The translations under genes and the position numbers were made by a program. A DNA stretch of 64,000 nt, from assembly GCF_000967915.1 (NCBI RefSeq), contig NC_022549.1, positions 531,522 to 595,521 on the forward strand, read 5' to 3'. Source of the DNA: Acholeplasma brassicae. Lineage in GTDB: Bacteria > Bacillota_I > Bacilli_A > Acholeplasmatales > UBA5453. The notes under the pieces are model-generated. The model was not told where the DNA came from, made no database searches, and saw nothing but the letters and a program-made list of their open reading frames with translations. Of this stretch, positions 1 to 64,000 are shown in pieces; position 1 is the first letter of the stretch, and each line of letters opens with the position of its first letter.

Positions 1-1
1 G

Positions 2-1060
2 GCAAGCTTAGAAGTTGCCTTAGAATCGGCAGTCTTGTTAAAAAATGACGGTGGCACACTGCCACTTAAAAAAGAGATGAGGGTAGCCCTGCTTGGAAAC
101 TACGCGACCTCAAAAGACACGATCGGTCCGTGGAGTTGGCATGGTAACCCTAGCGATAACAACAGCCTAGATGACGTCTTAAATGGTTATGCTGCCTCAC
201 TTTATGTGAATGACACCTTAGAAGCTCATTTGTTAGATGAAACAAGCATCAATGATTCAGACATACTTGTGGTTGCGATTGGTGAATCAAGAAGAGAAAG
301 TGGCGAAGCCCACAGCAAAACAAACATAAAGCTTTCGAACCAACAAGAACGCTTTATCAATGACTTAAAACAGTTCAATAAGAAGATTGTTTTAGTCTTG
401 TTTAATGGTAGACCCCTTGATTTAAGTGGGGTAATTGACCAATCAAATGCCATCCTAGAGACGTTCTTTTTAGGCACCTGTTCAAGTGAGGCGATTGCGA
501 TGCTTTTATATAATGAAAAAAACCCTTCAGGCAAACTGCCGATGAGTTTTCCACGAAACGTTGGTCAAGTACCAATCTACTATAACTATTTAAATACGGG
601 CCGTCCGTATAAAAACGATGGCAACGAATACACCTCATTCTACCTAGATGAAAAGAATGACCCACTGTTTAGTTTTGGCTATGGTTTATCGTATAGTCAA
701 TTTGAATTTTCGAACTTAATCGTCAAAAATGCTGTTTTTTATAAAGGCGAAACGTTTCAATTTTCAATTGATGTGACAAACACCTCAGCGTTTGATGGCT
801 ATGAAGTCGTTCAAGTGTACTTAAGGGATTTGGTCGCAGAAGTCTCAAGACCTGTCAAAGAGTTAAAAGCCTTTAACAAGGTATTCGTTAAGAAAAACGA
901 AACCGTCACACTAGAGTTTCTGCTAGACGATGAAGCATTTTCATACGTGCACAGAGATTTAAGCTTCGAGAGTGACGCTGGGGATTTCATCCTATACGTG
1001 GGTAATAGTTCAACAAGTACCCTAGAAACAAAAATAACAATGAAAGAAGGTAAGCTTTGA
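2..1060 (+). CDS. Glycoside hydrolase family 3 beta-glucosidase, C-terminal portion (5' end lies outside the window)
   Basis: The frame is open to the window edge. LLKNDGG-LPL, fibronectin-like C-terminal region and KLPMSFP motifs are typical of GH3 BglX-type enzymes. Its stop overlaps the next gene start by 4 nt. Confidence 0.7.
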   Translation, partial: ASLEVALESAVLLKNDGGTLPLKKEMRVALLGNYATSKDTIGPWSWHGNPSDNNSLDDVLNGYAASLYVNDTLEAHLLDETSINDSDILVVAIGESRRESGEAHSKTNIKLSNQQERFINDLKQFNKKIVLVLFNGRPLDLSGVIDQSNAILETFFLGTCSSEAIAMLLYNEKNPSGKLPMSFPRNVGQVPIYYNYLNTGRPYKNDGNEYTSFYLDEKNDPLFSFGYGLSYSQFEFSNLIVKNAVFYKGETFQFSIDVTNTSAFDGYEVVQVYLRDLVAEVSRPVKELKAFNKVFVKKNETVTLEFLLDDEAFSYVHRDLSFESDAGDFILYVGNSSTSTLETKITMKEGKL

Positions 1061-4000
1061 TGAGTATATTAAAAACAGCGTTTCAAACGACAAGTTTAAA
1101 CTCAGATAAACTTCAAATTGAATTATTAAAGACCGGGGATATTTTTAAAATTACCTCAGGTCATAACCAAATTAATCTACTATCTGGGAATTTAATCGAT
1201 GGGCAATTTTCAAATATTTACCTAAGAAGAAAAGACTTAGATGGGTATCAATACGAAAAACTGATTGGTGTCTTTTCTAAAGGTGGTTTTTGCCTAAAAG
1301 ACAACAAAGCCTACTATCAAGGCATCGCTCTAGGTGTTTCTTATCAAGTGGTTTTAAGCTTAGAGGATAACCTTTGGCACTACGATGTGACATTAAGTAA
1401 ACATGAAGGGACTTACGACTTAATCTACGCACAAGATTTAGGTATTGCGAGTAAGGGTTCAATTCAAAGCAGTGAGGCGTATACCGCGCAGTACATCGAC
1501 CATAAAGCATTTAAAGATGAGTTAGGGTATACCATTTGTTCAAGACAAAACCAAGGCGACCCACAATTTTTACAGATTGGGTCACTTAACAAAACCGTTG
1601 CTTATCAAACCGATGGGTTCCAATTCTTTGGGTTAAGCTATAAAGAAACCGGCATTCCTGAGGTATTATTAGAAGAAACACTTAAAAACGTCAATTACCA
1701 ATACGAGTTTCCATACATCGCCTTACAAACAGAGAGCTTTGAGCTTAAAAAAGAAGAAACCTTCTCGTTTTATGGCCTTTATTTGTCTTCACATGAAGAT
1801 GTGACGACAAAAATAGAGAAAGTAAAACCATATGAGGTAATTAAAGCCTTTGTTTCATTTAATGGGTTATATGATGAGAAAAACCGAATTGATTCGACAA
1901 ACGTATTACAAACAAAAGAAGTCAATCAAGCGTATTTTGAAGGTATTAACCTAAGACATGTTGAAGAAAAAGATGGCAAGTTATTATCATTTTTCAAGGA
2001 TGATCATGTCCACGTGGTCTTAAAAGAAAAAGAACGTTTGGTTGAACGTCCACATGGGCACTTGATACTACATGGGGATCTTTTACACGCGAGCGAAAAC
2101 GTGATGGCAACGACCAACTTCATTTATGGTGTATTTAACTCACATGTGGTTTTAGGTAACACTAATTTTCATAAACTAACCGGTGACGTGAGAAGCTTTT
2201 TAAACGTGACTAAAATTAGTGGGATGCGTATCTACGTTAAAATCGATGGTCGCTATGTGCTACTTGCGATGCCTTCTTTTTATGAGATAGGTATCAACTA
2301 CGCAAAATGGGTCTATGTCATCGAAGACGACGAATTGACGGTTTGTGTGTATTCAAACGAAGACACCCTAGTGGAAAAAACAACCCTTGAATCAAAGAAT
2401 CACAAAACCTACGACGTCATCGTTTCAAATCAACTGACGATGAATACCAACGAATACGAAACGAACATTTCATATACCCTTAACAAAGACACTTTGATTG
2501 TCGATGCCAAAGAAAATCAAATGATCATGGCGCACTACCCAAGTTTAAAATACCAGTTCAATACGTTTGGTTCAACCATAAAAATGGGACGAGATGTGTT
2601 TGGATTTGATGAAGATCAAAGTTTGATTTGTTTTACCTATGAAGGTGTTAGTAACCTACAAATCAATCTAGAAGCAACCTTCAATGACACATTTACAAAC
2701 CAAGACATCGACTTTGATAGATCCTTTAAAGAAGCCGTTTCATTCATTGATTTGTTAACGGGTATCCAAGTAAAAAACAAAGCAATGCATCAATTCATTG
2801 ATAAATTATCAGATACGGTCTTTTGGTATACCAACAACGCATTAACCCATTACGCAAGCCCACATGGACTTGAACAATATAACGGGGCCGCTTGGGGAAC
2901 TAGAGACGTGTGTCAAGGGCCAGTGGAACTCTTTATGAGTGCTCAACGATTCGATCTTGTCAGAGAAATTCTGCTTAAAGTCTTTTCACGTCAATTCATT
3001 GAAGATGGGGACTTCCCGCAATGGTTCATGTTTGACAAGTACTTTAGAATTCAAGCACATGAATCGCATGGGGATATTATCATGTGGCCAATCAGAACGC
3101 TTGCTCACTATTTGAAGATGACAAAAGATACCTCGATATTGATGGAACAAGTCGCTTATATGTCAAAGTCTAAAAATGAATTTACGAAAGAAACAGTAAG
3201 CTTGCTAGATCACGTGAAGTTCACACTTGAATCCATTAAAAAGAGTTTCATTCCAAACACAAACCTCCCACGCTATGGTGGGGGTGACTGGGACGATACC
3301 CTTCAACCGGCCAATCAAAAACTAACCGATAAAATGGTCTCTGGTTGGACTGTTGCCCTTTTCTATGACGCACTTGCGATCTTAGAAGAAGAGGTTAAAT
3401 CAGTAGATGACCGTTTTAGTTATGAGCTGAAGCAATTAAAAGAAGCGGTATCAACGGATTATAATAAATACTTAGTCAAAGAAAACGTACCTGCAGGGTT
3501 TGTGGTCATTGAAGACGATCACCTTGAGTACTTACTTCACCCAAGTGATTTAAACACCGGTCTGAATTACCGTTTGCTTGCGTTAAAACGTCCAATCATT
3601 TCACAAATGATCACAAAAGAACAAGCCAACAAGTATCATGACTTAATCAAAACACATTTAAAACACCCGGATGGGGTTCGTTTAATGAATACCGCTGTCA
3701 CGTATCAAGGTGGTAAAAAAACGTATTTCCAAAGAGCAGAAACTGCCGCTAACTTCGGTAGAGAAATTGGTATTCAATACGTACATGCTCACCTAAGATA
3801 CATTGAAGCAATGACCATCTTAGGCAAAGAAAAAGACGCATTTGACGCACTTTTTGAAGTTAATCCAATCAACATCAAAGACTCCGTTAAAAATGCCTCT
3901 TATCGTCAATCAAACGTGTATTTTTCATCCAGTGATGCGAAGTTTAACGACCGCTACGAAGCGAAGAAGAACTTCCATTTGGTTAAAGAAGGTAAGATTG

Positions 4001-4332
4001 AAGTCAAACAAGGCTGGCGCTTGTATTCCTCTGGTCCAGGTATCTACATCAATCAAGTGATCCGTAACATCTTAGGGATTAAAGTCTTAGATAATAAACT
4101 CTACCTTGACCCAATGCTAAAAGAAGCGTTTGATCAAACCGAAGTTACTTATCATTATCAGGGTAAGAAACTACACATTCGCTATCTCAAGAGTGAATCT
4201 GTAAGCCTAGAAATCAATGGCAAAAAGATTCCAATGACAAAGCAACAAAACCAATATAGAAACGCCGGGTTCTTGATTGATGATGCGTTCATCAATCAAC
4301 AAGAAACAATTAACATCACGTACTATTTTTAA
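1057..4332 (+). CDS. Large (1091 aa) glycoside hydrolase/glycan phosphorylase-like protein with an (alpha/alpha)6-barrel; family uncertain (GH94/GH149/GH161-like)
   Basis: Long single ORF coupled by ATGA to the GH3 gene. The size and context suggest a beta-glucan phosphorylase or hydrolase. No firm family assignment can be made without a search. Confidence 0.45.
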   Translation: MMSILKTAFQTTSLNSDKLQIELLKTGDIFKITSGHNQINLLSGNLIDGQFSNIYLRRKDLDGYQYEKLIGVFSKGGFCLKDNKAYYQGIALGVSYQVVLSLEDNLWHYDVTLSKHEGTYDLIYAQDLGIASKGSIQSSEAYTAQYIDHKAFKDELGYTICSRQNQGDPQFLQIGSLNKTVAYQTDGFQFFGLSYKETGIPEVLLEETLKNVNYQYEFPYIALQTESFELKKEETFSFYGLYLSSHEDVTTKIEKVKPYEVIKAFVSFNGLYDEKNRIDSTNVLQTKEVNQAYFEGINLRHVEEKDGKLLSFFKDDHVHVVLKEKERLVERPHGHLILHGDLLHASENVMATTNFIYGVFNSHVVLGNTNFHKLTGDVRSFLNVTKISGMRIYVKIDGRYVLLAMPSFYEIGINYAKWVYVIEDDELTVCVYSNEDTLVEKTTLESKNHKTYDVIVSNQLTMNTNEYETNISYTLNKDTLIVDAKENQMIMAHYPSLKYQFNTFGSTIKMGRDVFGFDEDQSLICFTYEGVSNLQINLEATFNDTFTNQDIDFDRSFKEAVSFIDLLTGIQVKNKAMHQFIDKLSDTVFWYTNNALTHYASPHGLEQYNGAAWGTRDVCQGPVELFMSAQRFDLVREILLKVFSRQFIEDGDFPQWFMFDKYFRIQAHESHGDIIMWPIRTLAHYLKMTKDTSILMEQVAYMSKSKNEFTKETVSLLDHVKFTLESIKKSFIPNTNLPRYGGGDWDDTLQPANQKLTDKMVSGWTVALFYDALAILEEEVKSVDDRFSYELKQLKEAVSTDYNKYLVKENVPAGFVVIEDDHLEYLLHPSDLNTGLNYRLLALKRPIISQMITKEQANKYHDLIKTHLKHPDGVRLMNTAVTYQGGKKTYFQRAETAANFGREIGIQYVHAHLRYIEAMTILGKEKDAFDALFEVNPINIKDSVKNASYRQSNVYFSSSDAKFNDRYEAKKNFHLVKEGKIEVKQGWRLYSSGPGIYINQVIRNILGIKVLDNKLYLDPMLKEAFDQTEVTYHYQGKKLHIRYLKSESVSLEINGKKIPMTKQQNQYRNAGFLIDDAFINQQETINITYYF

Positions 4333-4421
4333 ACCTGTTTTAGGACACAAAGTGCATTTGTGTCCTTTTTCACGTTTGAAATCAATACTTATTTGATATA
4401 ATAGAAATAGAGGTACACAAT

Positions 4422-5780
4422 ATGGAAAATAGATTAAACACAGGTTCACAAATTGAATTAGAAATCAAAAAATTAGGAATTAATGGGGAAGGCATCGGCT
4501 ATTATGAAAAAAAAGCCGTTTTTGTTGATTACGCCCTACCAGGCGAATTAGCCTACGTTGAAATCACGGATGATTTTAAAACATATTATAAAGCCAAACT
4601 GATTAAAACCATCAAAGAAAGCAAAAGTCGTATCACGCCATTTTGTCCAATCTACTTTGAATGTGGGGGATGTCAAACCCAACACATGGCGTATGAAGAT
4701 ACGTTACTACATAAAAGAGACTTAATTCTACAAGCGATTAAACGCTACGTCAAAGTACCGTTTAATACCAAAAAAGTAGATAAAGCGATTGGGATGGATA
4801 ACCCAAGTCACTACCGTAATAAAGCAAGCTTACCAGTTCAATATAAAGATGGTAAGAACGTCATCGGTATGTATCAAGCAGGCACAAATCACTTAGTTGA
4901 TTTTAAGGACTGCCCAGTACAAGACAATGACATCAACAAGTTTTTCAACTTGATTTTAAATCAAATGGAAAAACGAAAAATGAATGCCTTTAATCGTGGA
5001 GGCAACATCCGTTTTATCGTCATTCGTAAAACCAAACTAACCAATGAAATCCAAATCTCATTCATCGTTAATGAATCCTCAGAAGACGTCATTGAACTTG
5101 GTAAATACATGAAAGAAAAATTTGTTGAAGTTAGCTCGGTTTATGAAGTCATTAACAAAGATGTTAAATCTAGAGAATTCTTCACTAATGATAAAACATT
5201 AATTGCTGGTAATGAAACTGTCACTGAAGAAATGAACGGTATTACATTTAAGCTAAAACCAGACGCATTCTTCCAATTAAACACCACACAAGCAGACAAA
5301 CTTTATCAACTGATTGTTGAAAAAGGCGAATTTACTAAAAACGACATCGTTGTGGATGCTTATAGTGGGATCGCACCGATTGCCTTGTACGTTGCACCGC
5401 ATGTGAAAAAAGTGTACGCCATTGAAGCATTAAAAGCATCACACGAAAGTGCGATTGAGACCATTAAAGAAAATAATCAAGAAAACATTATACCAATGCT
5501 AGGTGATGTTAAAGAAGTACTTAATAAGAACAGAAACATCAAACCTGATGTGATTGTTTTTGATCCACCAAGAACTGGCTTAGGCCGTGCAGTGACGGAC
5601 TTCTTATTAAAACATAAACCGAAGAAGATTGTTTATGCTTCATGTAACCCATCGACATTAGCTAAAGACCTAGATGAGTTATTAAAAGCTTATGAAGTTA
5701 AATCAATCACACCACTCGATATGTTTCCTTATACAAGTCACGTTGAGAGTGTGACATTACTTACATTAAAAACGGCATAA
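4422..5780 (+). CDS. rlmD: 23S rRNA (uracil-C5)-methyltransferase RlmD/RumA family
   Basis: N-terminal TRAM domain. Fe-S cysteine cluster CPIYFECGGCQ. SAM-methyltransferase motifs VFDPPRTGL and ASCNPSTL. Confidence 0.85.
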   Translation: MENRLNTGSQIELEIKKLGINGEGIGYYEKKAVFVDYALPGELAYVEITDDFKTYYKAKLIKTIKESKSRITPFCPIYFECGGCQTQHMAYEDTLLHKRDLILQAIKRYVKVPFNTKKVDKAIGMDNPSHYRNKASLPVQYKDGKNVIGMYQAGTNHLVDFKDCPVQDNDINKFFNLILNQMEKRKMNAFNRGGNIRFIVIRKTKLTNEIQISFIVNESSEDVIELGKYMKEKFVEVSSVYEVINKDVKSREFFTNDKTLIAGNETVTEEMNGITFKLKPDAFFQLNTTQADKLYQLIVEKGEFTKNDIVVDAYSGIAPIALYVAPHVKKVYAIEALKASHESAIETIKENNQENIIPMLGDVKEVLNKNRNIKPDVIVFDPPRTGLGRAVTDFLLKHKPKKIVYASCNPSTLAKDLDELLKAYEVKSITPLDMFPYTSHVESVTLLTLKTA

Positions 5781-5880
5781 CAAAGACATAAATAAAATAG
5801 AACAAGAAGCATTTACCCCTTAAAAACTGGGTTAAATGCTTCTTTTTATAATTTTTGTGTAATGTGTAAACATAAATATA
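5720..5880. repeat. Junction repeat copy 1: native 3' end of rlmD (…DMFPYTSHVESVTLLTLKTA*) plus its terminator. This is the prototype of the direct repeats found at about 16.9, 23.1 and 26.1 kb.
   Basis: Contains the sequence cacgttgagagtgtgacattacttacattaaaaacggcataacaaag…agaagcatttacccc…gggttaaatgcttcttttt. It recurs with 80–90% identity three more times. Confidence 0.8.
5806..5847 (+). terminator. Rho-independent terminator of rlmD
   Basis: Hairpin gaagcatttacccc/gggttaaatgcttc followed by a T run. Confidence 0.7.
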
Positions 5881-5908
5881 TGCTTTAAGCATATATTTAT
5901 GTTTACAC
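5864..5908. repeat. Perfect 45-bp palindrome gtgtaaacataaatatatgcttt|aagcatatatttatgtttacac at the island junction
   Basis: Two 22-nt arms are exact reverse complements. The motif TGT(G/T)AAACATA recurs at the other junction copies. Confidence 0.8.
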
Positions 5909-6006
5909 TAAGTACAGGTTTTTGGTATCAGTTCACATTCGAAGTACTATTATTTATTCATAATTCGTTCACATTATTATTGTATATTGATTATGAGGTA
6001 TTCAAC

Positions 6007-6933
6007 ATGAAAGTAAAAAAAATACGTAAAAGGTTTTTTCTAATTGTACTTATTTTATCCGTTTCAATATTCTTGCAAGGACTTAATCAAAATATAAAAG
6101 TCAATCAGTTAATAAGAGATTTTAAAGAACGAGGTATAGAGGGAGAGACAGTAACCATCTATTTTGATAATGGGATGGAAGAAATAAGAATGTATCACCC
6201 AGTCGAAAGAATCAATGAATATGAGAAAGCGGATACACGTAGCCTTTTTTATACAACCAAAGATGAACCATTTATTGGTAAAAAAGGGGATATATTTGTG
6301 ACTCAGGAATCACCTTTTCCAAACATATTCGGTTTTCATCAATTGATGAGTTTTTTTGTTGGAGGACACGCTGCACTGAATAATGGTAACAATCAATTCA
6401 TTGAAGCTGTAGGCTTCCCAAAAGATGATGAAAGTATCTTTGATATAATCAAAGACCCTTCAGATGGTACACATGATTATTCAGTTGGTGTAAGACAATC
6501 TTCTACTAATTATTGGATGTTGCCATATTTTAGAGGAGAGAACGACTTGTCATATCCTTATTATGGTTCTTATTACAGAGAAAAATTCGTAGTATTAAGA
6601 GTAAATAATATAGATGAAGAAAAACTGGATCAAACTATGTCATATGCCAATGAACATTTAGAAAATCGTTCATTATATAATTTCCTTTTCATTATGGACA
6701 CAAAAAACAAATTCTACTTTACTGATTTTATAAGTCGTTCATACAGATATGGGTTAAGTAAGAATAGTTCAGATAAAAACTATCCAAAAACCCTAAATGA
6801 TAATGGTTTTGTAACAACTGTTAATGATCTTATCTTATCAAAGGATACATATATTACTGCTTATGTAGAAAACACAGATGGAATTAGACACATCTACTAT
6901 TTAGAAGATGAAGGATTGACATCTAATGAATAG
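6007..6933 (+). CDS. Hypothetical secreted/membrane-anchored protein; first gene of the inserted island
   Basis: Start taken at MKVKKIRKRFFLIVLILSVSIF (signal/TM). The annotated upstream start at 5899 overlaps the palindrome. No recognisable motif. Confidence 0.4.
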   Translation: MKVKKIRKRFFLIVLILSVSIFLQGLNQNIKVNQLIRDFKERGIEGETVTIYFDNGMEEIRMYHPVERINEYEKADTRSLFYTTKDEPFIGKKGDIFVTQESPFPNIFGFHQLMSFFVGGHAALNNGNNQFIEAVGFPKDDESIFDIIKDPSDGTHDYSVGVRQSSTNYWMLPYFRGENDLSYPYYGSYYREKFVVLRVNNIDEEKLDQTMSYANEHLENRSLYNFLFIMDTKNKFYFTDFISRSYRYGLSKNSSDKNYPKTLNDNGFVTTVNDLILSKDTYITAYVENTDGIRHIYYLEDEGLTSNE

Positions 6934-6953
6934 TTTGATATAGTATAGATTAC

Positions 6954-6972
6954 ACCCCACCACGGGAGGGGT
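6954..6972. promoter_or_regulatory. Putative CsoR operator, GC-rich pseudo-palindrome ACCCCACCACGGGAGGGGT, 20 bp upstream of copZ
   Basis: An identical 19-mer recurs at 13716–13734 in front of csoR. The CCCC…GGGG inverted repeat is typical of CsoR sites. Confidence 0.55.
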
Positions 6973-6991
6973 AAAAAAGGAGGAATTACTT

Positions 6992-7219
6992 ATGGCAACG
7001 CTAATTTATAGAATCGGAGATATCCATTGCATCGGATGCATCAATCGCATTACTTTAGCTTTAAAATCAGCGGGAGCAATCAATGTTGATATTAATTTTT
7101 CAACACATATTGCAAAAGTATTGACTGAAGAGGAAAAACCCAATTCAAGTATGTATCTTGAAGCAATTGTTCAAACAGGATATCAAGTCGAATACTTAAC
7201 GACCATCGAAGAGGAATAA
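6992..7219 (+). CDS. copZ: Copper chaperone CopZ (HMA domain)
   Basis: 75 aa with a CIGC metal-binding motif in an HMA fold, immediately upstream of copA. Confidence 0.75.
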   Translation: MATLIYRIGDIHCIGCINRITLALKSAGAINVDINFSTHIAKVLTEEEKPNSSMYLEAIVQTGYQVEYLTTIEEE

Positions 7220-7223
7220 TAAA

Positions 7224-9698
7224 ATGTCGAGTAATATTAAATATCGAGTGAATGGTATGACTTGTGCTTCGTGTGTCAACCATGTTGAAAAAGCATTAAG
7301 AAAAGTTGAAGGGATAATTGATGTTTCTGTGAATTTAGCAACTGAAACTGCAACAATTCAATTTGATGATAACAGTTTTAGTTCAAATCTTGCAATGAAT
7401 GCTGTTAAGGGGATAGGATATGAACTCATTACTATCGAAAACAATCATAAGACTGTGACTGCCAGAGTTGATGGAATGAGTTGTGCAACATGCGCAAACA
7501 GTATTGATAATACACTGTTGAAGATGGATGGGATTATTGATGCTCATGTTAATCTCGCTACGGAGAAAGTTACCATTCAATATGATGATCGCGTCATTCG
7601 TTTTAGTGACATCAAACACCGTATCCAAAACATTGGATATAAGATTAGTCTCGAAGTAACAAAGGATGAAACGGTTGATCCTGATACACTCAAGATGAAT
7701 TCCGCTAAAAAAAGAGTTCAATTGAGTTCAACAATAACTATTTTGATGATGTCACTCATGCTGATTCACATGTTTGTTGTTAAAATTCCATTATACACTT
7801 GGATCATTGCCATACTGGGTTTCCCAGTCATATTTATCATTGGCCGTCACGTGCACAGAGGAAGTTATTACTCTCTTAAATCATTGAAACCGAATATGGA
7901 TGTCCTTGTGTCACTCGGATCTATTCCACCCTATCTCATCGGTCTCACAGGATTGTTTTTCCCAATCACAACATTTATCGAAATGGCAACAACAATTATG
8001 ACATTTCACTTGATTGGAAAATTCCTGGAAAGTAAGGCTAAAGGAAAAGCATCCCAAGCCATCAAAAAATTAATGGAACTAGGTGCGAAAACTGCACGCA
8101 TTTTAGTCGATGGCAATGAGATCGAAGTTTTAACGAATGAACTCAGTGTTAAAGATATCATGATTATTAGACCAGGCGAAAAAATACCAACAGACGGAAT
8201 GATTATTGAAGGTAAAAGTTTAATTGATGAATCGATTGCAACAGGTGAATCGATGCCGGTCAAAAAGCATGTGGGTGACAATGTCATCGGAGCAACCATT
8301 AATAAAGATGGCTTGCTCAAAGTAGAAGTTACTAAAGTTGGTAAAGAAACATTCTTATCTCAAGTTATTGAAATGGTTGAAGCTTGTCAGGGGTCCAAAG
8401 TGCCTATACAAGAATTTGCCGATAGAATCACATCCTACTTTGTGCCAGCAATTATGGTTTTAACAGTACTCACGTTCAGTTCTTTTTTAATTTTTCAAAA
8501 TTTCCATCTGAGTATCTTAGAGTATATGGGAACTATCTTACCTTGGATTAACACAGATCAAACTCCATTAACGTTAGCATTTATTACTGCGACTGCTGTG
8601 TTAGTTATCGCATGTCCATGTGCACTTGGACTTGGAACGCCTACAGCGTTAATGGTTGGTAGTGGTGTTGGCGCAGAAAAAGGTATTCTGATTCGCAACG
8701 GTGAAGCAGTTCAAACACTTAAGGATATCAAAGCCATTGCTTTTGATAAAACTGGCACGTTAACATATGGGAAACCCGTAGTGACTGACAAGCATGCTAT
8801 AGGTATAAGTGAACATCAAATGATGCATGTCGCTGGATCACTTGAAACAGGATCAGAGCATCCATTAGCAATGGCAATTATCGAAGATGCCAAAAAAGCC
8901 AATCAAAAACTTTCAAATCCTATAGATTTTGAAGCCATATCTGGCATGGGTATAAAAGGTATTCTAGATAATAAGACATATTATTTTGGTAACAGAAAAC
9001 TAATCAAATCGATTGGTCATTCTTATGATGGATTAGAATCAACGATGCAACAACTAGAAAATGAAGCTAAAACGGTGATGATTCTAGCAGATGATCTAGA
9101 GATACTTGGAATCATTGCTGTTGCAGATGCATTAAAACCTGAGGCTACATATGTTATTCGGGCAATTGAAAATCTTGGTATAACGACTGCTATGATTACG
9201 GGAGACAATTCAAGAACTGCTCTTGCAATTGCGAAAAAAGCTGGTATAACGCGAATTATATCTGATGTTTTACCCGAAGGAAAAGTAAGCGAAATTTCAA
9301 AACTACAAAGCGAGTTTGGATTAGTTGCAATGGTCGGTGATGGTATTAATGACGCACCAGCGCTAAAACAAGCTAATGTGGGTATTGCAATTGGAACAGG
9401 TACTGATATTGCAAAAGAAGCAGCAGATGTTACATTGGTCTCTGGTGAGTTACATACACTGCTTACGTCCATTCAGTTATCGAAAGCGATCTTTACAAAG
9501 ATTAAACAAAACTATTTTTGGGCATGGTTTTATAATGCGATTGCAATCCCATTTGCGATGTTAGGCTTATTACATCCAATGATTGGTGCTGCTGCAATGT
9601 CAATCAGCTCACTTAATGTTATCTATAATTCACTTAGACTCAAAAAGCATTCATTCTTAAAAGTTGATAAGGAGTTAGTACATGCACACTCATCATAA
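7224..9698 (+). CDS. copA: Cu(I)-translocating P1B-1-type ATPase
   Basis: Two N-terminal HMA domains (GMTCASC, GMSCATC). CPC motif, DKTGTLT and GDGINDAP. Confidence 0.9.
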   Translation: MSSNIKYRVNGMTCASCVNHVEKALRKVEGIIDVSVNLATETATIQFDDNSFSSNLAMNAVKGIGYELITIENNHKTVTARVDGMSCATCANSIDNTLLKMDGIIDAHVNLATEKVTIQYDDRVIRFSDIKHRIQNIGYKISLEVTKDETVDPDTLKMNSAKKRVQLSSTITILMMSLMLIHMFVVKIPLYTWIIAILGFPVIFIIGRHVHRGSYYSLKSLKPNMDVLVSLGSIPPYLIGLTGLFFPITTFIEMATTIMTFHLIGKFLESKAKGKASQAIKKLMELGAKTARILVDGNEIEVLTNELSVKDIMIIRPGEKIPTDGMIIEGKSLIDESIATGESMPVKKHVGDNVIGATINKDGLLKVEVTKVGKETFLSQVIEMVEACQGSKVPIQEFADRITSYFVPAIMVLTVLTFSSFLIFQNFHLSILEYMGTILPWINTDQTPLTLAFITATAVLVIACPCALGLGTPTALMVGSGVGAEKGILIRNGEAVQTLKDIKAIAFDKTGTLTYGKPVVTDKHAIGISEHQMMHVAGSLETGSEHPLAMAIIEDAKKANQKLSNPIDFEAISGMGIKGILDNKTYYFGNRKLIKSIGHSYDGLESTMQQLENEAKTVMILADDLEILGIIAVADALKPEATYVIRAIENLGITTAMITGDNSRTALAIAKKAGITRIISDVLPEGKVSEISKLQSEFGLVAMVGDGINDAPALKQANVGIAIGTGTDIAKEAADVTLVSGELHTLLTSIQLSKAIFTKIKQNYFWAWFYNAIAIPFAMLGLLHPMIGAAAMSISSLNVIYNSLRLKKHSFLKVDKELVHAHSS

Positions 9699-10611
9699 TA
9701 CAAAGCATCAACATCATCAATATATGATCATGATTCACATCTTTTTGATGGTCTTGTTTCTTGCGATAGGAAGCCAGAGTAGCGCCCCCTATTCAAGAGT
9801 AGCAATTGATTTTGGTAGCATTCAAATCTATTGGTATGCAATTTTCATTTTGACAGGAGTATTTATAGCGGCATATTATAGTCAAAATGAACTCAATCGT
9901 TTAAATTATCCTAAGGATATTATCTATGACGGTCTCTTAATTGGGTTACCTTTAGCAATTTTAGGAGCTAGACTTTACTATGTGTTATTTGATCCAATTC
10001 CACATTATAAGACGTTTCTAGACATAATCAATATTTCAAAAGGTGGCTTAGCGATTCATGGAGCAATCATTACCACTCTAGTTTTTGTACCTATTTTTTG
10101 TAAGATCAAAAAAATTAAATTATTGCCACTTATAGATACGTTGATGATAGGATTTCTCATTGGACAAATCGTTGGTAGATTTGGAAATTTCATGAACCAT
10201 GAAGCCTACGGACCAGCAATTCAATCAGCCTGGGTTATTGACATATTGCCTAAATTCATTGTTGAACAAATGACTCTAGGTAATGTTGTTCATCATCCTA
10301 CCTTTTTATATGAAGGTTTGTGGAACCTATCTATGCTTGTCACACTGATCATTTTAAAGAAGAAACGTTTGCTCAAAGTAGGTGAAAATCTTGGACTTTA
10401 TTTGATATGGTACGGTTTAGGTAGAGGAATAATCATTGAGCCGATGAGAGTCAATGGTGCATATGGAGATGCACTGATGATTATGGATATTCCGGTAAAT
10501 ATAATAATGTCACTCGTTTTTGTTGCTCTAGGTGTAGTGTATTTGTTTTTTAGCCGACTAAAGATGAAAAATCTTCCCTATCAAGTAGATTTAGTCAATG
10601 TAACATCATAA
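9682..10611 (+). CDS. lgt: Prolipoprotein diacylglyceryl transferase (Lgt) homologue; exact start uncertain
   Basis: Polytopic membrane protein carrying the Lgt signature GQIVGRFGNFMNHEAYG. Confidence 0.65.
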   Translation: MHTHHNTKHQHHQYMIMIHIFLMVLFLAIGSQSSAPYSRVAIDFGSIQIYWYAIFILTGVFIAAYYSQNELNRLNYPKDIIYDGLLIGLPLAILGARLYYVLFDPIPHYKTFLDIINISKGGLAIHGAIITTLVFVPIFCKIKKIKLLPLIDTLMIGFLIGQIVGRFGNFMNHEAYGPAIQSAWVIDILPKFIVEQMTLGNVVHHPTFLYEGLWNLSMLVTLIILKKKRLLKVGENLGLYLIWYGLGRGIIIEPMRVNGAYGDALMIMDIPVNIIMSLVFVALGVVYLFFSRLKMKNLPYQVDLVNVTS

Positions 10612-10621
10612 CAATCAATAA

Positions 10622-10660
10622 CGAAATGCCAGAGATCAAAATTGTTCTCTGGCATTTTTA
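10622..10660. terminator. Bidirectional intrinsic terminator between lgt (+) and copB (-)
   Basis: Hairpin aatgccagaga…tctctggcatt flanked by A and T runs. Confidence 0.6.
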
Positions 10661-10704
10661 TATAGAAAAAGTGAGTTTATTAGACTCACTCTCTTATGAT
10701 AATT

Positions 10705-12831
10705 CTATATTTTTAGCAAACGGGCGTTGATTGCTACAATGACTGTACTAAGTGACATTAATACTGCTCCAACTGCAGGACTTAATAGAATACCGATAGA
10801 ACTTAAAACACCAGCAGCTAAAGGAATAGCAATAATATTATATCCTGTTGCCCATACGAGGTTTTGAATCATTTTCTTATAGGTTGATTTAGAAAGTTTT
10901 ATGATATTTACGACATCCATTGGATTACTCTTAACAAGGATGACATCTGCAGTTTCAATCGCGACATCTGTACCTGCTCCAATAGCAATACCAAGATGTG
11001 CTTTTGCTAATGCTGGTGCATCATTGATGCCATCACCAGTCATAGCTACTAGACGTCCCTCTTTTGTGAGTGATTCAATCTTATCCGATTTTTGATCAGG
11101 TAAAACCTCTGCAAATACATTTTTTATACCTATTTTTTTGGCAACTTCATTTGCAACTTTTTGATTATCCCCTGTAAGCATGTATGAATCGATGCCCATT
11201 TCTTTAAGTGATTCAATCGCTTCCTGCGAGGTTTCTCGAATCATATCATTTAAAGCGATATAGCCGATCAAGTTTTTATCCTTAAGGACAAAAATAACAG
11301 TGTTACCTTGATTCGCTAATGTTTCATATGTGCTGTTATCAAATGGTATATTTAACTCTTTAATATAACCCGGACTCACAATTTCGACAGTTGATTGTTG
11401 TACTATACCAACAAGGCCTTTACCAGGAATTGCTTTGATGTCTCTACCTTTTTGAAGTTGTACTTTTCTATCTTTTGCTGCTCTAACTATCGCTTTTGCA
11501 ATAGGATGCTCAGATTCATTCTCGATGGCATAAGCTAATGATAGAAGTTCGTTTTCACTTAGACTAAGACCTTCGATTTTTGAAATTCCAAATTCTCCTT
11601 TGGTGAGTGTGCCTGTTTTATCAAATACAATCGTATTGATTTTACGTGCATTTTCGAAGTTAGCCCTATTTCGAATGAGTAAACCATGCTTTGCACCAAT
11701 GCTTGATGAAACGGCAGTAACGAGTGGCGTAGCCAACCCAAGTGCATGCGGGCATGAAATGATGACAACAGTAACTGCTCTTTCCATAGCGAATCCAATA
11801 TCTTTACCTAGTAACGTCCAAATTACAAATGTTGATACTCCGCCCAATAAAGCAACATAGAATAAGTATTTTGCTGCAATATCTGCTATTCTTTGTGTTT
11901 TTGAACGTGTTTTTTGAGCATCCCTGACGAGTTTAATGACTTGAGAGAGAAATGTCTCATCACCAATACGTGTCACTTTATACTTCAGTGAACCTTCAGC
12001 ATTGATTGAGCCACCTATTAATTCGTCACCAGGTGATTTATCGACAGGAACGGATTCACCGGTTAACATGGATTCGTTTACAGATGACTTTCCTTCTATG
12101 ATTTTTCCGTCAATAGGAACCTTTTCTCCAGGTCTGACTAATAAAATCATACCTACTTTAACTTGAGTGATTGATATATCATTGATGTGACCATCTTGAT
12201 CGATGACGTGAGCTTCTTCAGGCATCAGTTTTAAGAGTTCTTCTAAAGCTCTTGATGCACCTAATACAGACTTCATTTCAATCCAGTGACCGAGTAGCAT
12301 GATTGAGATGAGTGTCGATAACTCCCAGAAAAAGTCTTGACCGGTTTGGAATATGACGGTATATGCACTATAGATATATGAGACGACAATAGCAAGGCCA
12401 ATGAGAGACATCATGGCTGGTGCTTTCTGTTTCATTTCTTCAAATGTACCCTTGAAAAATGGGGATCCTCCATAAATAAATAACACCGTACTGAGTATCA
12501 AAAGAATGTATAAGTCTCCAGTAAATCTTAGATTTAATTCAAGGAATTCTTGAATCATAGGTGATAGCGTTAAAATTGGAACTAATAATATTAGTGATAT
12601 CAAAAATCTTCTTTTAAAATCTTTAACCATCATAGCATGATGGTCGTGGTGATTATCATGATTTTGATGTTCAGTATGCTTTTGACTATCTTTGTGATGG
12701 TGATGATGAATTTCTTCATGGTGGTGATGATGTGCATCTTGTGTTTCATGATTCATGCCTACTTTGTTGTGATCGATATGCTCGTTTTTATTATCTTTGT
12801 GATGATGATGATTGTGTTCATGCTTGTCCAT
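10705..12831 (-). CDS. copB: Cu(II)/Cu-translocating P1B-3-type ATPase with a His-rich N-terminal tail
   Basis: N-terminus is extremely rich in H and HH runs. CPH transmembrane motif (SCPHALGLATP), DKTGTLT and GDGINDAP. Confidence 0.8.
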   Translation of the reverse strand: MDKHEHNHHHHKDNKNEHIDHNKVGMNHETQDAHHHHHEEIHHHHHKDSQKHTEHQNHDNHHDHHAMMVKDFKRRFLISLILLVPILTLSPMIQEFLELNLRFTGDLYILLILSTVLFIYGGSPFFKGTFEEMKQKAPAMMSLIGLAIVVSYIYSAYTVIFQTGQDFFWELSTLISIMLLGHWIEMKSVLGASRALEELLKLMPEEAHVIDQDGHINDISITQVKVGMILLVRPGEKVPIDGKIIEGKSSVNESMLTGESVPVDKSPGDELIGGSINAEGSLKYKVTRIGDETFLSQVIKLVRDAQKTRSKTQRIADIAAKYLFYVALLGGVSTFVIWTLLGKDIGFAMERAVTVVIISCPHALGLATPLVTAVSSSIGAKHGLLIRNRANFENARKINTIVFDKTGTLTKGEFGISKIEGLSLSENELLSLAYAIENESEHPIAKAIVRAAKDRKVQLQKGRDIKAIPGKGLVGIVQQSTVEIVSPGYIKELNIPFDNSTYETLANQGNTVIFVLKDKNLIGYIALNDMIRETSQEAIESLKEMGIDSYMLTGDNQKVANEVAKKIGIKNVFAEVLPDQKSDKIESLTKEGRLVAMTGDGINDAPALAKAHLGIAIGAGTDVAIETADVILVKSNPMDVVNIIKLSKSTYKKMIQNLVWATGYNIIAIPLAAGVLSSIGILLSPAVGAVLMSLSTVIVAINARLLKI

Positions 12832-12843
12832 AATTTGCCTCCT

Positions 12844-13413
12844 TTAGGCCAGTTTAAGTGTTGTAAGACACGTATTTGAACTAGTAAAAGTTGAAACTTC
12901 CTCAGTTGCAGTTAAATTCCCATATGATACGGTGACTTGAAAACGTTTATTTTCAGGTAACCAAATACCAGCAAATCCATTTGAACTGCTTATAATCGTT
13001 CTTTCAATGATGACAGTATTTGTTTGAGAATCAACAATCTTAACTTCAAAAGATTTGTTTTTTAACTCTCCACGACAGGTGACTAAATTATGATTACCAC
13101 AAGGATGTGTTTGATTGACATAAGGCGCAAATGAGAGATAAAACTGACCTTTAGGTAGTTCTAGTTCCACTTGCTGTTGAGAATCACCTAGAAGCAATTT
13201 GGATCCTGTTATTGCAGCACTAAAATTTGTGGGTTCATTCAAATCATTCTCTAAATAGGCTACTATTTCTTTTACCGTCATACCCTCTAAATCATATTTT
13301 GCCAAGAAATCATTTCGATTTGGTGAATTTGCTGCTACAAAAGCAATAACTCCAATAAATGCTATCAATATAGATAAACCGATTAGTACTTTCTTTTTCA
13401 TCATAGACCTCAT
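12844..13413 (-). CDS. Membrane-anchored extracytoplasmic protein of unknown function within the csoR–copB operon (putative metal-binding)
   Basis: N-terminal signal anchor. HPCGNHNLVTCRGE patch. Its start overlaps the csoR stop and copB follows 12 bp after. Confidence 0.4.
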   Translation of the reverse strand: MRSMMKKKVLIGLSILIAFIGVIAFVAANSPNRNDFLAKYDLEGMTVKEIVAYLENDLNEPTNFSAAITGSKLLLGDSQQQVELELPKGQFYLSFAPYVNQTHPCGNHNLVTCRGELKNKSFEVKIVDSQTNTVIIERTIISSSNGFAGIWLPENKRFQVTVSYGNLTATEEVSTFTSSNTCLTTLKLA

Positions 13414-13700
13414 CTTAAGTATTTCACTAAAATTTCAGTGATTTCATCAATTTTTTCTTTGCCCTTTTGTTCGAAAATAGCTTCTGTAACGCATGTACTA
13501 ATATGATCGTTTAATATTAATGCGTTAGCATTTTGAAGCACAGCAATAACTGATAGTATCTGCTTTGAGATATCTATACAGTATCTTCCTTCCTCATACA
13601 TTTTGAGTATGCCTTCCATTTGACCTCGTCCAGTTTTTAGTAACTGCTTGATTTTTTTCTCATTCATGTGTTTTGTGTTATGTTGATGCGATTGACTCAT
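13410..13700 (-). CDS. csoR: Copper-sensing transcriptional repressor, CsoR/RcnR family
   Basis: 96 aa, DUF156-like, with conserved Cys/His/Cys positions (YCIDISKQ…H…C). Confidence 0.75.
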   Translation of the reverse strand: MSQSHQHNTKHMNEKKIKQLLKTGRGQMEGILKMYEEGRYCIDISKQILSVIAVLQNANALILNDHISTCVTEAIFEQKGKEKIDEITEILVKYLR

Positions 13701-13715
13701 AGTTTTCCTCCTTGA

Positions 13716-13734
13716 ACCCCACCACGGGAGGGGT
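13716..13734. promoter_or_regulatory. Second copy of the putative CsoR operator (ACCCCACCACGGGAGGGGT), directly upstream of csoR
   Basis: Exact 19-bp identity with 6954–6972. Lies in the divergent promoter region between csoR (-) and the SHOCT gene (+). Confidence 0.55.
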
Positions 13735-13808
13735 ATACAAGTACATTATATCATGGTAATATAAAAATGCAATAATATTTTTACATTCATTTTATATTCA
13801 TAATTGTT

Positions 13809-14165
13809 TTGTATAATATAATCGAGGTGAGTAAGATGAATAAAAAACAAGGTATCTTTTTAGGGGTTTTTATAGGATTATTGGTTATCGTTGCTATCGT
13901 TTTTTGGTATTTTTCACCACAAAGGGCAAATAATAGTGATTATCCGTACTATGGTCATATGGTGGGAGGTTGGGGTATGCCGTTCGGAATGTTAGCAATG
14001 GGTATATTTTGGATTGGTGTGATTTACTTTGCTATAAATGGTTTTAGTTATCGCAGTGAATGCAGAAATGATCGAGCAATTGAGTTGTTAAAGTCTCGCC
14101 TTGCAAAAGGTGAGATAACTATTGATGAATATGAAAAATTAATAGAGAAATTGAGGGATAAATAA
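13809..14165 (+). CDS. SHOCT-domain small membrane protein
   Basis: Two TM segments plus the C-terminal motif LAKGEITIDEYEKLIEKL. Confidence 0.55.
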   Translation: MYNIIEVSKMNKKQGIFLGVFIGLLVIVAIVFWYFSPQRANNSDYPYYGHMVGGWGMPFGMLAMGIFWIGVIYFAINGFSYRSECRNDRAIELLKSRLAKGEITIDEYEKLIEKLRDK

Positions 14166-14166
14166 T

Positions 14167-14778
14167 ATGAGAAAAGGATTGATTGCTTTCGGACTAACTA
14201 TTGCTGTTGGGTTCTTAGGCGCGTTAACAATGGGTGCAGTGAATGCGTATTCACGTGATATTAACAGTGATACTATCAATTTCAACTACAGCCAACATGG
14301 CATGATGGGATCTGACTATATTCATAATAGTATGGAAGAAATTTATCTTCATCTACCCATTGAAGAACGAGAAAGGATAGATTTTGGTTTTGCTAATGAG
14401 ATAAAAACCGCAGATGTTCAACAAAAAAATATTGAACAAATTGTTGAATTGATTAATCAGATTAAATCTGAATTTTTAGATGATGTTCAATTCGATTACT
14501 CAACTTATCGATATGGCATGATGGGTGGTAACATGATGGGATATAGCGGAAATGATCCATATGTAAATTGTGGATACCAGAATGATTCTAGTACTTATGA
14601 ATGGTTGTATGTTCATTCGAATGATACTCAAAGAAGTAGATTGGATTTACAATTTGCAGAAGCTATTATGAATTTAGATTTATCAAATCTAACCGTTCAA
14701 GAACTTGTAGAGAACATAAAAGAAATTAAGTCAAATTTAGTTAAACAACTACTAATTTTGGTTCAACCGAATGAATAA
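14167..14778 (+). CDS. Secreted Met/His-rich protein of unknown function (possible copper-binding)
   Basis: Signal peptide. HGMMGSDYIHNSM and YGMMGGNMMGYSG Met-rich motifs. Coupled to the upstream gene. Confidence 0.4.
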   Translation: MRKGLIAFGLTIAVGFLGALTMGAVNAYSRDINSDTINFNYSQHGMMGSDYIHNSMEEIYLHLPIEERERIDFGFANEIKTADVQQKNIEQIVELINQIKSEFLDDVQFDYSTYRYGMMGGNMMGYSGNDPYVNCGYQNDSSTYEWLYVHSNDTQRSRLDLQFAEAIMNLDLSNLTVQELVENIKEIKSNLVKQLLILVQPNE

Positions 14779-14854
14779 ATAGGTTTTCGGTGGGTAAACA
14801 TACTCACCCATATTTTGTTGTTGTTGTATAATATTCACATAGGAAGTGATTTTA

Positions 14855-15535
14855 ATGAAAGTATTGGTTGTTGAAGATTATCCAAAAATCAATCAATTAT
14901 TAGCGATGTACGCACTCAAAGATGGTCATGTAGTCAAGCAAGTTTATAATGGAGAAGATGCACTTGCAGCAGTTCATCATGAAAAGTTTGATATTATTCT
15001 CTTAGATTTAATGCTTCCTGGAATACAAGGAGAAGAACTAATCAAACAAATACGCAAAGTATCCGATGTCTATATTATCGTATTATCAGCTAAAATTGAT
15101 ATCAAAGACCGTGTCGATGTCATCACACTTGGGGCAGATGATTATATGATTAAGCCTTTTTCAATTGATGAGGTCATGGCTAAACTCAAAAATGTTGAAA
15201 AAAGACTTGTTGTTAATCATCCAACAATCTACACATTTAATCATTCACATCTAAAAGTTCTACCCTTAAGTAGAGAGGTTTTTGTGAACAATCAATTAAT
15301 CAATTTAACACAGTATGAGTATGATGTCTTATTGCATTTGCTTTCAAATCCTAACGTTGTCTTTTCTAGAGACATGATTATTGAGCAGTGTTTTTCAAAT
15401 AGTGATGCTTATGACCGTGTAATAGACGTTTTCATAAAAAACATTAGAAAAAAAATAGATCCTGCTTCCGAACTATCATATATAAAAACGCATTATGGGA
15501 TTGGATATCAGTTTGTGGGGGTAAAGGATGAATAG
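14855..15535 (+). CDS. OmpR-family response regulator
   Basis: Receiver domain (LLDLMLPG) plus a winged-helix C-terminus. RBS aggaag sits upstream of the ATG at 14855. Confidence 0.8.
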   Translation: MKVLVVEDYPKINQLLAMYALKDGHVVKQVYNGEDALAAVHHEKFDIILLDLMLPGIQGEELIKQIRKVSDVYIIVLSAKIDIKDRVDVITLGADDYMIKPFSIDEVMAKLKNVEKRLVVNHPTIYTFNHSHLKVLPLSREVFVNNQLINLTQYEYDVLLHLLSNPNVVFSRDMIIEQCFSNSDAYDRVIDVFIKNIRKKIDPASELSYIKTHYGIGYQFVGVKDE

Positions 15536-16763
15536 TATAAAGAGCCTCCTTATTTCTCAAATCTTTAAAAAAGTACTCTTCATATTTCTATCAACCATTT
15601 TTATCCTGAATATTGCCTTTTATTTATTTTCAAATAACCAATTTCAAAAAGAAATTGCAAGACAATACGATGCACTATATAATATGACTGCTCATCTATC
15701 AACTGAAGAGAACTTCGACACTTTAATCATATATTTGGAGCACTATACACATAATAATGATGTAACAATTCATTTCAAAAACATTACAGAGCAAACCATT
15801 TTCTCTAATGATTTTGATGCGAGATTGCAAAAGTATGAACCTGTATATTATGATGACATTCTTCTTGGATATATCGCAGTCAACTTTGAGTCCTCCAAAT
15901 TAGGTATAGATATACTTTATGGATTCATTGGATTAAATTTAACCTCCATTATTTTGTTTGCCTTTGGTATGTATATTTTATATAAGTTTCTGAGGAATGA
16001 AAATACCAAGTTAAAGTTGGATTTAAACAATATTGAGTCAGAAAGTTCGGTTTTCTCGTATAAAGAAATAAAGCAATTGCACCTTCAACTAATGAATGGT
16101 CAAATCCAAAGAGAAAAACAAAGATCCGTTTATGAGTCTCATATCAAAAGTATTGCGCATGATATCAAAACACCCCTTTCAGTTATCCGAATTTATGCGG
16201 ATTCATTAGTTAATGAAAAACTGAATCCAACTAAAGATGTATTTTTGGACATTCAAGCAGAAACAGTTAAAATAATGAACCTAATCCCTAAGTTTATCGA
16301 ACTTGACTATGTTGAACTACCATATATACAGGATGTTTCTCTATTTATTAACAGATATGCAAATAAGTACAAGGAAATATTTGAAAGTAAACACATTACT
16401 ATATCGCTGGAACTAGACAGATTATCAATTAATATTTCTGATAAAGATCTAGAGCGTTTAATTGAACATCTATTATTCAATGCTTTTTATTATTCGAATC
16501 CTCAATCAAATATCTCAATCTCTGTTCATAATAAAAACAGAAAATTGGTTGTTGAAGATGAAGGGATTGGCATGACCATCGAAACAATACAAAATATCTT
16601 AAAAGGACCTTATCGTTCAGTAGAAGCAATGAAATTGAACGATAAAGGTAGTGGTTTGGGTTTACAGTTCGTAAAAGATATAGTTCAAAAATTAGGTGCA
16701 AACATGCAAATAGATAGTGTTATTGGATATGGAAGCAAGATAACAATTCAATTTCCTCAATAA
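15528..16763 (+). CDS. Sensor histidine kinase
   Basis: Two TM segments, H-box IAHDIKTPL, ATP-binding G-box GSGLGLQFV. Overlaps the response regulator by 8 nt. Confidence 0.8.
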   Translation: MNSIKSLLISQIFKKVLFIFLSTIFILNIAFYLFSNNQFQKEIARQYDALYNMTAHLSTEENFDTLIIYLEHYTHNNDVTIHFKNITEQTIFSNDFDARLQKYEPVYYDDILLGYIAVNFESSKLGIDILYGFIGLNLTSIILFAFGMYILYKFLRNENTKLKLDLNNIESESSVFSYKEIKQLHLQLMNGQIQREKQRSVYESHIKSIAHDIKTPLSVIRIYADSLVNEKLNPTKDVFLDIQAETVKIMNLIPKFIELDYVELPYIQDVSLFINRYANKYKEIFESKHITISLELDRLSINISDKDLERLIEHLLFNAFYYSNPQSNISISVHNKNRKLVVEDEGIGMTIETIQNILKGPYRSVEAMKLNDKGSGLGLQFVKDIVQKLGANMQIDSVIGYGSKITIQFPQ

Positions 16764-16899
16764 AAAGTAGAAATTCATCGAAGTATAAATCAAATGAGTG
16801 TAGCAAATGAATATGTTTCTCATCATTAATGTTAGATATATTATATAATATGTTCCCACACCAGAAAAAGTCTGGAATTGGGGAACATAAAATGGCTAA

Positions 16900-17100
16900 A
16901 AATATGTTTCCGACATACACGAACCGACAAATTTTCGAGCAATCAGATATACTCCACGCACGTTGAAAGTGTGACACTGCTTTCTTTAAAAACAGCTTAA
17001 CAAAGCCATTCATAAAATAGAAAAAGAAGCATTTATCCCTTAAAAACTGGGATAAATGCTTCTTTTTTACTTTTTGCCCAATGTGGAAACATATCGAAAT
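16900..17100. repeat. Junction repeat copy 2: degenerate rlmD 3' end (NMFPTYT…HVESVTLLSLKTA*) plus terminator
   Basis: Contains cacgttgaaagtgtgacactgctttctttaaaaacagcttaacaaagccattcataaaatag…agaagcatttatccc…gggataaatgcttc and ccaatgtggaaacatat. Confidence 0.8.
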
Positions 17101-17404
17101 CATTGTGGGTCATCAAACTATGCTCAAAGCATATATTTTCTTGAGTGTGAGCACATCTTTTTGCTAAAAAATTATATCACTACACCTAGGGTAAACATCT
17201 TAGTTAAGCCACCCTTTGTGTGATATGTTTCCACAATGATTGGTTCAGTTTTTAAGAACTCAAAACGTCGTTCTTTGAACTCATTGTCTGAATAATTCTT
17301 GGTTCCAGCAATACAGTATACGATCTCATTTGGACTGACTGGTATCATTTTATAGATGAATGTTATAAATGTACTCAATATATCAAAATCTAGCACATCG
17401 ATGA

Positions 17405-18307
17405 CTAAATTCTTTTACCTAAAATCTCACCTATTTTATCCATACGTTTTTTGGTGTCGTAATTTTTTACGTGTTCAAGTTCAAGCTTGTTAATCTCTGC
17501 GGTTAGAAATTTAAGTCGATCAGAATATTCTCTATACTTTGCATTAAATATTGATTCTGGAATATCTGGTGTTTTTACTTTTGTATCAATTAAGTTTGAT
17601 AATGCTATTTCGTTTTCATCTCTTTCTAATGTTAACCTTTCAATGATACCTTGGACATCATCGACTTTGATGGTTGATTTAATTACCCTTTGAATGGTTG
17701 ACATGATATCTAGATCTTTTAAGAAGACTTTGTTTAGCATATGGATTGTTGTTGCTTCAATAAGATCTTGACGACTCGCCTTGGCGCTACAGTTTGCCTT
17801 ACCATCAATGTAGCTACCGCACTGTTGCATCACCCTTTGTGATGGCTTACCGTAGTTCCAGTAACGTCTTTTTAATGTTCTGCCGCATTCACTACAAATA
17901 ATCATTGCTGTTAAAGGATACGTTCTACCATATTTTGAGAGGTTCTTATCTTCACCGATTCGTACCTTAGCTCTATCTTTTCTAATGCGTTGAGCTAGTT
18001 CAAATGTTTCTTTATCAATGATTGCCTCATGACTATTCTCTGTATAATAAGTAGGTGCATGATTTTTATTCTTAACTCTTGTGTGGTTCAGGTAGTCTAT
18101 ACTGATTGTTTTTTGCTGCAGCATATCACCCATGTATTTTTCATTTTTTAGAATGGTTGTAATCGTTGAAAGTCGCCACTTTCTTTTACCAGCACCTGTC
18201 TTTGCACCCATCTCAATGAGTTGCTCTGCAATTTTAGCTGGACCAAAATCACTAATGTACAAATTGAATATGAGTTTAACAATCTGTGCTTCCTCAGGTA
18301 CAACCAC
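17405..18307 (-). pseudogene. Large serine recombinase fragment: recombinase domain, zinc ribbon and coiled-coil only; catalytic N-domain missing
   Basis: Begins at VVPEEAQIVKLIF, the start of the recombinase domain. Zinc-ribbon CSECG…C present. No resolvase catalytic domain upstream. Confidence 0.7.
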
Positions 18308-19324
18308 AATCGATTTATGGGGTACACAAAAGATGAAGAAGGAAACCTAATCATTGTACCTGAAGAGGCTGAAATTATTAAGCGCATTTACAGAGAGTAC
18401 CTTGAGGGTAAAAGCCTAGCAGGCATTGGTAGGGATCTTTAGAAGGACGGTATTTCGACAGCTGCAGGAAAACCAAGATGGCGAATGGAGACCATCAAGA
18501 AGATTCTCTTGAATGAAAAGTACATCGGGGATGCCCTATTACACAAGACCTTCACCGTGGATTTTCTAACAAAGAAAAGAGTTAAGAATGAAGGCCATGT
18601 CCCACAGTATTATGTTGAAAATAGCCATGAAGCGACCATACCAAAGGAACTATTTTTACAGGCTCAGGAAGAACTTCATCGCAGGAATAATATTTACACA
18701 GGAACAGATAAAAACAAAAGAATCTATAGCAGTAAATATGCTTTGAGCACCATAACCTTCTGCGGGGATTGCGGGGACATTTACAGACGGGTGTATTGGA
18801 ATATACGCGGTAGAAAAGAGTTTGTATGGCGATGTGTCACAAGAATCGAGCAAGGCCCTGAAACGTGCAAGAACCGGACGGTAAAAGAAGGAGATTTATA
18901 TGATGCGGTTATGACTGCCATTAATAGACTCCTTGCCGGTGGAGATAACATGATAAGAACACTAGAAGAAAACATCCATGCGGTAATTGGCGACACCGTA
19001 GAATATAAGATTTCAGAGATTAATGCTTTGCTTGAAGAAAAGCAGAAAGAAGTGATCAGCCTTGCCAACAAGGGTAAAGATTACGATTTTCTCGCAGATG
19101 AGATAGATAGTCTTCGTGAAAAGCGTCAGAGTTTACTTGTGGAAGATGCATCCTTAAGTGGTGAGAATGATCGGATCGACGAACTTATAGGATTTATCCG
19201 CAGGAACAAATACCGTACTCTGAGATATGATGATACCCTAGTAAGGAAGATTATCCAGAATGTTAGTGTTTATGATGACCACTTTGTAATATGCTTTAAA
19301 TCTGGAATTGAAATGGAAGTATGA
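18221..19324 (+). pseudogene. Second, diverged large serine recombinase fragment, 5'-truncated and interrupted by an in-frame TAG at 18440–18442
   Basis: GYTKDEEGNLIIVPEEAEIIKRIY…GIGRDL*KDGISTAAGKPRW…, followed by zinc ribbon CGDCG. ORFs 18221–18442 and 18485–19324 share one frame. Confidence 0.7.
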
Positions 19325-19757
19325 TTTAATACTAATATAAACCGTCAATTAAGAGTTAGGTTCTCTTGATTGTCGGTTTTTGCATTGACTTTTACATGAT
19401 TTATACATGTGATATTATCAAAAATGTTGTTTATAAGGTTATTGATAAGGAGTTGACCACATGAGTGATGTAATAAGCTGCTAGATGAAGCTATTAAAGA
19501 AACCGAAAACTTGTACGAAGGTGAAGTCTTTATTTTTAAGGATTTGTTTAAAGGATATGTATGGAACAGGATACCGAGAAAGGATGGTACTAATGTCTTA
19601 GAAGATGTTTTTGAGATATTTTAAATAATATAAAAAACACTTGAATAAATGCTCATATAACTATTGACACAAGAGAAAAACAATAATATAATAAATATAC
19701 AACGTATGAATGCTTGTTCAAGTATTCAGATGAAATGATTTAAAAAGAGGTGATAAT

Positions 19758-20126
19758 ATGACTAAAAAATTTAATTCAATTGAAAGATGTGACTGCAATG
19801 TAATTCATGAGGATATTGTAAATCAAGTTAGAGATAAAATGCCTCAAGAAGAAAGCCTTTATGATCTAGCAGAATTATTTAAAGTATTTGGAGATTCAAC
19901 ACGAATCAGGATATTATGGGCTTTACATGAAGCTGAAATGTGTGTTTGTGATATCGCTGTATTACTTAACATGACACAATCAGCAATTTCCCATCAGCTG
20001 AGAGTCTTAAAACAAGCTAATTTAGTGAAAAACAGAAAAGAAGGCAAAGTAGTATATTATTCATTAGTTGATGATCATGTAAGAGAAATATTTGGCCAAG
20101 GTCTAATTCATATCAACGAGAAGTAG
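19758..20126 (+). CDS. cadC: ArsR/SmtB-family Cd/Zn-responsive repressor
   Basis: wHTH with the metal-sensing motif AEMCVCDI and the DNA-recognition helix SHQLRVL. Confidence 0.8.
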   Translation: MTKKFNSIERCDCNVIHEDIVNQVRDKMPQEESLYDLAELFKVFGDSTRIRILWALHEAEMCVCDIAVLLNMTQSAISHQLRVLKQANLVKNRKEGKVVYYSLVDDHVREIFGQGLIHINEK

Positions 20127-20271
20127 TAATGCGGTAGAATAGAATATTTTTTGAAGATATTTGGGCATATATTTAAGTCTTCATTTCAAATGAGCAATGC
20201 TTCAAGAAAATTTGAAAAAGACTTGTAGTATTCAAAATAAAATTACAAATAATATTTAGGAGGATTTAATA

Positions 20272-20493
20272 ATGAAAAAGAAATTTATACTTGAAGGTTT
20301 AGATTGTGCAAATTGCGCGGCAAAAATGGAAAAGGCTATTAATGAGCTTGATGGAGTAAAAGAAGCTACTGTTAACTTTATGACCACAAAACTCGTTATT
20401 GATGGTGAGGATGAAAAAATGCCAACAATAATAGCAGAGGCCGAAAAAATAGTTAAAAAAATCGAACCCGATACAACTATGAAAAAGGCTTAA
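20272..20493 (+). CDS. Stand-alone HMA metal-binding domain protein
   Basis: GLDCANCAAKMEKAI motif. Has its own stop, and the next gene has its own RBS. Confidence 0.7.
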   Translation: MKKKFILEGLDCANCAAKMEKAINELDGVKEATVNFMTTKLVIDGEDEKMPTIIAEAEKIVKKIEPDTTMKKA

Positions 20494-20508
20494 AGGAGGC
20501 TATTTAGT

Positions 20509-22353
20509 ATGACAAAACGACTATGGCGAATAATTATTGGTGCAGCCGTGTTAGCTACAGCAGTATTGCTTAATTTAAATAACGAATGGTTACAGATTGC
20601 TCTCTTTATAATAAGTTACATTATTGTAGGTGGAGATGTTGTAAAAAGAGCTGTAAAAAATATTTTTAAAGGTCAAGTTTTCGATGAAAACTTTTTAATG
20701 AGTATTGCAACAATTGGTGCATTTTTTATTGGTGAGTATCCTGAAGGTGTTGCAGTTATGCTGTTTTATCAAGTTGGAGAACTGTTTCAAAGCTATGCAG
20801 TTGGCAAGTCGAGAAAGTCAATTGCAAGCCTTATGGATATTCGACCAGATTATGCAAATGTTAAAAAAGGTGATGAACTTGTCAAAGTTGACCCAGATGA
20901 AGTACAAATTGGAGATATTATTGTAATTAAAGCAGGAGAAAAAATTCCTCTTGATGGCAAGGTAATTGAGGGAAGTTCAATGATTGATACATCGGCACTA
21001 ACAGGCGAATCTGTTCCTCGTGAAGTAGAAGTTGGAAGTGATATCCTAAGTGGGTGCATCAACATTAATGGGGTTATTACAGCAGAGGTTACCAAGGAAT
21101 TTGGAGAATCTACTGTAAGTAAAATTCTTGATTTAGTTGAAAATGCAAGTAGTAAAAAATCCAATTCAGAACAATTTATTACGAAGTTTGCGAGATATTA
21201 TACACCGGTTGTGGTTATAATTGCAGTTTTTCTAGCTATTATACCGCCTCTTGTTATAGACGGGGCGACTTTTAGTGATTGGATATATAGAGCACTAGCA
21301 TTCCTTGTGGTATCCTGTCCGTGTGCTTTAGTTATTTCAATTCCTTTGAGTTTCTTCGGTGGAATAGGTGGAGCCTCAAAAAAAGGTATTTTAGTCAAGG
21401 GGAGTAACTATTTAGAGGCATTAGCAGAAACTGAAATTGTTGTTTTTGATAAAACTGGAACACTAACGAAAGGTGTATTTAATGTACAGGAAATTCATCC
21501 AGAAGGAGTTTCCAAAGAAGAGCTACTAGAATTAACTGCATATGTTGAAAGCTATTCCAATCATCCGATTTCACTTTCACTGAAACGTGCATATGGTAAA
21601 GAAATAGACAATGGACGTATTTCAGATGTAGAAGAGATATCAGGTCATGGTGTTATTGCAACAGTAGATGGCAAAAAGGTTATGGCAGGAAATATCAAAC
21701 TTATGAAAATGATGGATATCCCTTATTTCAAGGGAGAGCTGATCGGTACTGTTGTACATGTTGCTGTTAATAACAAATATATAGGTTACATTGTAATTGC
21801 CGATGAGGTAAAGGAAGATTCAGCACAAGCAATCAAGGAACTTAAGGCAGCTAGTATTAAACAAACAGTTATGTTGACAGGTGATAATAAAAGTGTTGGT
21901 TCAAAAGTTGCTAAAGAGCTTGGTCTTGATAAGGTTTATGCAGAACTGTTGCCAGCAGACAAAGTTGATAAACTAGAAGAATTATTTTCGCAAAAATCTA
22001 AAAAAGGTAAACTTGCTTTTGTTGGTGACGGAATCAATGATGCACCTGTATTAGCTCGTGCAGACATTGGAATAGCAATGGGTGGTTTAGGTTCTGATGC
22101 GGCCATTGAAGCTGCTGATATTGTAATTATGACTGATGAGCCATCGAAAATAGCTACTGCAATGAAGATTTCTAAAAAGACACTAAAAATTGCACATCAA
22201 AACATAGTATTTGCAATTGGAATAAAAATAATTGTTCTTATTTTGAGTGCTTTTGGAATAACTACTATGTGGGCAGCAATATTTGCAGATGTAGGTGTAA
22301 CTATCATTGCAGTATTAAATGCTTTTAGAGCTTTGAATGTAAAGAATCTATAA
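20509..22353 (+). CDS. cadA: Cd/Zn-type P1B-2 ATPase lacking a fused HMA domain
   Basis: CPC (VSCPCALVISIP), DKTGTLT, GDGINDAP. Sits with cadC upstream. Confidence 0.85.
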   Translation: MTKRLWRIIIGAAVLATAVLLNLNNEWLQIALFIISYIIVGGDVVKRAVKNIFKGQVFDENFLMSIATIGAFFIGEYPEGVAVMLFYQVGELFQSYAVGKSRKSIASLMDIRPDYANVKKGDELVKVDPDEVQIGDIIVIKAGEKIPLDGKVIEGSSMIDTSALTGESVPREVEVGSDILSGCININGVITAEVTKEFGESTVSKILDLVENASSKKSNSEQFITKFARYYTPVVVIIAVFLAIIPPLVIDGATFSDWIYRALAFLVVSCPCALVISIPLSFFGGIGGASKKGILVKGSNYLEALAETEIVVFDKTGTLTKGVFNVQEIHPEGVSKEELLELTAYVESYSNHPISLSLKRAYGKEIDNGRISDVEEISGHGVIATVDGKKVMAGNIKLMKMMDIPYFKGELIGTVVHVAVNNKYIGYIVIADEVKEDSAQAIKELKAASIKQTVMLTGDNKSVGSKVAKELGLDKVYAELLPADKVDKLEELFSQKSKKGKLAFVGDGINDAPVLARADIGIAMGGLGSDAAIEAADIVIMTDEPSKIATAMKISKKTLKIAHQNIVFAIGIKIIVLILSAFGITTMWAAIFADVGVTIIAVLNAFRALNVKNL

Positions 22354-22496
22354 ACTATTTTTCCTATTCACCCCTTGAATGATACCGATAATTGACGATA
22401 CAATCAAGGGGTATTTTTTAATTTAAAAACTATAAATGAAAATTGGTTGGGATTTACCTTGAATTAAATGGTTTTAAAGATATGGAGGTTATGTAA

Positions 22497-22976
<480 letters not shown>

Positions 22977-23009
22977 TTTGAGTTGATATCTTCCCACAAA
23001 CGAGAGCCA

Positions 23010-23245
23010 ATGTTGGATATGTTTCCAACTACGAGTGTGGATATGTCCACCTTAACCATAGGGGTTGAGAACTCAGTTTTGATAGCTATCAAGGCAACTC
23101 GAAACACGTTGAGAGTGTGACATTACTTACATTAAAAACGGCTTAACAAAGCCATTCATATAATAGAACAAGAAGCATCAAATTCTTTAAATAGGATTAA
23201 ATGCTTCTTTTTTTGTTTTATGCGTAATGTGGAAACATCAAAAGA
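23010..23245. repeat. Junction repeat copy 3 (degenerate rlmD 3' end plus terminator)
   Basis: Contains gatatgtttccaactacgag…cacgttgagagtgtgacattacttacattaaaaacggcttaacaaagccattcata…agaagcatcaaattc…gattaaatgcttc and gtaatgtggaaacatc. Confidence 0.8.
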
Positions 23246-23351
23246 TGCATTAAACATATATTTTGCTTTAGCAAGGAAACACTCATCCGCCAATAATATA
23301 TTGATTTTCTCCAGATAATAGCATATAATAAAATTAAGTGGAGGAAATAAT

Positions 23352-23942
23352 ATGATTGTTACAACATTAAACTTAAAAGAAAAGTATAAGAGTTATACGG
23401 ATATTAATGGCAAAATCAAAAGAGATATTGATAATGGTTTCTTATTTCCTCTTGTACGAGGCATTTATGAAACAGAAAGCTCTGTTGATGGTTTTTTACT
23501 TGCTTCATATATTTATGGACCATCCTATTTATCTTTCGAATATGCACTTTCATATCATAATCTCATTCCTGAAAGAGTTGTTGTTTATACGAGTGCTACA
23601 TTCAACAAACGAAAAAGTAAGGTTTATCAAAATCATTTCGGACTTTATACCTATAGAGATGTTCCAAATGCTGCATTTCCTTATTCAGTAAAAGCTTATG
23701 AAGAAGACGGGTATGCTTGCTTTATAGCTAGCCCAGAAAAAGCACTATGTGATTTACTATATAACAGAAAACCAGTAACAAGTATCAAAGAATTAAAGAG
23801 ACTGCTTTTTGAGGATTTACGGGTAAATAAAGATATGTTTGAACAACTTAACTTTGATGAAATACTATTTTTATCTGATAAATACATATCGAACAATATG
23901 AAGTACTTAAGAAAATACATTGAAAGTGAGTATATGAAATGA
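23352..23942 (+). CDS. abiEi: AbiEi-like type IV toxin–antitoxin antitoxin (wHTH)
   Basis: Conserved LVRGIYE motif. Sits immediately upstream of, and overlapping, an AbiEii-type nucleotidyltransferase gene. Confidence 0.55.
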   Translation: MIVTTLNLKEKYKSYTDINGKIKRDIDNGFLFPLVRGIYETESSVDGFLLASYIYGPSYLSFEYALSYHNLIPERVVVYTSATFNKRKSKVYQNHFGLYTYRDVPNAAFPYSVKAYEEDGYACFIASPEKALCDLLYNRKPVTSIKELKRLLFEDLRVNKDMFEQLNFDEILFLSDKYISNNMKYLRKYIESEYMK

Positions 23943-24820
23943 CAATTATAGAGCAAATGATTAATAAGTATAATCCCATAACATTAGAAGATAAGAAGCA
24001 TGCAATAAAAGAAGTTTTACAAGAAGTGGTGTTGGCTGGTCTTTCTAAAACTGACTTTTTTAATCACGCTGCTTTTTATGGTGGAACAGCTTTAAGGATT
24101 TTTTACGGAATGGATAGATTTAGTGAGGATTTGGACTTTAGCTTACTTGTATCAGATGATACTTTCGATATAGATAAATATTTTAAACCAATAAGTGACG
24201 CTGTAAACTCACTTGGACTCAATTTTGAAGTTTCCAAAAAGGATAAGACGCTAAACTCAAATATTGATTCAGCTTTCATCAAAGGTAATACAAAAGAAAC
24301 CTTGATTACGATTTATTCAAGTTCATCAGATTCTAGACTTATTATTCATAACGAAAAGATTATCATCAAGTTTGAAGTTGATGTAAATCCCCCACTATAC
24401 GCACAGACAGAAATTAAGTTTCGATTATTACCATTCCCATACCAAGTTCGAGTTTATGATGCCTCATCGTTATTTGCTGGCAAAATTCATGCTGTGATTG
24501 CTAGAAGTTGGAAGAACCACATAAAGGGCAGAGATTTGTATGATTATGTCTATTATTTAAGTTTAGATACAAAAGTGAATTTAAAACATTTAGAAGCTAG
24601 ATTGAAACAAACTAAAACAATTGACGAAAACATCAAATTGTCAAAGGATTTTTTAATTAATATATTGGAAAAACGATTCGATGAGATTGATTATGATATT
24701 GCGAAATCAGACGTTAGACCATTTATTAAGGATCAGGCTACCTTAGACCTTTGGAGCAATAATTTTTTTAAATCCATTACGGAACAAATTAAAGTCGATT
24801 TGGAGGAAACTAATGATTAA
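23939..24820 (+). CDS. abiEii: AbiEii/AbiGii-family nucleotidyltransferase toxin (DUF1814)
   Basis: YGGTALRIFYGMDRFSEDLDFS nucleotidyltransferase motif. 4-nt overlap with the upstream gene. Confidence 0.7.
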   Translation: MTIIEQMINKYNPITLEDKKHAIKEVLQEVVLAGLSKTDFFNHAAFYGGTALRIFYGMDRFSEDLDFSLLVSDDTFDIDKYFKPISDAVNSLGLNFEVSKKDKTLNSNIDSAFIKGNTKETLITIYSSSSDSRLIIHNEKIIIKFEVDVNPPLYAQTEIKFRLLPFPYQVRVYDASSLFAGKIHAVIARSWKNHIKGRDLYDYVYYLSLDTKVNLKHLEARLKQTKTIDENIKLSKDFLINILEKRFDEIDYDIAKSDVRPFIKDQATLDLWSNNFFKSITEQIKVDLEETND

Positions 24821-25883
24821 ACCTAAGAAACTGAAAAAAGGTGATAAAGTAGCTATTGTTAGCCTGTCTTCAGGCATTTTAGGTGAACCTGAAGTAAAAC
24901 ATCAATTAGAACTAGGTATAAGAAGATTAAAAGAACTTGGTCTTGAACCTGTTTTTATGCCCAATACGCTAAAAGGTTTAAACTTTATAAAAAACAATCC
25001 CAATTATAGAGCAGACGATTTAATGCTTGCATTTAAAGATCCAACTATAAATGGTATTATTTGTGCAATAGGTGGTGATGATACTTATAAAACGATACCA
25101 TATCTCATGAATGAGGAGTTTAAAAAAACAGTACATTCAAATCCGAAAGTTTTTGTGGGGTTTTCAGATTCAACCAATAATCATTTAATGCTAAATAAAT
25201 TGGGATTAGTTACTTATTACGGGTTAAATTTTTTATCAGATCTTTGTGAACTACAAAAGGAAATGATTCCATATACACGAAAAAGCTACGAGAGACTGTT
25301 TATAAACGATGAATCATTTGAAATAGAATCTAGTCCGAAATGGTACTTGAATAGATCAAACTATGATGTTGATCAAATGTTTGTGCCACTTAACGAAATA
25401 GATGAAGACAAAGGGCATGAGTTTTTAAATGGATCGGGTGTCATTGATGGTGTTTTTTGGGGTGGTTGTCTAGAAAGTATCTATGATTTGTATACAAGTG
25501 AGAGGTATCTAGATCAAAGGCATATTTATAATCGTTATGGGTTAATTCCTAACAATGATTATTTTTCCGACAAAATCATATTCCTTGAAACAAGTGAAGA
25601 AAAACCAACGCCAGAAAAGTTTCATAGAATGCTATACTTTTTAATCGAAGAAGGTGTCATAAGTCGTGCCAAGTGTTTATTAGTTGGTAAACCATACGAT
25701 GAGGTCTATTATCACGAATATAAAGAAGTATTATTGAAGATATCAAATGATATGGGTTTACCCATAGTATATAACTTAAACTTTGGACATGCACTTCCAA
25801 GAACCATTATTCCTTACGGGATTAAAGGGAAAGTTGATTTTTATAACAAGTCAATTTCAGTAGTAGAAAAAATATTTGAATAG
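24813..25883 (+). CDS. S66-family serine peptidase (LD-carboxypeptidase / MccF-like)
   Basis: N-terminal LKKGDKVAIVSLSSG and a nucleophile motif VGFSDSTN. Overlaps the abiEii stop by 8 nt. Confidence 0.65.
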   Translation: MIKPKKLKKGDKVAIVSLSSGILGEPEVKHQLELGIRRLKELGLEPVFMPNTLKGLNFIKNNPNYRADDLMLAFKDPTINGIICAIGGDDTYKTIPYLMNEEFKKTVHSNPKVFVGFSDSTNNHLMLNKLGLVTYYGLNFLSDLCELQKEMIPYTRKSYERLFINDESFEIESSPKWYLNRSNYDVDQMFVPLNEIDEDKGHEFLNGSGVIDGVFWGGCLESIYDLYTSERYLDQRHIYNRYGLIPNNDYFSDKIIFLETSEEKPTPEKFHRMLYFLIEEGVISRAKCLLVGKPYDEVYYHEYKEVLLKISNDMGLPIVYNLNFGHALPRTIIPYGIKGKVDFYNKSISVVEKIFE

Positions 25884-25934
25884 TGATTGATATCTACTAT
25901 ATTTTATAACATAAGTAAATGTTTGTTGTGTTGA

Positions 25935-26190
25935 CCAAGTATACGATATAATTTATGTTGCTTTGGTATTATGATCAAGTTTCAACCTAATAAAGTTAAA
26001 CATATTTTGGCTCATTTTGATGTTTCTTCAATACATACAAGGTTGATTTTGCAAGCAATCTAGTCGTATCAACGCACGTAGAGAGTGTGACATTGCTTAC
26101 ATTAAAAACGGATTAACAAAGCCATTCGTACAATAGAACAAGAAGCATCTAACCCCCTAAATAGTAATTAAATGCTCCTTTTTTTAGATG
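25935..26190. repeat. Junction repeat copy 4: about 125-bp inner arm plus degenerate rlmD 3' end plus terminator
   Basis: Contains cacgtagagagtgtgacattgcttacattaaaaacggattaacaaagccattcgta…agaagcatctaaccccc…taattaaatgctcc. The inner arm is repeated at 27535–27665. Confidence 0.8.
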
Positions 26191-26359
26191 TTCAATCGTT
26201 TATAGAATGTAAAAAAAATCTAAAAACGAATAACTCGTATAGTTATAACGTGACTAAATAATGTCGAAAACTATCCTCGAAGACTTGACGTGACTATTTT
26301 TGTGTGATAATATGATGATGAGGATAAAAAAAACAAATTATTAGTCACGAGGTGATAAT

Positions 26360-27409
26360 GTGAATAAACTGCCCTTTAATATAGATTTAAATGAAATAGA
26401 AATATTAAAAGAACTCAACACTGCGAATCATCATATAGGCGAGTTAAAAGGTGTACTTAGAATACTTCCAAACTCTGGAATTGTTTTGAGTTTAATTAAT
26501 CTTAGTGAGTCAAAAGACTCATCAGCTATCGAAAATATCATTACGACCTATGATGAAATATTCAAAGAGATTGTATCAAAGACACCTATTGGAGGAAAAC
26601 CTAAAGAAGTCATAAATTACAAGCATGCAATCGATCATGGATTATTGATCATGAGACAAAAAGGATATATCAGTACAAATATACTTGTAGACATTCAAAA
26701 TGTCATCGAGCCGAATAAAGGTGGCATTAGAAAACTTCCTGGAACAGTAATCATTAACGATAAAACCAATGAAGTTGTACACACACCGCCACAAAATGAA
26801 ACAGAGATTCGTGAACTCATGCATAATCTTGAGTTATTCATCAATCAAAATAATGATTACGACCCATTGATTCAAATGGCTTTAATCCACTTCCAATTTG
26901 AGAGTATTCATCCATTTTATGATGGAAATGGTAGAACAGGCAGAATATTAAATATACTGTATTTAGTGTTAAAAGAAAAGTTGTCTGAACCGATACTCTA
27001 TTTAAGCAAGTACATTATTGAAAACAAGTCACAATATTACGATCTTTTGAAAAAATGCAATGATGACATATTAAATATAAAAGATTTTGTTGTATACATT
27101 TTAAAAGGTATTTCTGAAACTTCTAAACATACAATCAATCTCATATTAAGAATCAATCAATCGATAGAGTTAACAAATGAAATGCTGAAAAAACGATTGC
27201 CAGATATTTATCGTTATGAGATAGTCGAGCATTTGTTTTCTTACATGTATACAAAAAATGAGTTTTTTAGAGAAAACTTGAATATATCTAGAGCAACTGC
27301 AACTAAGTACTTAAAGCTGCTTGAAAAAGAAGGCTTCATTGTTTCTGAGCAATTAGGCAAAGAAGTAATCTATAAAAATGTCCAATTGCTAAATCTTGTT
27401 AAGGAATAA
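26360..27409 (+). CDS. fic: Fic-family AMPylase/adenylyltransferase
   Basis: Canonical motif HPFYDGNGRTGR. N-terminal SSAIEN matches the (S/T)xxxE(G/N) auto-inhibitory motif. Confidence 0.8.
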   Translation: MNKLPFNIDLNEIEILKELNTANHHIGELKGVLRILPNSGIVLSLINLSESKDSSAIENIITTYDEIFKEIVSKTPIGGKPKEVINYKHAIDHGLLIMRQKGYISTNILVDIQNVIEPNKGGIRKLPGTVIINDKTNEVVHTPPQNETEIRELMHNLELFINQNNDYDPLIQMALIHFQFESIHPFYDGNGRTGRILNILYLVLKEKLSEPILYLSKYIIENKSQYYDLLKKCNDDILNIKDFVVYILKGISETSKHTINLILRINQSIELTNEMLKKRLPDIYRYEIVEHLFSYMYTKNEFFRENLNISRATATKYLKLLEKEGFIVSEQLGKEVIYKNVQLLNLVKE

Positions 27410-27534
27410 AATCATCAATGAGCAAAAGGTGAATTGGTTATGGTGTATTAGGTAGGGCTTAGGAACATATGTTTAGAAATGATTTACATGATAAACGATC
27501 AATTGACGAAAAACATGAGAAGTATCACTAATTG

Positions 27535-27665
27535 ATACTGAATTAGGTTGCTTTGGTTTTTTGATGGTTTTCAAGCCTGTAAAGGCAAATATATATCGGT
27601 CGATTTTGATGTTACTGTGATACACAAAAGGTTCAATTCACAAGCAGTTCGGTCGTATCAGCGGT
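27535..27665. repeat. Partial junction repeat (inner arm only), homologous to 25935–26070
   Basis: ggttgctttggttttttgatggttttcaagcctgtaaagg…caagcagttcggtcgtatcagcgg matches gttgctttggtattatgatcaagtttcaacctaataaag…caagcaatctagtcgtatcaacgcacg. Confidence 0.6.
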
Positions 27666-27669
27666 TTTT

Positions 27670-28134
27670 ATGTCATTTCATCGTTCGTTAAGAGATTTGA
27701 AGAATAGAACAAGTTGCATCAAGAAAGAAGGTCTAGTTATGGGATTATTTGTTAAAAAAGCACCAAAAAACACTTTTTTAGGTAAAAGTAAAGCAAAGAA
27801 ATATTTGAAGACCGTTAATAAAGACGAAAGTCCTCAAATAGATTTATTAAGTATGTACGTGAATGGCGAATTAGAAATAATACTTCAAGGACACGATTTT
27901 GACTTAATCGAAGTGTTTGTCGATAAGCTTAAAAATGGTACGCTAGATTTACAAATTAATTTGCGCTTTGGTAATAAGAATATAGGGTTAGATTTTTTTC
28001 ATGATCATTATGAATATTGTTATTACCTGGCTGGGTGCACACCTGATGAAGTCGAGAACTCAATCATTAGACATGAGTATAAGGCGTTTGATTTCAATGG
28101 GTTATTAAAAGAAATGGCATCTAGATTGCACTAA
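27670..28134 (+). CDS. Hypothetical protein (start possibly at 27739, MGLFVKK)
   Basis: ORF only. No recognisable motif. Low GC. Confidence 0.35.
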   Translation: MSFHRSLRDLKNRTSCIKKEGLVMGLFVKKAPKNTFLGKSKAKKYLKTVNKDESPQIDLLSMYVNGELEIILQGHDFDLIEVFVDKLKNGTLDLQINLRFGNKNIGLDFFHDHYEYCYYLAGCTPDEVENSIIRHEYKAFDFNGLLKEMASRLH

Positions 28135-28181
28135 AAAAGCCTTAAAGCGTTACATAAAACTTAAGACTGAGGTTCTAGCAA

Positions 28182-28598
28182 ATGAAGAATTTTATGTATA
28201 CATATCCTGATTCAAGAAAACAGTTTATTGAAAATTGCAAAATAGTAGATAAAGATCCTCAAACGGATTATCGAATCCGTTTTGTTTGTGATGATGAGAT
28301 TTTATTTGGTGTTCAAAGAGCAGGTCATTCTAGTGGATACTGGTTCAAATCAAACATAATTGAAAAAGAAGATGGACTTCATATACTTGGAGAATTAATC
28401 CTTATGGACTATAACAATAAGAAAATAGAGTTATCGAAAAAAGATAAACTAATTGAGACACTTTTTATGGCGATCTTTATCCTGCTAACTTGGTGGCTTA
28501 TTTTCATTTTTTGGCTTACTAAATCAATACGCTGGTTATCTAACAAAATTGTTGGAAAGAAATATGAGCCCAATCGAACCAAAGAAGAATTAGATTGA
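28182..28598 (+). CDS. Hypothetical protein with a C-terminal TM helix
   Basis: ORF with RBS. Hydrophobic segment LFMAIFILLTWWLIFIFWL. Confidence 0.35.
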   Translation: MKNFMYTYPDSRKQFIENCKIVDKDPQTDYRIRFVCDDEILFGVQRAGHSSGYWFKSNIIEKEDGLHILGELILMDYNNKKIELSKKDKLIETLFMAIFILLTWWLIFIFWLTKSIRWLSNKIVGKKYEPNRTKEELD

Positions 28599-28754
28599 TT
28601 AATGATCAATCGGTTAGGTTGTAAGAAAGTGTCATGATAGAAATCAAAATAAGTGATTTGATGTCTCTATTTTAAACGACATAGATTGATTATTGAGTAA
28701 TGGGAATCTAAATAAAAAGTCATTTAGAAATGGGATAACAATTGAGGGAGTCAT

Positions 28755-29480
28755 ATGAAGAAGATGTTTGTGTTTGATTACGATGGGACGTATTATCGGA
28801 ATTTTTTGGAGTTAAAAGAAAATATGAATTTAATGAATTCCGTTCGTTCACAAGGTCATTTACTTGTGATTGCTACAGGCAGAAGTTATGAGAGTTTTAT
28901 GAAAGAAGCAAACCGATTTTCATTAAATTATGACTACTTGATACTAGCAAGCGGAGCACTGGTTTTAGATCAAGAAAAAGTGATTCGTTCTTATCCAATG
29001 GCAATGGATTTAGTGATTGGTGTGGATCAGTTGTTAGAACCATTAAAGAAACGATGTCATTCACACCTTTTTATTGATGAATTTAAGAATAGTTCAGTCC
29101 TTAGTGAGTTAGATCAAGTCATCAAGATGAGCTATACGCTCTTTAAAGAAGAAGGTAGTTTTGAGGTAAGAGCGTTAATTAATGACTACACAAAAGAGAA
29201 GCTTAAAACCTACGTGGTCAGTGGAGAAACACAAGACTACATAGAAATCATTTCAAGCGATACGAATAAAGCCGTTGCCATTAAAGTTTTATTAGATTAT
29301 CTCGAGGAAGATTATCGTGTCATTACCGCTGGTGACAGTGAAAATGACCTAGAGATGTTAGAAGCTTTTGATGGCTATCTGATGAGTAATCACGATAAGA
29401 GACTACAAACCAAAGGCTTAAAAGTGATTGATTCGATTGAGGCAATTATCAATTTAGAGTTAAAGAATCAATCGAAGTAA
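28755..29480 (+). CDS. HAD-superfamily (Cof-type) hydrolase
   Basis: Motif I FVFDYDGT and motif IV GDSENDLEML. Confidence 0.7.
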   Translation: MKKMFVFDYDGTYYRNFLELKENMNLMNSVRSQGHLLVIATGRSYESFMKEANRFSLNYDYLILASGALVLDQEKVIRSYPMAMDLVIGVDQLLEPLKKRCHSHLFIDEFKNSSVLSELDQVIKMSYTLFKEEGSFEVRALINDYTKEKLKTYVVSGETQDYIEIISSDTNKAVAIKVLLDYLEEDYRVITAGDSENDLEMLEAFDGYLMSNHDKRLQTKGLKVIDSIEAIINLELKNQSK

Positions 29481-29497
29481 TCTAAACATGATTTAAG

Positions 29498-30193
29498 TTG
29501 AAAAAGAGTAAAGGGGTGATTCGATTGTCAACGAACAAAGATTATATCGAATTTGTAGTAGAGCAACTCAGTGGGTATACTAACGTTAGGTACAAAAATA
29601 TGTTTGGTGAGTACATGGTTTATGTGGATGATAAACCAATGTTTTTGGTTTGTGATAACACCGTCTATGTGAAGAAACTAGATGAAATTAAGTCGTTTTT
29701 TCAGCCAAATGAGGTAGGGTTCCCCTACGTTGGTGCCAAAGAACACTACATACTAGACATTGAGAACAAGGCATTAACTTTAGAGGTTTCTAGACAGCTA
29801 GCATGCCTTATTGATGTAGCTAAGCCTAAAAGGAAAAAGGTGATGAGTAGTCAAACAGGTGAAGTTCTAGCTTATATTGAAAATCTAGATGAAGAAAATC
29901 AAGTAATTATGAACCACCTAAGAGAAAGACTAAAACAAGTCTTTCCTAACGCGGTAGAACGCCTTCACTACGGGGTACCAAGTCTCTTTGATGAAAAACC
30001 ATTTTTTTATTACGCAGCATTTAAAAAACACATTAGTATTTTCCCGCCATTACCTCAAGAGCATCCACTGAGTGATAAAATCGCACCTTATAAAAACGAT
30101 AAAGGCAACTTATTGTTTCTAAAGAAAAACACAATACCTTATGATTTAATCGTTGAAGTCGCGCTTGCGCTAAGGGAGTGCTACACTAATTAA
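29498..30193 (+). CDS. TfoX N-terminal-domain protein fused to a DUF1801/YdhG-like domain
   Basis: N-terminal NMFGEYMVYVDDKPMFLVCDN, as in the TfoX_N domain. The C-terminus resembles YdhG-like domains. Confidence 0.45.
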   Translation: MKKSKGVIRLSTNKDYIEFVVEQLSGYTNVRYKNMFGEYMVYVDDKPMFLVCDNTVYVKKLDEIKSFFQPNEVGFPYVGAKEHYILDIENKALTLEVSRQLACLIDVAKPKRKKVMSSQTGEVLAYIENLDEENQVIMNHLRERLKQVFPNAVERLHYGVPSLFDEKPFFYYAAFKKHISIFPPLPQEHPLSDKIAPYKNDKGNLLFLKKNTIPYDLIVEVALALRECYTN

Positions 30194-30214
30194 TTCAAAT
30201 TCGAAGCAATTTGA

Positions 30215-31111
30215 TTGAATCAAGGATATCCAACTGTTAAAATGAAATTGAAAGTAGGGGATCTTATGAATCAATTTCATCAAAAACCAACCACGCACTT
30301 AGGTGTCATTACACTTGAGGTTGTGAATTTAGAAAAAATGACAAAATATTACGAAACGGTTTTAGGGCTAACCACCTTAGAAGAATCAAGTGATGAGGTT
30401 TTATTAGGTGTATCCAATAAACCACTCATTAAGCTCTATAATAATAAAAACACGATAAAAGCTTACGAAAGACAAAGTGGGTTATACCACTTAGCCATCT
30501 TACTACCAACCATGAAAGACTTTGCGTCTTACTTATTATACCTTAATGACTTAAAGTTAATTGAGGGCTTATCAGATCACGGGGTATCTAATGCCGTGTA
30601 TTTTACCGACATTGAAGGTAATGGGATTGAGGTCTATGCGGATAATGAACCACAGTTATGGCCAAGAAAAAACGGTCAAATTGAAATGGTGACAGAACAA
30701 GTTGATGTGGAAAAACTCATGAAGTTAAACCCACGACCATTTACGAAATTACCAGAAGAAACCGTCTTAGGTCACATTCATTTGCATGTGTCTAATTTAG
30801 AAGAAGCGAAAGCTTTTTATGTGGGACTTCTTGGACTTGATTTGATTCAAGCTTACGGCAATCAAGCGTTATTTTTAAGTTTTGGTGGGTATCACCACCA
30901 CATTGGCTTAAATACGTGGCTTGGGACAAACATTAAAAATAGACAAAACAATCAATCAGGCATCAAGAGTTACCGTCTAATCTTCAATGACGAAGAAACA
31001 AGAAGTAATGTGGTCAAACGGTTGGTTGCCTCAGGCTATAACGTCGACCAATCAACTTCTGTTTATCAGGTTACCGATCCATTTGGGCTAACGATTCAAT
31101 TAGCATTGTAA
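30215..31111 (+). CDS. VOC-family (glyoxalase/ring-cleaving dioxygenase-like) two-domain protein
   Basis: Two βαβββ modules, each with an H/E metal-ligand pattern (GHIHLHVSNLEEAKAFY). Confidence 0.55.
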   Translation: MNQGYPTVKMKLKVGDLMNQFHQKPTTHLGVITLEVVNLEKMTKYYETVLGLTTLEESSDEVLLGVSNKPLIKLYNNKNTIKAYERQSGLYHLAILLPTMKDFASYLLYLNDLKLIEGLSDHGVSNAVYFTDIEGNGIEVYADNEPQLWPRKNGQIEMVTEQVDVEKLMKLNPRPFTKLPEETVLGHIHLHVSNLEEAKAFYVGLLGLDLIQAYGNQALFLSFGGYHHHIGLNTWLGTNIKNRQNNQSGIKSYRLIFNDEETRSNVVKRLVASGYNVDQSTSVYQVTDPFGLTIQLAL

Positions 31112-31294
31112 ATCAAAAATCAATAGCTTAATACAAGTAGAGCCCATGAGGTTCTATTTTTTTTACCGCTCGTTAAGCGTTGCACTTAACCAACAAAAAG
31201 ATAAAAAAGAGTGATTAAAAAGTCCTAGATGGTTAAAAAAACGATTGATAAAAAATAATGATTAATATATAATTTAGACAGGAGGATTTTAACA

Positions 31295-32707
31295 ATGACC
31301 GATGTATTGATTATTTTAGGTTTAGTAGCTGTTCTACTAATCATCTTATTTGCGGCATCCTACGTAAAAGTAAGACCGGATAAGGCCGTGATTATTACAG
31401 GACCAAGAGGCTCAAGAATCGTAACAGGTAAGGCAACCATACGTATTCCATTTATTCAACGAATCGATATGTTACCACTTGATTTGATTCAAGTCGACAT
31501 TCGTACGAGTTCAGCGGTACCAACCAATGAATTCATTAACATCTTCGTGGATGGGGTGGCAAACATCAAGATTCAATCCGATGAAGCATCGATTAGACTT
31601 GCGGGCGAAATCTTTTTGACAAGATCCTTAGAAGATGTTAAACAAATTGCAAAAGAAGTCTTAGAAGGTAACATGCGTGAAATCATTGGGCAAATGAAAC
31701 TACGCGAGTTGGTTCAAAACCGTGATAAGTTTGCTGAACAAGTGAAACTCTCAGCGCTTGCCGATATGAAGAAAATGGGGTTAGATATCGTTAACATCAC
31801 CATTCAAAACTTCGCAGATAAAAATGGCGTCATTGATGACCTTGGGGTTGACAACATCGCACAAATTCGTAAAGACGCGAGCATCGCAAGAGCAAACTCT
31901 GAAAAAGAAGTTGAAATTGCAACCTCAAAAGCCAAAGAGTTAGCCAACGACGCAAGAATCAAAGCTGAGTTAGAAATTGAACAACAAAATAACTCACTTG
32001 CCTTAAGACAAGCTGAGTTAAAACAAAAGGCCGACGTTGCCAAAGCAACTGCGGACGCTTCATATGAAATTCAGTTTGCCAACGAAGCGAAAACCATCAA
32101 TATCTCCAAACAAAACGCTGAAATTGCGAAGCGTGAAAAAGAAATTGAACTTCGAACCAAAGAAGTTGAAGTTGAAGAAAAAACATTAGAAGCACGCATT
32201 AAAAAAGCGGCAGAAGCCGAACGTTACGCCAGAGAACAAAAAGCTGAAGCTGAATTATTTGTTAGAACCAAAGAAGCAGAAGCAACCCTAGCCGAAGAAG
32301 AACGTAGAGCTCAAGCGGTAAAACTACAAGCCGAAGCTGAACGTTTCCAACAAGAACAAAAAGCCATCGGTATTCAAGCGGTTGGTTTGGCTGAGGCCGA
32401 AGCGATTCTAAAGAAAGCCGAAGCCATGAAAAAAATGGAAAGTGCTGCGGTATTAGAATTAGTTCTAAACTCAAATGTGCTTCCGAACATCGTTAAAGCA
32501 GCGGCTGAACCACTAACGAAGGTCGATAAGATCGTTATGTATGGTGATGGTAATAACACGAAACTAATGTCTGATGTGATTAATTCATCGACTCAAGTAC
32601 TTGAATCGGTTAAAGAAGCCACAGGACTTGATCTAGCTTCATTACTGGCTGGGTTTGGTGCAGCTAAACTAACCAAAGACGCAAGTAAAAAGGAAAGTGA
32701 CCAATGA
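31295..32707 (+). CDS. floT: Flotillin (SPFH-domain) protein, FloT/YuaG-like
   Basis: N-terminal TM, SPFH domain, and long Ala/Glu-rich coiled-coil repeats (EAERYAREQKAEAE…). Confidence 0.8.
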   Translation: MTDVLIILGLVAVLLIILFAASYVKVRPDKAVIITGPRGSRIVTGKATIRIPFIQRIDMLPLDLIQVDIRTSSAVPTNEFINIFVDGVANIKIQSDEASIRLAGEIFLTRSLEDVKQIAKEVLEGNMREIIGQMKLRELVQNRDKFAEQVKLSALADMKKMGLDIVNITIQNFADKNGVIDDLGVDNIAQIRKDASIARANSEKEVEIATSKAKELANDARIKAELEIEQQNNSLALRQAELKQKADVAKATADASYEIQFANEAKTINISKQNAEIAKREKEIELRTKEVEVEEKTLEARIKKAAEAERYAREQKAEAELFVRTKEAEATLAEEERRAQAVKLQAEAERFQQEQKAIGIQAVGLAEAEAILKKAEAMKKMESAAVLELVLNSNVLPNIVKAAAEPLTKVDKIVMYGDGNNTKLMSDVINSSTQVLESVKEATGLDLASLLAGFGAAKLTKDASKKESDQ

Positions 32708-33177
32708 AAAAGACCATACAAGTGGTAACGATATTTTTACTGCTTTCTTTGATGGTTGGTTGTCAAACAGAAAAGAAAACGTTTGAAAAAAATGGGGTAA
32801 GTATCACACTTACTGATAGATTCATTGAAAAAGAAGTGGTGCAAGTGGGTTTTTACTTGGAATCGAATGACCACATCTTTATGTCAAATCGCGAAAGTAA
32901 AGAATCACTTTCTTATATTGGCGTGTCTAGCTTAAGTCAGTACACCACACAAGTATTAGCATCAGCAGGAAAAACAGCTGAGGTTCACACAAGTGAGGAT
33001 GGGTATCGTTACGCGTATTATGAATCGGTGGTCAATGACCAAAGTTTTGGTTATATGTTACTGACATTTGAAGGCGAAGATCATTTCTACACCATGAACT
33101 TTGGTTGTTTATCTAAAAACTTGGAAAAGAACAAATCACTTTATTTCCAATGGGCAAAGACCATCGTCATCGAGTAA
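32704..33177 (+). CDS. Lipoprotein of unknown function
   Basis: Signal peptide with a lipobox LMVGC. Coupled to the flotillin gene. Confidence 0.5.
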   Translation: MKKTIQVVTIFLLLSLMVGCQTEKKTFEKNGVSITLTDRFIEKEVVQVGFYLESNDHIFMSNRESKESLSYIGVSSLSQYTTQVLASAGKTAEVHTSEDGYRYAYYESVVNDQSFGYMLLTFEGEDHFYTMNFGCLSKNLEKNKSLYFQWAKTIVIE

Positions 33178-33267
33178 CACATACAGAAGTTGACCGCAAG
33201 GTTAACTTCTTTTCATTTAAAAAACAAAGCTGTGATAAAATAGAATCAATGAAAAGAGGGATTAGCG

Positions 33268-33666
33268 ATGAGTGATTATTTTGTATCAATGACGTTTAAT
33301 GACCAGTTCAAAGGGACCTTAGAAACGAACCAAGCGAGCCTATCAATCGGTATGGAACAAGGGGACTTTAGACCATATCAACTGCTTTTTGGGGCCTTAG
33401 GGTCTTGTTTTTACGCCACTTTCTTAAGTGTGTCAAAAAAGATGAGACTATCTTTTGATGAAGCGATTGTGACGGTTGATGGTAAAAAGAGAACCACCAT
33501 ACCTGAAACCTTAGAAGTGGTCGATTTAACACTAACGATTAAAGGCGGGTCTGACCATGAAAAACTAAAAAAAGCGGCCAAACTTGGCGCGGATTATTGT
33601 TCGATTCATGAAACCATCAAGCAAGTCGCACAGATTAACTTAGAAGTCATCTTTATAAACGAATGA
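33268..33666 (+). CDS. OsmC/Ohr-family peroxiredoxin-like protein
   Basis: Carries the family motif FGALGSCF. Confidence 0.65.
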   Translation: MSDYFVSMTFNDQFKGTLETNQASLSIGMEQGDFRPYQLLFGALGSCFYATFLSVSKKMRLSFDEAIVTVDGKKRTTIPETLEVVDLTLTIKGGSDHEKLKKAAKLGADYCSIHETIKQVAQINLEVIFINE

Positions 33667-34127
33667 AAAAGACAACGCTTTGTTATCTAATTAAGGACGA
33701 TTCGTACTTAATGTTAAAACGAGATAAAAAAACAAATGACCCCAACCACAGTAAGTACATTGGTGTGGGTGGAAAAGTTGAGCCATGCGAGTCAGTTACC
33801 GAATGTCTATTAAGAGAAGTTTATGAGGAAACCGGATTTAAATTGACTGGTTATCATTACCACGGCATCGTCTATTTTCATTCCGATACGTTTGAGTCTG
33901 AAGAAATGCACTTGTTTACCTCAAGTGAGTATCTAGGCACCTTAAAAGAAACCATTGAAGGTAGTTTTTATTACGTCAATCAATCAGAGGTCTATGAGCT
34001 CAATTTATGGGAAGGCGATCCAATCTTCTTAAAGGCAATCGAAGAAAAACGACCATTTTTTAGACTAAACCTATACTATGAGAAAGATAAACTGATTAGT
34101 CATCAGTTTTTAGAAACACATGAATAA
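33663..34127 (+). CDS. Nudix hydrolase (MutT-like)
   Basis: Nudix box GGKVEPCESVTECLLREVYEETG. Confidence 0.75.
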   Translation: MKKTTLCYLIKDDSYLMLKRDKKTNDPNHSKYIGVGGKVEPCESVTECLLREVYEETGFKLTGYHYHGIVYFHSDTFESEEMHLFTSSEYLGTLKETIEGSFYYVNQSEVYELNLWEGDPIFLKAIEEKRPFFRLNLYYEKDKLISHQFLETHE

Positions 34128-34584
34128 AGACATATTTTTTGAAAATGAAGGGCAACAATTTCGCCTAAGAGCGTGTGGTATTATCATTAGAGACCAACAG
34201 GTGCTCATGGTAAAAAACGAACAGGATCGTTATTATTACGCGGTCGGTGGTGCAGTCAAACAAAACGAAACCACCGAAGAAGCCGTCATAAGAGAAGTGT
34301 TTGAAGAAACCGGACTTAGACTTGAAATCGATCGGCTATTATATGTTCATCAAAACTTTTTCACGTTTCGTGATAAGCCATTTCATGAACTTGCTTTTTA
34401 TTACTTAATGAAAGATAATCTAGGTGCCATTCAAAGTGACTCTTATAGCTTTGAAGGCGTAAAAGAACACATGGTATTCCTACCCATTAATACCTATCAT
34501 ACCTTTGAGGCTTACCCCAAGTTTTTTGCAGAAGCGTTAAAAAACATCAAAGACGATGTTAGTTTTATTACAACAAGAGAATAA
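34120..34584 (+). CDS. Nudix hydrolase
   Basis: Nudix box GGAVKQNETTEEAVIREVFEETG. Confidence 0.75.
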   Translation: MNKDIFFENEGQQFRLRACGIIIRDQQVLMVKNEQDRYYYAVGGAVKQNETTEEAVIREVFEETGLRLEIDRLLYVHQNFFTFRDKPFHELAFYYLMKDNLGAIQSDSYSFEGVKEHMVFLPINTYHTFEAYPKFFAEALKNIKDDVSFITTRE

Positions 34585-34598
34585 AAACGACTAATTTT

Positions 34599-35435
34599 TT
34601 AGTCGTTTTTTAAATGATTATTCATTTTTGTATGTTTACTTAAGAGTCTAGATAGCGCTTGACCAAATAAGAGCATTAGATAAGCAACTAAGCTAAATCC
34701 GAAGAAGTAAATGAGGACAAATAAGGTATGTGGTACGTGAGGCTCAATTAACGATAATACTGGTAACCCATTTTCAAATCGTGAGTTGATAAAAAACATA
34801 TTGAATGTACCATCGTTGATCAATAGATTAAATAGCCCGTTTAACACAATGGCGCTAAGAACTAAAACACCAAAGGTCGTCATGGCTTGTTTCATGGTTT
34901 TGAAGGTAAATTGAACCTTTGATAACAATAAACTCACGCCAACGATAGCCATAAATCCATGATGGACCATGGTTTGGATGTTAATACCAATGGTTTCAAC
35001 AAAAACAGTCGATGGGTACAACATGACTGCGATGCCTGCAAAAAAGCCGTAAGTGGACTAAAAAAGATAATAAGTGCCCTTCAAGTCGTTCGTTTTGGAT
35101 ATACCATAAAGGACAAACAAATACATTGGGGTTGAACAAAATTGGAAGGGAAACGCATACCACTGATAGTCGTTTGCCTCAAAGGTAAAAATAACTTGTT
35201 TGTATATCTCAAAAACTATCATGAATAAGCCTAAAAGCAGTAAGGTTTTCTTAAGTTCTTTTGTGGTGGTTTTCCTAGCGTATTTGACACCCAAAAACAT
35301 CATCAGAAACATCAATACTAAAAACAAGTAATGAAACCAACTCTCAGAAAATGATTCATAAGCAATGGGGGTTTTCATTTTGTAATCTAAAAATTCTAAA
35401 ATTTGTTGCATAACAGTTCTCCTCATATAATACAT
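34599..35435 (-). pseudogene. Polytopic membrane protein split into two adjacent same-strand ORFs (35435–35058 and 35024–34599); possible frameshift or authentic gene pair
   Basis: Both ORFs are hydrophobic and separated by only about 30 bp containing an A6 run. Neither has an obvious independent RBS. Confidence 0.3.
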
Positions 35436-35536
35436 TTATAAAATAAAATAGATTATAGCATTAGGGCAGAAATAAGCATAGATGAATCAAACAAAAACGC
35501 ATTTTTCACACGAGAAATGTAAAAAAATGCGTTAAT

Positions 35537-35731
35537 TTATAACTCTCTTTCAAACGTCAAATAAAATAGATATGTATCTACCGTGGTAATCTTATTTAAA
35601 CGGTAGCCAAGTCTGGCTTGTTCATTGATGGCTTCTTCAAGCACTTTTGCGTTTTCTTCCTTATTTTTGAGCATTTTGATTCGTATCGCAACGACTTTGT
35701 AATCGTACATATGTGACCTCCTTTGATTCAT
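35537..35731 (-). CDS. Small DUF4177-like protein
   Basis: 64 aa with the motif YDYKVVAI…LGYRL. Confidence 0.4.
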   Translation of the reverse strand: MNQRRSHMYDYKVVAIRIKMLKNKEENAKVLEEAINEQARLGYRLNKITTVDTYLFYLTFEREL

Positions 35732-35811
35732 TATCTAAGCATAGTTTAGCATAAAAATACGGATTAATAAAGATTGTTTTATGATTTTTTATAAAAAAAG
35801 AAAAGTGAGGT

Positions 35812-36354
35812 TCACTTTTCGATTAATAGCACAAATGGCGCATCCGTCTTATTGAGCATTTGGTAGGTACTCACTTGAAATGGTTTTTCTAAGGTTTTTA
35901 GATAAGAAAGCAGAAGTAGAGATTCTTTCTTACCTTCCTCATGCCCTTGGTAACAAGTCACTAGAATGAAACGAAGATCAGGTTCTTCTAAGAGTCGTTT
36001 GATTGTTTCTAGGGTTATCGTCGCTTTGGTTGTGATGGTTTTATCGCCACTTGGTAAGTAGCCTAGATTAAAGACGGCCCCATCGACGTGATTAACATAG
36101 TTTTGGTAATTTTCATGTGAGTCACAAACGAGTCTCACATTTTTGATGTTATGCTCATCCAAACGTTCTTTTGAGATTGAAATGGCTTTTTCTTGAATGT
36201 CGAATGCCGTGACGACAGACGCAAGCGTCGATAGTTTTAGTGTATCATAACCATTGCCTAAGGTTAAATCAAGCACATGGTCATCTTTTTTGACGTGGGT
36301 GTTTAAATAATAATCAACAAAAAATAGCATCTCATAATGCTTCATAAAGATCAC
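35812..36354 (-). CDS. ytqB: Class I SAM-dependent methyltransferase, YtqB/MnmM-like
   Basis: Motif VLDLTLGNGYDT. Gene pair with the upstream radical-SAM ytqA, as in Bacillus. Confidence 0.55.
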   Translation of the reverse strand: MIFMKHYEMLFFVDYYLNTHVKKDDHVLDLTLGNGYDTLKLSTLASVVTAFDIQEKAISISKERLDEHNIKNVRLVCDSHENYQNYVNHVDGAVFNLGYLPSGDKTITTKATITLETIKRLLEEPDLRFILVTCYQGHEEGKKESLLLLSYLKTLEKPFQVSTYQMLNKTDAPFVLLIEK

Positions 36355-37270
36355 CTTGAAAGAAGTTTTCTTTTCTCATGAGTTTGTCAATTTCGTTTTG
36401 AACCACAAATTTCTTTATGGTCCATTTGGGTTCAATTAAGAGTTTTAAAGGCGCATCACCAGTCACACGGTGAACGATGATGTCTTTTCTTAGATGTCTT
36501 AATTGTAATACCGTGATATCGACATAGTCTTCTAAGGATAAAATCGGAAATGGGTTCTTTTTATAATCAAACCCCATTTTGGTTTTTTCCATCACATGTA
36601 GCATGTGAATCTTGATGCCTTGGATGTCTAGCGTGTTTAGATGTTTTAGGGTGTCAAGCATCATTTCTTTGGTTTCATAAGGTAGGCCATTAATGATGTG
36701 AACGACGACCTCAATGCCTCTGTTTCTTAAGGCGAAAACAGCCTCATCAAAACAGGCAAGATCATGCGCCCTGTTAATCAAATCTGAGGTTTCTTGGTGT
36801 ATCGTTTGAAGCCCAAGCTCAACTTGCACTGGCATCTTTTGGTTTAATTCTTCTAAGTAGTCTAGGACGTCTTTGCCTAGGCTATCTGGTCTTGTTGCTA
36901 TCGAGATCATTTTGATGTTTGGATCGAGTGTGATTGCCTCATCAAAGAGTGCTTTTATCTTTTCGATTGGGCCGTGTGTGTTGGTATTGGCTTGGAAGTA
37001 TACGACATAAAATGCCTCATCTTTCCATTTGAGGTGCATCATTTCTTTGATGTTTGTAAATTGTTCTTTTAGTGGCTGATATTTATTACCTGCAAAATCC
37101 CCACTACCAAGCGGCGTACAAAACGTACAGCCGCCACGGGCGACGGTACCATCGATATTTGGGCAAGTAAAGTTGCCATTTAATGCGATTTTAAAGACTT
37201 TTTTTTGATATTTGGTTCGATAATAATTGTTTAATGTGTTATAATGTTTTTCAGTATTCATCAGATTCAT
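36332..37270 (-). CDS. ytqA: TIGR01212-family radical SAM protein (YtqA-like)
   Basis: Cysteine motif ARGGCTFCTP in a TIM-barrel radical-SAM fold. Overlaps ytqB. Confidence 0.7.
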   Translation of the reverse strand: MNLMNTEKHYNTLNNYYRTKYQKKVFKIALNGNFTCPNIDGTVARGGCTFCTPLGSGDFAGNKYQPLKEQFTNIKEMMHLKWKDEAFYVVYFQANTNTHGPIEKIKALFDEAITLDPNIKMISIATRPDSLGKDVLDYLEELNQKMPVQVELGLQTIHQETSDLINRAHDLACFDEAVFALRNRGIEVVVHIINGLPYETKEMMLDTLKHLNTLDIQGIKIHMLHVMEKTKMGFDYKKNPFPILSLEDYVDITVLQLRHLRKDIIVHRVTGDAPLKLLIEPKWTIKKFVVQNEIDKLMRKENFFQGDLYEAL

Positions 37271-37319
37271 AAAATCACCAATTGTATTTTAACACACCAA
37301 CACAAATATGTTATAATAA

Positions 37320-38123
37320 ATGATAAGAGGTTTTGATATGATTAAACGATTAAACATCAGTTTGTTTTCCCCAGGTAAAATTGCATTCTTTTTAAAAGAT
37401 AAGAAAAGATACGTATTAGGCTATCTTTTCCTTTTAACTATGGTGCTTACGATACCAACGGCCATTGAACTCTCATTTGATTCAGGGTTAAGTTCAAGTG
37501 AGCTGTCACAATTAAGTACGCAAGTAGAAAAACAAAATATCGACTGTAACATCACCTCAGGCGTTCTATCAAATGCGTGTGAGATTACACCGTTTAACCT
37601 TGGGCCGTTTGTCGTTACGACTACTGCGTCAAACGACAGCGAATACTATTTGGTGTTAGCTCAAAACGGGGTTCAATTTTCGTTTATGAACCAAACGCTA
37701 ATTGAACTGAGTTATCAAGATTTAAACCTAGAAAACATTGACTTATCACTAACAAATGAAACCGATAAAGAGACGTTTGAACAAGCGATTGTGACGTTAT
37801 TTGACAACACAAGAACACAAAGAAATACGATTTTTGTGATTTCAAGCTTTTTTGCAGACTACACACTTTTTATCATTCTAGCGTTATTGATTGCGTTTGT
37901 TTATGGCATGATGCCACAACGACTCAAATACCCATACCGCTTTAAGATGGCAGTCTATAGTTTAAGTCCTTACGTGGTGATTTTGTTAATTGGAAAGCTT
38001 TATGGGGTAGATGAGTTATTCTTTATTGGGTTATTCTTACCTTATATTTATATGCGCCTAGCCTACACTGGGCTACTAAACATGTCAAAAATAGTGATTA
38101 AAAAAGAAGAATCAAAAGACTAA
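37320..38123 (+). CDS. Membrane protein of unknown function (DUF1189-like)
   Basis: Several TM helices. Conserved position upstream of polC in Firmicutes. Confidence 0.4.
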   Translation: MIRGFDMIKRLNISLFSPGKIAFFLKDKKRYVLGYLFLLTMVLTIPTAIELSFDSGLSSSELSQLSTQVEKQNIDCNITSGVLSNACEITPFNLGPFVVTTTASNDSEYYLVLAQNGVQFSFMNQTLIELSYQDLNLENIDLSLTNETDKETFEQAIVTLFDNTRTQRNTIFVISSFFADYTLFIILALLIAFVYGMMPQRLKYPYRFKMAVYSLSPYVVILLIGKLYGVDELFFIGLFLPYIYMRLAYTGLLNMSKIVIKKEESKD

Positions 38124-38146
38124 ATAATACGATCAGGAGGGGTCAT

Positions 38147-41100
38147 GTGGATAAGTTTGAATTATTTATAAAACAGTCTAATTTTAAAGATGCCGTGTTA
38201 AATACCGCAACACTTACAACGGTTGAGGTCAATCCAAACCTCAAAAAATGGACCTTTAAACTCGTATTTGATCAAGCACCAAGTCCAAATAGTTTGGACT
38301 TGTTTTTAAAGCAGTTATCGCTTTACTTTAAAGTCCCAAGCCACGTCTTGCATATGGATTGGTTTATCTCGTTTAAAGATAAAGAGTCTTGGAAAAAAGA
38401 CGCGATGCTCTATTATCAGTGGATGATTAATCAAATTGTCGAAGAAAAAGGATCTATCTCAGTATTTAAAAATTACGAAGTCACGTTTAAAGAAAACAAG
38501 TATTTAATCTACATCGATCAAAGCTCGACGCATTTAAATAGACATATTAAGACCTTTGATCAGTTTTTTAACAAATACGGACTACAAGCGACCTTTGAAT
38601 TAGTCGTCAAACAAGAATTGGTTGAGACAAAAACACTGATTGAAGCAGATGAAATCAATACAATCAAAGAAATTGAAACCAGGGTCACACAAAAAAGAAG
38701 TTATAAAGAAGAACCAAAACAAGATTTAAAGAACTTCAAACGGGTGTATAAAGCAACCAAAGTCTCACCAATCAATCAAGTACCAAAAGACAATTACGAA
38801 TTAGATAAGCATCAAAACACCGTTGGGGATGCTAGTTTCGCCATTGAAGGTGAAATCATCAAACAAGAAATTCGTACACTTAAGAACTCGTCACTCTTAA
38901 CCTTAACGGTTGCTGATGAGGACGATGCGATTGTTGTTAAGCAGTTTTTATATAAAGAAAAAGACATTGAAGAAGCCTCAAAATATAAAATTGGCGATAT
39001 CGTCAATTGTAATGGCCGTGCGACTTATGACACGTTTGCCAAAGACGTGGTCATCATTGCTAATTTGATTGCATTTATTGAAAAAACATCAAAAAAAGAA
39101 CGTAAAGATACAGCAAAAGAAAAGCGCATTGAATTTCATTTACATACCAAGATGTCGAACATGGACGGGCTGACTGAACCAAGTGATTACGTCAACCAAG
39201 CACTTAAATGGGGACATAAAGCCATCGCATTTACCGATCACGACGGTTTGTATGCTTACCCTGATATTTACAAAGCCACCAAAGGCAAAGACATCAAACC
39301 CATTTATGGGGTGGAACTCAATTTCATTGATGAAAAAGGATTTAAGATGGCCTTTGATGACAAAGACATCTTACTAAAAAACGCGACCTATGTGGTCTTT
39401 GATATTGAAACCACAGGGCTTTCTAATCAACGAGATAAAATCATTGAAATTTCTGCGGTCAAAATTGAAAATTTAGCCATCACTGATTCATTTAGCTATT
39501 TCATCAACCCAGAACAAAAATTATCGGATTTTACCACCTCACTTACAAGCATCACCGATGATGACTTGAAAGACGCACCAACCATTAATGAGGTACTACC
39601 TAAGTTCATCGAATTTATCTCTGATGCGATTTTAGTTGCACATAACGCCTCGTTTGATATTGGCCATTTATACGCCAATATGGAAAAATTAGGCTTAGAA
39701 GAAAAGAGATTTCCAGTCATTGATACACTAAATGTCGCTAGATATTTTTACAGCGACCAATTAAAACGATTTAACTTAAAAGCGGTATCCAAACTCTTTA
39801 AAGTCAAATTAGAACAACACCACAGAGCCATTGCCGATGCGAAAGCAACGGCAGATGTGTTCATTCAAATGCTTCAAGACTTCTTTAAAAAAGAAATCTA
39901 CTTGCATTCGGATATCAATAAAGTGATTAATACAGAAGAAGCTTGGAAACACGGGTTTCCAAACCACATCAACTTGTTGGTTCAAAACCAAGTGGGTTAT
40001 AAAAACCTATTTAAACTGGTCTCAGACACACTAACGACACATTTCTTTAAAGGTCCAAGACTTTTAAAGAGCGTGCTTGATACCTTTAGAGAAGGCATTT
40101 TAGTCGGTAGTGGTTGTTACAAAGGCGAAGTCTTTGAAACAGCACTTAACCGAAGTGATGAGGAATTATCAGAGGTGATTGCGTATTATGACTACATCGA
40201 GGTTCAACCACCTCAAGCGTATCGTCATTTAAGACAAGACTTAGGCGTCGATGCAGATCGCATCATTCAAGGCTTAATTAAAAAGATCATTAACGAAGCC
40301 AAACGACAAAAGAAAATTATTATTGCCACAGGTGACGTCCATTACTTAAATGAATCGGATGCCATCTACCGTGACATCTACATTAGAACTAAGCTCGTTG
40401 GTGGGGGTATTCACGACTTGGCTTCCTACGACGAAGCCCCACTTCAATATTTCTTAACCACCGATGAAATGCTTAAAGCCTTTGAATTCTTAGGCAGTGA
40501 ACTCGCCCATGAAATCGTGGTTAAAAATACGAACCTATTAAATAACAAGATTGATCTCATTCAAGCCTTCCCTAAATCACTTTATTCACTTAGAGACGAT
40601 GCGTTTAGAGATAAGCTTGGTGTTACCTCAATTAAAACCGAAATTGACCGATTGGTCTATAGTAAAGCCCATGAACTATACGGCAAAACACTACACCCAA
40701 TCGTTTCAGCTAGAATCACTAGAGAACTAAAAAACATCATTGAAAATGAATTTGGACCGATTTATTATATTTCATACTTACTGACGAAAAAATCACTTGA
40801 TGACGGCTACTTAGTTGGTTCAAGAGGCTCGGTGGGCTCTTCTTTAGTAGCAACTCTAATGGAGATTACCGAAGTTAATCCTCTAAAACCACATTACCGT
40901 TGTCCAAATGGGGATTTTAGCGTCTTTAAGATGAGTAAAGAAGAAATAGAACAATATGGTATCAGTGATGATGAAAAAGCATTTCAACCCTATTTAAGTC
41001 AAATCCAATCAGGCTTTGATTTAGAAGACCGTGTGTGTCCGAAGTGTGGGGCTAAAATGCAAAAGGATGGTCATGACATCCCGTTTGAAACCTTCTTAGG

Positions 41101-42610
41101 TTTTAATGGGGATAAAGTGCCAGACATTGACCTTAACTTCTCAGGTGAATACCAAGCAAAAGCACACAATTACGTTAAAGAACTATTAGGCGCAGATCAC
41201 GCCTTTCGTGCGGGGACCATTCAAACGGTGGCCGAACGAAACGCCTTTGGTTATGTCAAAGGCTATCTAGAAGATAAACAAATCGCAAACGTTAGAAACG
41301 CTCAAGTCGAACGCTTGGCTAAAAACATTGAAGGCGTCAAACGAAGCTCAGGTCAACACCCGGGTGGGATTGTGGTGGTACCTGAGGAAAAAGAAATCTT
41401 TGATGTCACACCAATTCAGTTTCCAGCCGATGACGTCAACGCTGAGTGGAAAACCACACACTTTGACTACCACTCATTTGAAGATAACTTACTAAAACTA
41501 GACATCCTAGGTCACGATGACCCAACGATGATCAAGTTCTTAATGGACTATGTCTACAAATATCCAGAAGAATTTCCATTTAAACGTGCGCAAGACATCC
41601 CAGTGGATGACAAAAAAGTCTACGAACTGTTTTGTTCAACCGAAGTCATTGGTGTCTCAAAAGAAGACATCAACAGTGAGGTTGCCTCTTATGGGATTCC
41701 AGAGCTTGGGACAAACTTTGTTCGTCAAATGTTATCAGACACTAAACCAAGTTCGTTTGGTGGATTAGTTAAAATATCGGGTCTTTCTCACGGGACTGAC
41801 GTGTGGTTAAAAAATGCCCAAGACTTGGTCTTAGGCAAAAAAGAAGAGTATGGCCAAATTGAATTCGATAAGGTGATTGGCTGTCGTGATGACATCATGG
41901 TAAACTTAATGCAGTTTGGGATGGACCCATTCAAATCGTTTGAGATTATGGAGTTCGTTAGAAAAGGTAAACCAGCCAAAGATAAAGAAAAATGGGCGAA
42001 ATACGAAGCAGAAATGAATCGTAATAACGTGCCTAAGTGGTATATTTGGAGCTGCAGTCAAATCAAGTACATGTTTCCAAAAGCGCACGCGACGGCTTAT
42101 GTTTTAATGGCCATGCGTATTGCTTGGTTTAAAGTGTATCACCCAGTGTTATTCTATAGTGCGTTTTTCTCAAAACGTGCCACTCAGTTTGAACATGAGA
42201 CGATGGTCGCAGGATCAAATGCAATTAGAAATCGCATTAGAGACTTAGAAGGTCAGTTTAATTTATCAGTGAAAGACGAAGCAATCTTAACGACGTTACT
42301 GATTTCACTAGAAATGACCAGACGTGGACATAAGTTCTTAAAAGTTGACATCAACTTGAGTGAGGCAACCGAATTTAAGATTGAAGGCAGAAACCTAAGA
42401 ATGCCATTTACCTCGGTCGATGGCCTTGGTGAGAACGTTGCTTACGACATCGTTGAAAAACGAAATGAAAAACCATTTACCTCGAAAAAAGAAGTCAAAG
42501 AGCGCACGAGAATCAACAAAACCGTCTTTGAAAAGATGGAAGATTATGGGTCTTTTGATGACCTAATTGAGGAAAATGATGTGATTGAACAAGGATTGTT
42601 TGCACTTTAG
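38147..42610 (+). CDS. polC: DNA polymerase III PolC-type (Gram-positive alpha subunit with intrinsic 3'-5' exonuclease)
   Basis: 1487 aa. Exonuclease motif VVFDIETTGLS embedded in a PHP/polymerase architecture. Zn-finger CPNG…CPKCG. Confidence 0.95.
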   Translation: MDKFELFIKQSNFKDAVLNTATLTTVEVNPNLKKWTFKLVFDQAPSPNSLDLFLKQLSLYFKVPSHVLHMDWFISFKDKESWKKDAMLYYQWMINQIVEEKGSISVFKNYEVTFKENKYLIYIDQSSTHLNRHIKTFDQFFNKYGLQATFELVVKQELVETKTLIEADEINTIKEIETRVTQKRSYKEEPKQDLKNFKRVYKATKVSPINQVPKDNYELDKHQNTVGDASFAIEGEIIKQEIRTLKNSSLLTLTVADEDDAIVVKQFLYKEKDIEEASKYKIGDIVNCNGRATYDTFAKDVVIIANLIAFIEKTSKKERKDTAKEKRIEFHLHTKMSNMDGLTEPSDYVNQALKWGHKAIAFTDHDGLYAYPDIYKATKGKDIKPIYGVELNFIDEKGFKMAFDDKDILLKNATYVVFDIETTGLSNQRDKIIEISAVKIENLAITDSFSYFINPEQKLSDFTTSLTSITDDDLKDAPTINEVLPKFIEFISDAILVAHNASFDIGHLYANMEKLGLEEKRFPVIDTLNVARYFYSDQLKRFNLKAVSKLFKVKLEQHHRAIADAKATADVFIQMLQDFFKKEIYLHSDINKVINTEEAWKHGFPNHINLLVQNQVGYKNLFKLVSDTLTTHFFKGPRLLKSVLDTFREGILVGSGCYKGEVFETALNRSDEELSEVIAYYDYIEVQPPQAYRHLRQDLGVDADRIIQGLIKKIINEAKRQKKIIIATGDVHYLNESDAIYRDIYIRTKLVGGGIHDLASYDEAPLQYFLTTDEMLKAFEFLGSELAHEIVVKNTNLLNNKIDLIQAFPKSLYSLRDDAFRDKLGVTSIKTEIDRLVYSKAHELYGKTLHPIVSARITRELKNIIENEFGPIYYISYLLTKKSLDDGYLVGSRGSVGSSLVATLMEITEVNPLKPHYRCPNGDFSVFKMSKEEIEQYGISDDEKAFQPYLSQIQSGFDLEDRVCPKCGAKMQKDGHDIPFETFLGFNGDKVPDIDLNFSGEYQAKAHNYVKELLGADHAFRAGTIQTVAERNAFGYVKGYLEDKQIANVRNAQVERLAKNIEGVKRSSGQHPGGIVVVPEEKEIFDVTPIQFPADDVNAEWKTTHFDYHSFEDNLLKLDILGHDDPTMIKFLMDYVYKYPEEFPFKRAQDIPVDDKKVYELFCSTEVIGVSKEDINSEVASYGIPELGTNFVRQMLSDTKPSSFGGLVKISGLSHGTDVWLKNAQDLVLGKKEEYGQIEFDKVIGCRDDIMVNLMQFGMDPFKSFEIMEFVRKGKPAKDKEKWAKYEAEMNRNNVPKWYIWSCSQIKYMFPKAHATAYVLMAMRIAWFKVYHPVLFYSAFFSKRATQFEHETMVAGSNAIRNRIRDLEGQFNLSVKDEAILTTLLISLEMTRRGHKFLKVDINLSEATEFKIEGRNLRMPFTSVDGLGENVAYDIVEKRNEKPFTSKKEVKERTRINKTVFEKMEDYGSFDDLIEENDVIEQGLFAL

Positions 42611-42653
42611 ATTACAAAAGATTATAATATATTCTAGTAAGGAGTGATTTTAC

Positions 42654-43424
42654 ATGAAAAATAATAATCCAGTATTTTCAAAAATCGAACGCCAAAGCGT
42701 CTATGACAATGTAGGTGAGGCCGCAAGCTACACCGGCGTGATGGCAAAAACATTAATTTTATTTGCTCTAGCGATTGGCTCTGCCTTTGGTTCCTTAATG
42801 ATTGCAGGATCAAACCCATCGTTATACATGGGCTTACTGGTTGCTTCTATCATCACAGGGCTTATTGGGGTGTTTGTCTCAACATTAAAACCGAATGTGG
42901 CTCATATTTTTGGACCAGTTTACGCGATCTCAGAAGGCTTCTCACTTGGCATCATTTCACTCGTCTATAGTGCGGCATTTGGTGATGCGTTTGGTGGCCC
43001 TGGTATTGTGGGTCTTGCAGTCATCATTACGATGAGTATTTTTGGTGGGATGTTGTTTGTCTATTCCTCACGCATCATTCGTGTAACTGATCGTTTTAGA
43101 CGATTTGTGATTGGGGTAGGTATGGGCATCTTATTAACGTTCTTACTGACTTGGATTGTCTCATTCTTTGATGGTGGACAAATGAGCTACACTTTGTTTG
43201 GTAACCCAAACAGTGGCTTAGTCTTGTTCTTATCACTGGTCTTAATTATGTATGGGGCATTTATGTTACTTTTACAATTTGACCACGTTGAACGTGCAGT
43301 TGATCAAGGCATGCCAAAGCGCTATGAATGGACTGTAGGGGTTGGTTTAATGGTATCAATCGTATACATTTATTATCAAGTCCTAAGATTATTAGCAATT
43401 TTAGCAAGCAGAAGTAGAGATTAA
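42654..43424 (+). CDS. Seven-TM membrane protein, possibly Bax-inhibitor-1/YccA family
   Basis: 256 aa with about 7 predicted helices. Confidence 0.4.
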   Translation: MKNNNPVFSKIERQSVYDNVGEAASYTGVMAKTLILFALAIGSAFGSLMIAGSNPSLYMGLLVASIITGLIGVFVSTLKPNVAHIFGPVYAISEGFSLGIISLVYSAAFGDAFGGPGIVGLAVIITMSIFGGMLFVYSSRIIRVTDRFRRFVIGVGMGILLTFLLTWIVSFFDGGQMSYTLFGNPNSGLVLFLSLVLIMYGAFMLLLQFDHVERAVDQGMPKRYEWTVGVGLMVSIVYIYYQVLRLLAILASRSRD

Positions 43425-43444
43425 ATCAAAGATAAAAGAAGTAG

Positions 43445-43645
43445 TAAATCTATGTAATTGAAGTGCCAAGAGAACATACGGTTGGTGAGAGTATGAGACT
43501 TCAATGGATTGAATTCATCTTTTTAGAGGTGTTAATCACACCCGCAGACGCTGCGTTAAAGCATTCAAGTGCTAAGTAATCATACTTAGAACTAAGGTGG
43601 TACCGCGATTAGTCGTCCTTAGATTTTTAAATCTAGGGACTTTTT
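43445..43645 (+). promoter_or_regulatory. T-box riboswitch leader for pheST
   Basis: T-box sequence aactaAGGTGGTACCGCG at 43588–43606, followed by terminator hairpin gtccttagattt/aaatctagggac and a T7 run just before pheS. Confidence 0.7.
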
Positions 43646-43666
43646 TTATGAAAAATGGAGGATAAA

Positions 43667-44674
43667 ATGAAAGAACAATTAGTTGAAATCAAACAAAAGA
43701 TTGAACAACAAATCAATCAGATTCAAGACTTAAACGACTTACAACTGCTTCGTTCAAGTGCGCTTGGTAAAAAAAGCGAATTACAAGGCTTGATGATTCA
43801 TTTAAAAGACTTACCAAATGACGAAAAACCAATGGTGGGAAAATTAATCAATGAAACCAAACAAGCACTAGAACTCATCTTTGATGAGCGTAAAGGCGTA
43901 TTAGAAGAAAAAGCGTTAAATGAAAAACTTGAAAAAGAACAAGTCGATGTGACACTGCCTGGTTTAAAGTTAGTCACTGGGTCAACACACTTACTTACCC
44001 AAGTTCAAGAAGACATTGAGCAATTCTTTATTGGGTTAGGTTATGAAATCAAAGACGGACCAGAAGTGGAATCCGATCACTATAACTTTGAAATGTTAAA
44101 CTTAGAAAAAGACCATCCGGCTAGAGCGATGCAAGACTCGTTCTACATTGACGTTAACCGTTTGTTAAGAACGCACACCTCACCTGTTCAAGCAAGAACG
44201 ATGCTTGAGTCAGAGGGGAAAAACATCAAAATCATTTGCCCAGGCAAGGTCTACAGAAGAGACGATGACGACCAAACACACAGCCATCAATTCATGCAAA
44301 TTGAAGGTTTAGTGATTGGAGAGTCAGTTTCATTTGCGGATTTAAAAGGCACGCTTTTAGCAGTCATTAGACATTTCTTTGGCAGTGAACGTACAATTCG
44401 TTTGAGACCGTCTTATTTTCCATTTACTGAACCTTCAGTTGAAGTCGATGTCTTCTCAGAAGATGGTCGCTTCATTGAAGTTTTAGGGGCTGGTATGGTT
44501 CATCCAAATGTTCTTAAAATGGGTGGATATGACCCGCAAAAAGTTCAAGGGTTTGCCTTTGGCATTGGGATTGAACGCTTGGCAATTTTAAAATACGCCG
44601 TTGATGACATTAGACAATTCTACACCAACGACGTTCGTTTCTTAAATCAATTTAAAGGAGGCTTGGAAAAATGA
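43667..44674 (+). CDS. pheS: Phenylalanine–tRNA ligase alpha subunit
   Basis: Class II aaRS motifs (FPFTEPS, GAGMVHP). Start taken at the ATG after RBS ggagga. Confidence 0.95.
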
Positions 44675-47016
44675 AAATAGCCACAAATTTGTTAAAAAAC
44701 TTCATTAATCCAGTACCTGAAAACTTATATGAATTAACCAATCAGTACATCACTGAAGTAGAGTCTTACCAAACGTGGGTGAGTGCTAAAGGCATTGTTA
44801 CAGGTAAGGTCCTGACGTGTGTCGATCATGAAAATAGCGATCATCTTCACGTGACAACCGTTGATTTTGGTGATGGTGAGGTTGATCAAATCGTCTGTGG
44901 GGCTAAAAACGTCGCAGCAGGTCAATACGTCGTTGTTGCAAGACCAGGGGCAGTTTTACCAGGGGATTTTGTGATCAAGCATTCTAAAATCAGAGGCGTT
45001 GAATCCAACGGGATGATCTGTTCATTAAGAGAACTAGGGATTGAAGACAAATACGTCAGTGAAAAGTTTAAAGATGGGATTTATTACTTTGAACAAGACG
45101 TACCACTTGGGGTTGACCCAAGACCTTATTTAGGTCTAGATCAAGACACCATCGAATTATCACTGACACCAAACCGTGCAGATCTATTAAGTGTTTTAGG
45201 CTTTGCTCATGACTTAGGGGCGGTCTTAGAACATAAAGTCGTTTATGAAGAAAAACCAGTCGTTGAATCCGATGAGTTAAACCCAGTGGTGGTTAAACTC
45301 GATACCGATAAGTGTACAAAATACTACGCAAGACACGTCTCACAAGTCGTTGTTAGAGAATCCCCTGAATGGTTAAGAGGGATCTTAATCGCCTCAGGCA
45401 TTCGTCCAATCAACAACGTCGTTGACGTAACCAATTACGTGTTATTAGAACTTGGTACACCACTACACGCGTTTGACGCGAAGAAATTAAGAACCAATAA
45501 AATCGTGGTTAGAAATGCCAAAGAAGGCGAAGAAATCATTACCTTAGATGATGTTAAAAGAAGTTTAACCCAAGACGACATCTTGATCACCAACGGTGAA
45601 GTGCCGATTTGTCTAGCTGGCGTGATGGGACTATCTAATACAGCGGTTGATTTTCAAACCACTGAAGTGATTTTTGAGGCCGCAAGTTTTGATAAAAATA
45701 GCATCAGAAGAACCTCGAAACGTCTAGACTTAAGAAGTGATTCATCGCTTCGATTTGAACGTGGTATTGATGAAACCAGATTAAGACTTGCGATTAACAG
45801 AGCTGCATCGCTCTTACAAGAAATTACCATGGCAACCGTCTCAAAAGAGATTACATTTGTTGGTACGGCATTTCAACGGCCGACTAGGATTGAATTAACA
45901 CTAGAACGTGTGAATAAAACCTTAGGAATTAACTTAAAACAAGAAGAGCTTTACGGTTTACTAAAACGCCTAAACATCATGCACGTGTCAAATCAAGTGT
46001 ATTTGATCCCAACTTACCGAGACGATTTAAAAATTGAGGCAGACTTAATTGAAGAGGTTGCACGTATCTATGGGTATAACAACATCCCAATGACACTACC
46101 TAAAGAAGTCACACAAGGTAAATACACCTTCAAACAAAAAAACATCATTGAGTTAAGAAAACAATTAAGAGCGCTCGGATTTAATGAAGTCATTAATTAT
46201 TCTTTACTACCAGAAGAAAGCATTCATTTATTCTGTCCAAAATCAGAAGACATCATCAAGTTGTTACACCCAATGAGTGATGATCGTAAAGTCTTAAGAC
46301 ACTCACTCATTAATGGTCTATATGAAAACGTGGTTTACCACGAATCCAGACAATTTGACAACCTCAAGTTCTTTGAAATTGGACGTAAGTATTTCCACAA
46401 CGAAGAACCAACGTACCTAGGGATGATTCTAACAGGAGACTACATCGAATCCAACTGGCAAAAGAGACCACTTGGATCAGATTTCTTCTTGTTAAAAGGG
46501 ATGGTTGAAAAACTATTTAGTTTCTATGAAATCACCCCAAGTTTTGAAAAAACAACCGACATTGATGGATTCCATCCAGGCATTCAAGCCAAGATTACTT
46601 ACCAAAAACAAACGCTTGGATACATTGGTAAACTTCACCCAAAATTAGAAAGTGATGCCGTCGCGGTTGAGTTCAATCTAGACTTGTTATTTAAGTTAGT
46701 TGAAAAACAATCAAACTTTAAAACAATTTCAAAATACCCTGCCATCACAAGAGACATTGCGTTTGTTGTTGATAAGCACATTGAGACAAGTAAGATTGAA
46801 GCCTTGATTGTTCAAACCGCACGAAAATTTTTAACAGACATCAAACTCTTTGACGTCTACATGGATGAAAAAATAGGTACTGATAAGAAATCACTTGCCT
46901 ACACGATGACGTTTAATTCGGTAGAAAAAACCTTAGAGACTCAAGATATTGATAAGATTGTTAAAAGCATATTTAACCGTCTACAATTCGAATTTAAAGC
47001 CGAAGTCAGAAGCTAA
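44671..47016 (+). CDS. pheT: Phenylalanine–tRNA ligase beta subunit
   Basis: 781 aa with tRNA-binding, B3/B4, B5 and FDX-ACB domains. ATGA overlap with pheS. Confidence 0.95.
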
Positions 47017-47021
47017 TTTAA

Positions 47022-47070
47022 ACGCACACAACACCAGTTGAAAGCATGGTTTTGTGTGCGTTTTTTTTTA
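47022..47070 (+). terminator. Intrinsic terminator after pheT
   Basis: Hairpin aacgcacacaa…ttgtgtgcgtt followed by a T9 run. Confidence 0.7.
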
Positions 47071-47152
47071 GTCTTTTTGCCTGTAATCGCTGATCTTTTT
47101 TTAAATGCTTTATATGGCTCTTTTTTTAGTGTATAATATCTTTGGTGATAAA

Positions 47153-48172
47153 ATGAAAAGTATTTATGATTTAAGTTTAGAAGATTTACAAGATTTGATG
47201 GTTAAAAACAACGAAAAAAAGTTTCGTGCTGAACAAATCTTTGACTGGATATACAAAAAGAAAGTGACGTCGTTTGATGACATGAAAAACGTTTCAGGTA
47301 GTGTCATTGAATTATTAAAGAATAACTATGTGATTGACACACTTGAAAAAGTCATGGAAGTCAAGAGTGTGGATGGGACAATTAAATACCTATATGCACT
47401 AGAAGATGGTAACTTAATTGAAACCGTCTTAATGAATCATGACTATGGATATTCCATTTGTGTGACCTCACAAGTGGGTTGTAACATGGGCTGTAAGTTC
47501 TGTGCCTCAGGGGTATTAAAGAAAAAAAGAAACCTAACAGCTGGTGAAATCATGAGCCAAATCGTTCAGACCGAACGAAGCTTTGGCAATCGCATTAGCT
47601 ATGTGGTTGTTATGGGCATTGGTGAACCATTTGATAACTATGAGAACCTAATGACGTTCTTACGAAATGCTAACCACCCGAAAGGCTTAGAGATTGGGGC
47701 AAGGCACATGACGGTATCGACGTGTGGGATTGTACCTAAGATCAAAGAATACGCCGATGAACAACTACAAATCAACTTAGCAATTAGCCTTCACGCACCG
47801 AATAATGACGTGCGTAATCAAATCATGCCAATCAATAAGGCTTACCCAATCGAACAAGTGATTGAGGCCATTCGTTATTATATGTCTAAGACCAATCGTC
47901 GTGTGACAATTGAATACATCATGATTAAAGACTTAAACGATCAAAAAGAACACGCACTTGAGCTATTGAGACTCTTAAAGGGCTTAAATGTGTATGTGAA
48001 CTTAATTCCTTATAATGAAGTGTTAGAAGCACCGTTTAAACGCTCTTCTAGAGAAGACATGGACGCATTTTATGACACCTTGAAAAAAGGCAACATGAAC
48101 TGTACGTTAAGAAAAGAACAAGGCCATGACATTAATGCGGCTTGTGGGCAATTAAGAAGTCAAAATTTATAA
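47153..48172 (+). CDS. rlmN: 23S rRNA/tRNA adenosine-C2 methyltransferase (radical SAM)
   Basis: Cysteine motif CNMGCKFCAS and a C-terminal catalytic Cys. A -10 tataat sits at 47133. Confidence 0.9.
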   Translation: MKSIYDLSLEDLQDLMVKNNEKKFRAEQIFDWIYKKKVTSFDDMKNVSGSVIELLKNNYVIDTLEKVMEVKSVDGTIKYLYALEDGNLIETVLMNHDYGYSICVTSQVGCNMGCKFCASGVLKKKRNLTAGEIMSQIVQTERSFGNRISYVVVMGIGEPFDNYENLMTFLRNANHPKGLEIGARHMTVSTCGIVPKIKEYADEQLQINLAISLHAPNNDVRNQIMPINKAYPIEQVIEAIRYYMSKTNRRVTIEYIMIKDLNDQKEHALELLRLLKGLNVYVNLIPYNEVLEAPFKRSSREDMDAFYDTLKKGNMNCTLRKEQGHDINAACGQLRSQNL

Positions 48173-48187
48173 TGGAGGACTGTTTAT

Positions 48188-49135
48188 TTGAGAAAAGCTA
48201 GAATTATCAAATCCATCGGAGGGCTTTATGAGCTAATTGATTTAGACTCTAATGACGTGATTGTCGCAAGACCTTCAGGTAAACTTCGAAACGTCAAATT
48301 GACAGAGGATAGTTCCTTTTTAAAACAAACAACCAAAAAGACGAAATTAGAAAAAACAACGATGCAAATCTCACCCAAAGTGGGTGATTTTGTCTCTTAC
48401 GATGAAACGGATGAAAACCATCCGATTCAAGAAATCTTTGAACGAAAAAACGAACTTTACCGTCCGGATGTCGCAAACGTTGATCAAGTCCTCTTAATCT
48501 TCGCAGCGAAAAATCCAACGTTTAGTTTTATGTTATTAGATCAATTCTTAGTGTTAATTGAACAGGCGAAAATCACGCCTGTTTTAATTGTTACTAAAAT
48601 TGATTTGGTGACGAATGAAGAACTTGATTTACTCAAAGAAAAGCTTACCTACTACAATAAAATAGGCTACACCATTCATTACGTCAACTCCAAACAAAAG
48701 ATTGGTTTTGATGTCCTTGAGGACTTGTTTGTAGATAAGGTATCAGTTTTAGCTGGTCAAACAGGCGCAGGCAAATCAACGTTTTTAAATGCGTTAATGC
48801 CTAACTTAGAACTAAAAACACAAGAAATTTCAAAAGCCCTTGGTAGAGGTAAACACACCACAAGACATTCTGAACTCTTTCTTTTTGGTGGTGGACTTGT
48901 TGCCGATACCCCAGGGTTCTCAAAGCTCGAACTCAAGTTTTACGATAAATCCGATTTAAAAGAATTCTTTATTGAATTTAGACAACAAAACGATTTATGT
49001 CGTTTTAAAAATAAATGTGACCACATTCATGAGCCTGGGTGTTACTTTAAAACACCAGGGGTTATGTTAGACTCAAGGTATGAAAACTATCAAAAACTTT
49101 ACGAAGAAATCAAACAACAAAAGGAGAAATACTAA
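48188..49135 (+). CDS. rsgA: Ribosome small-subunit-dependent GTPase A
   Basis: G-motif GQTGAGKSTFLNAL and a C-terminal zinc-finger CRFKNKCDHIHEPGC. TTG start after RBS ggagga. Confidence 0.9.
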   Translation: MRKARIIKSIGGLYELIDLDSNDVIVARPSGKLRNVKLTEDSSFLKQTTKKTKLEKTTMQISPKVGDFVSYDETDENHPIQEIFERKNELYRPDVANVDQVLLIFAAKNPTFSFMLLDQFLVLIEQAKITPVLIVTKIDLVTNEELDLLKEKLTYYNKIGYTIHYVNSKQKIGFDVLEDLFVDKVSVLAGQTGAGKSTFLNALMPNLELKTQEISKALGRGKHTTRHSELFLFGGGLVADTPGFSKLELKFYDKSDLKEFFIEFRQQNDLCRFKNKCDHIHEPGCYFKTPGVMLDSRYENYQKLYEEIKQQKEKY

Positions 49136-49767
49136 TGAAAATTGCACCATCTATTTTAACCGCGGACTTCTTGAAGCTAGAAGAAGAAATCAAGTCGATT
49201 GAACAAGAAAGTGACTATCTTCATCTAGACGTCATGGATGGACACTTCGTACCAAACATCTCGTTTGGTTCTCACGTTTTAAGTGGCCTTAAACGAATCA
49301 CAAACGTGCCTTTAGACACGCACTTAATGATTTCAAATCCAATCGATTACATCAAGGATTTTGCAGGCATCAATTCAAGCTTCATTACCATTCACGTCGA
49401 GGCGAATAAAGTCAAAGAAACCCTTGATTTGATTCACTCTTATGGGATAAAACGTGGGCTATCTTTAAAACCAAAAACGTCAATTGAAGAATTAAAGCCT
49501 TACTTAAGTGAGTTAGAACTGGTTTTAGTTATGTCAGTAGAACCTGGTTTTGGTGGACAGTCCTTTATGGTAGATCAATTAGATAAAGTCAGAGAATTGG
49601 TTCGCCTTAGAGATGAGCATCACTACAACTACGTCATTGAAATTGATGGTGGCATCAATTTTAATACCGCGAAACTCGCCAAAGAAGCAGGCGTTGATAT
49701 CGCTGTTGCAGGCAGTTATGTCTTTAACGCAAAAGATAGAAACGAAGCCATTAGAGGAATTAAATAA
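49135..49767 (+). CDS. rpe: Ribulose-phosphate 3-epimerase
   Basis: Carries the epimerase motif HLDVMDGHFVPN. Confidence 0.9.
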   Translation: MKIAPSILTADFLKLEEEIKSIEQESDYLHLDVMDGHFVPNISFGSHVLSGLKRITNVPLDTHLMISNPIDYIKDFAGINSSFITIHVEANKVKETLDLIHSYGIKRGLSLKPKTSIEELKPYLSELELVLVMSVEPGFGGQSFMVDQLDKVRELVRLRDEHHYNYVIEIDGGINFNTAKLAKEAGVDIAVAGSYVFNAKDRNEAIRGIK

Positions 49768-50366
49768 TGCGTTTTATTGTGGTTTGTCCAAAAGTACCTC
49801 AAAACTTAAAACAACTCATCGCATTTGAAAACGTGTTTGTCATTGCTGTAGACGCTGCCTTAAAAGACTTAGTAAAAAACCACATCCATGTGGATGCGGC
49901 CATTGGTGATTTTGATTCGCTTGAGAATCCTCAATTACTTGAGAATCTACCAACGATTAAACTAAACCCCGTAAAAGACGTTTCAGATGCCTTTAGTGCG
50001 CTTGAATACGCATTTAGTAATAGCGAGGACGTCGTGATGGTAGGTGGGCTCTTTGGCTCAAGAATTGATCACCTATATGCGAACCTCCTATTATTCCATC
50101 ATTACCCTAAATTAACGATCATTGATGAAGGTAATAAAATTCAGTCATTTACTGAGGGAACATACACATTTGAAAAAGATGAGTATGATTATTTTTCTAT
50201 ATTTTCGATAAATGAGTCTTTAATCAGTACCTCTGGTAGTAAATACAATTTAACTGACTTTCGGATGAAAACCTCTGATCCGCTGGGGCTATCAAACGAG
50301 ATAGAAGACACATTAACTTTAACTGTAAAACAAGGTCATGTGATTGTCATCAGGTCAAAAAAATGA
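49767..50366 (+). CDS. thiN: Thiamine pyrophosphokinase
   Basis: Motif AIGDFDS. Conserved rsgA–rpe–thiN order. Confidence 0.8.
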   Translation: MRFIVVCPKVPQNLKQLIAFENVFVIAVDAALKDLVKNHIHVDAAIGDFDSLENPQLLENLPTIKLNPVKDVSDAFSALEYAFSNSEDVVMVGGLFGSRIDHLYANLLLFHHYPKLTIIDEGNKIQSFTEGTYTFEKDEYDYFSIFSINESLISTSGSKYNLTDFRMKTSDPLGLSNEIEDTLTLTVKQGHVIVIRSKK

Positions 50367-50369
50367 AAA

Positions 50370-50395
50370 AAAAAAGGCTTCGGCCTTATTTTTTT
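50370..50395. terminator. Bidirectional terminator between thiN and rpmB
   Basis: aaaaaaaaaaggcttcggccttatttttttt is a perfect hairpin flanked by A and T runs. Confidence 0.75.
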
Positions 50396-50583
50396 TAAGC
50401 TCTTGTAAGTGTACCTTTTTTAAGTGCACGTGCAGAAACCTTAACTCTTTTCACGTTCCCGTTTTCATCAACGATACGAACGCTTTGTAAGTTAGCTTTC
50501 CAAGTGCGACGATTTGCATTTAAGGCGTGGCTTCTAGAATTCCCAAAAGACGTACTCTTACCTGTTACATAACATTTTGCCAT
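50395..50583 (-). CDS. rpmB: 50S ribosomal protein L28
   Basis: 62 aa, [33 protein letters not shown]. Confidence 0.95.
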
Positions 50584-50924
50584 AGTTTCACTCCTCTACT
50601 TTACGCATATAAAACTATAACATAATAAATTTTAAAAAGCAACTAGTAAGTCATAAAAGTTTGTAAAAAAGATTAAAATGAGAGATTCAAACCAAAAGCT
50701 TCGAAACGCAATTGAAAGAATAATATTTGCTTTTTAGAAAAATATGATATAATAATGTCGTATATCCACCTATTGCAAATGACTTGCACACGTGATATAC
50801 TATAAAAAGCCAATAACAAAACATGATTAGTGAACATTAAACTCAAGTAACTTGAGTATCTAAACTTATACCGACAATTAAATATCTAATGCTCATTTTG
50901 AAATCATTTAGGAGGATCTTAGAA

Positions 50925-52604
50925 ATGGCAAATACACTCAGTGGATCACTGTTTAAAAAAATGGTAACAAACGGCGCAATTAACCTTAAGAATAATCATC
51001 AAGAAATCAATCACTTAAACGTGTTTCCAGTACCCGATGGGGATACAGGAACCAATATGCAAATGACCATGATGGCGGGAATTAAAGAAGTAAACAACTT
51101 AAATTCGAAATCCATCGTAGATGTATCAAAAATACTATCAAGAGGCCTACTTATGGGCGCAAGAGGTAACAGTGGTGTTATCTTATCGCAGTTCTTCCGT
51201 GGGGTCTATAGCGAAATTGCTAAAATTAAAAATGGTTCTGCAACCGTAGACGAATTCATCACAGCACTTGTGGGTGGCTATCAAATGGCTTACCGTGCGG
51301 TAATGACACCAGTTGAGGGAACAATTCTAACAGTCGTTAGAGAAGCAGCAGAACAAGTGTTAAGAGAAAGAAAAAATCTTCGTTCAATCGAGGATGTTTT
51401 ACAATGCTATTTAACACAAGCAAAAGTAAGTTTAGACCGTACACCAGATTTACTACCTGTCTTAAAACAAGCAGGTGTTGTCGATTCAGGTGGGGCTGGC
51501 TTTATTAAGATTATTGAAGGCATGTTACTTGCCGCACAAGGTCAATTATTAGCGCTCGAACAAGAACAAGTTGTTGAACATCATCACGAAGAAGGTTTCC
51601 AAGGTAGAAACATTGAAAACGTCGATATTCAATTTGGTTATTGTACAGAGTTCATTGTCAAACTGCACAACCAAGAAGACTTTGATCAAGACAACCTAAG
51701 AAACATCTTATTATCGATGGGGGATTCACTTGTCTTAGTACAAGATGAAGAACTAGTAAAAGTACACGTACACACGAACCAACCAGGTGTGGCAATCACA
51801 CTGGGGCAAAAATATGGGGATTTACAAACCATGAAAGTTGAAAACATGCGCATTCAACACGAAGGCGTGGTGCAATCACTTGGTCATGATCACAATCATG
51901 AAGCAGAAGAGAAACTAGACTTTCAACCTGTTAAAAAAGAAAAAACCACGTATGGCGTGATTGCTGTATGCTTTGGTGATGGCATTAAACAAGCATTTAA
52001 AGAGCTTGGCGTTGATTACATCATCGATGGTGGACAAACAATGAACCCACCAACCGAAGAGTTCGTAAAAGCCGTTGAAGCGGTTAATGCTGAAAACGTC
52101 ATTATCTTACCAAACAACTCAAACGTTATTTTATCCGCAGAACAAACCGTTAACCTTTGTGAAGGCACAAACGTTCGCGTTTTAAAAACAAAGAGCATCG
52201 GACAAGGTTATGCGTCATTAATGGTCTTTGATTCAACCAGAGAATTAGACGATAACTTAGAATCAATGAGTGAAATTATTTCAAACATGAAGACTGCTGA
52301 ATTAACTTATGCGGTTAGAGACACTGAAATGAATGGTGTTAAGATTAAAAATGGCGATTTTATCGGTATTCAAGGTAAAAACATCTTAGTTTCCCTACCA
52401 GACCGTATTTCAGCAATCAAAGAATTGCTAGCTAAAACCATTGATGAAAACTCAGAAATCGTCACTGTATTCTTTGGTAAAGACGTTTCTGAAAATGAAG
52501 CGAAGTTAGTTAAAGGTTACATTCAAGAATTAAACGAAGATTTAGAAATTGAAATGATCAACGGCAAGCAAGACATTTATGCCTACATCATTGCAGTAGA
52601 ATAA
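50925..52604 (+). CDS. yloV: DAK2-domain fusion protein YloV (DhaL-like N-terminus plus DegV-like C-terminus)
   Basis: N-terminal DAK2 motifs (PDGDTGTNM). Start taken at the ATG after aggagg (50911); the 50889 start is probably too long. Confidence 0.8.
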   Translation: MANTLSGSLFKKMVTNGAINLKNNHQEINHLNVFPVPDGDTGTNMQMTMMAGIKEVNNLNSKSIVDVSKILSRGLLMGARGNSGVILSQFFRGVYSEIAKIKNGSATVDEFITALVGGYQMAYRAVMTPVEGTILTVVREAAEQVLRERKNLRSIEDVLQCYLTQAKVSLDRTPDLLPVLKQAGVVDSGGAGFIKIIEGMLLAAQGQLLALEQEQVVEHHHEEGFQGRNIENVDIQFGYCTEFIVKLHNQEDFDQDNLRNILLSMGDSLVLVQDEELVKVHVHTNQPGVAITLGQKYGDLQTMKVENMRIQHEGVVQSLGHDHNHEAEEKLDFQPVKKEKTTYGVIAVCFGDGIKQAFKELGVDYIIDGGQTMNPPTEEFVKAVEAVNAENVIILPNNSNVILSAEQTVNLCEGTNVRVLKTKSIGQGYASLMVFDSTRELDDNLESMSEIISNMKTAELTYAVRDTEMNGVKIKNGDFIGIQGKNILVSLPDRISAIKELLAKTIDENSEIVTVFFGKDVSENEAKLVKGYIQELNEDLEIEMINGKQDIYAYIIAVE

Positions 52605-52653
52605 CAAACAAAGAATTAAAACCCTTGGGTATATTAATTTATACCCTTTTTAT

Positions 52654-52739
52654 GTGGGCGTGGCGGAATGGTAGACGCGCATGTTTGAGGGGCATGTGGC
52701 TTAAAGGCTGTGTGAGTTCAAGTCTCATCGTCCACACCA
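52654..52739 (+). tRNA. tRNA-Leu (anticodon GAG), class II tRNA with a long variable arm
   Basis: Acceptor stem gtgggcg/cgtccac with one G·U, 3-bp D stem, anticodon stem catgt/gcatg with loop ttGAGgg, long variable arm, T arm gtgag-ttcaagt-ctcat, and a 3' ACCA. Confidence 0.8.
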
Positions 52740-52909
52740 TATTGAATGAAATGGTTTGATACAAAAGCGATTTACTAATCGCCTAAGGTATCGAATCTTT
52801 TTTTTGTTTTCTACCGCCATATATAATTACGTTTTAACAAACTTAAAAAAAGTGCTTGACATTTAAATTACGTTTGTGTAAACTTAAATTATGAAAGTGA
52901 GAGGTAGTT

Positions 52910-54589
52910 ATGGAAAATAAAAATTTAGTATGGGAATTTGCAAACAAAGTCAGAGGACGTGTGCCTGAAGAAATGGCAGTTGAATTTGTTATTTCATTTG
53001 CATATGATTATTGCAACAGAAATGATTTAATACCAGGAAGTGATACAGAATTACTTAACATCGCTGGAGAATCATTGGAACGAATACCAAGTGATCTAAA
53101 ATTTGATTTAGAAAATCTGTTTGTGGACTTAAGTTTCAATGAAATAAAAGGAATCGTTTCTAGTTCTCTATTTATAAAACAGAGATTTATGGATAATTCG
53201 AATGATAATCTGTTGGCTTTAGCTTCGGAGTTACTTGAACTATCGAATGGTGATTCACTTTTTGATTTAGGTAGTGGATTAGGTAGTTTTTTAATTGGTA
53301 CATTGAAATTAGCTCAGGAACGTTCAATTGAGTTGTCTGCTTTATATGGTGTGGAGATTAACTATAATCAACATGCACTTTCTAAGATGATACTAGAAAT
53401 ATTCACCTTTGATTCTTCGGTAAAAAGCAAGATTAACTATGCTAATATCCTAACCGATAAATACGAACTAACTTATAATAAAGGGTTTGTCTATCCACCT
53501 TTAGGTATGAAGTTGATGGGTAATGATCTAAACTATATTTCTATTTTCAAAAACATTGTTCTATCGACTCGAAACTCTGTTGAATGGATATTTATAGATA
53601 AATTATTGAATAATTTAAAAGGTGACGATGCTAGAGCGGTAGCACTTGTTACTGGTCGTACGTTATTTAGTGCAGTTGATAGAGATTATAGGGACGAAAT
53701 ACTAAAGAGTGGCATGCTTGAAGGTATCATTGAGTTACCACAAGGAATTGTCGATAATACATCGATCAAGTTATTCTTACTTATCTTTAGTAAAAATAAT
53801 AAGAATGTTCGTCTATTTGATGCGAGTATGTTCTCATCAAAAAGAAAGTTTAATGAAACTATTAAAGTAGATGTGAAACAAATTATAGATTTCTATTATG
53901 GAAAAGATGTAGCTAAAAAAGATGTTTCAGATTTAACTGATTTATCTAACTGGATTCCTTCGACAGCACTATTAACAATAGATTCACCAAAAAATGGTGT
54001 TAAATTGAGTGAAGTTGCACATGTTTTTACAGGCTCTCAATATACAGTCAGAAACTTTCAAGAAGTATTGACTGATAAAAAAACCGGTTATAAACTTCTC
54101 ACATCGAGTGATATACAAGATGGACTCATTGATGAATCAAATCTGCAAAACATCGATAATAAAGATGGTAAGTTAGATAAATTTGCATTGGAATATGATG
54201 ATGTCATTATGACAAGCAAATCATCGAAGGTTAAAATAGCAGTCATCGATTTTGAACCAAAGGATAAAATTATTGTAACTGGTGGTATGATTATTGTTCG
54301 TGTTGAGAAGAGTAAATTAAATCCAACATTTCTTAAGGTTTTCTTAGAATCAGATCAAGGACAATTATTATTAAAGAGTATTCAAAAAGGTATATCGATA
54401 ATTACAATTAACGCTACAGAACTTTCGAATATAATTATCCCACTACCTCAACTTGATGTTCAATATAATATATCTAAAAAATATAATAGAAAACTATCTT
54501 CTTTAATGGCACTTAAGGCAGAAATTCTAAAGATAGAAGACGAACTCAAAAACTTCTATTATGAAGAAATTGAGGAGGTACTATCTTAG
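52910..54589 (+). CDS. Type I HsdM-like N6-adenine methyltransferase fused to a single HsdS-type target-recognition domain; non-canonical motif IV
   Basis: HsdM_N-like start (VWEFANKVRG). Motif I DLGSGLGSFL. FVYPPLG where NPPF/Y is expected. LLIFSKNNKNVRLFDAS parallels the IVSKNKNKERLGKIQLIDAS segment of the adjacent hsdM. C-terminal TRD plus conserved HsdS-type coiled-coil. Confidence 0.6.
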   Translation: MENKNLVWEFANKVRGRVPEEMAVEFVISFAYDYCNRNDLIPGSDTELLNIAGESLERIPSDLKFDLENLFVDLSFNEIKGIVSSSLFIKQRFMDNSNDNLLALASELLELSNGDSLFDLGSGLGSFLIGTLKLAQERSIELSALYGVEINYNQHALSKMILEIFTFDSSVKSKINYANILTDKYELTYNKGFVYPPLGMKLMGNDLNYISIFKNIVLSTRNSVEWIFIDKLLNNLKGDDARAVALVTGRTLFSAVDRDYRDEILKSGMLEGIIELPQGIVDNTSIKLFLLIFSKNNKNVRLFDASMFSSKRKFNETIKVDVKQIIDFYYGKDVAKKDVSDLTDLSNWIPSTALLTIDSPKNGVKLSEVAHVFTGSQYTVRNFQEVLTDKKTGYKLLTSSDIQDGLIDESNLQNIDNKDGKLDKFALEYDDVIMTSKSSKVKIAVIDFEPKDKIIVTGGMIIVRVEKSKLNPTFLKVFLESDQGQLLLKSIQKGISIITINATELSNIIIPLPQLDVQYNISKKYNRKLSSLMALKAEILKIEDELKNFYYEEIEEVLS

Positions 54590-55110
54590 TGTATAATGCA
54601 AAGCAGTTATCCGAGATAAAACAAAAAATTATTAGAAAAATCACGAGTGAAGTTGACCGTGCTAATGAAGATGGATTAATTGAAGAGATTTTAGAACGAT
54701 ATGGCATTGTATTTGAGGAAACAAGCATTTCTGTAAACACAAGACTAATGAAAATCCTAGTATTCGGATCATTAGCTGGAAAGAAAAAAGACTTCCAAGG
54801 GGTATTAAATAGACTAGGTATTAACCTAAACAATGTCGAGTTTATTAATGACTATTCAGAACTCAAGAGATACCCTGTTGATACACTTAGGTTTTCAACA
54901 AAGTATTCAGACTTACTAATAGGACCTGTTCCGCATAGTCAAACAGGCATGGGTGATAATTCTAGTCTTATAGCGACAATAAAAAGTAATCCAGCAGAGT
55001 ATCCACGTGTACAACTTTTAGAAGCAAATAACAAATTAAAAATTACTAAAACAAACTTCGAAAAAGCCATAACATCAACACGTTATTTTGATGCATTAAA
55101 TGAATATTAG
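54589..55110 (+). CDS. Hypothetical 173-aa protein, translationally coupled to the M·S-fusion gene (taGTG overlap)
   Basis: GTG start overlaps the upstream TAG by 1 nt. No recognisable motif. Confidence 0.45.
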   Translation: MYNAKQLSEIKQKIIRKITSEVDRANEDGLIEEILERYGIVFEETSISVNTRLMKILVFGSLAGKKKDFQGVLNRLGINLNNVEFINDYSELKRYPVDTLRFSTKYSDLLIGPVPHSQTGMGDNSSLIATIKSNPAEYPRVQLLEANNKLKITKTNFEKAITSTRYFDALNEY

Positions 55111-55252
55111 ACTATCAATAGGTTTTATAAAAATAGAAGAATGATATTGTTTAATAAACAATTAAAGGTAAAAGTTGCTAAAATATGTTATAATTTTTTT
55201 AATATGAAGAAAGATTATTGTATTGCTAATGAAATAAGAAAGAAGAGATAAT

Positions 55253-57034
55253 ATGACAACTGCAGAGATAGGTAAATTAACTACAACAAATATTCAAGAA
55301 AAAGCAAATCTAATATGGGCAATCGCTAATCATCTTGTTGGATTGTTTAAGCCACATGAGTACGGTAAGGTTATCTTACCGATGACGGTACTAAAAAGAT
55401 TCGATGACGCTTTAAAAGAAACGAAACAGGAAGTTTTATCACTCAATAAGAAATTAAATGAACAAAAAACAATTGATACCATTAGAGATGGATTATTATG
55501 CAAAACTACGGGATATGATTTTTATAATGTTAGTCCATTTACATTTGCAAACCTTTTAGCTGATCCAGATAACATCGCATCTAATTTTGATACATACTTA
55601 AAAGGATTTTCGGATAATGTAAAAGATATTATTTCCAACTTTAAATTTGAACAAGTCCTAGAAACGATGCATAAAGGGAATGTCCTTTATGTTGTTATAC
55701 AGGAGTTTAATTCTAAGAAAGCTGATATGCATCCGGATAAAATCACCTCCATGGACATGGGCTATATTTTTGAAGAACTTATCCGTAAGTTCTCTGAATC
55801 CTATGATGAACAAGCAGGAGCACACTTTACTTCAAGAGACATCATATATTTAATGGCTGAGCTATTAGTCGCAAATGAAAAAGAATACATTAAACAAAAT
55901 GGTGTCGTTAAAACCGCATATGATATGGCCATGGGTACATCCCAAATGTTAGGGTGCTTAGATGAAAAAATGATAGAAATCAACCCGGATTCAAAGTTAT
56001 CTCTATTTGGTCAAGAATTTAACCCAGAAACATATGCAATCGCAAAAGCTGACATGCTAATCAAAGGTGGAAATGCTCAAAATATGAAGTTTGGTGATAC
56101 ATTGAATGATGACCAATTTTCTAACTATGAGTTTGATTACATAATTTCAAATCCTCCATTTGGTATTGACTGGAAAAAAGAAGAAAAAGAAGTTAAACAA
56201 GAATATTCAAAGCTTGGATATGAGGGTAGATTTGGACCAGGCTTGCCTGCAATTAGTGATGGACAAATGCTCTTCCTACTTAATGGTGTAAAGAAATTAA
56301 AAGAAGGTTCTGGTAGAATGGCAATCATTCAAAACGGGTCTTCACTCTTTACTGGAGATGCTGGTAGTGGTCCGAGTGAAATTAGAAAATACTTAATTGA
56401 AAGTGATTTGTTAGAAGCAATTATTCAATTACCAACTGACCTTTTCTACAATACTGGTATATCAACATATATTTGGATAGTTTCTAAAAATAAAAATAAA
56501 GAACGATTAGGAAAAATTCAACTCATTGATGCGTCTAATTGCTATGTGAAAAGAAGAAAAAACATTGGTAAGAAGCGTGTTGACCTAGATGATACATCAA
56601 TTGACTTAATTACTAAAGCCTATTTAGATTTCAAAGAAGTAAAATATGAAGAAAATGACTTAGTTGTTGAATCGAAAATCTTTGATAATGATTTCTTTGG
56701 GTACACAAAAGTAACTGTTGAATCACCAATTACAGATGAAAATGGTAAACCAATTCTTAAAAAAGGAAAACTTCAAGCAGACTCTAAGAAACGTGATACT
56801 GAATTGGTACCATTACAAGAAAATATTGAAGCTTTCTTTAAAGATAATGTATTACCTTTTAATTCATCAGCTTGGATGGATCGAAGCAAAGATAAAGTCG
56901 GATATGAAATACCATTTACAAGACTGTTTTATAAGTTTATTCCACCAAAGGCATCTTCAGATATATTCGCTGAAATCAAACAACTTGAAGAAGAAGAAAC
57001 ACTACTTATGAAGGAGTTGTTTGGGGATGAATAA
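55253..57034 (+). CDS. hsdM: Type I restriction-modification system methyltransferase subunit
   Basis: HsdM N-terminal domain, motif I, NPPFGIDW, and the conserved IWIVSKNKNK…LIDAS block. Confidence 0.9.
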   Translation: MTTAEIGKLTTTNIQEKANLIWAIANHLVGLFKPHEYGKVILPMTVLKRFDDALKETKQEVLSLNKKLNEQKTIDTIRDGLLCKTTGYDFYNVSPFTFANLLADPDNIASNFDTYLKGFSDNVKDIISNFKFEQVLETMHKGNVLYVVIQEFNSKKADMHPDKITSMDMGYIFEELIRKFSESYDEQAGAHFTSRDIIYLMAELLVANEKEYIKQNGVVKTAYDMAMGTSQMLGCLDEKMIEINPDSKLSLFGQEFNPETYAIAKADMLIKGGNAQNMKFGDTLNDDQFSNYEFDYIISNPPFGIDWKKEEKEVKQEYSKLGYEGRFGPGLPAISDGQMLFLLNGVKKLKEGSGRMAIIQNGSSLFTGDAGSGPSEIRKYLIESDLLEAIIQLPTDLFYNTGISTYIWIVSKNKNKERLGKIQLIDASNCYVKRRKNIGKKRVDLDDTSIDLITKAYLDFKEVKYEENDLVVESKIFDNDFFGYTKVTVESPITDENGKPILKKGKLQADSKKRDTELVPLQENIEAFFKDNVLPFNSSAWMDRSKDKVGYEIPFTRLFYKFIPPKASSDIFAEIKQLEEEETLLMKELFGDE

Positions 57035-58301
57035 ACTAAATATCGAAATCCCATATATTGAAAACCTTCCTAAATCATGGCGAATAATACCTAATCGATA
57101 TCTTTTCATCGAAAACAAGAATAGTGTTGGAAAAGACTTTTCTAAGTATCAATTATTATCTCTAACAACTACTGGTGTAAAAGAAAAAGATATTAATAGT
57201 TCTGGTGGCAAGGTGCCTGAATCATATGAAAAATATTTATCCATCAATAAAAATCAGTTGATTTTTTGCTTATTTGACCTGGATTTATCGGCAGTTTTTT
57301 CAGGTATTTCTAAGTTTGACGGGATGATTACTTCAGCATATAATGCTTATGATTCGACTTCATTAATATGTAATGAATATGCTGATTATTGGTTTCAGTA
57401 TGTTTTTACTAATAGATACTATATGATTTATTCGAAAAACATCAGATACTCAGTAACTGGTCAAGCATTTAAGGCTATATATACGCCTGTTCCACCTATA
57501 AATACTCAAAAAGAAATAGCACTTTTCTTAGATAATAAAACTAATAAGATAGATCAACTTATCAATAATCAACAGCAACAAATCGAAAAACTTAAAGAAT
57601 ATAAGCAATCACTAATTAGTGAGGTTGTTACTAAAGGATTAGATCCAAATGTTGAATTTAAGGATAGTGGAATTGAAATTATTGATAAGATTCCAAAAGA
57701 TTGGGGAATTATTAAAATGAAATATTTAGGCGAATCTCGTAATGGCTTAACGTACAATCCGAGTGATATGGTCGATGATGGTGAAGGAATTCTAGTTTTG
57801 AGATCGTCCAATGTTAGGGATGGGAAATTAATCTTTGATGATAATGTTTATCTTAAAATGCAGATTAAAGAAGACTTAATGCTAAAAAACGGTGATATTC
57901 TTATTTGTTCAAGAAATGGTAGCAGAGATTTAATAGGAAAAAATGCAATCATCGAAAATGTTGGACTATGTTCATTTGGTGCCTTTATGATGGTGTTTAG
58001 AGTTTCAAAAGCAAATCCGAAGTACATTAAGTATATCCTAGATAGCTTTATATTTAACTACTATCTTGGGACATATTTAACAGCGACAATTAACCAGTTA
58101 ACCTTATCTAATTTCAACAACATGAAAGTTATTTATACGACTAATTCCGATGAGCAAGAGAAAATAATTAGTTATTTAGATGAAAAATGTCAAAAGATTG
58201 ACCAATTAATCGAGTTAAAAGCAAAAAAACTACTAAATCTTGAGGAATTCAAAAAATCTCTCATCTATGAATACGTAACAGGTAAGAAAGAAGTATCATA
58301 A
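57021..58301 (+). CDS. hsdS: Type I restriction-modification specificity subunit (two TRDs)
   Basis: 426 aa with two variable TRDs separated by conserved coiled-coil repeats (…LKEYKQSLISEVVTKGL… and …LEEFKKSLIYEYVTGK). Overlaps hsdM by 14 nt. Confidence 0.85.
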   Translation: MGMNKLNIEIPYIENLPKSWRIIPNRYLFIENKNSVGKDFSKYQLLSLTTTGVKEKDINSSGGKVPESYEKYLSINKNQLIFCLFDLDLSAVFSGISKFDGMITSAYNAYDSTSLICNEYADYWFQYVFTNRYYMIYSKNIRYSVTGQAFKAIYTPVPPINTQKEIALFLDNKTNKIDQLINNQQQQIEKLKEYKQSLISEVVTKGLDPNVEFKDSGIEIIDKIPKDWGIIKMKYLGESRNGLTYNPSDMVDDGEGILVLRSSNVRDGKLIFDDNVYLKMQIKEDLMLKNGDILICSRNGSRDLIGKNAIIENVGLCSFGAFMMVFRVSKANPKYIKYILDSFIFNYYLGTYLTATINQLTLSNFNNMKVIYTTNSDEQEKIISYLDEKCQKIDQLIELKAKKLLNLEEFKKSLIYEYVTGKKEVS

Positions 58302-58724
58302 ATGAGAGATGCTAAATCAATTATTGGAGGAATTATATTATTGATACTTATTGCTACTGGAGTATTCTCGGTCCTACTAGATTTGACTAGTGAATTCATT
58401 AAACTGACTCTATGGATATTTCAATTAAGTTTAACTGATTTTGGATTATCTCCATCAATTGAAATCATTGTTAAATCACTGACTTTCATTCTATCTTATG
58501 CTTTGGTCGGTATTATATTTAGTGCAATTAGACTATTTAATTCAGATGTAATGAAATATGCTTATTTTGTAGTTTCAACGATGATTGGATTTGCATTGAG
58601 TGCACTCATTATGTTTTTACAAGAACATATCATCATAATTTCTTGGAGTATTTTAGGGATAACTATCATTACGATTTTCACAATAGTATTTTTAGTAAAG
58701 AAAAGAAACACTTTAAAGGGGTGA
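58302..58724 (+). CDS. Small 4-TM membrane protein inserted between hsdS and hsdR
   Basis: ATG immediately follows the hsdS stop (taaATG). Its stop is 4 nt before the hsdR start. 140 aa with four hydrophobic helices. Confidence 0.5.
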   Translation: MRDAKSIIGGIILLILIATGVFSVLLDLTSEFIKLTLWIFQLSLTDFGLSPSIEIIVKSLTFILSYALVGIIFSAIRLFNSDVMKYAYFVVSTMIGFALSALIMFLQEHIIIISWSILGITIITIFTIVFLVKKRNTLKG

Positions 58725-58728
58725 ATCT

Positions 58729-61722
58729 ATGAAAGATAATGAAAAAAGGTTTGAAGAGGATATAGAGTCTCATTTGATCAATCATGAGTATAGAAAACTG
58801 TCTATGCAAGGCTATGATGTATCAAAAGGTATTTATCTAGATATCCTTGTAGAGTTTATCAAAAAGACTCAAAGTAAATCATGGGAACGATATGAAAAAT
58901 ATTATGGTGATGAAGCACCTAATAAACTATATCGTAGACTAGAAGATTCTATTAGTCATCACGGGCTTCTTCATGTATTAAGAAATGGCATAAAAGATAT
59001 GGGGATAGACCTTTTTATCTGTTTCTTTAAACCTGAATCAGAGTTGAATCCAACTTTAGTTGAACGTTATGAAGGTAACATATTAGGTGTAACAAGACAA
59101 TTTGCATATTCACCTTTCAATAACAATACGATTGATATGGTCCTATCCATTAATGGTATTCCTTTTATTGCAATCGAGCTGAAAAACCAACTAAAGGGAC
59201 AAGATTATCGAAATGCCATGCATCAATGGCGTTACAATCGTGATCCAAAAGAACTGATATTCAGATTCAATCATAGAATATTGGTTTATTTTGCTGTAGA
59301 CCTATATGAAACATGGATGACGACAGAACTTAAAGGTACTGATACACATTTCTTACCTTTCAATCAAGGATCTAATGGTTCTGGTGTCAGTGGTGGCGCT
59401 GGTAATCCGCAAAACCCTTATGGTTATACCACATCATATCTTTGGGAAGATATATTGTCAAAAGCCTCTATTATAGATATACTTCATCGTTTTATTTCTA
59501 ACCCTAAGGATTCTAAAAAAATTATATTTCCTAGATATCATCAGTATGATGTCGTTAAGAAAGTATTAGCGGATGTTAAAGATAATGGTGTTGGTCAAAA
59601 GTATTTAATTGAGCATAGTGCAGGTTCTGGTAAATCAAATTCTATCGCTTGGATTGCATATAGATTGGCATCTGTCCATGATATAGATGATAAACCAATA
59701 TTTGATTCAGTTATCATTGTTACTGACCGTGTAGTACTTGATTCACAACTACAAGATACGATTAACGGCTTTGAACATAGAGCCGGATTAGTTGAAGCAA
59801 TTGATGATAAAAAGCGTTCAAGAGGCCTTACGGAAGCAATTAACGATAAGAAACGTATTATTATTTGTACCATTCAAAAATTCTTGTTTGCCTATAAAGA
59901 TTTCGATGAAATGGAAGGTAGAAAGTTTGCGATTATCGTGGATGAAGCGCATCAAGGTCAAACTGGTGCAAGTGCTAAGACCTTAAGAAGAGCACTGATT
60001 GATAAGAAAGTTGCAATTAAAGAGTATGCAGAGATGGAAGGTATTGAAGAAGATGAAGTTGACGATACGGATGAACTTGTTGCAGAAGTATTAGCCCAAG
60101 GACAACACAGTAATCAATCTTTCTTTGCATTCACTGCAACGCCTAAAAATAAGACAATTGAACTTTTTGGCAGAAGAAATCCATCCACTGGCAAATATGA
60201 ACCATTTCATGTCTACTCGATGAGACAAGCCATTGAAGAAGGATTTATTTTAGATGTACTCAAATACTATACAACCCTTCAAGATCAATTTAAGATAGTT
60301 AGAACCACAAGGGATAATCCTGAGGTCATAGAAGGACAAGCTAAGAGAGTCTTAGTTCGCTATTATAAAGAACATGGGTTTACCATTCACAAGAAAACCG
60401 AACTTATAATGGATAACTTCTTAAATAATGGTCAATTTAGAATTGATGGTAAGGCAAAGGCTATGGTAATTGCAGATTCTAGACCAAATGCAGTCAGATA
60501 CTATCAGGCTATTCAAGAATACATAAGAAACAATCCAGAGATAACTTCAAAGATTGGTGTTTTAGTTGCGTTTTCTGGAGAGGTTAAGCTAGATGGTAAA
60601 TCATATAGAGAAGCTGAGATGAATATCGATAGTGACGGCCATTTAATTAACTCAGATAAGAAACTTAGAAAAGCATTTAGAAGTGATAAATTCAATATTT
60701 TAGTGGTTGCAAATAAATATCAAACAGGATTTGATGAACCGTTACTACATTCCATGTATGTTGATAAAAAACTTCATGGTGTGAATGCTGTTCAAACGCT
60801 TTCTAGATTGAATCGCGTATATCCAGGTAAAGTAGACACTTTTGTCATGGATTTTGTAAACACGCATGAAGACATGAAAAAGTCATTCCAACCATTCTTT
60901 GAAACAACCTATTTAGATGGCCAAACAGATTATAATCGTGTCTATGATTTAAGAACTAAGATACACAGTTATATGCTATATAACGATCAAGATGTGGATC
61001 TTTTTGCCAAAATCAAAATAGATGCAGCAAAGAAACAAGACGATAAAGCACTTGGTCGTGTAACAAGTATACTAAAACCTGTCACAGATCAGTATCTTGA
61101 GTTGGATGAGAAGCAAAAATATGAATATAGGGATCTATTAAGAAAATTCAATCATGCCTATTCATATATCACCCAAATCGTAAGAATTAATGATAAAGAA
61201 CTATTTAAAGAGTTTATGTTCATTTCTTATCTAATCAATCTATTACCTAAAGATACTGCAGAAAAAATTAGTATTGATGACAAGATTAATCTAGAGTTTG
61301 CCAAACTTAAAGAGACATATAAAGGAAGCATAGAACTAGAAAAAACATCAGTTGATTTAAAACCTGAGCAATCAGTAGATGCAAAAAGAAAACCTAAATC
61401 TAAAGACACTCTTCAAAGTATCATTGATAAGGTTAATGAGCAATATATGGGACAATTCACTGATAGTGATAAAGTCATTATTTCTGGTATTTTTGAGATG
61501 TTTATGAATGATCCAGAAGTTAAAAAATATGCTCAATATGCCAAAGAAAATAATCCAGAAATGTTCATTAAGAGTTTATTCCCTGATAAATTCAAGGATA
61601 TAGCCTTAAGATTATTTACAGAAAATCACGAGTCATTTGAAAAATTATTTACAGACACATCCTTTTACGAAAGAGTAATGGATGCAATGGCTAAAGAATT
61701 GTACAAGAAATTAAGAAAGTAG
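58729..61722 (+). CDS. hsdR: Type I restriction enzyme endonuclease/helicase subunit
   Basis: N-terminal restriction domain and SF2 helicase motifs (EHSAGSGKS Walker A, DEAH-like IIVDEAHQG). 997 aa. Contains an in-frame 11-aa tandem duplication at about 59795–59860. Confidence 0.9.
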   Translation: MKDNEKRFEEDIESHLINHEYRKLSMQGYDVSKGIYLDILVEFIKKTQSKSWERYEKYYGDEAPNKLYRRLEDSISHHGLLHVLRNGIKDMGIDLFICFFKPESELNPTLVERYEGNILGVTRQFAYSPFNNNTIDMVLSINGIPFIAIELKNQLKGQDYRNAMHQWRYNRDPKELIFRFNHRILVYFAVDLYETWMTTELKGTDTHFLPFNQGSNGSGVSGGAGNPQNPYGYTTSYLWEDILSKASIIDILHRFISNPKDSKKIIFPRYHQYDVVKKVLADVKDNGVGQKYLIEHSAGSGKSNSIAWIAYRLASVHDIDDKPIFDSVIIVTDRVVLDSQLQDTINGFEHRAGLVEAIDDKKRSRGLTEAINDKKRIIICTIQKFLFAYKDFDEMEGRKFAIIVDEAHQGQTGASAKTLRRALIDKKVAIKEYAEMEGIEEDEVDDTDELVAEVLAQGQHSNQSFFAFTATPKNKTIELFGRRNPSTGKYEPFHVYSMRQAIEEGFILDVLKYYTTLQDQFKIVRTTRDNPEVIEGQAKRVLVRYYKEHGFTIHKKTELIMDNFLNNGQFRIDGKAKAMVIADSRPNAVRYYQAIQEYIRNNPEITSKIGVLVAFSGEVKLDGKSYREAEMNIDSDGHLINSDKKLRKAFRSDKFNILVVANKYQTGFDEPLLHSMYVDKKLHGVNAVQTLSRLNRVYPGKVDTFVMDFVNTHEDMKKSFQPFFETTYLDGQTDYNRVYDLRTKIHSYMLYNDQDVDLFAKIKIDAAKKQDDKALGRVTSILKPVTDQYLELDEKQKYEYRDLLRKFNHAYSYITQIVRINDKELFKEFMFISYLINLLPKDTAEKISIDDKINLEFAKLKETYKGSIELEKTSVDLKPEQSVDAKRKPKSKDTLQSIIDKVNEQYMGQFTDSDKVIISGIFEMFMNDPEVKKYAQYAKENNPEMFIKSLFPDKFKDIALRLFTENHESFEKLFTDTSFYERVMDAMAKELYKKLRK

Positions 61723-62075
61723 TAGTAACGGCGATTAATTCTGTAAAGAATCAATAGCTTTTTATATAAGTTTATAAATTTATATTGTAGTTATGAGAAA
61801 GGCTACTTGTTGTTATTATCGAGCATTAGGCACGAAGAGTATAAATCTTTCTTATACTAAAATAAGCTCTTCAAAATAGATTATAGTAACCACAGTTTAT
61901 TTTAATTGACTATAAAGTATCAAGAAGCAGTTGATATCATTAATGAAGAATAAGACGAAATGTGAATATCAAATATTACTAATTTAAATTTTAGTATAAT
62001 CTAATTAGATGATATAATTAAGATAAATTCAATGGTTTCTGTATTTTATTAATTATTAAAGAATGGAAGATAGTC

Positions 62076-63578
62076 ATGGCAAGTATACCAATAGCTCATC
62101 ATACAATTGAGAAAAAGCATATGGATGTTTATGAATATGAAAAGTATTTAAGAAAGTATCCTCACCGAAGAAGCATTAATGCGATTAAATGTATCGAATG
62201 TGGGGATTTTTTGATATATTGCAAAGGCGATTATAATGTTCCATATTTTAAACATTCGCCATCGGAAAAGAAGCACATTTCTTGTTCTTTATATACAGAA
62301 GGAAAAGAATCGAAAACATTTGAAGGATTGTTTCGAAAGAGATTGTTAAAAGAAGAAGACATTTCTTTTAACTACGAACTTCTTTATAAGAATGGTAGTT
62401 GGAAAAGCGTAATTACAATACCACCACTCGATCAGAAAGAAATCAAAGATAATGAAAGAAATCAAACTTTAATCACTATAATTGATGGAAATAATACTAT
62501 TAAAACCCCAATTGATAACGGGCATTTGAACCCTGGAGATATTAAAAAAATACCCCTTACAAGGCTATCAAGTACGGTTGGAATAAGGATTGATGGAAAT
62601 GGTTCTGGAAACAATATTTTATATGATATGGAAGGCTTTCGTCCGAATGAGCAGTTATATTCAAATCTTATAATTCAAAAGTATGTACCTCTATCAAACG
62701 AGAAAGAGATAGATCTGAAAAATATAGGTTCATTAGTGTGTAAAAGAATCAGTGGGAAAGTTTACACCGGAAGACACTATATAATCTTTTCAAGCAACCC
62801 AAATTTTCATTTGAAAAATAACAGGAACGGCAATATTGAGATTAAAAGACTAAATGTGAAAAGAGATAACAAGTTCAACTATTATCCATTTGATATAGTG
62901 TTTAATAATGCGAACAATGAATCAAGAGATTTTTGTTACAATCGAAAATGTATTCTGACAGAGAAAAACGATGCAGTTATACTATGGCCACCACTAAAAT
63001 CCGTTGGCAATTATCGTTTCTATCCCAAAAACAAGAAAAAAATGTTCGTTTCGTTCGAAAATGAAAATAAAACGTTAGAATTACAAGAATATAATCTACA
63101 AAAATACACAAAAATTAATCCATTCTTTATGATTAAAGATTTTTACTCGAGCTATAATTATTATTATGTTAGTCTTGATAAATCAAAAAGAGATGCTAAA
63201 AATACTTTTACAACTGAAACCGATTATCTAGATAATCTAGAATTGGATACATTCGACAAAATATTTCATTTAAAGAGAGAGTTGTTCATAGGAATATTCA
63301 ATCGAAATGATAAATTATACATGAAAAGCACACTGCTGCTCTTTAACAATCAATTAGATAGAGTGATGGGTATCAAAAATAGGACAAATGAAGATGATAA
63401 CAAACTTTTAGATGCAATAAGATACTCAAAACAATTTGTAAGATTCGATACAAGGTTTTATGAAAAACTAAAAGATAAATATTCAAAAAATAATATTATT
63501 CTAGAGTATCTCGAACATTGTAAAAGAGTTGGGACTATTAAGATAAAGGCATTTGAGATGCTTTTAGAAGAGGGGTAA
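62076..63578 (+). CDS. Hypothetical 500-aa protein with an N-terminal Cys/His zinc-finger-like motif, in an AT-rich segment distal to hsdR
   Basis: CIECGDFLIYCKGDYNVPYFKHSPSEKKHISC. Preceded by a 350-bp AT-rich gap. No recognisable catalytic motifs. Confidence 0.45.
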   Translation: MASIPIAHHTIEKKHMDVYEYEKYLRKYPHRRSINAIKCIECGDFLIYCKGDYNVPYFKHSPSEKKHISCSLYTEGKESKTFEGLFRKRLLKEEDISFNYELLYKNGSWKSVITIPPLDQKEIKDNERNQTLITIIDGNNTIKTPIDNGHLNPGDIKKIPLTRLSSTVGIRIDGNGSGNNILYDMEGFRPNEQLYSNLIIQKYVPLSNEKEIDLKNIGSLVCKRISGKVYTGRHYIIFSSNPNFHLKNNRNGNIEIKRLNVKRDNKFNYYPFDIVFNNANNESRDFCYNRKCILTEKNDAVILWPPLKSVGNYRFYPKNKKKMFVSFENENKTLELQEYNLQKYTKINPFFMIKDFYSSYNYYYVSLDKSKRDAKNTFTTETDYLDNLELDTFDKIFHLKRELFIGIFNRNDKLYMKSTLLLFNNQLDRVMGIKNRTNEDDNKLLDAIRYSKQFVRFDTRFYEKLKDKYSKNNIILEYLEHCKRVGTIKIKAFEMLLEEG

Positions 63579-63581
63579 CAC

Positions 63582-64000
63582 ATGAATATATTAGACCTAA
63601 GTGATGACGACTTAAAACTTTTTTTAGAAGAAGGTATACCAGAAAACATTCATAGAGACTTATACGTCCACAACAACAAGTTTGCTCAAAAGATAAAGGG
63701 ATTTAGACCATCTAAGGCACCTATTGCAAAGCTATCTAGTACATCATTCAACTTGATAAGAAAAGAAAAAAATAATTTTATAATTAAGTATTACACGAAT
63801 TTTTATAGCAGTTACAAGGATGATTTAGAACTAGACATAAAAAAGATGATTGATGAAGGATATCCGGATTCAGTTGCTAGTTCGATTGCTGTGAAAAGAG
63901 CATTTAGTGATAAATTTCTACCAATTTATTTTAAGTTGGAAAATATAAGTTTAGATACACAGAGTAAAATAATTCATGATTATAAAGTTTTAGTATTAAT
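63582..64000 (+). CDS. Hypothetical protein, 3' end outside the window
   Basis: Open frame from the ATG at 63582 to the window end (MNILDLSDDDLKLFLEEG…). Begins 4 nt after the upstream stop. Confidence 0.4.
   Translation, partial: MNILDLSDDDLKLFLEEGIPENIHRDLYVHNNKFAQKIKGFRPSKAPIAKLSSTSFNLIRKEKNNFIIKYYTNFYSSYKDDLELDIKKMIDEGYPDSVASSIAVKRAFSDKFLPIYFKLENISLDTQSKIIHDYKVLVL

Follow-up and report, generated by a model that had tools for sequence, protein, structure and literature searches.

Druantia type I reportedly consists of five genes in the order DruA-DruB-DruC-DruD-DruE (Doron et al. 2018; PADLOC models DruA1-DruE1). To our knowledge no role is known for DruA, DruB, DruC or DruD, the canonical system included, and a literature search on DruB, DruC and DruD returned nothing relevant. 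When a panel of 263 E. coli phages was tested against a library of 33 defence systems, type I was reported to act the most broadly. Druantia types I and II have inactivated homologs of CnuB/McrB and an inactivated Vsr domain in DruE (PMC12458937), and both have been described as 'Type IV CoCoNuT' with an inactivated CnuB (Bell et al. 2025). In type III, single-stranded DNA triggers DruE, a helicase of 3'-to-5' polarity (10.64898/2026.05.13.724758), and type III is the sole Druantia type with mechanistic and structural data (2026 preprints).

The window, by which is meant the whole stretch of 64,000 nucleotides that was analysed, ends in two open reading frames, gene A and gene B, that very probably open a defence operon of four genes without DruA, resembling Druantia type I (druB-like, druC-like, druD, druE), with druD and druE (approximately 6.2 kb) expected directly beyond position 64000. 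The first-pass annotation had taken the two frames for a self-contained cassette and for a candidate anti-phage system of an uncharacterised kind. Their assignment to anti-phage defence stands as very likely; they share their stretch with a Type I restriction-modification (R-M) system, and no housekeeping or phage-structural homology was found. The other two parts of that reading give way: DruD1 and DruE1 directly follow A and B in every related locus, and gene A is itself homologous to DruB. Genes A and B are very probably a divergent variant of a known defence system and not a new two-gene system; the Druantia type I-like operon would account for what had been an orphan cassette. The features of the locus, in window positions, are:

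52654-52739: tRNA-Leu(GAG)
61723..62075, + strand: AT-rich intergenic gap between hsdR and gene A (353 bp, 23.2% GC)
62076..63578, + strand: gene A (500 aa), a divergent member of the DruB family in which a zinc ribbon and beta-sandwich domains precede a helical domain at the C-terminus
62190..62285, + strand: zinc-ribbon motif of the gene A N-terminus, CoiA_N-like, C39-x2-C42 ... H60 ... C70
63565..63584, + strand: A/B junction as read off the sequence, with GAGGGG as a ribosome-binding element in the last part of gene A, TAA, a 3-nt spacer and the gene B ATG
63582..64000, + strand: gene B as far as the window end, which cuts it after 139 codons, from the N-terminus of a DruC-position protein of approximately 517 aa

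Setting of the two genes

The hsdR gene upstream of gene A ends at 61722 and encodes a product of 997 aa with HSDR_N, ResIII, SWI2_SNF2 and T1R_D3 domains. The AT-rich gap that follows, put at about 350 bp in the first-pass annotation, contains two TATAAT boxes that are overlapped by the palindrome TATAATCTAATTAGATGATA (61995-62014); a simple consensus scan of the gap found neither a sigma-70 site on the + strand nor a terminator, and a search of the gap for RNA elements gave no Rfam match of note. The gap is presumed to be the promoter or regulatory region of the operon that begins with gene A. The GC content is 35.5% in the upstream core genome versus 30.7% past the tRNA and 23.2% in the gap, and the low-GC stretch from tRNA-Leu onward holds a methylase-specificity fusion, a complete Type I R-M system and genes A and B. 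No integrase domain was found among the seven long window ORFs scanned with Pfam, and no second copy of the 3' end of tRNA-Leu (TTCAAGTCTCATCGTCCACACCA) was found within the 64-kb window, so that no island boundary is placed before 64 kb, and in particular no island end before 61.7 kb. The label 'tRNA-linked island' for the stretch holding genes A and B is plausible but unproven; the window stops 139 codons into gene B, and the distal end of the island would be beyond 64 kb.

Gene A, gene B and the related loci

Gene A begins with an ATG that is preceded at 7 nt by GGAAG, a Shine-Dalgarno-like element, and encodes the 500-aa protein that the first-pass annotation had described as having an N-terminal Cys/His cluster (in full, C39-x2-C42...C49...H60...H67...C70) and no recognisable catalytic motif. 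Among 27 homologs of gene A (30-54% identity, 40 invariant columns), C39, C42, H60, H67 and C70 are invariant, and C39, C42, H60 and C70 are invariant in distant DruB relatives too. Neither gene A nor gene B has a significant match in Pfam, PADLOC, NCBIfam or PHROGs, gene A giving only a sub-threshold match to DUF7830 (residues 10-75, E 0.028), and no conserved catalytic motif was found in gene A, in agreement with the earlier description. An HMM search with alignment A1 against 1.84 billion representatives retrieved P0054 (1.6e-29, full length) and P0074, both of which match PADLOC DruB1 (PDLC00003) over the full length (2.4e-19 and 5.6e-38, respectively). Comparison of the gene A family with DruB by hhalign gave 99.94% probability over 462 columns, and an invariant CxxC...FxH...C cluster, WPP and two tyrosines are common to the A family and the distant DruB proteins. 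By these profile comparisons, gene A is a divergent member of the DruB family. Two distant DruB members (P0089 and P0082) pass the Pfam cut-off for CoiA_N (PF25164) with 41.4 and 33.9 bits. Structure searches with gene A returned Ig/C2 sandwiches only and no nuclease fold; the C-terminus of the protein is possibly a winged helix.

The ATG of gene B at 63582 is the fourth base past the TAA of gene A, and its frame remains open for 139 codons up to the window end, as had been noted of a second ORF running off the window 4 nt past the stop. Genes A and B are translationally coupled, and their packing is equally tight in related loci. All 139 residues of the B fragment align, with 58% identity, to the beginning of a gene of 517 aa in L031, where it comes next after the closest homolog of gene A. 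Because their homologs are conserved (27 for A; 58% identity for the B fragment), A and B are real genes and not chance ORFs. A word-indexed search with the 139-aa fragment had no match, and the comparisons of gene B used an alignment of full-length B proteins from related loci. In the model of B, a helical N-domain is followed by a coiled-coil hairpin (124-263) and then by an alpha/beta domain (269-517) with an AAA+ fold; the Walker A GK[ST] and Walker B DE motifs are both absent from the B family alignment. Gene B was aligned by hhalign with 97.75% probability to the L012 protein that is encoded between DruB1 and DruD1 (1e-88), and the PADLOC DruC models match neither of the two. On this comparison gene B belongs to the family found at the DruC position, the name DruC denoting position and likeness to the L012 protein. 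Nothing was found by hhalign between the B family and E. coli McrB, or between DruD and McrC.

The order A, B, DruD1, DruE1 recurs in all of the 13 non-redundant related loci whose downstream DNA reaches far enough (L001, L002, L004, L006, L007/L028, L008, L019, L020, L022, L023/L029, L026, L027 and L031), with DruD1 and DruE1 assigned by PADLOC in L001 and L031 and by tblastn matches in the other loci. In L001, gene C matches PADLOC DruD1 (PDLC00008) over the full length (2.3e-21), and the helicase encoded by gene E matches DruE1 with 1659 bits (E = 0, covering 2-1675) versus no more than 603 bits for the DruE2, DruE3 and DruE4 models. The nearest relative of the window genes, L031 (53% identity for A, 58% for the start of B), matches DruD1 over the full length (1.4e-23) and DruE1 with a truncated gene (4.2e-86). 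DruE of this family is a YprA/MrfA-family helicase of approximately 1,710 aa with DEAD, Helicase_C and MZB/DUF1998 domains (Pfam). Identity across the family is 62-70% for DruE, 43-54% for DruD, 36-48% for A and 30-42% for B; the far quicker divergence of A and B, compared to DruE, is in keeping with a phage-facing role. There is no fifth conserved gene, and the flanks vary between loci, the defence genes around the relatives being CBASS, Cas9, reverse transcriptases, nSTAND3, AbiE, DUF2971 and Type I R-M. In L023 and L029 a true CoiA_N plus CoiA_nuc protein follows druE, and in L014 the DruC position is split into six small ORFs by operon decay. The family is rare (68 matches among the 1.84 billion representatives), and its named records are all from low-GC Bacillota or Acholeplasmatales genomes.

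No DUF4338 domain (DruA) was found with Pfam in the genes that separate the tRNA from gene A or in the Pfam annotation of L001, L002, L012 and L014, and tblastn with two DruA proteins had no match in any related locus within a reach of approximately 10 kb. A search for a DruA-containing type I locus gave plasmid matches that are atypical DruA-DruE or archaeal variants, and a DruD search of plasmids gave no match. Because DruD1 and DruE1 trail A and B in relatives and gene A is a DruB homolog, the two genes are read as the 5' half of an operon similar to Druantia type I, which the window end interrupts. In the window genome druD and druE are predicted from synteny only, since no sequence past 64000 was found: the continuation was sought in GTDB representative genomes (best match 47% identity), in metagenome contigs (best 48%), in a protein collection (best 53%) and in viral contigs and plasmids.

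Alternative readings and a possible mechanism

Gene A is on the same strand as hsdR and begins 353 bp past it, homologous hsdR genes are found near A elsewhere (an L029 remnant ends 14 nt before A, and the L001 hsdR is 6 kb upstream), and a preprint ties type I Druantia, an operon without a methylase, to m6A (10.1101/2024.04.14.589459). These observations would suit a role of A and B as accessory subunits of the neighbouring Type I R-M system, perhaps as modulators of HsdR. Such a role is very improbable, however, because Type I R-M genes are missing next to the operon in most related loci, because the invariant partners are DruD and DruE and not Hsd genes, and because an AT-rich gap of 353 bp after hsdR points to transcription as a separate unit. 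It is very improbable that A and B form a stand-alone module with neither DruD nor DruE here, whether self-sufficient or left over after loss of the helicase genes: A and B occur without DruD and DruE in none of the 13 non-redundant loci, the closest relative included, both visible frames are intact and coupled in translation, and neither protein has a predicted effector activity, although the visible part comprises only A and the first 139 codons of B, and decay of the operon is known from a relative in which six small ORFs occupy the DruC position.

That gene A might itself be the DNA-cutting effector, a CoiA-like nuclease acting on D-loops or recombination intermediates as CoiA does in natural transformation, is hardly credible. 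CoiA is a PD-(D/E)XK enzyme required for D-loop resolution (10.1101/2024.02.06.579203), there are DruB-family members with a CoiA_N zinc finger above the Pfam cut-off, and two related loci have a true CoiA protein after druE; yet no CoiA_nuc match was found in gene A or in any DruB tested, apart from the zinc ligands and a phenylalanine next to them, a wide DruB alignment keeps only two tyrosines and WPP invariant and shows no D...(D/E)xK pattern, and the folds recovered by structure searches are all sandwiches. The candidate role of gene A as an active CoiA-type nuclease was rejected, since no catalytic residues are conserved and no nuclease fold was seen.

For the preferred reading, a four-gene Druantia type I-like operon, a mechanism may be carried over from type III, whose accessory proteins differ. 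By analogy with Druantia III and with the account of Bell et al. (2025), DruE would be the motor, loading as a 3'-to-5' helicase onto phage DNA that is exposed as single strands or forks. The C-terminal Vsr-like nuclease of type I DruE is predicted to be inactive, so that sensing, licensing and possibly the recruitment of an effector would come from the accessory proteins. Gene A, with its CoiA_N-type zinc ribbon, its beta-sandwiches and no conserved catalytic residues, would be a sensor or adaptor for nucleic acid or a phage factor, and gene B would serve, without catalysis of its own, as a CnuB/McrB-like scaffold between the accessory proteins and DruE. More tentatively, and with considerable doubt, the DruA-less clade may be a functionally distinct Druantia subtype, known so far from low-GC Bacillota and Acholeplasmatales, in which the fast-evolving A/B pair would be the sensing module for a nuclease-dead DruE, and DNA cutting or self-marking would be left to variable neighbours, for example a nuclease of the HNH or CoiA type, a methyltransferase or the Type I R-M system that is recurrently adjacent.

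The DruA-less clade presents DruB, DruC, DruD and DruE as a conserved unit without DruA, and it adds domain assignments to two of these proteins, a CoiA_N zinc ribbon with beta-sandwiches for DruB and a coiled coil with a Walker-less AAA+ fold for the DruC-position protein. Current HMM sets fail to detect the first two genes of the DruA-less operon, and automated tools applied to gut Bacillota would therefore count too few such systems. Of the genes of this clade, current detectors recognise at most DruD and DruE.

Comparison with known defence systems

With CoiA, the DruB family shares the N-terminal CxxC...H...C zinc finger (Pfam CoiA_N), whereas gene A lacks the CoiA nuclease domain. With CoCoNuT and McrBC systems (CnuB/McrB, an AAA+ GTPase with a coiled coil, and CnuC/McrC), a possible likeness is in architecture: in gene B a long coiled coil is joined to an AAA+ fold without Walker motifs, in line with the published account of an inactivated CnuB homolog, and the zinc ribbon and Ig-like sandwiches of gene A are domain types listed for CnuC. 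Druantia type III (DruH-DruE) also has a YprA-family DruE helicase with an MZB domain, but its single accessory gene, DruH, is unrelated, and its DruE has a PLD nuclease predicted to be active, in contrast to the Vsr domain of type I, which is predicted to be inactive (PMC12458937). The DruE of the gene A family matches two PDB chains of approximately 2,000 aa, annotated as DEAD/DEAH box helicase and Helicase (9tu7, 4.5e-66, and 9wae, 2e-57). These two chains may be type III DruE structures.

A metagenomic operon of DruB1, a coiled-coil protein, DruD1 and DruE1 (L012/L013) has the same four-gene architecture, with no DruA in the available upstream DNA of only approximately 490 bp, and hhalign ties gene A to its DruB and gene B to its DruC-position protein. 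It differs in sequence, with identities of only approximately 26% for DruB, 22% for DruD and 40% for DruE, in its DruC-position protein of 597 aa, and in a DNA methyltransferase after druE. Compared to Druantia type I itself, the present operon differs in having no DruA (DUF4338) upstream in the window or within approximately 10 kb in the relatives, in genes A and B that are beyond the reach of every PADLOC Druantia model, and in a family helicase of approximately 1,710 aa. It is like Druantia type I in the gene order B-C-D-E, in tight packing, in its setting in a defence island, in a helicase that in the relatives best fits DruE1, in the full-length DruD1 of the relatives, and in gene A as a DruB homolog.

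Features at the end of the window

tRNA-Leu and gene features of the window
52654-52739: tRNA-Leu(GAG)
58729-61722: hsdR, 997 aa, with HSDR_N, ResIII, SWI2_SNF2 and T1R_D3 domains
62076-63578, + strand: ORF A (gene A), 500 aa
63582 to the window end: ORF B (gene B), ATG three bases past the gene A TAA, open for 139 codons

The first-pass annotation had described an AT-rich gap after hsdR, a 500-aa ORF with a cysteine/histidine cluster and a coupled second ORF running off the window, and every detail was confirmed: the spacer between hsdR and gene A is 353 bp with 23.2% GC, the N-terminal cluster of gene A is C39-x2-C42...C49...H60...H67...C70, and a GAGGGG ribosome-binding element precedes the start of ORF B. 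The GC content falls from 35.5% upstream of tRNA-Leu to 30.7% downstream, and no second copy of the tRNA-Leu 3' end is present anywhere in the window. A possible operator or promoter element is the palindrome TATAATCTAATTAGATGATA (61995-62014), which overlaps two TATAAT boxes approximately 60-80 bp before gene A; a consensus promoter scan called no + strand site.

Two overlapping ORFs lie directly past tRNA-Leu (52910-55110). The first, of 559 aa, joins an N6 DNA methylase to one Type I specificity (HsdS-like) domain and is a solitary methylase-specificity gene additional to the complete hsdM/hsdS/hsdR set; the second, of 173 aa, matches no family. Wedged between hsdS and hsdR is an ORF for a multi-pass membrane protein of 140 aa (58302-58724). 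Its homolog in the related locus L001 (260-676) has the same position, and that in locus L027 (5356-5766) lies directly upstream of a druB-like gene and beside a tRNA-U5-methyltransferase-like gene, with no Type I R-M homolog detected in the locus.

Operon order and neighbors in relatives

Genes A and B were proposed to be an uncharacterized two-gene anti-phage system. The suggestion of defense points the right way; the novelty does not hold, either in gene number or in kind. The partners of their relatives are DruD1 and DruE1, the DruD and DruE of Druantia type I as modeled in PADLOC. Contigs with homologs repeat the order gene A (approximately 500 aa), gene B (approximately 517 aa), a gene of approximately 340-360 aa and a DEAD/Helicase_C/MZB helicase of approximately 1,710 aa. 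The third gene is DruD1 according to PADLOC (full-length matches, 2.3e-21 in L001 and 1.4e-23 in L031, the nearest relative) and the fourth is DruE1 (E = 0, 1659 bits, covering 2-1675 in L001; 4.2e-86 for the truncated gene in L031). The order A-B-DruD-DruE was found by tblastn in L001, L002 (identical in sequence to L003 and L005), L004, L006, L007/L028, L008, L019, L020, L022, L023/L029, L026 and L027, and is the same in L031, where gene A is 53% identical and gene B is 58% identical over the whole 139-residue window fragment. From the agreement of the tblastn loci, L031 and the PADLOC identities, the order is present in all 13 non-redundant loci. Thus, A and B can with good confidence be read as the 5' half of an operon that is Druantia type I-like but divergent, lacks DruA and is cut by the window end, and druD and druE are expected in the Acholeplasma brassicae genome from the invariant synteny of its relatives rather than from direct observation.

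The named related loci all belong to low-GC Bacillota or Acholeplasmatales (five MAGs and one Lachnospiraceae isolate record), the GC content of all related loci is 23-35%, and none of the related operons is on the viral contigs or plasmids searched. The related loci lie in dense defense islands, with nSTAND3 NTPase, DUF2806 and reverse transcriptase genes in L001 (3893-9863); CBASS (SMODS with SAVED), reverse transcriptase and Cas9 in L002 (1-9785 and 19514-21509); AbiEii with DUF6088 upstream in L019 and L020; and DUF2971 proteins upstream in L006, L008 and L028. Genes homologous to the hsdR of the window (55-57% identity) recur beside the operon, 6 kb upstream in L001 (678-3755) and as a 545-aa C-terminal remnant ending 14 nt before gene A in L029 (8350-9987); the two may be linked in function or may share the ancestry of their island. 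The gene after druE varies by locus: an HNH nuclease in L001 (19265-20020), a CoiA_N plus CoiA_nuc protein overlapping the druE stop in L023 and L029 (19191-20426), a Type II-like or PD-Lambda-5_B-like methyltransferase in L012 (9912-10754), a locus with a distant DruB, and a cyclophilin-like protein in L006 (19217-19738), L007 and L028. In L014 (7564-10528), another locus with a distant DruB and DruE, six ORFs of 61-139 aa divide the DruC position between them and the DruD-like protein has a short length of 261 aa; Mutator-type transposases flank the operon, which is probably decaying.

Assignment of genes A and B

Pfam, PADLOC, NCBIfam and PHROGs give no significant match for either gene, the sole trace being a sub-threshold DUF7830 zinc-finger match to residues 10-75 of gene A. 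Gene A has only 28 homologs among the 5.8 billion proteins searched, 32-54% identical and none carrying a name; their full-length alignment has 40 invariant columns, among them C39, C42, H60, H67, C70 and W304-P-P. An HMM of this alignment found only 68 proteins among 1.84 billion cluster representatives. Two of its distant, full-length matches, P0054 (E = 1.6e-29) and P0074, match the PADLOC DruB1 model PDLC00003 end to end (2.4e-19 and 5.6e-38). P0074 is the DruB1 of an operon that further encodes a coiled-coil protein of 597 aa, DruD1 (1e-88) and DruE1 (1797 bits); other distant full-length matches touch the DruB1 models PDLC00004 and PDLC00005. An alignment of twelve distant proteins keeps the CxxC, FxH, C, two tyrosines and WPP as invariants, and hhalign aligns it with the gene A family at 99.94% probability (E = 2.3e-36, 462 columns). 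By these profile comparisons, gene A is a DruB-family protein. The cluster noted as zinc-finger-like corresponds to a zinc ribbon of the CoiA_N type that the DruB family shares, since the distant members P0089 and P0082 match Pfam CoiA_N above the cut-off; the CoiA nuclease domain is absent from gene A.

A profile of full-length gene B proteins found only 11 relatives. By hhalign, the family matches the 597-aa DruC-position protein of L012 (97.75% probability, E = 1.3e-12), with 456 aligned columns that span the two; pairwise BLAST of gene B against that protein found nothing, and the PADLOC DruC models match neither. Gene B thus appears to occupy the DruC position. The AF2 model of its homolog P0096 (pLDDT 85.4) begins with a helical N-domain, the part encoded within the window, and continues with a long coiled-coil hairpin (124-263) and an alpha/beta domain (269-517). 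This last domain is very probably not an ATPase, because the gene B alignment has no GK[ST] Walker A after the first strand, where the sequence is PIICSSxN, and KN replaces the Walker B acidic pair (VILIKN). Comparisons of the B family with E. coli McrB and of DruD with McrC found no specific McrB or McrC ancestry by sequence.

Comparison with known Druantia systems

DruA (DUF4338) is a defining gene of Druantia type I. It is absent between tRNA-Leu and gene A in the window, the precomputed Pfam annotation shows none in L001, L002, L012 or L014, and tblastn queries with two bona fide DruA proteins of plasmid origin (L010 and L011) gave no match in any locus. No other gene on either flank is conserved across the loci, so the clade has four genes, DruB-C-D-E, as its unit. 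Helicases of the DruE1 type are also found in quite different architectures: Paracoccus versutus pTAV4 (L011) has a 686-aa DruA directly upstream of druE and an MzaB-like gene before DruA, and a Halalkaliarchaeum plasmid (L010) has a DruA in divergent orientation together with a 413-aa protein and a weakly DruD-like one of 608 aa. Since these architectures differ, Druantia "Type I" as defined by DruE1 is heterogeneous.

To our knowledge, mechanistic study has so far been limited to Druantia type III. In the mechanism proposed here, DruE would be the motor, gene A, with its zinc ribbon and sandwich domains and no catalytic motif, may be a sensor or adaptor for nucleic acid or a phage factor, and gene B would be a non-catalytic coiled-coil/AAA+ scaffold. 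The proposal fits the stronger conservation of DruE across the family (62-70% identity, versus 36-48% for gene A and 30-42% for gene B) and the differing nuclease and modification genes after druE (HNH in L001, CoiA_N plus CoiA_nuc in L023 and L029, methyltransferase in L012). In type III, DruE is a dimer with 3'-to-5' helicase activity and engages ssDNA that is exposed (10.64898/2026.05.13.724758; 10.64898/2026.05.12.722862), the type I DruE has a predicted inactivated Vsr nuclease (PMC12458937), and a preprint ties type I Druantia, which encodes no methylase, to m6A (10.1101/2024.04.14.589459). According to Bell et al. (PMC12458937), the homologs of the coiled-coil, McrB-like CnuB in Druantia types I and II are inactivated, in agreement with the coiled coil and missing Walker motifs of gene B.
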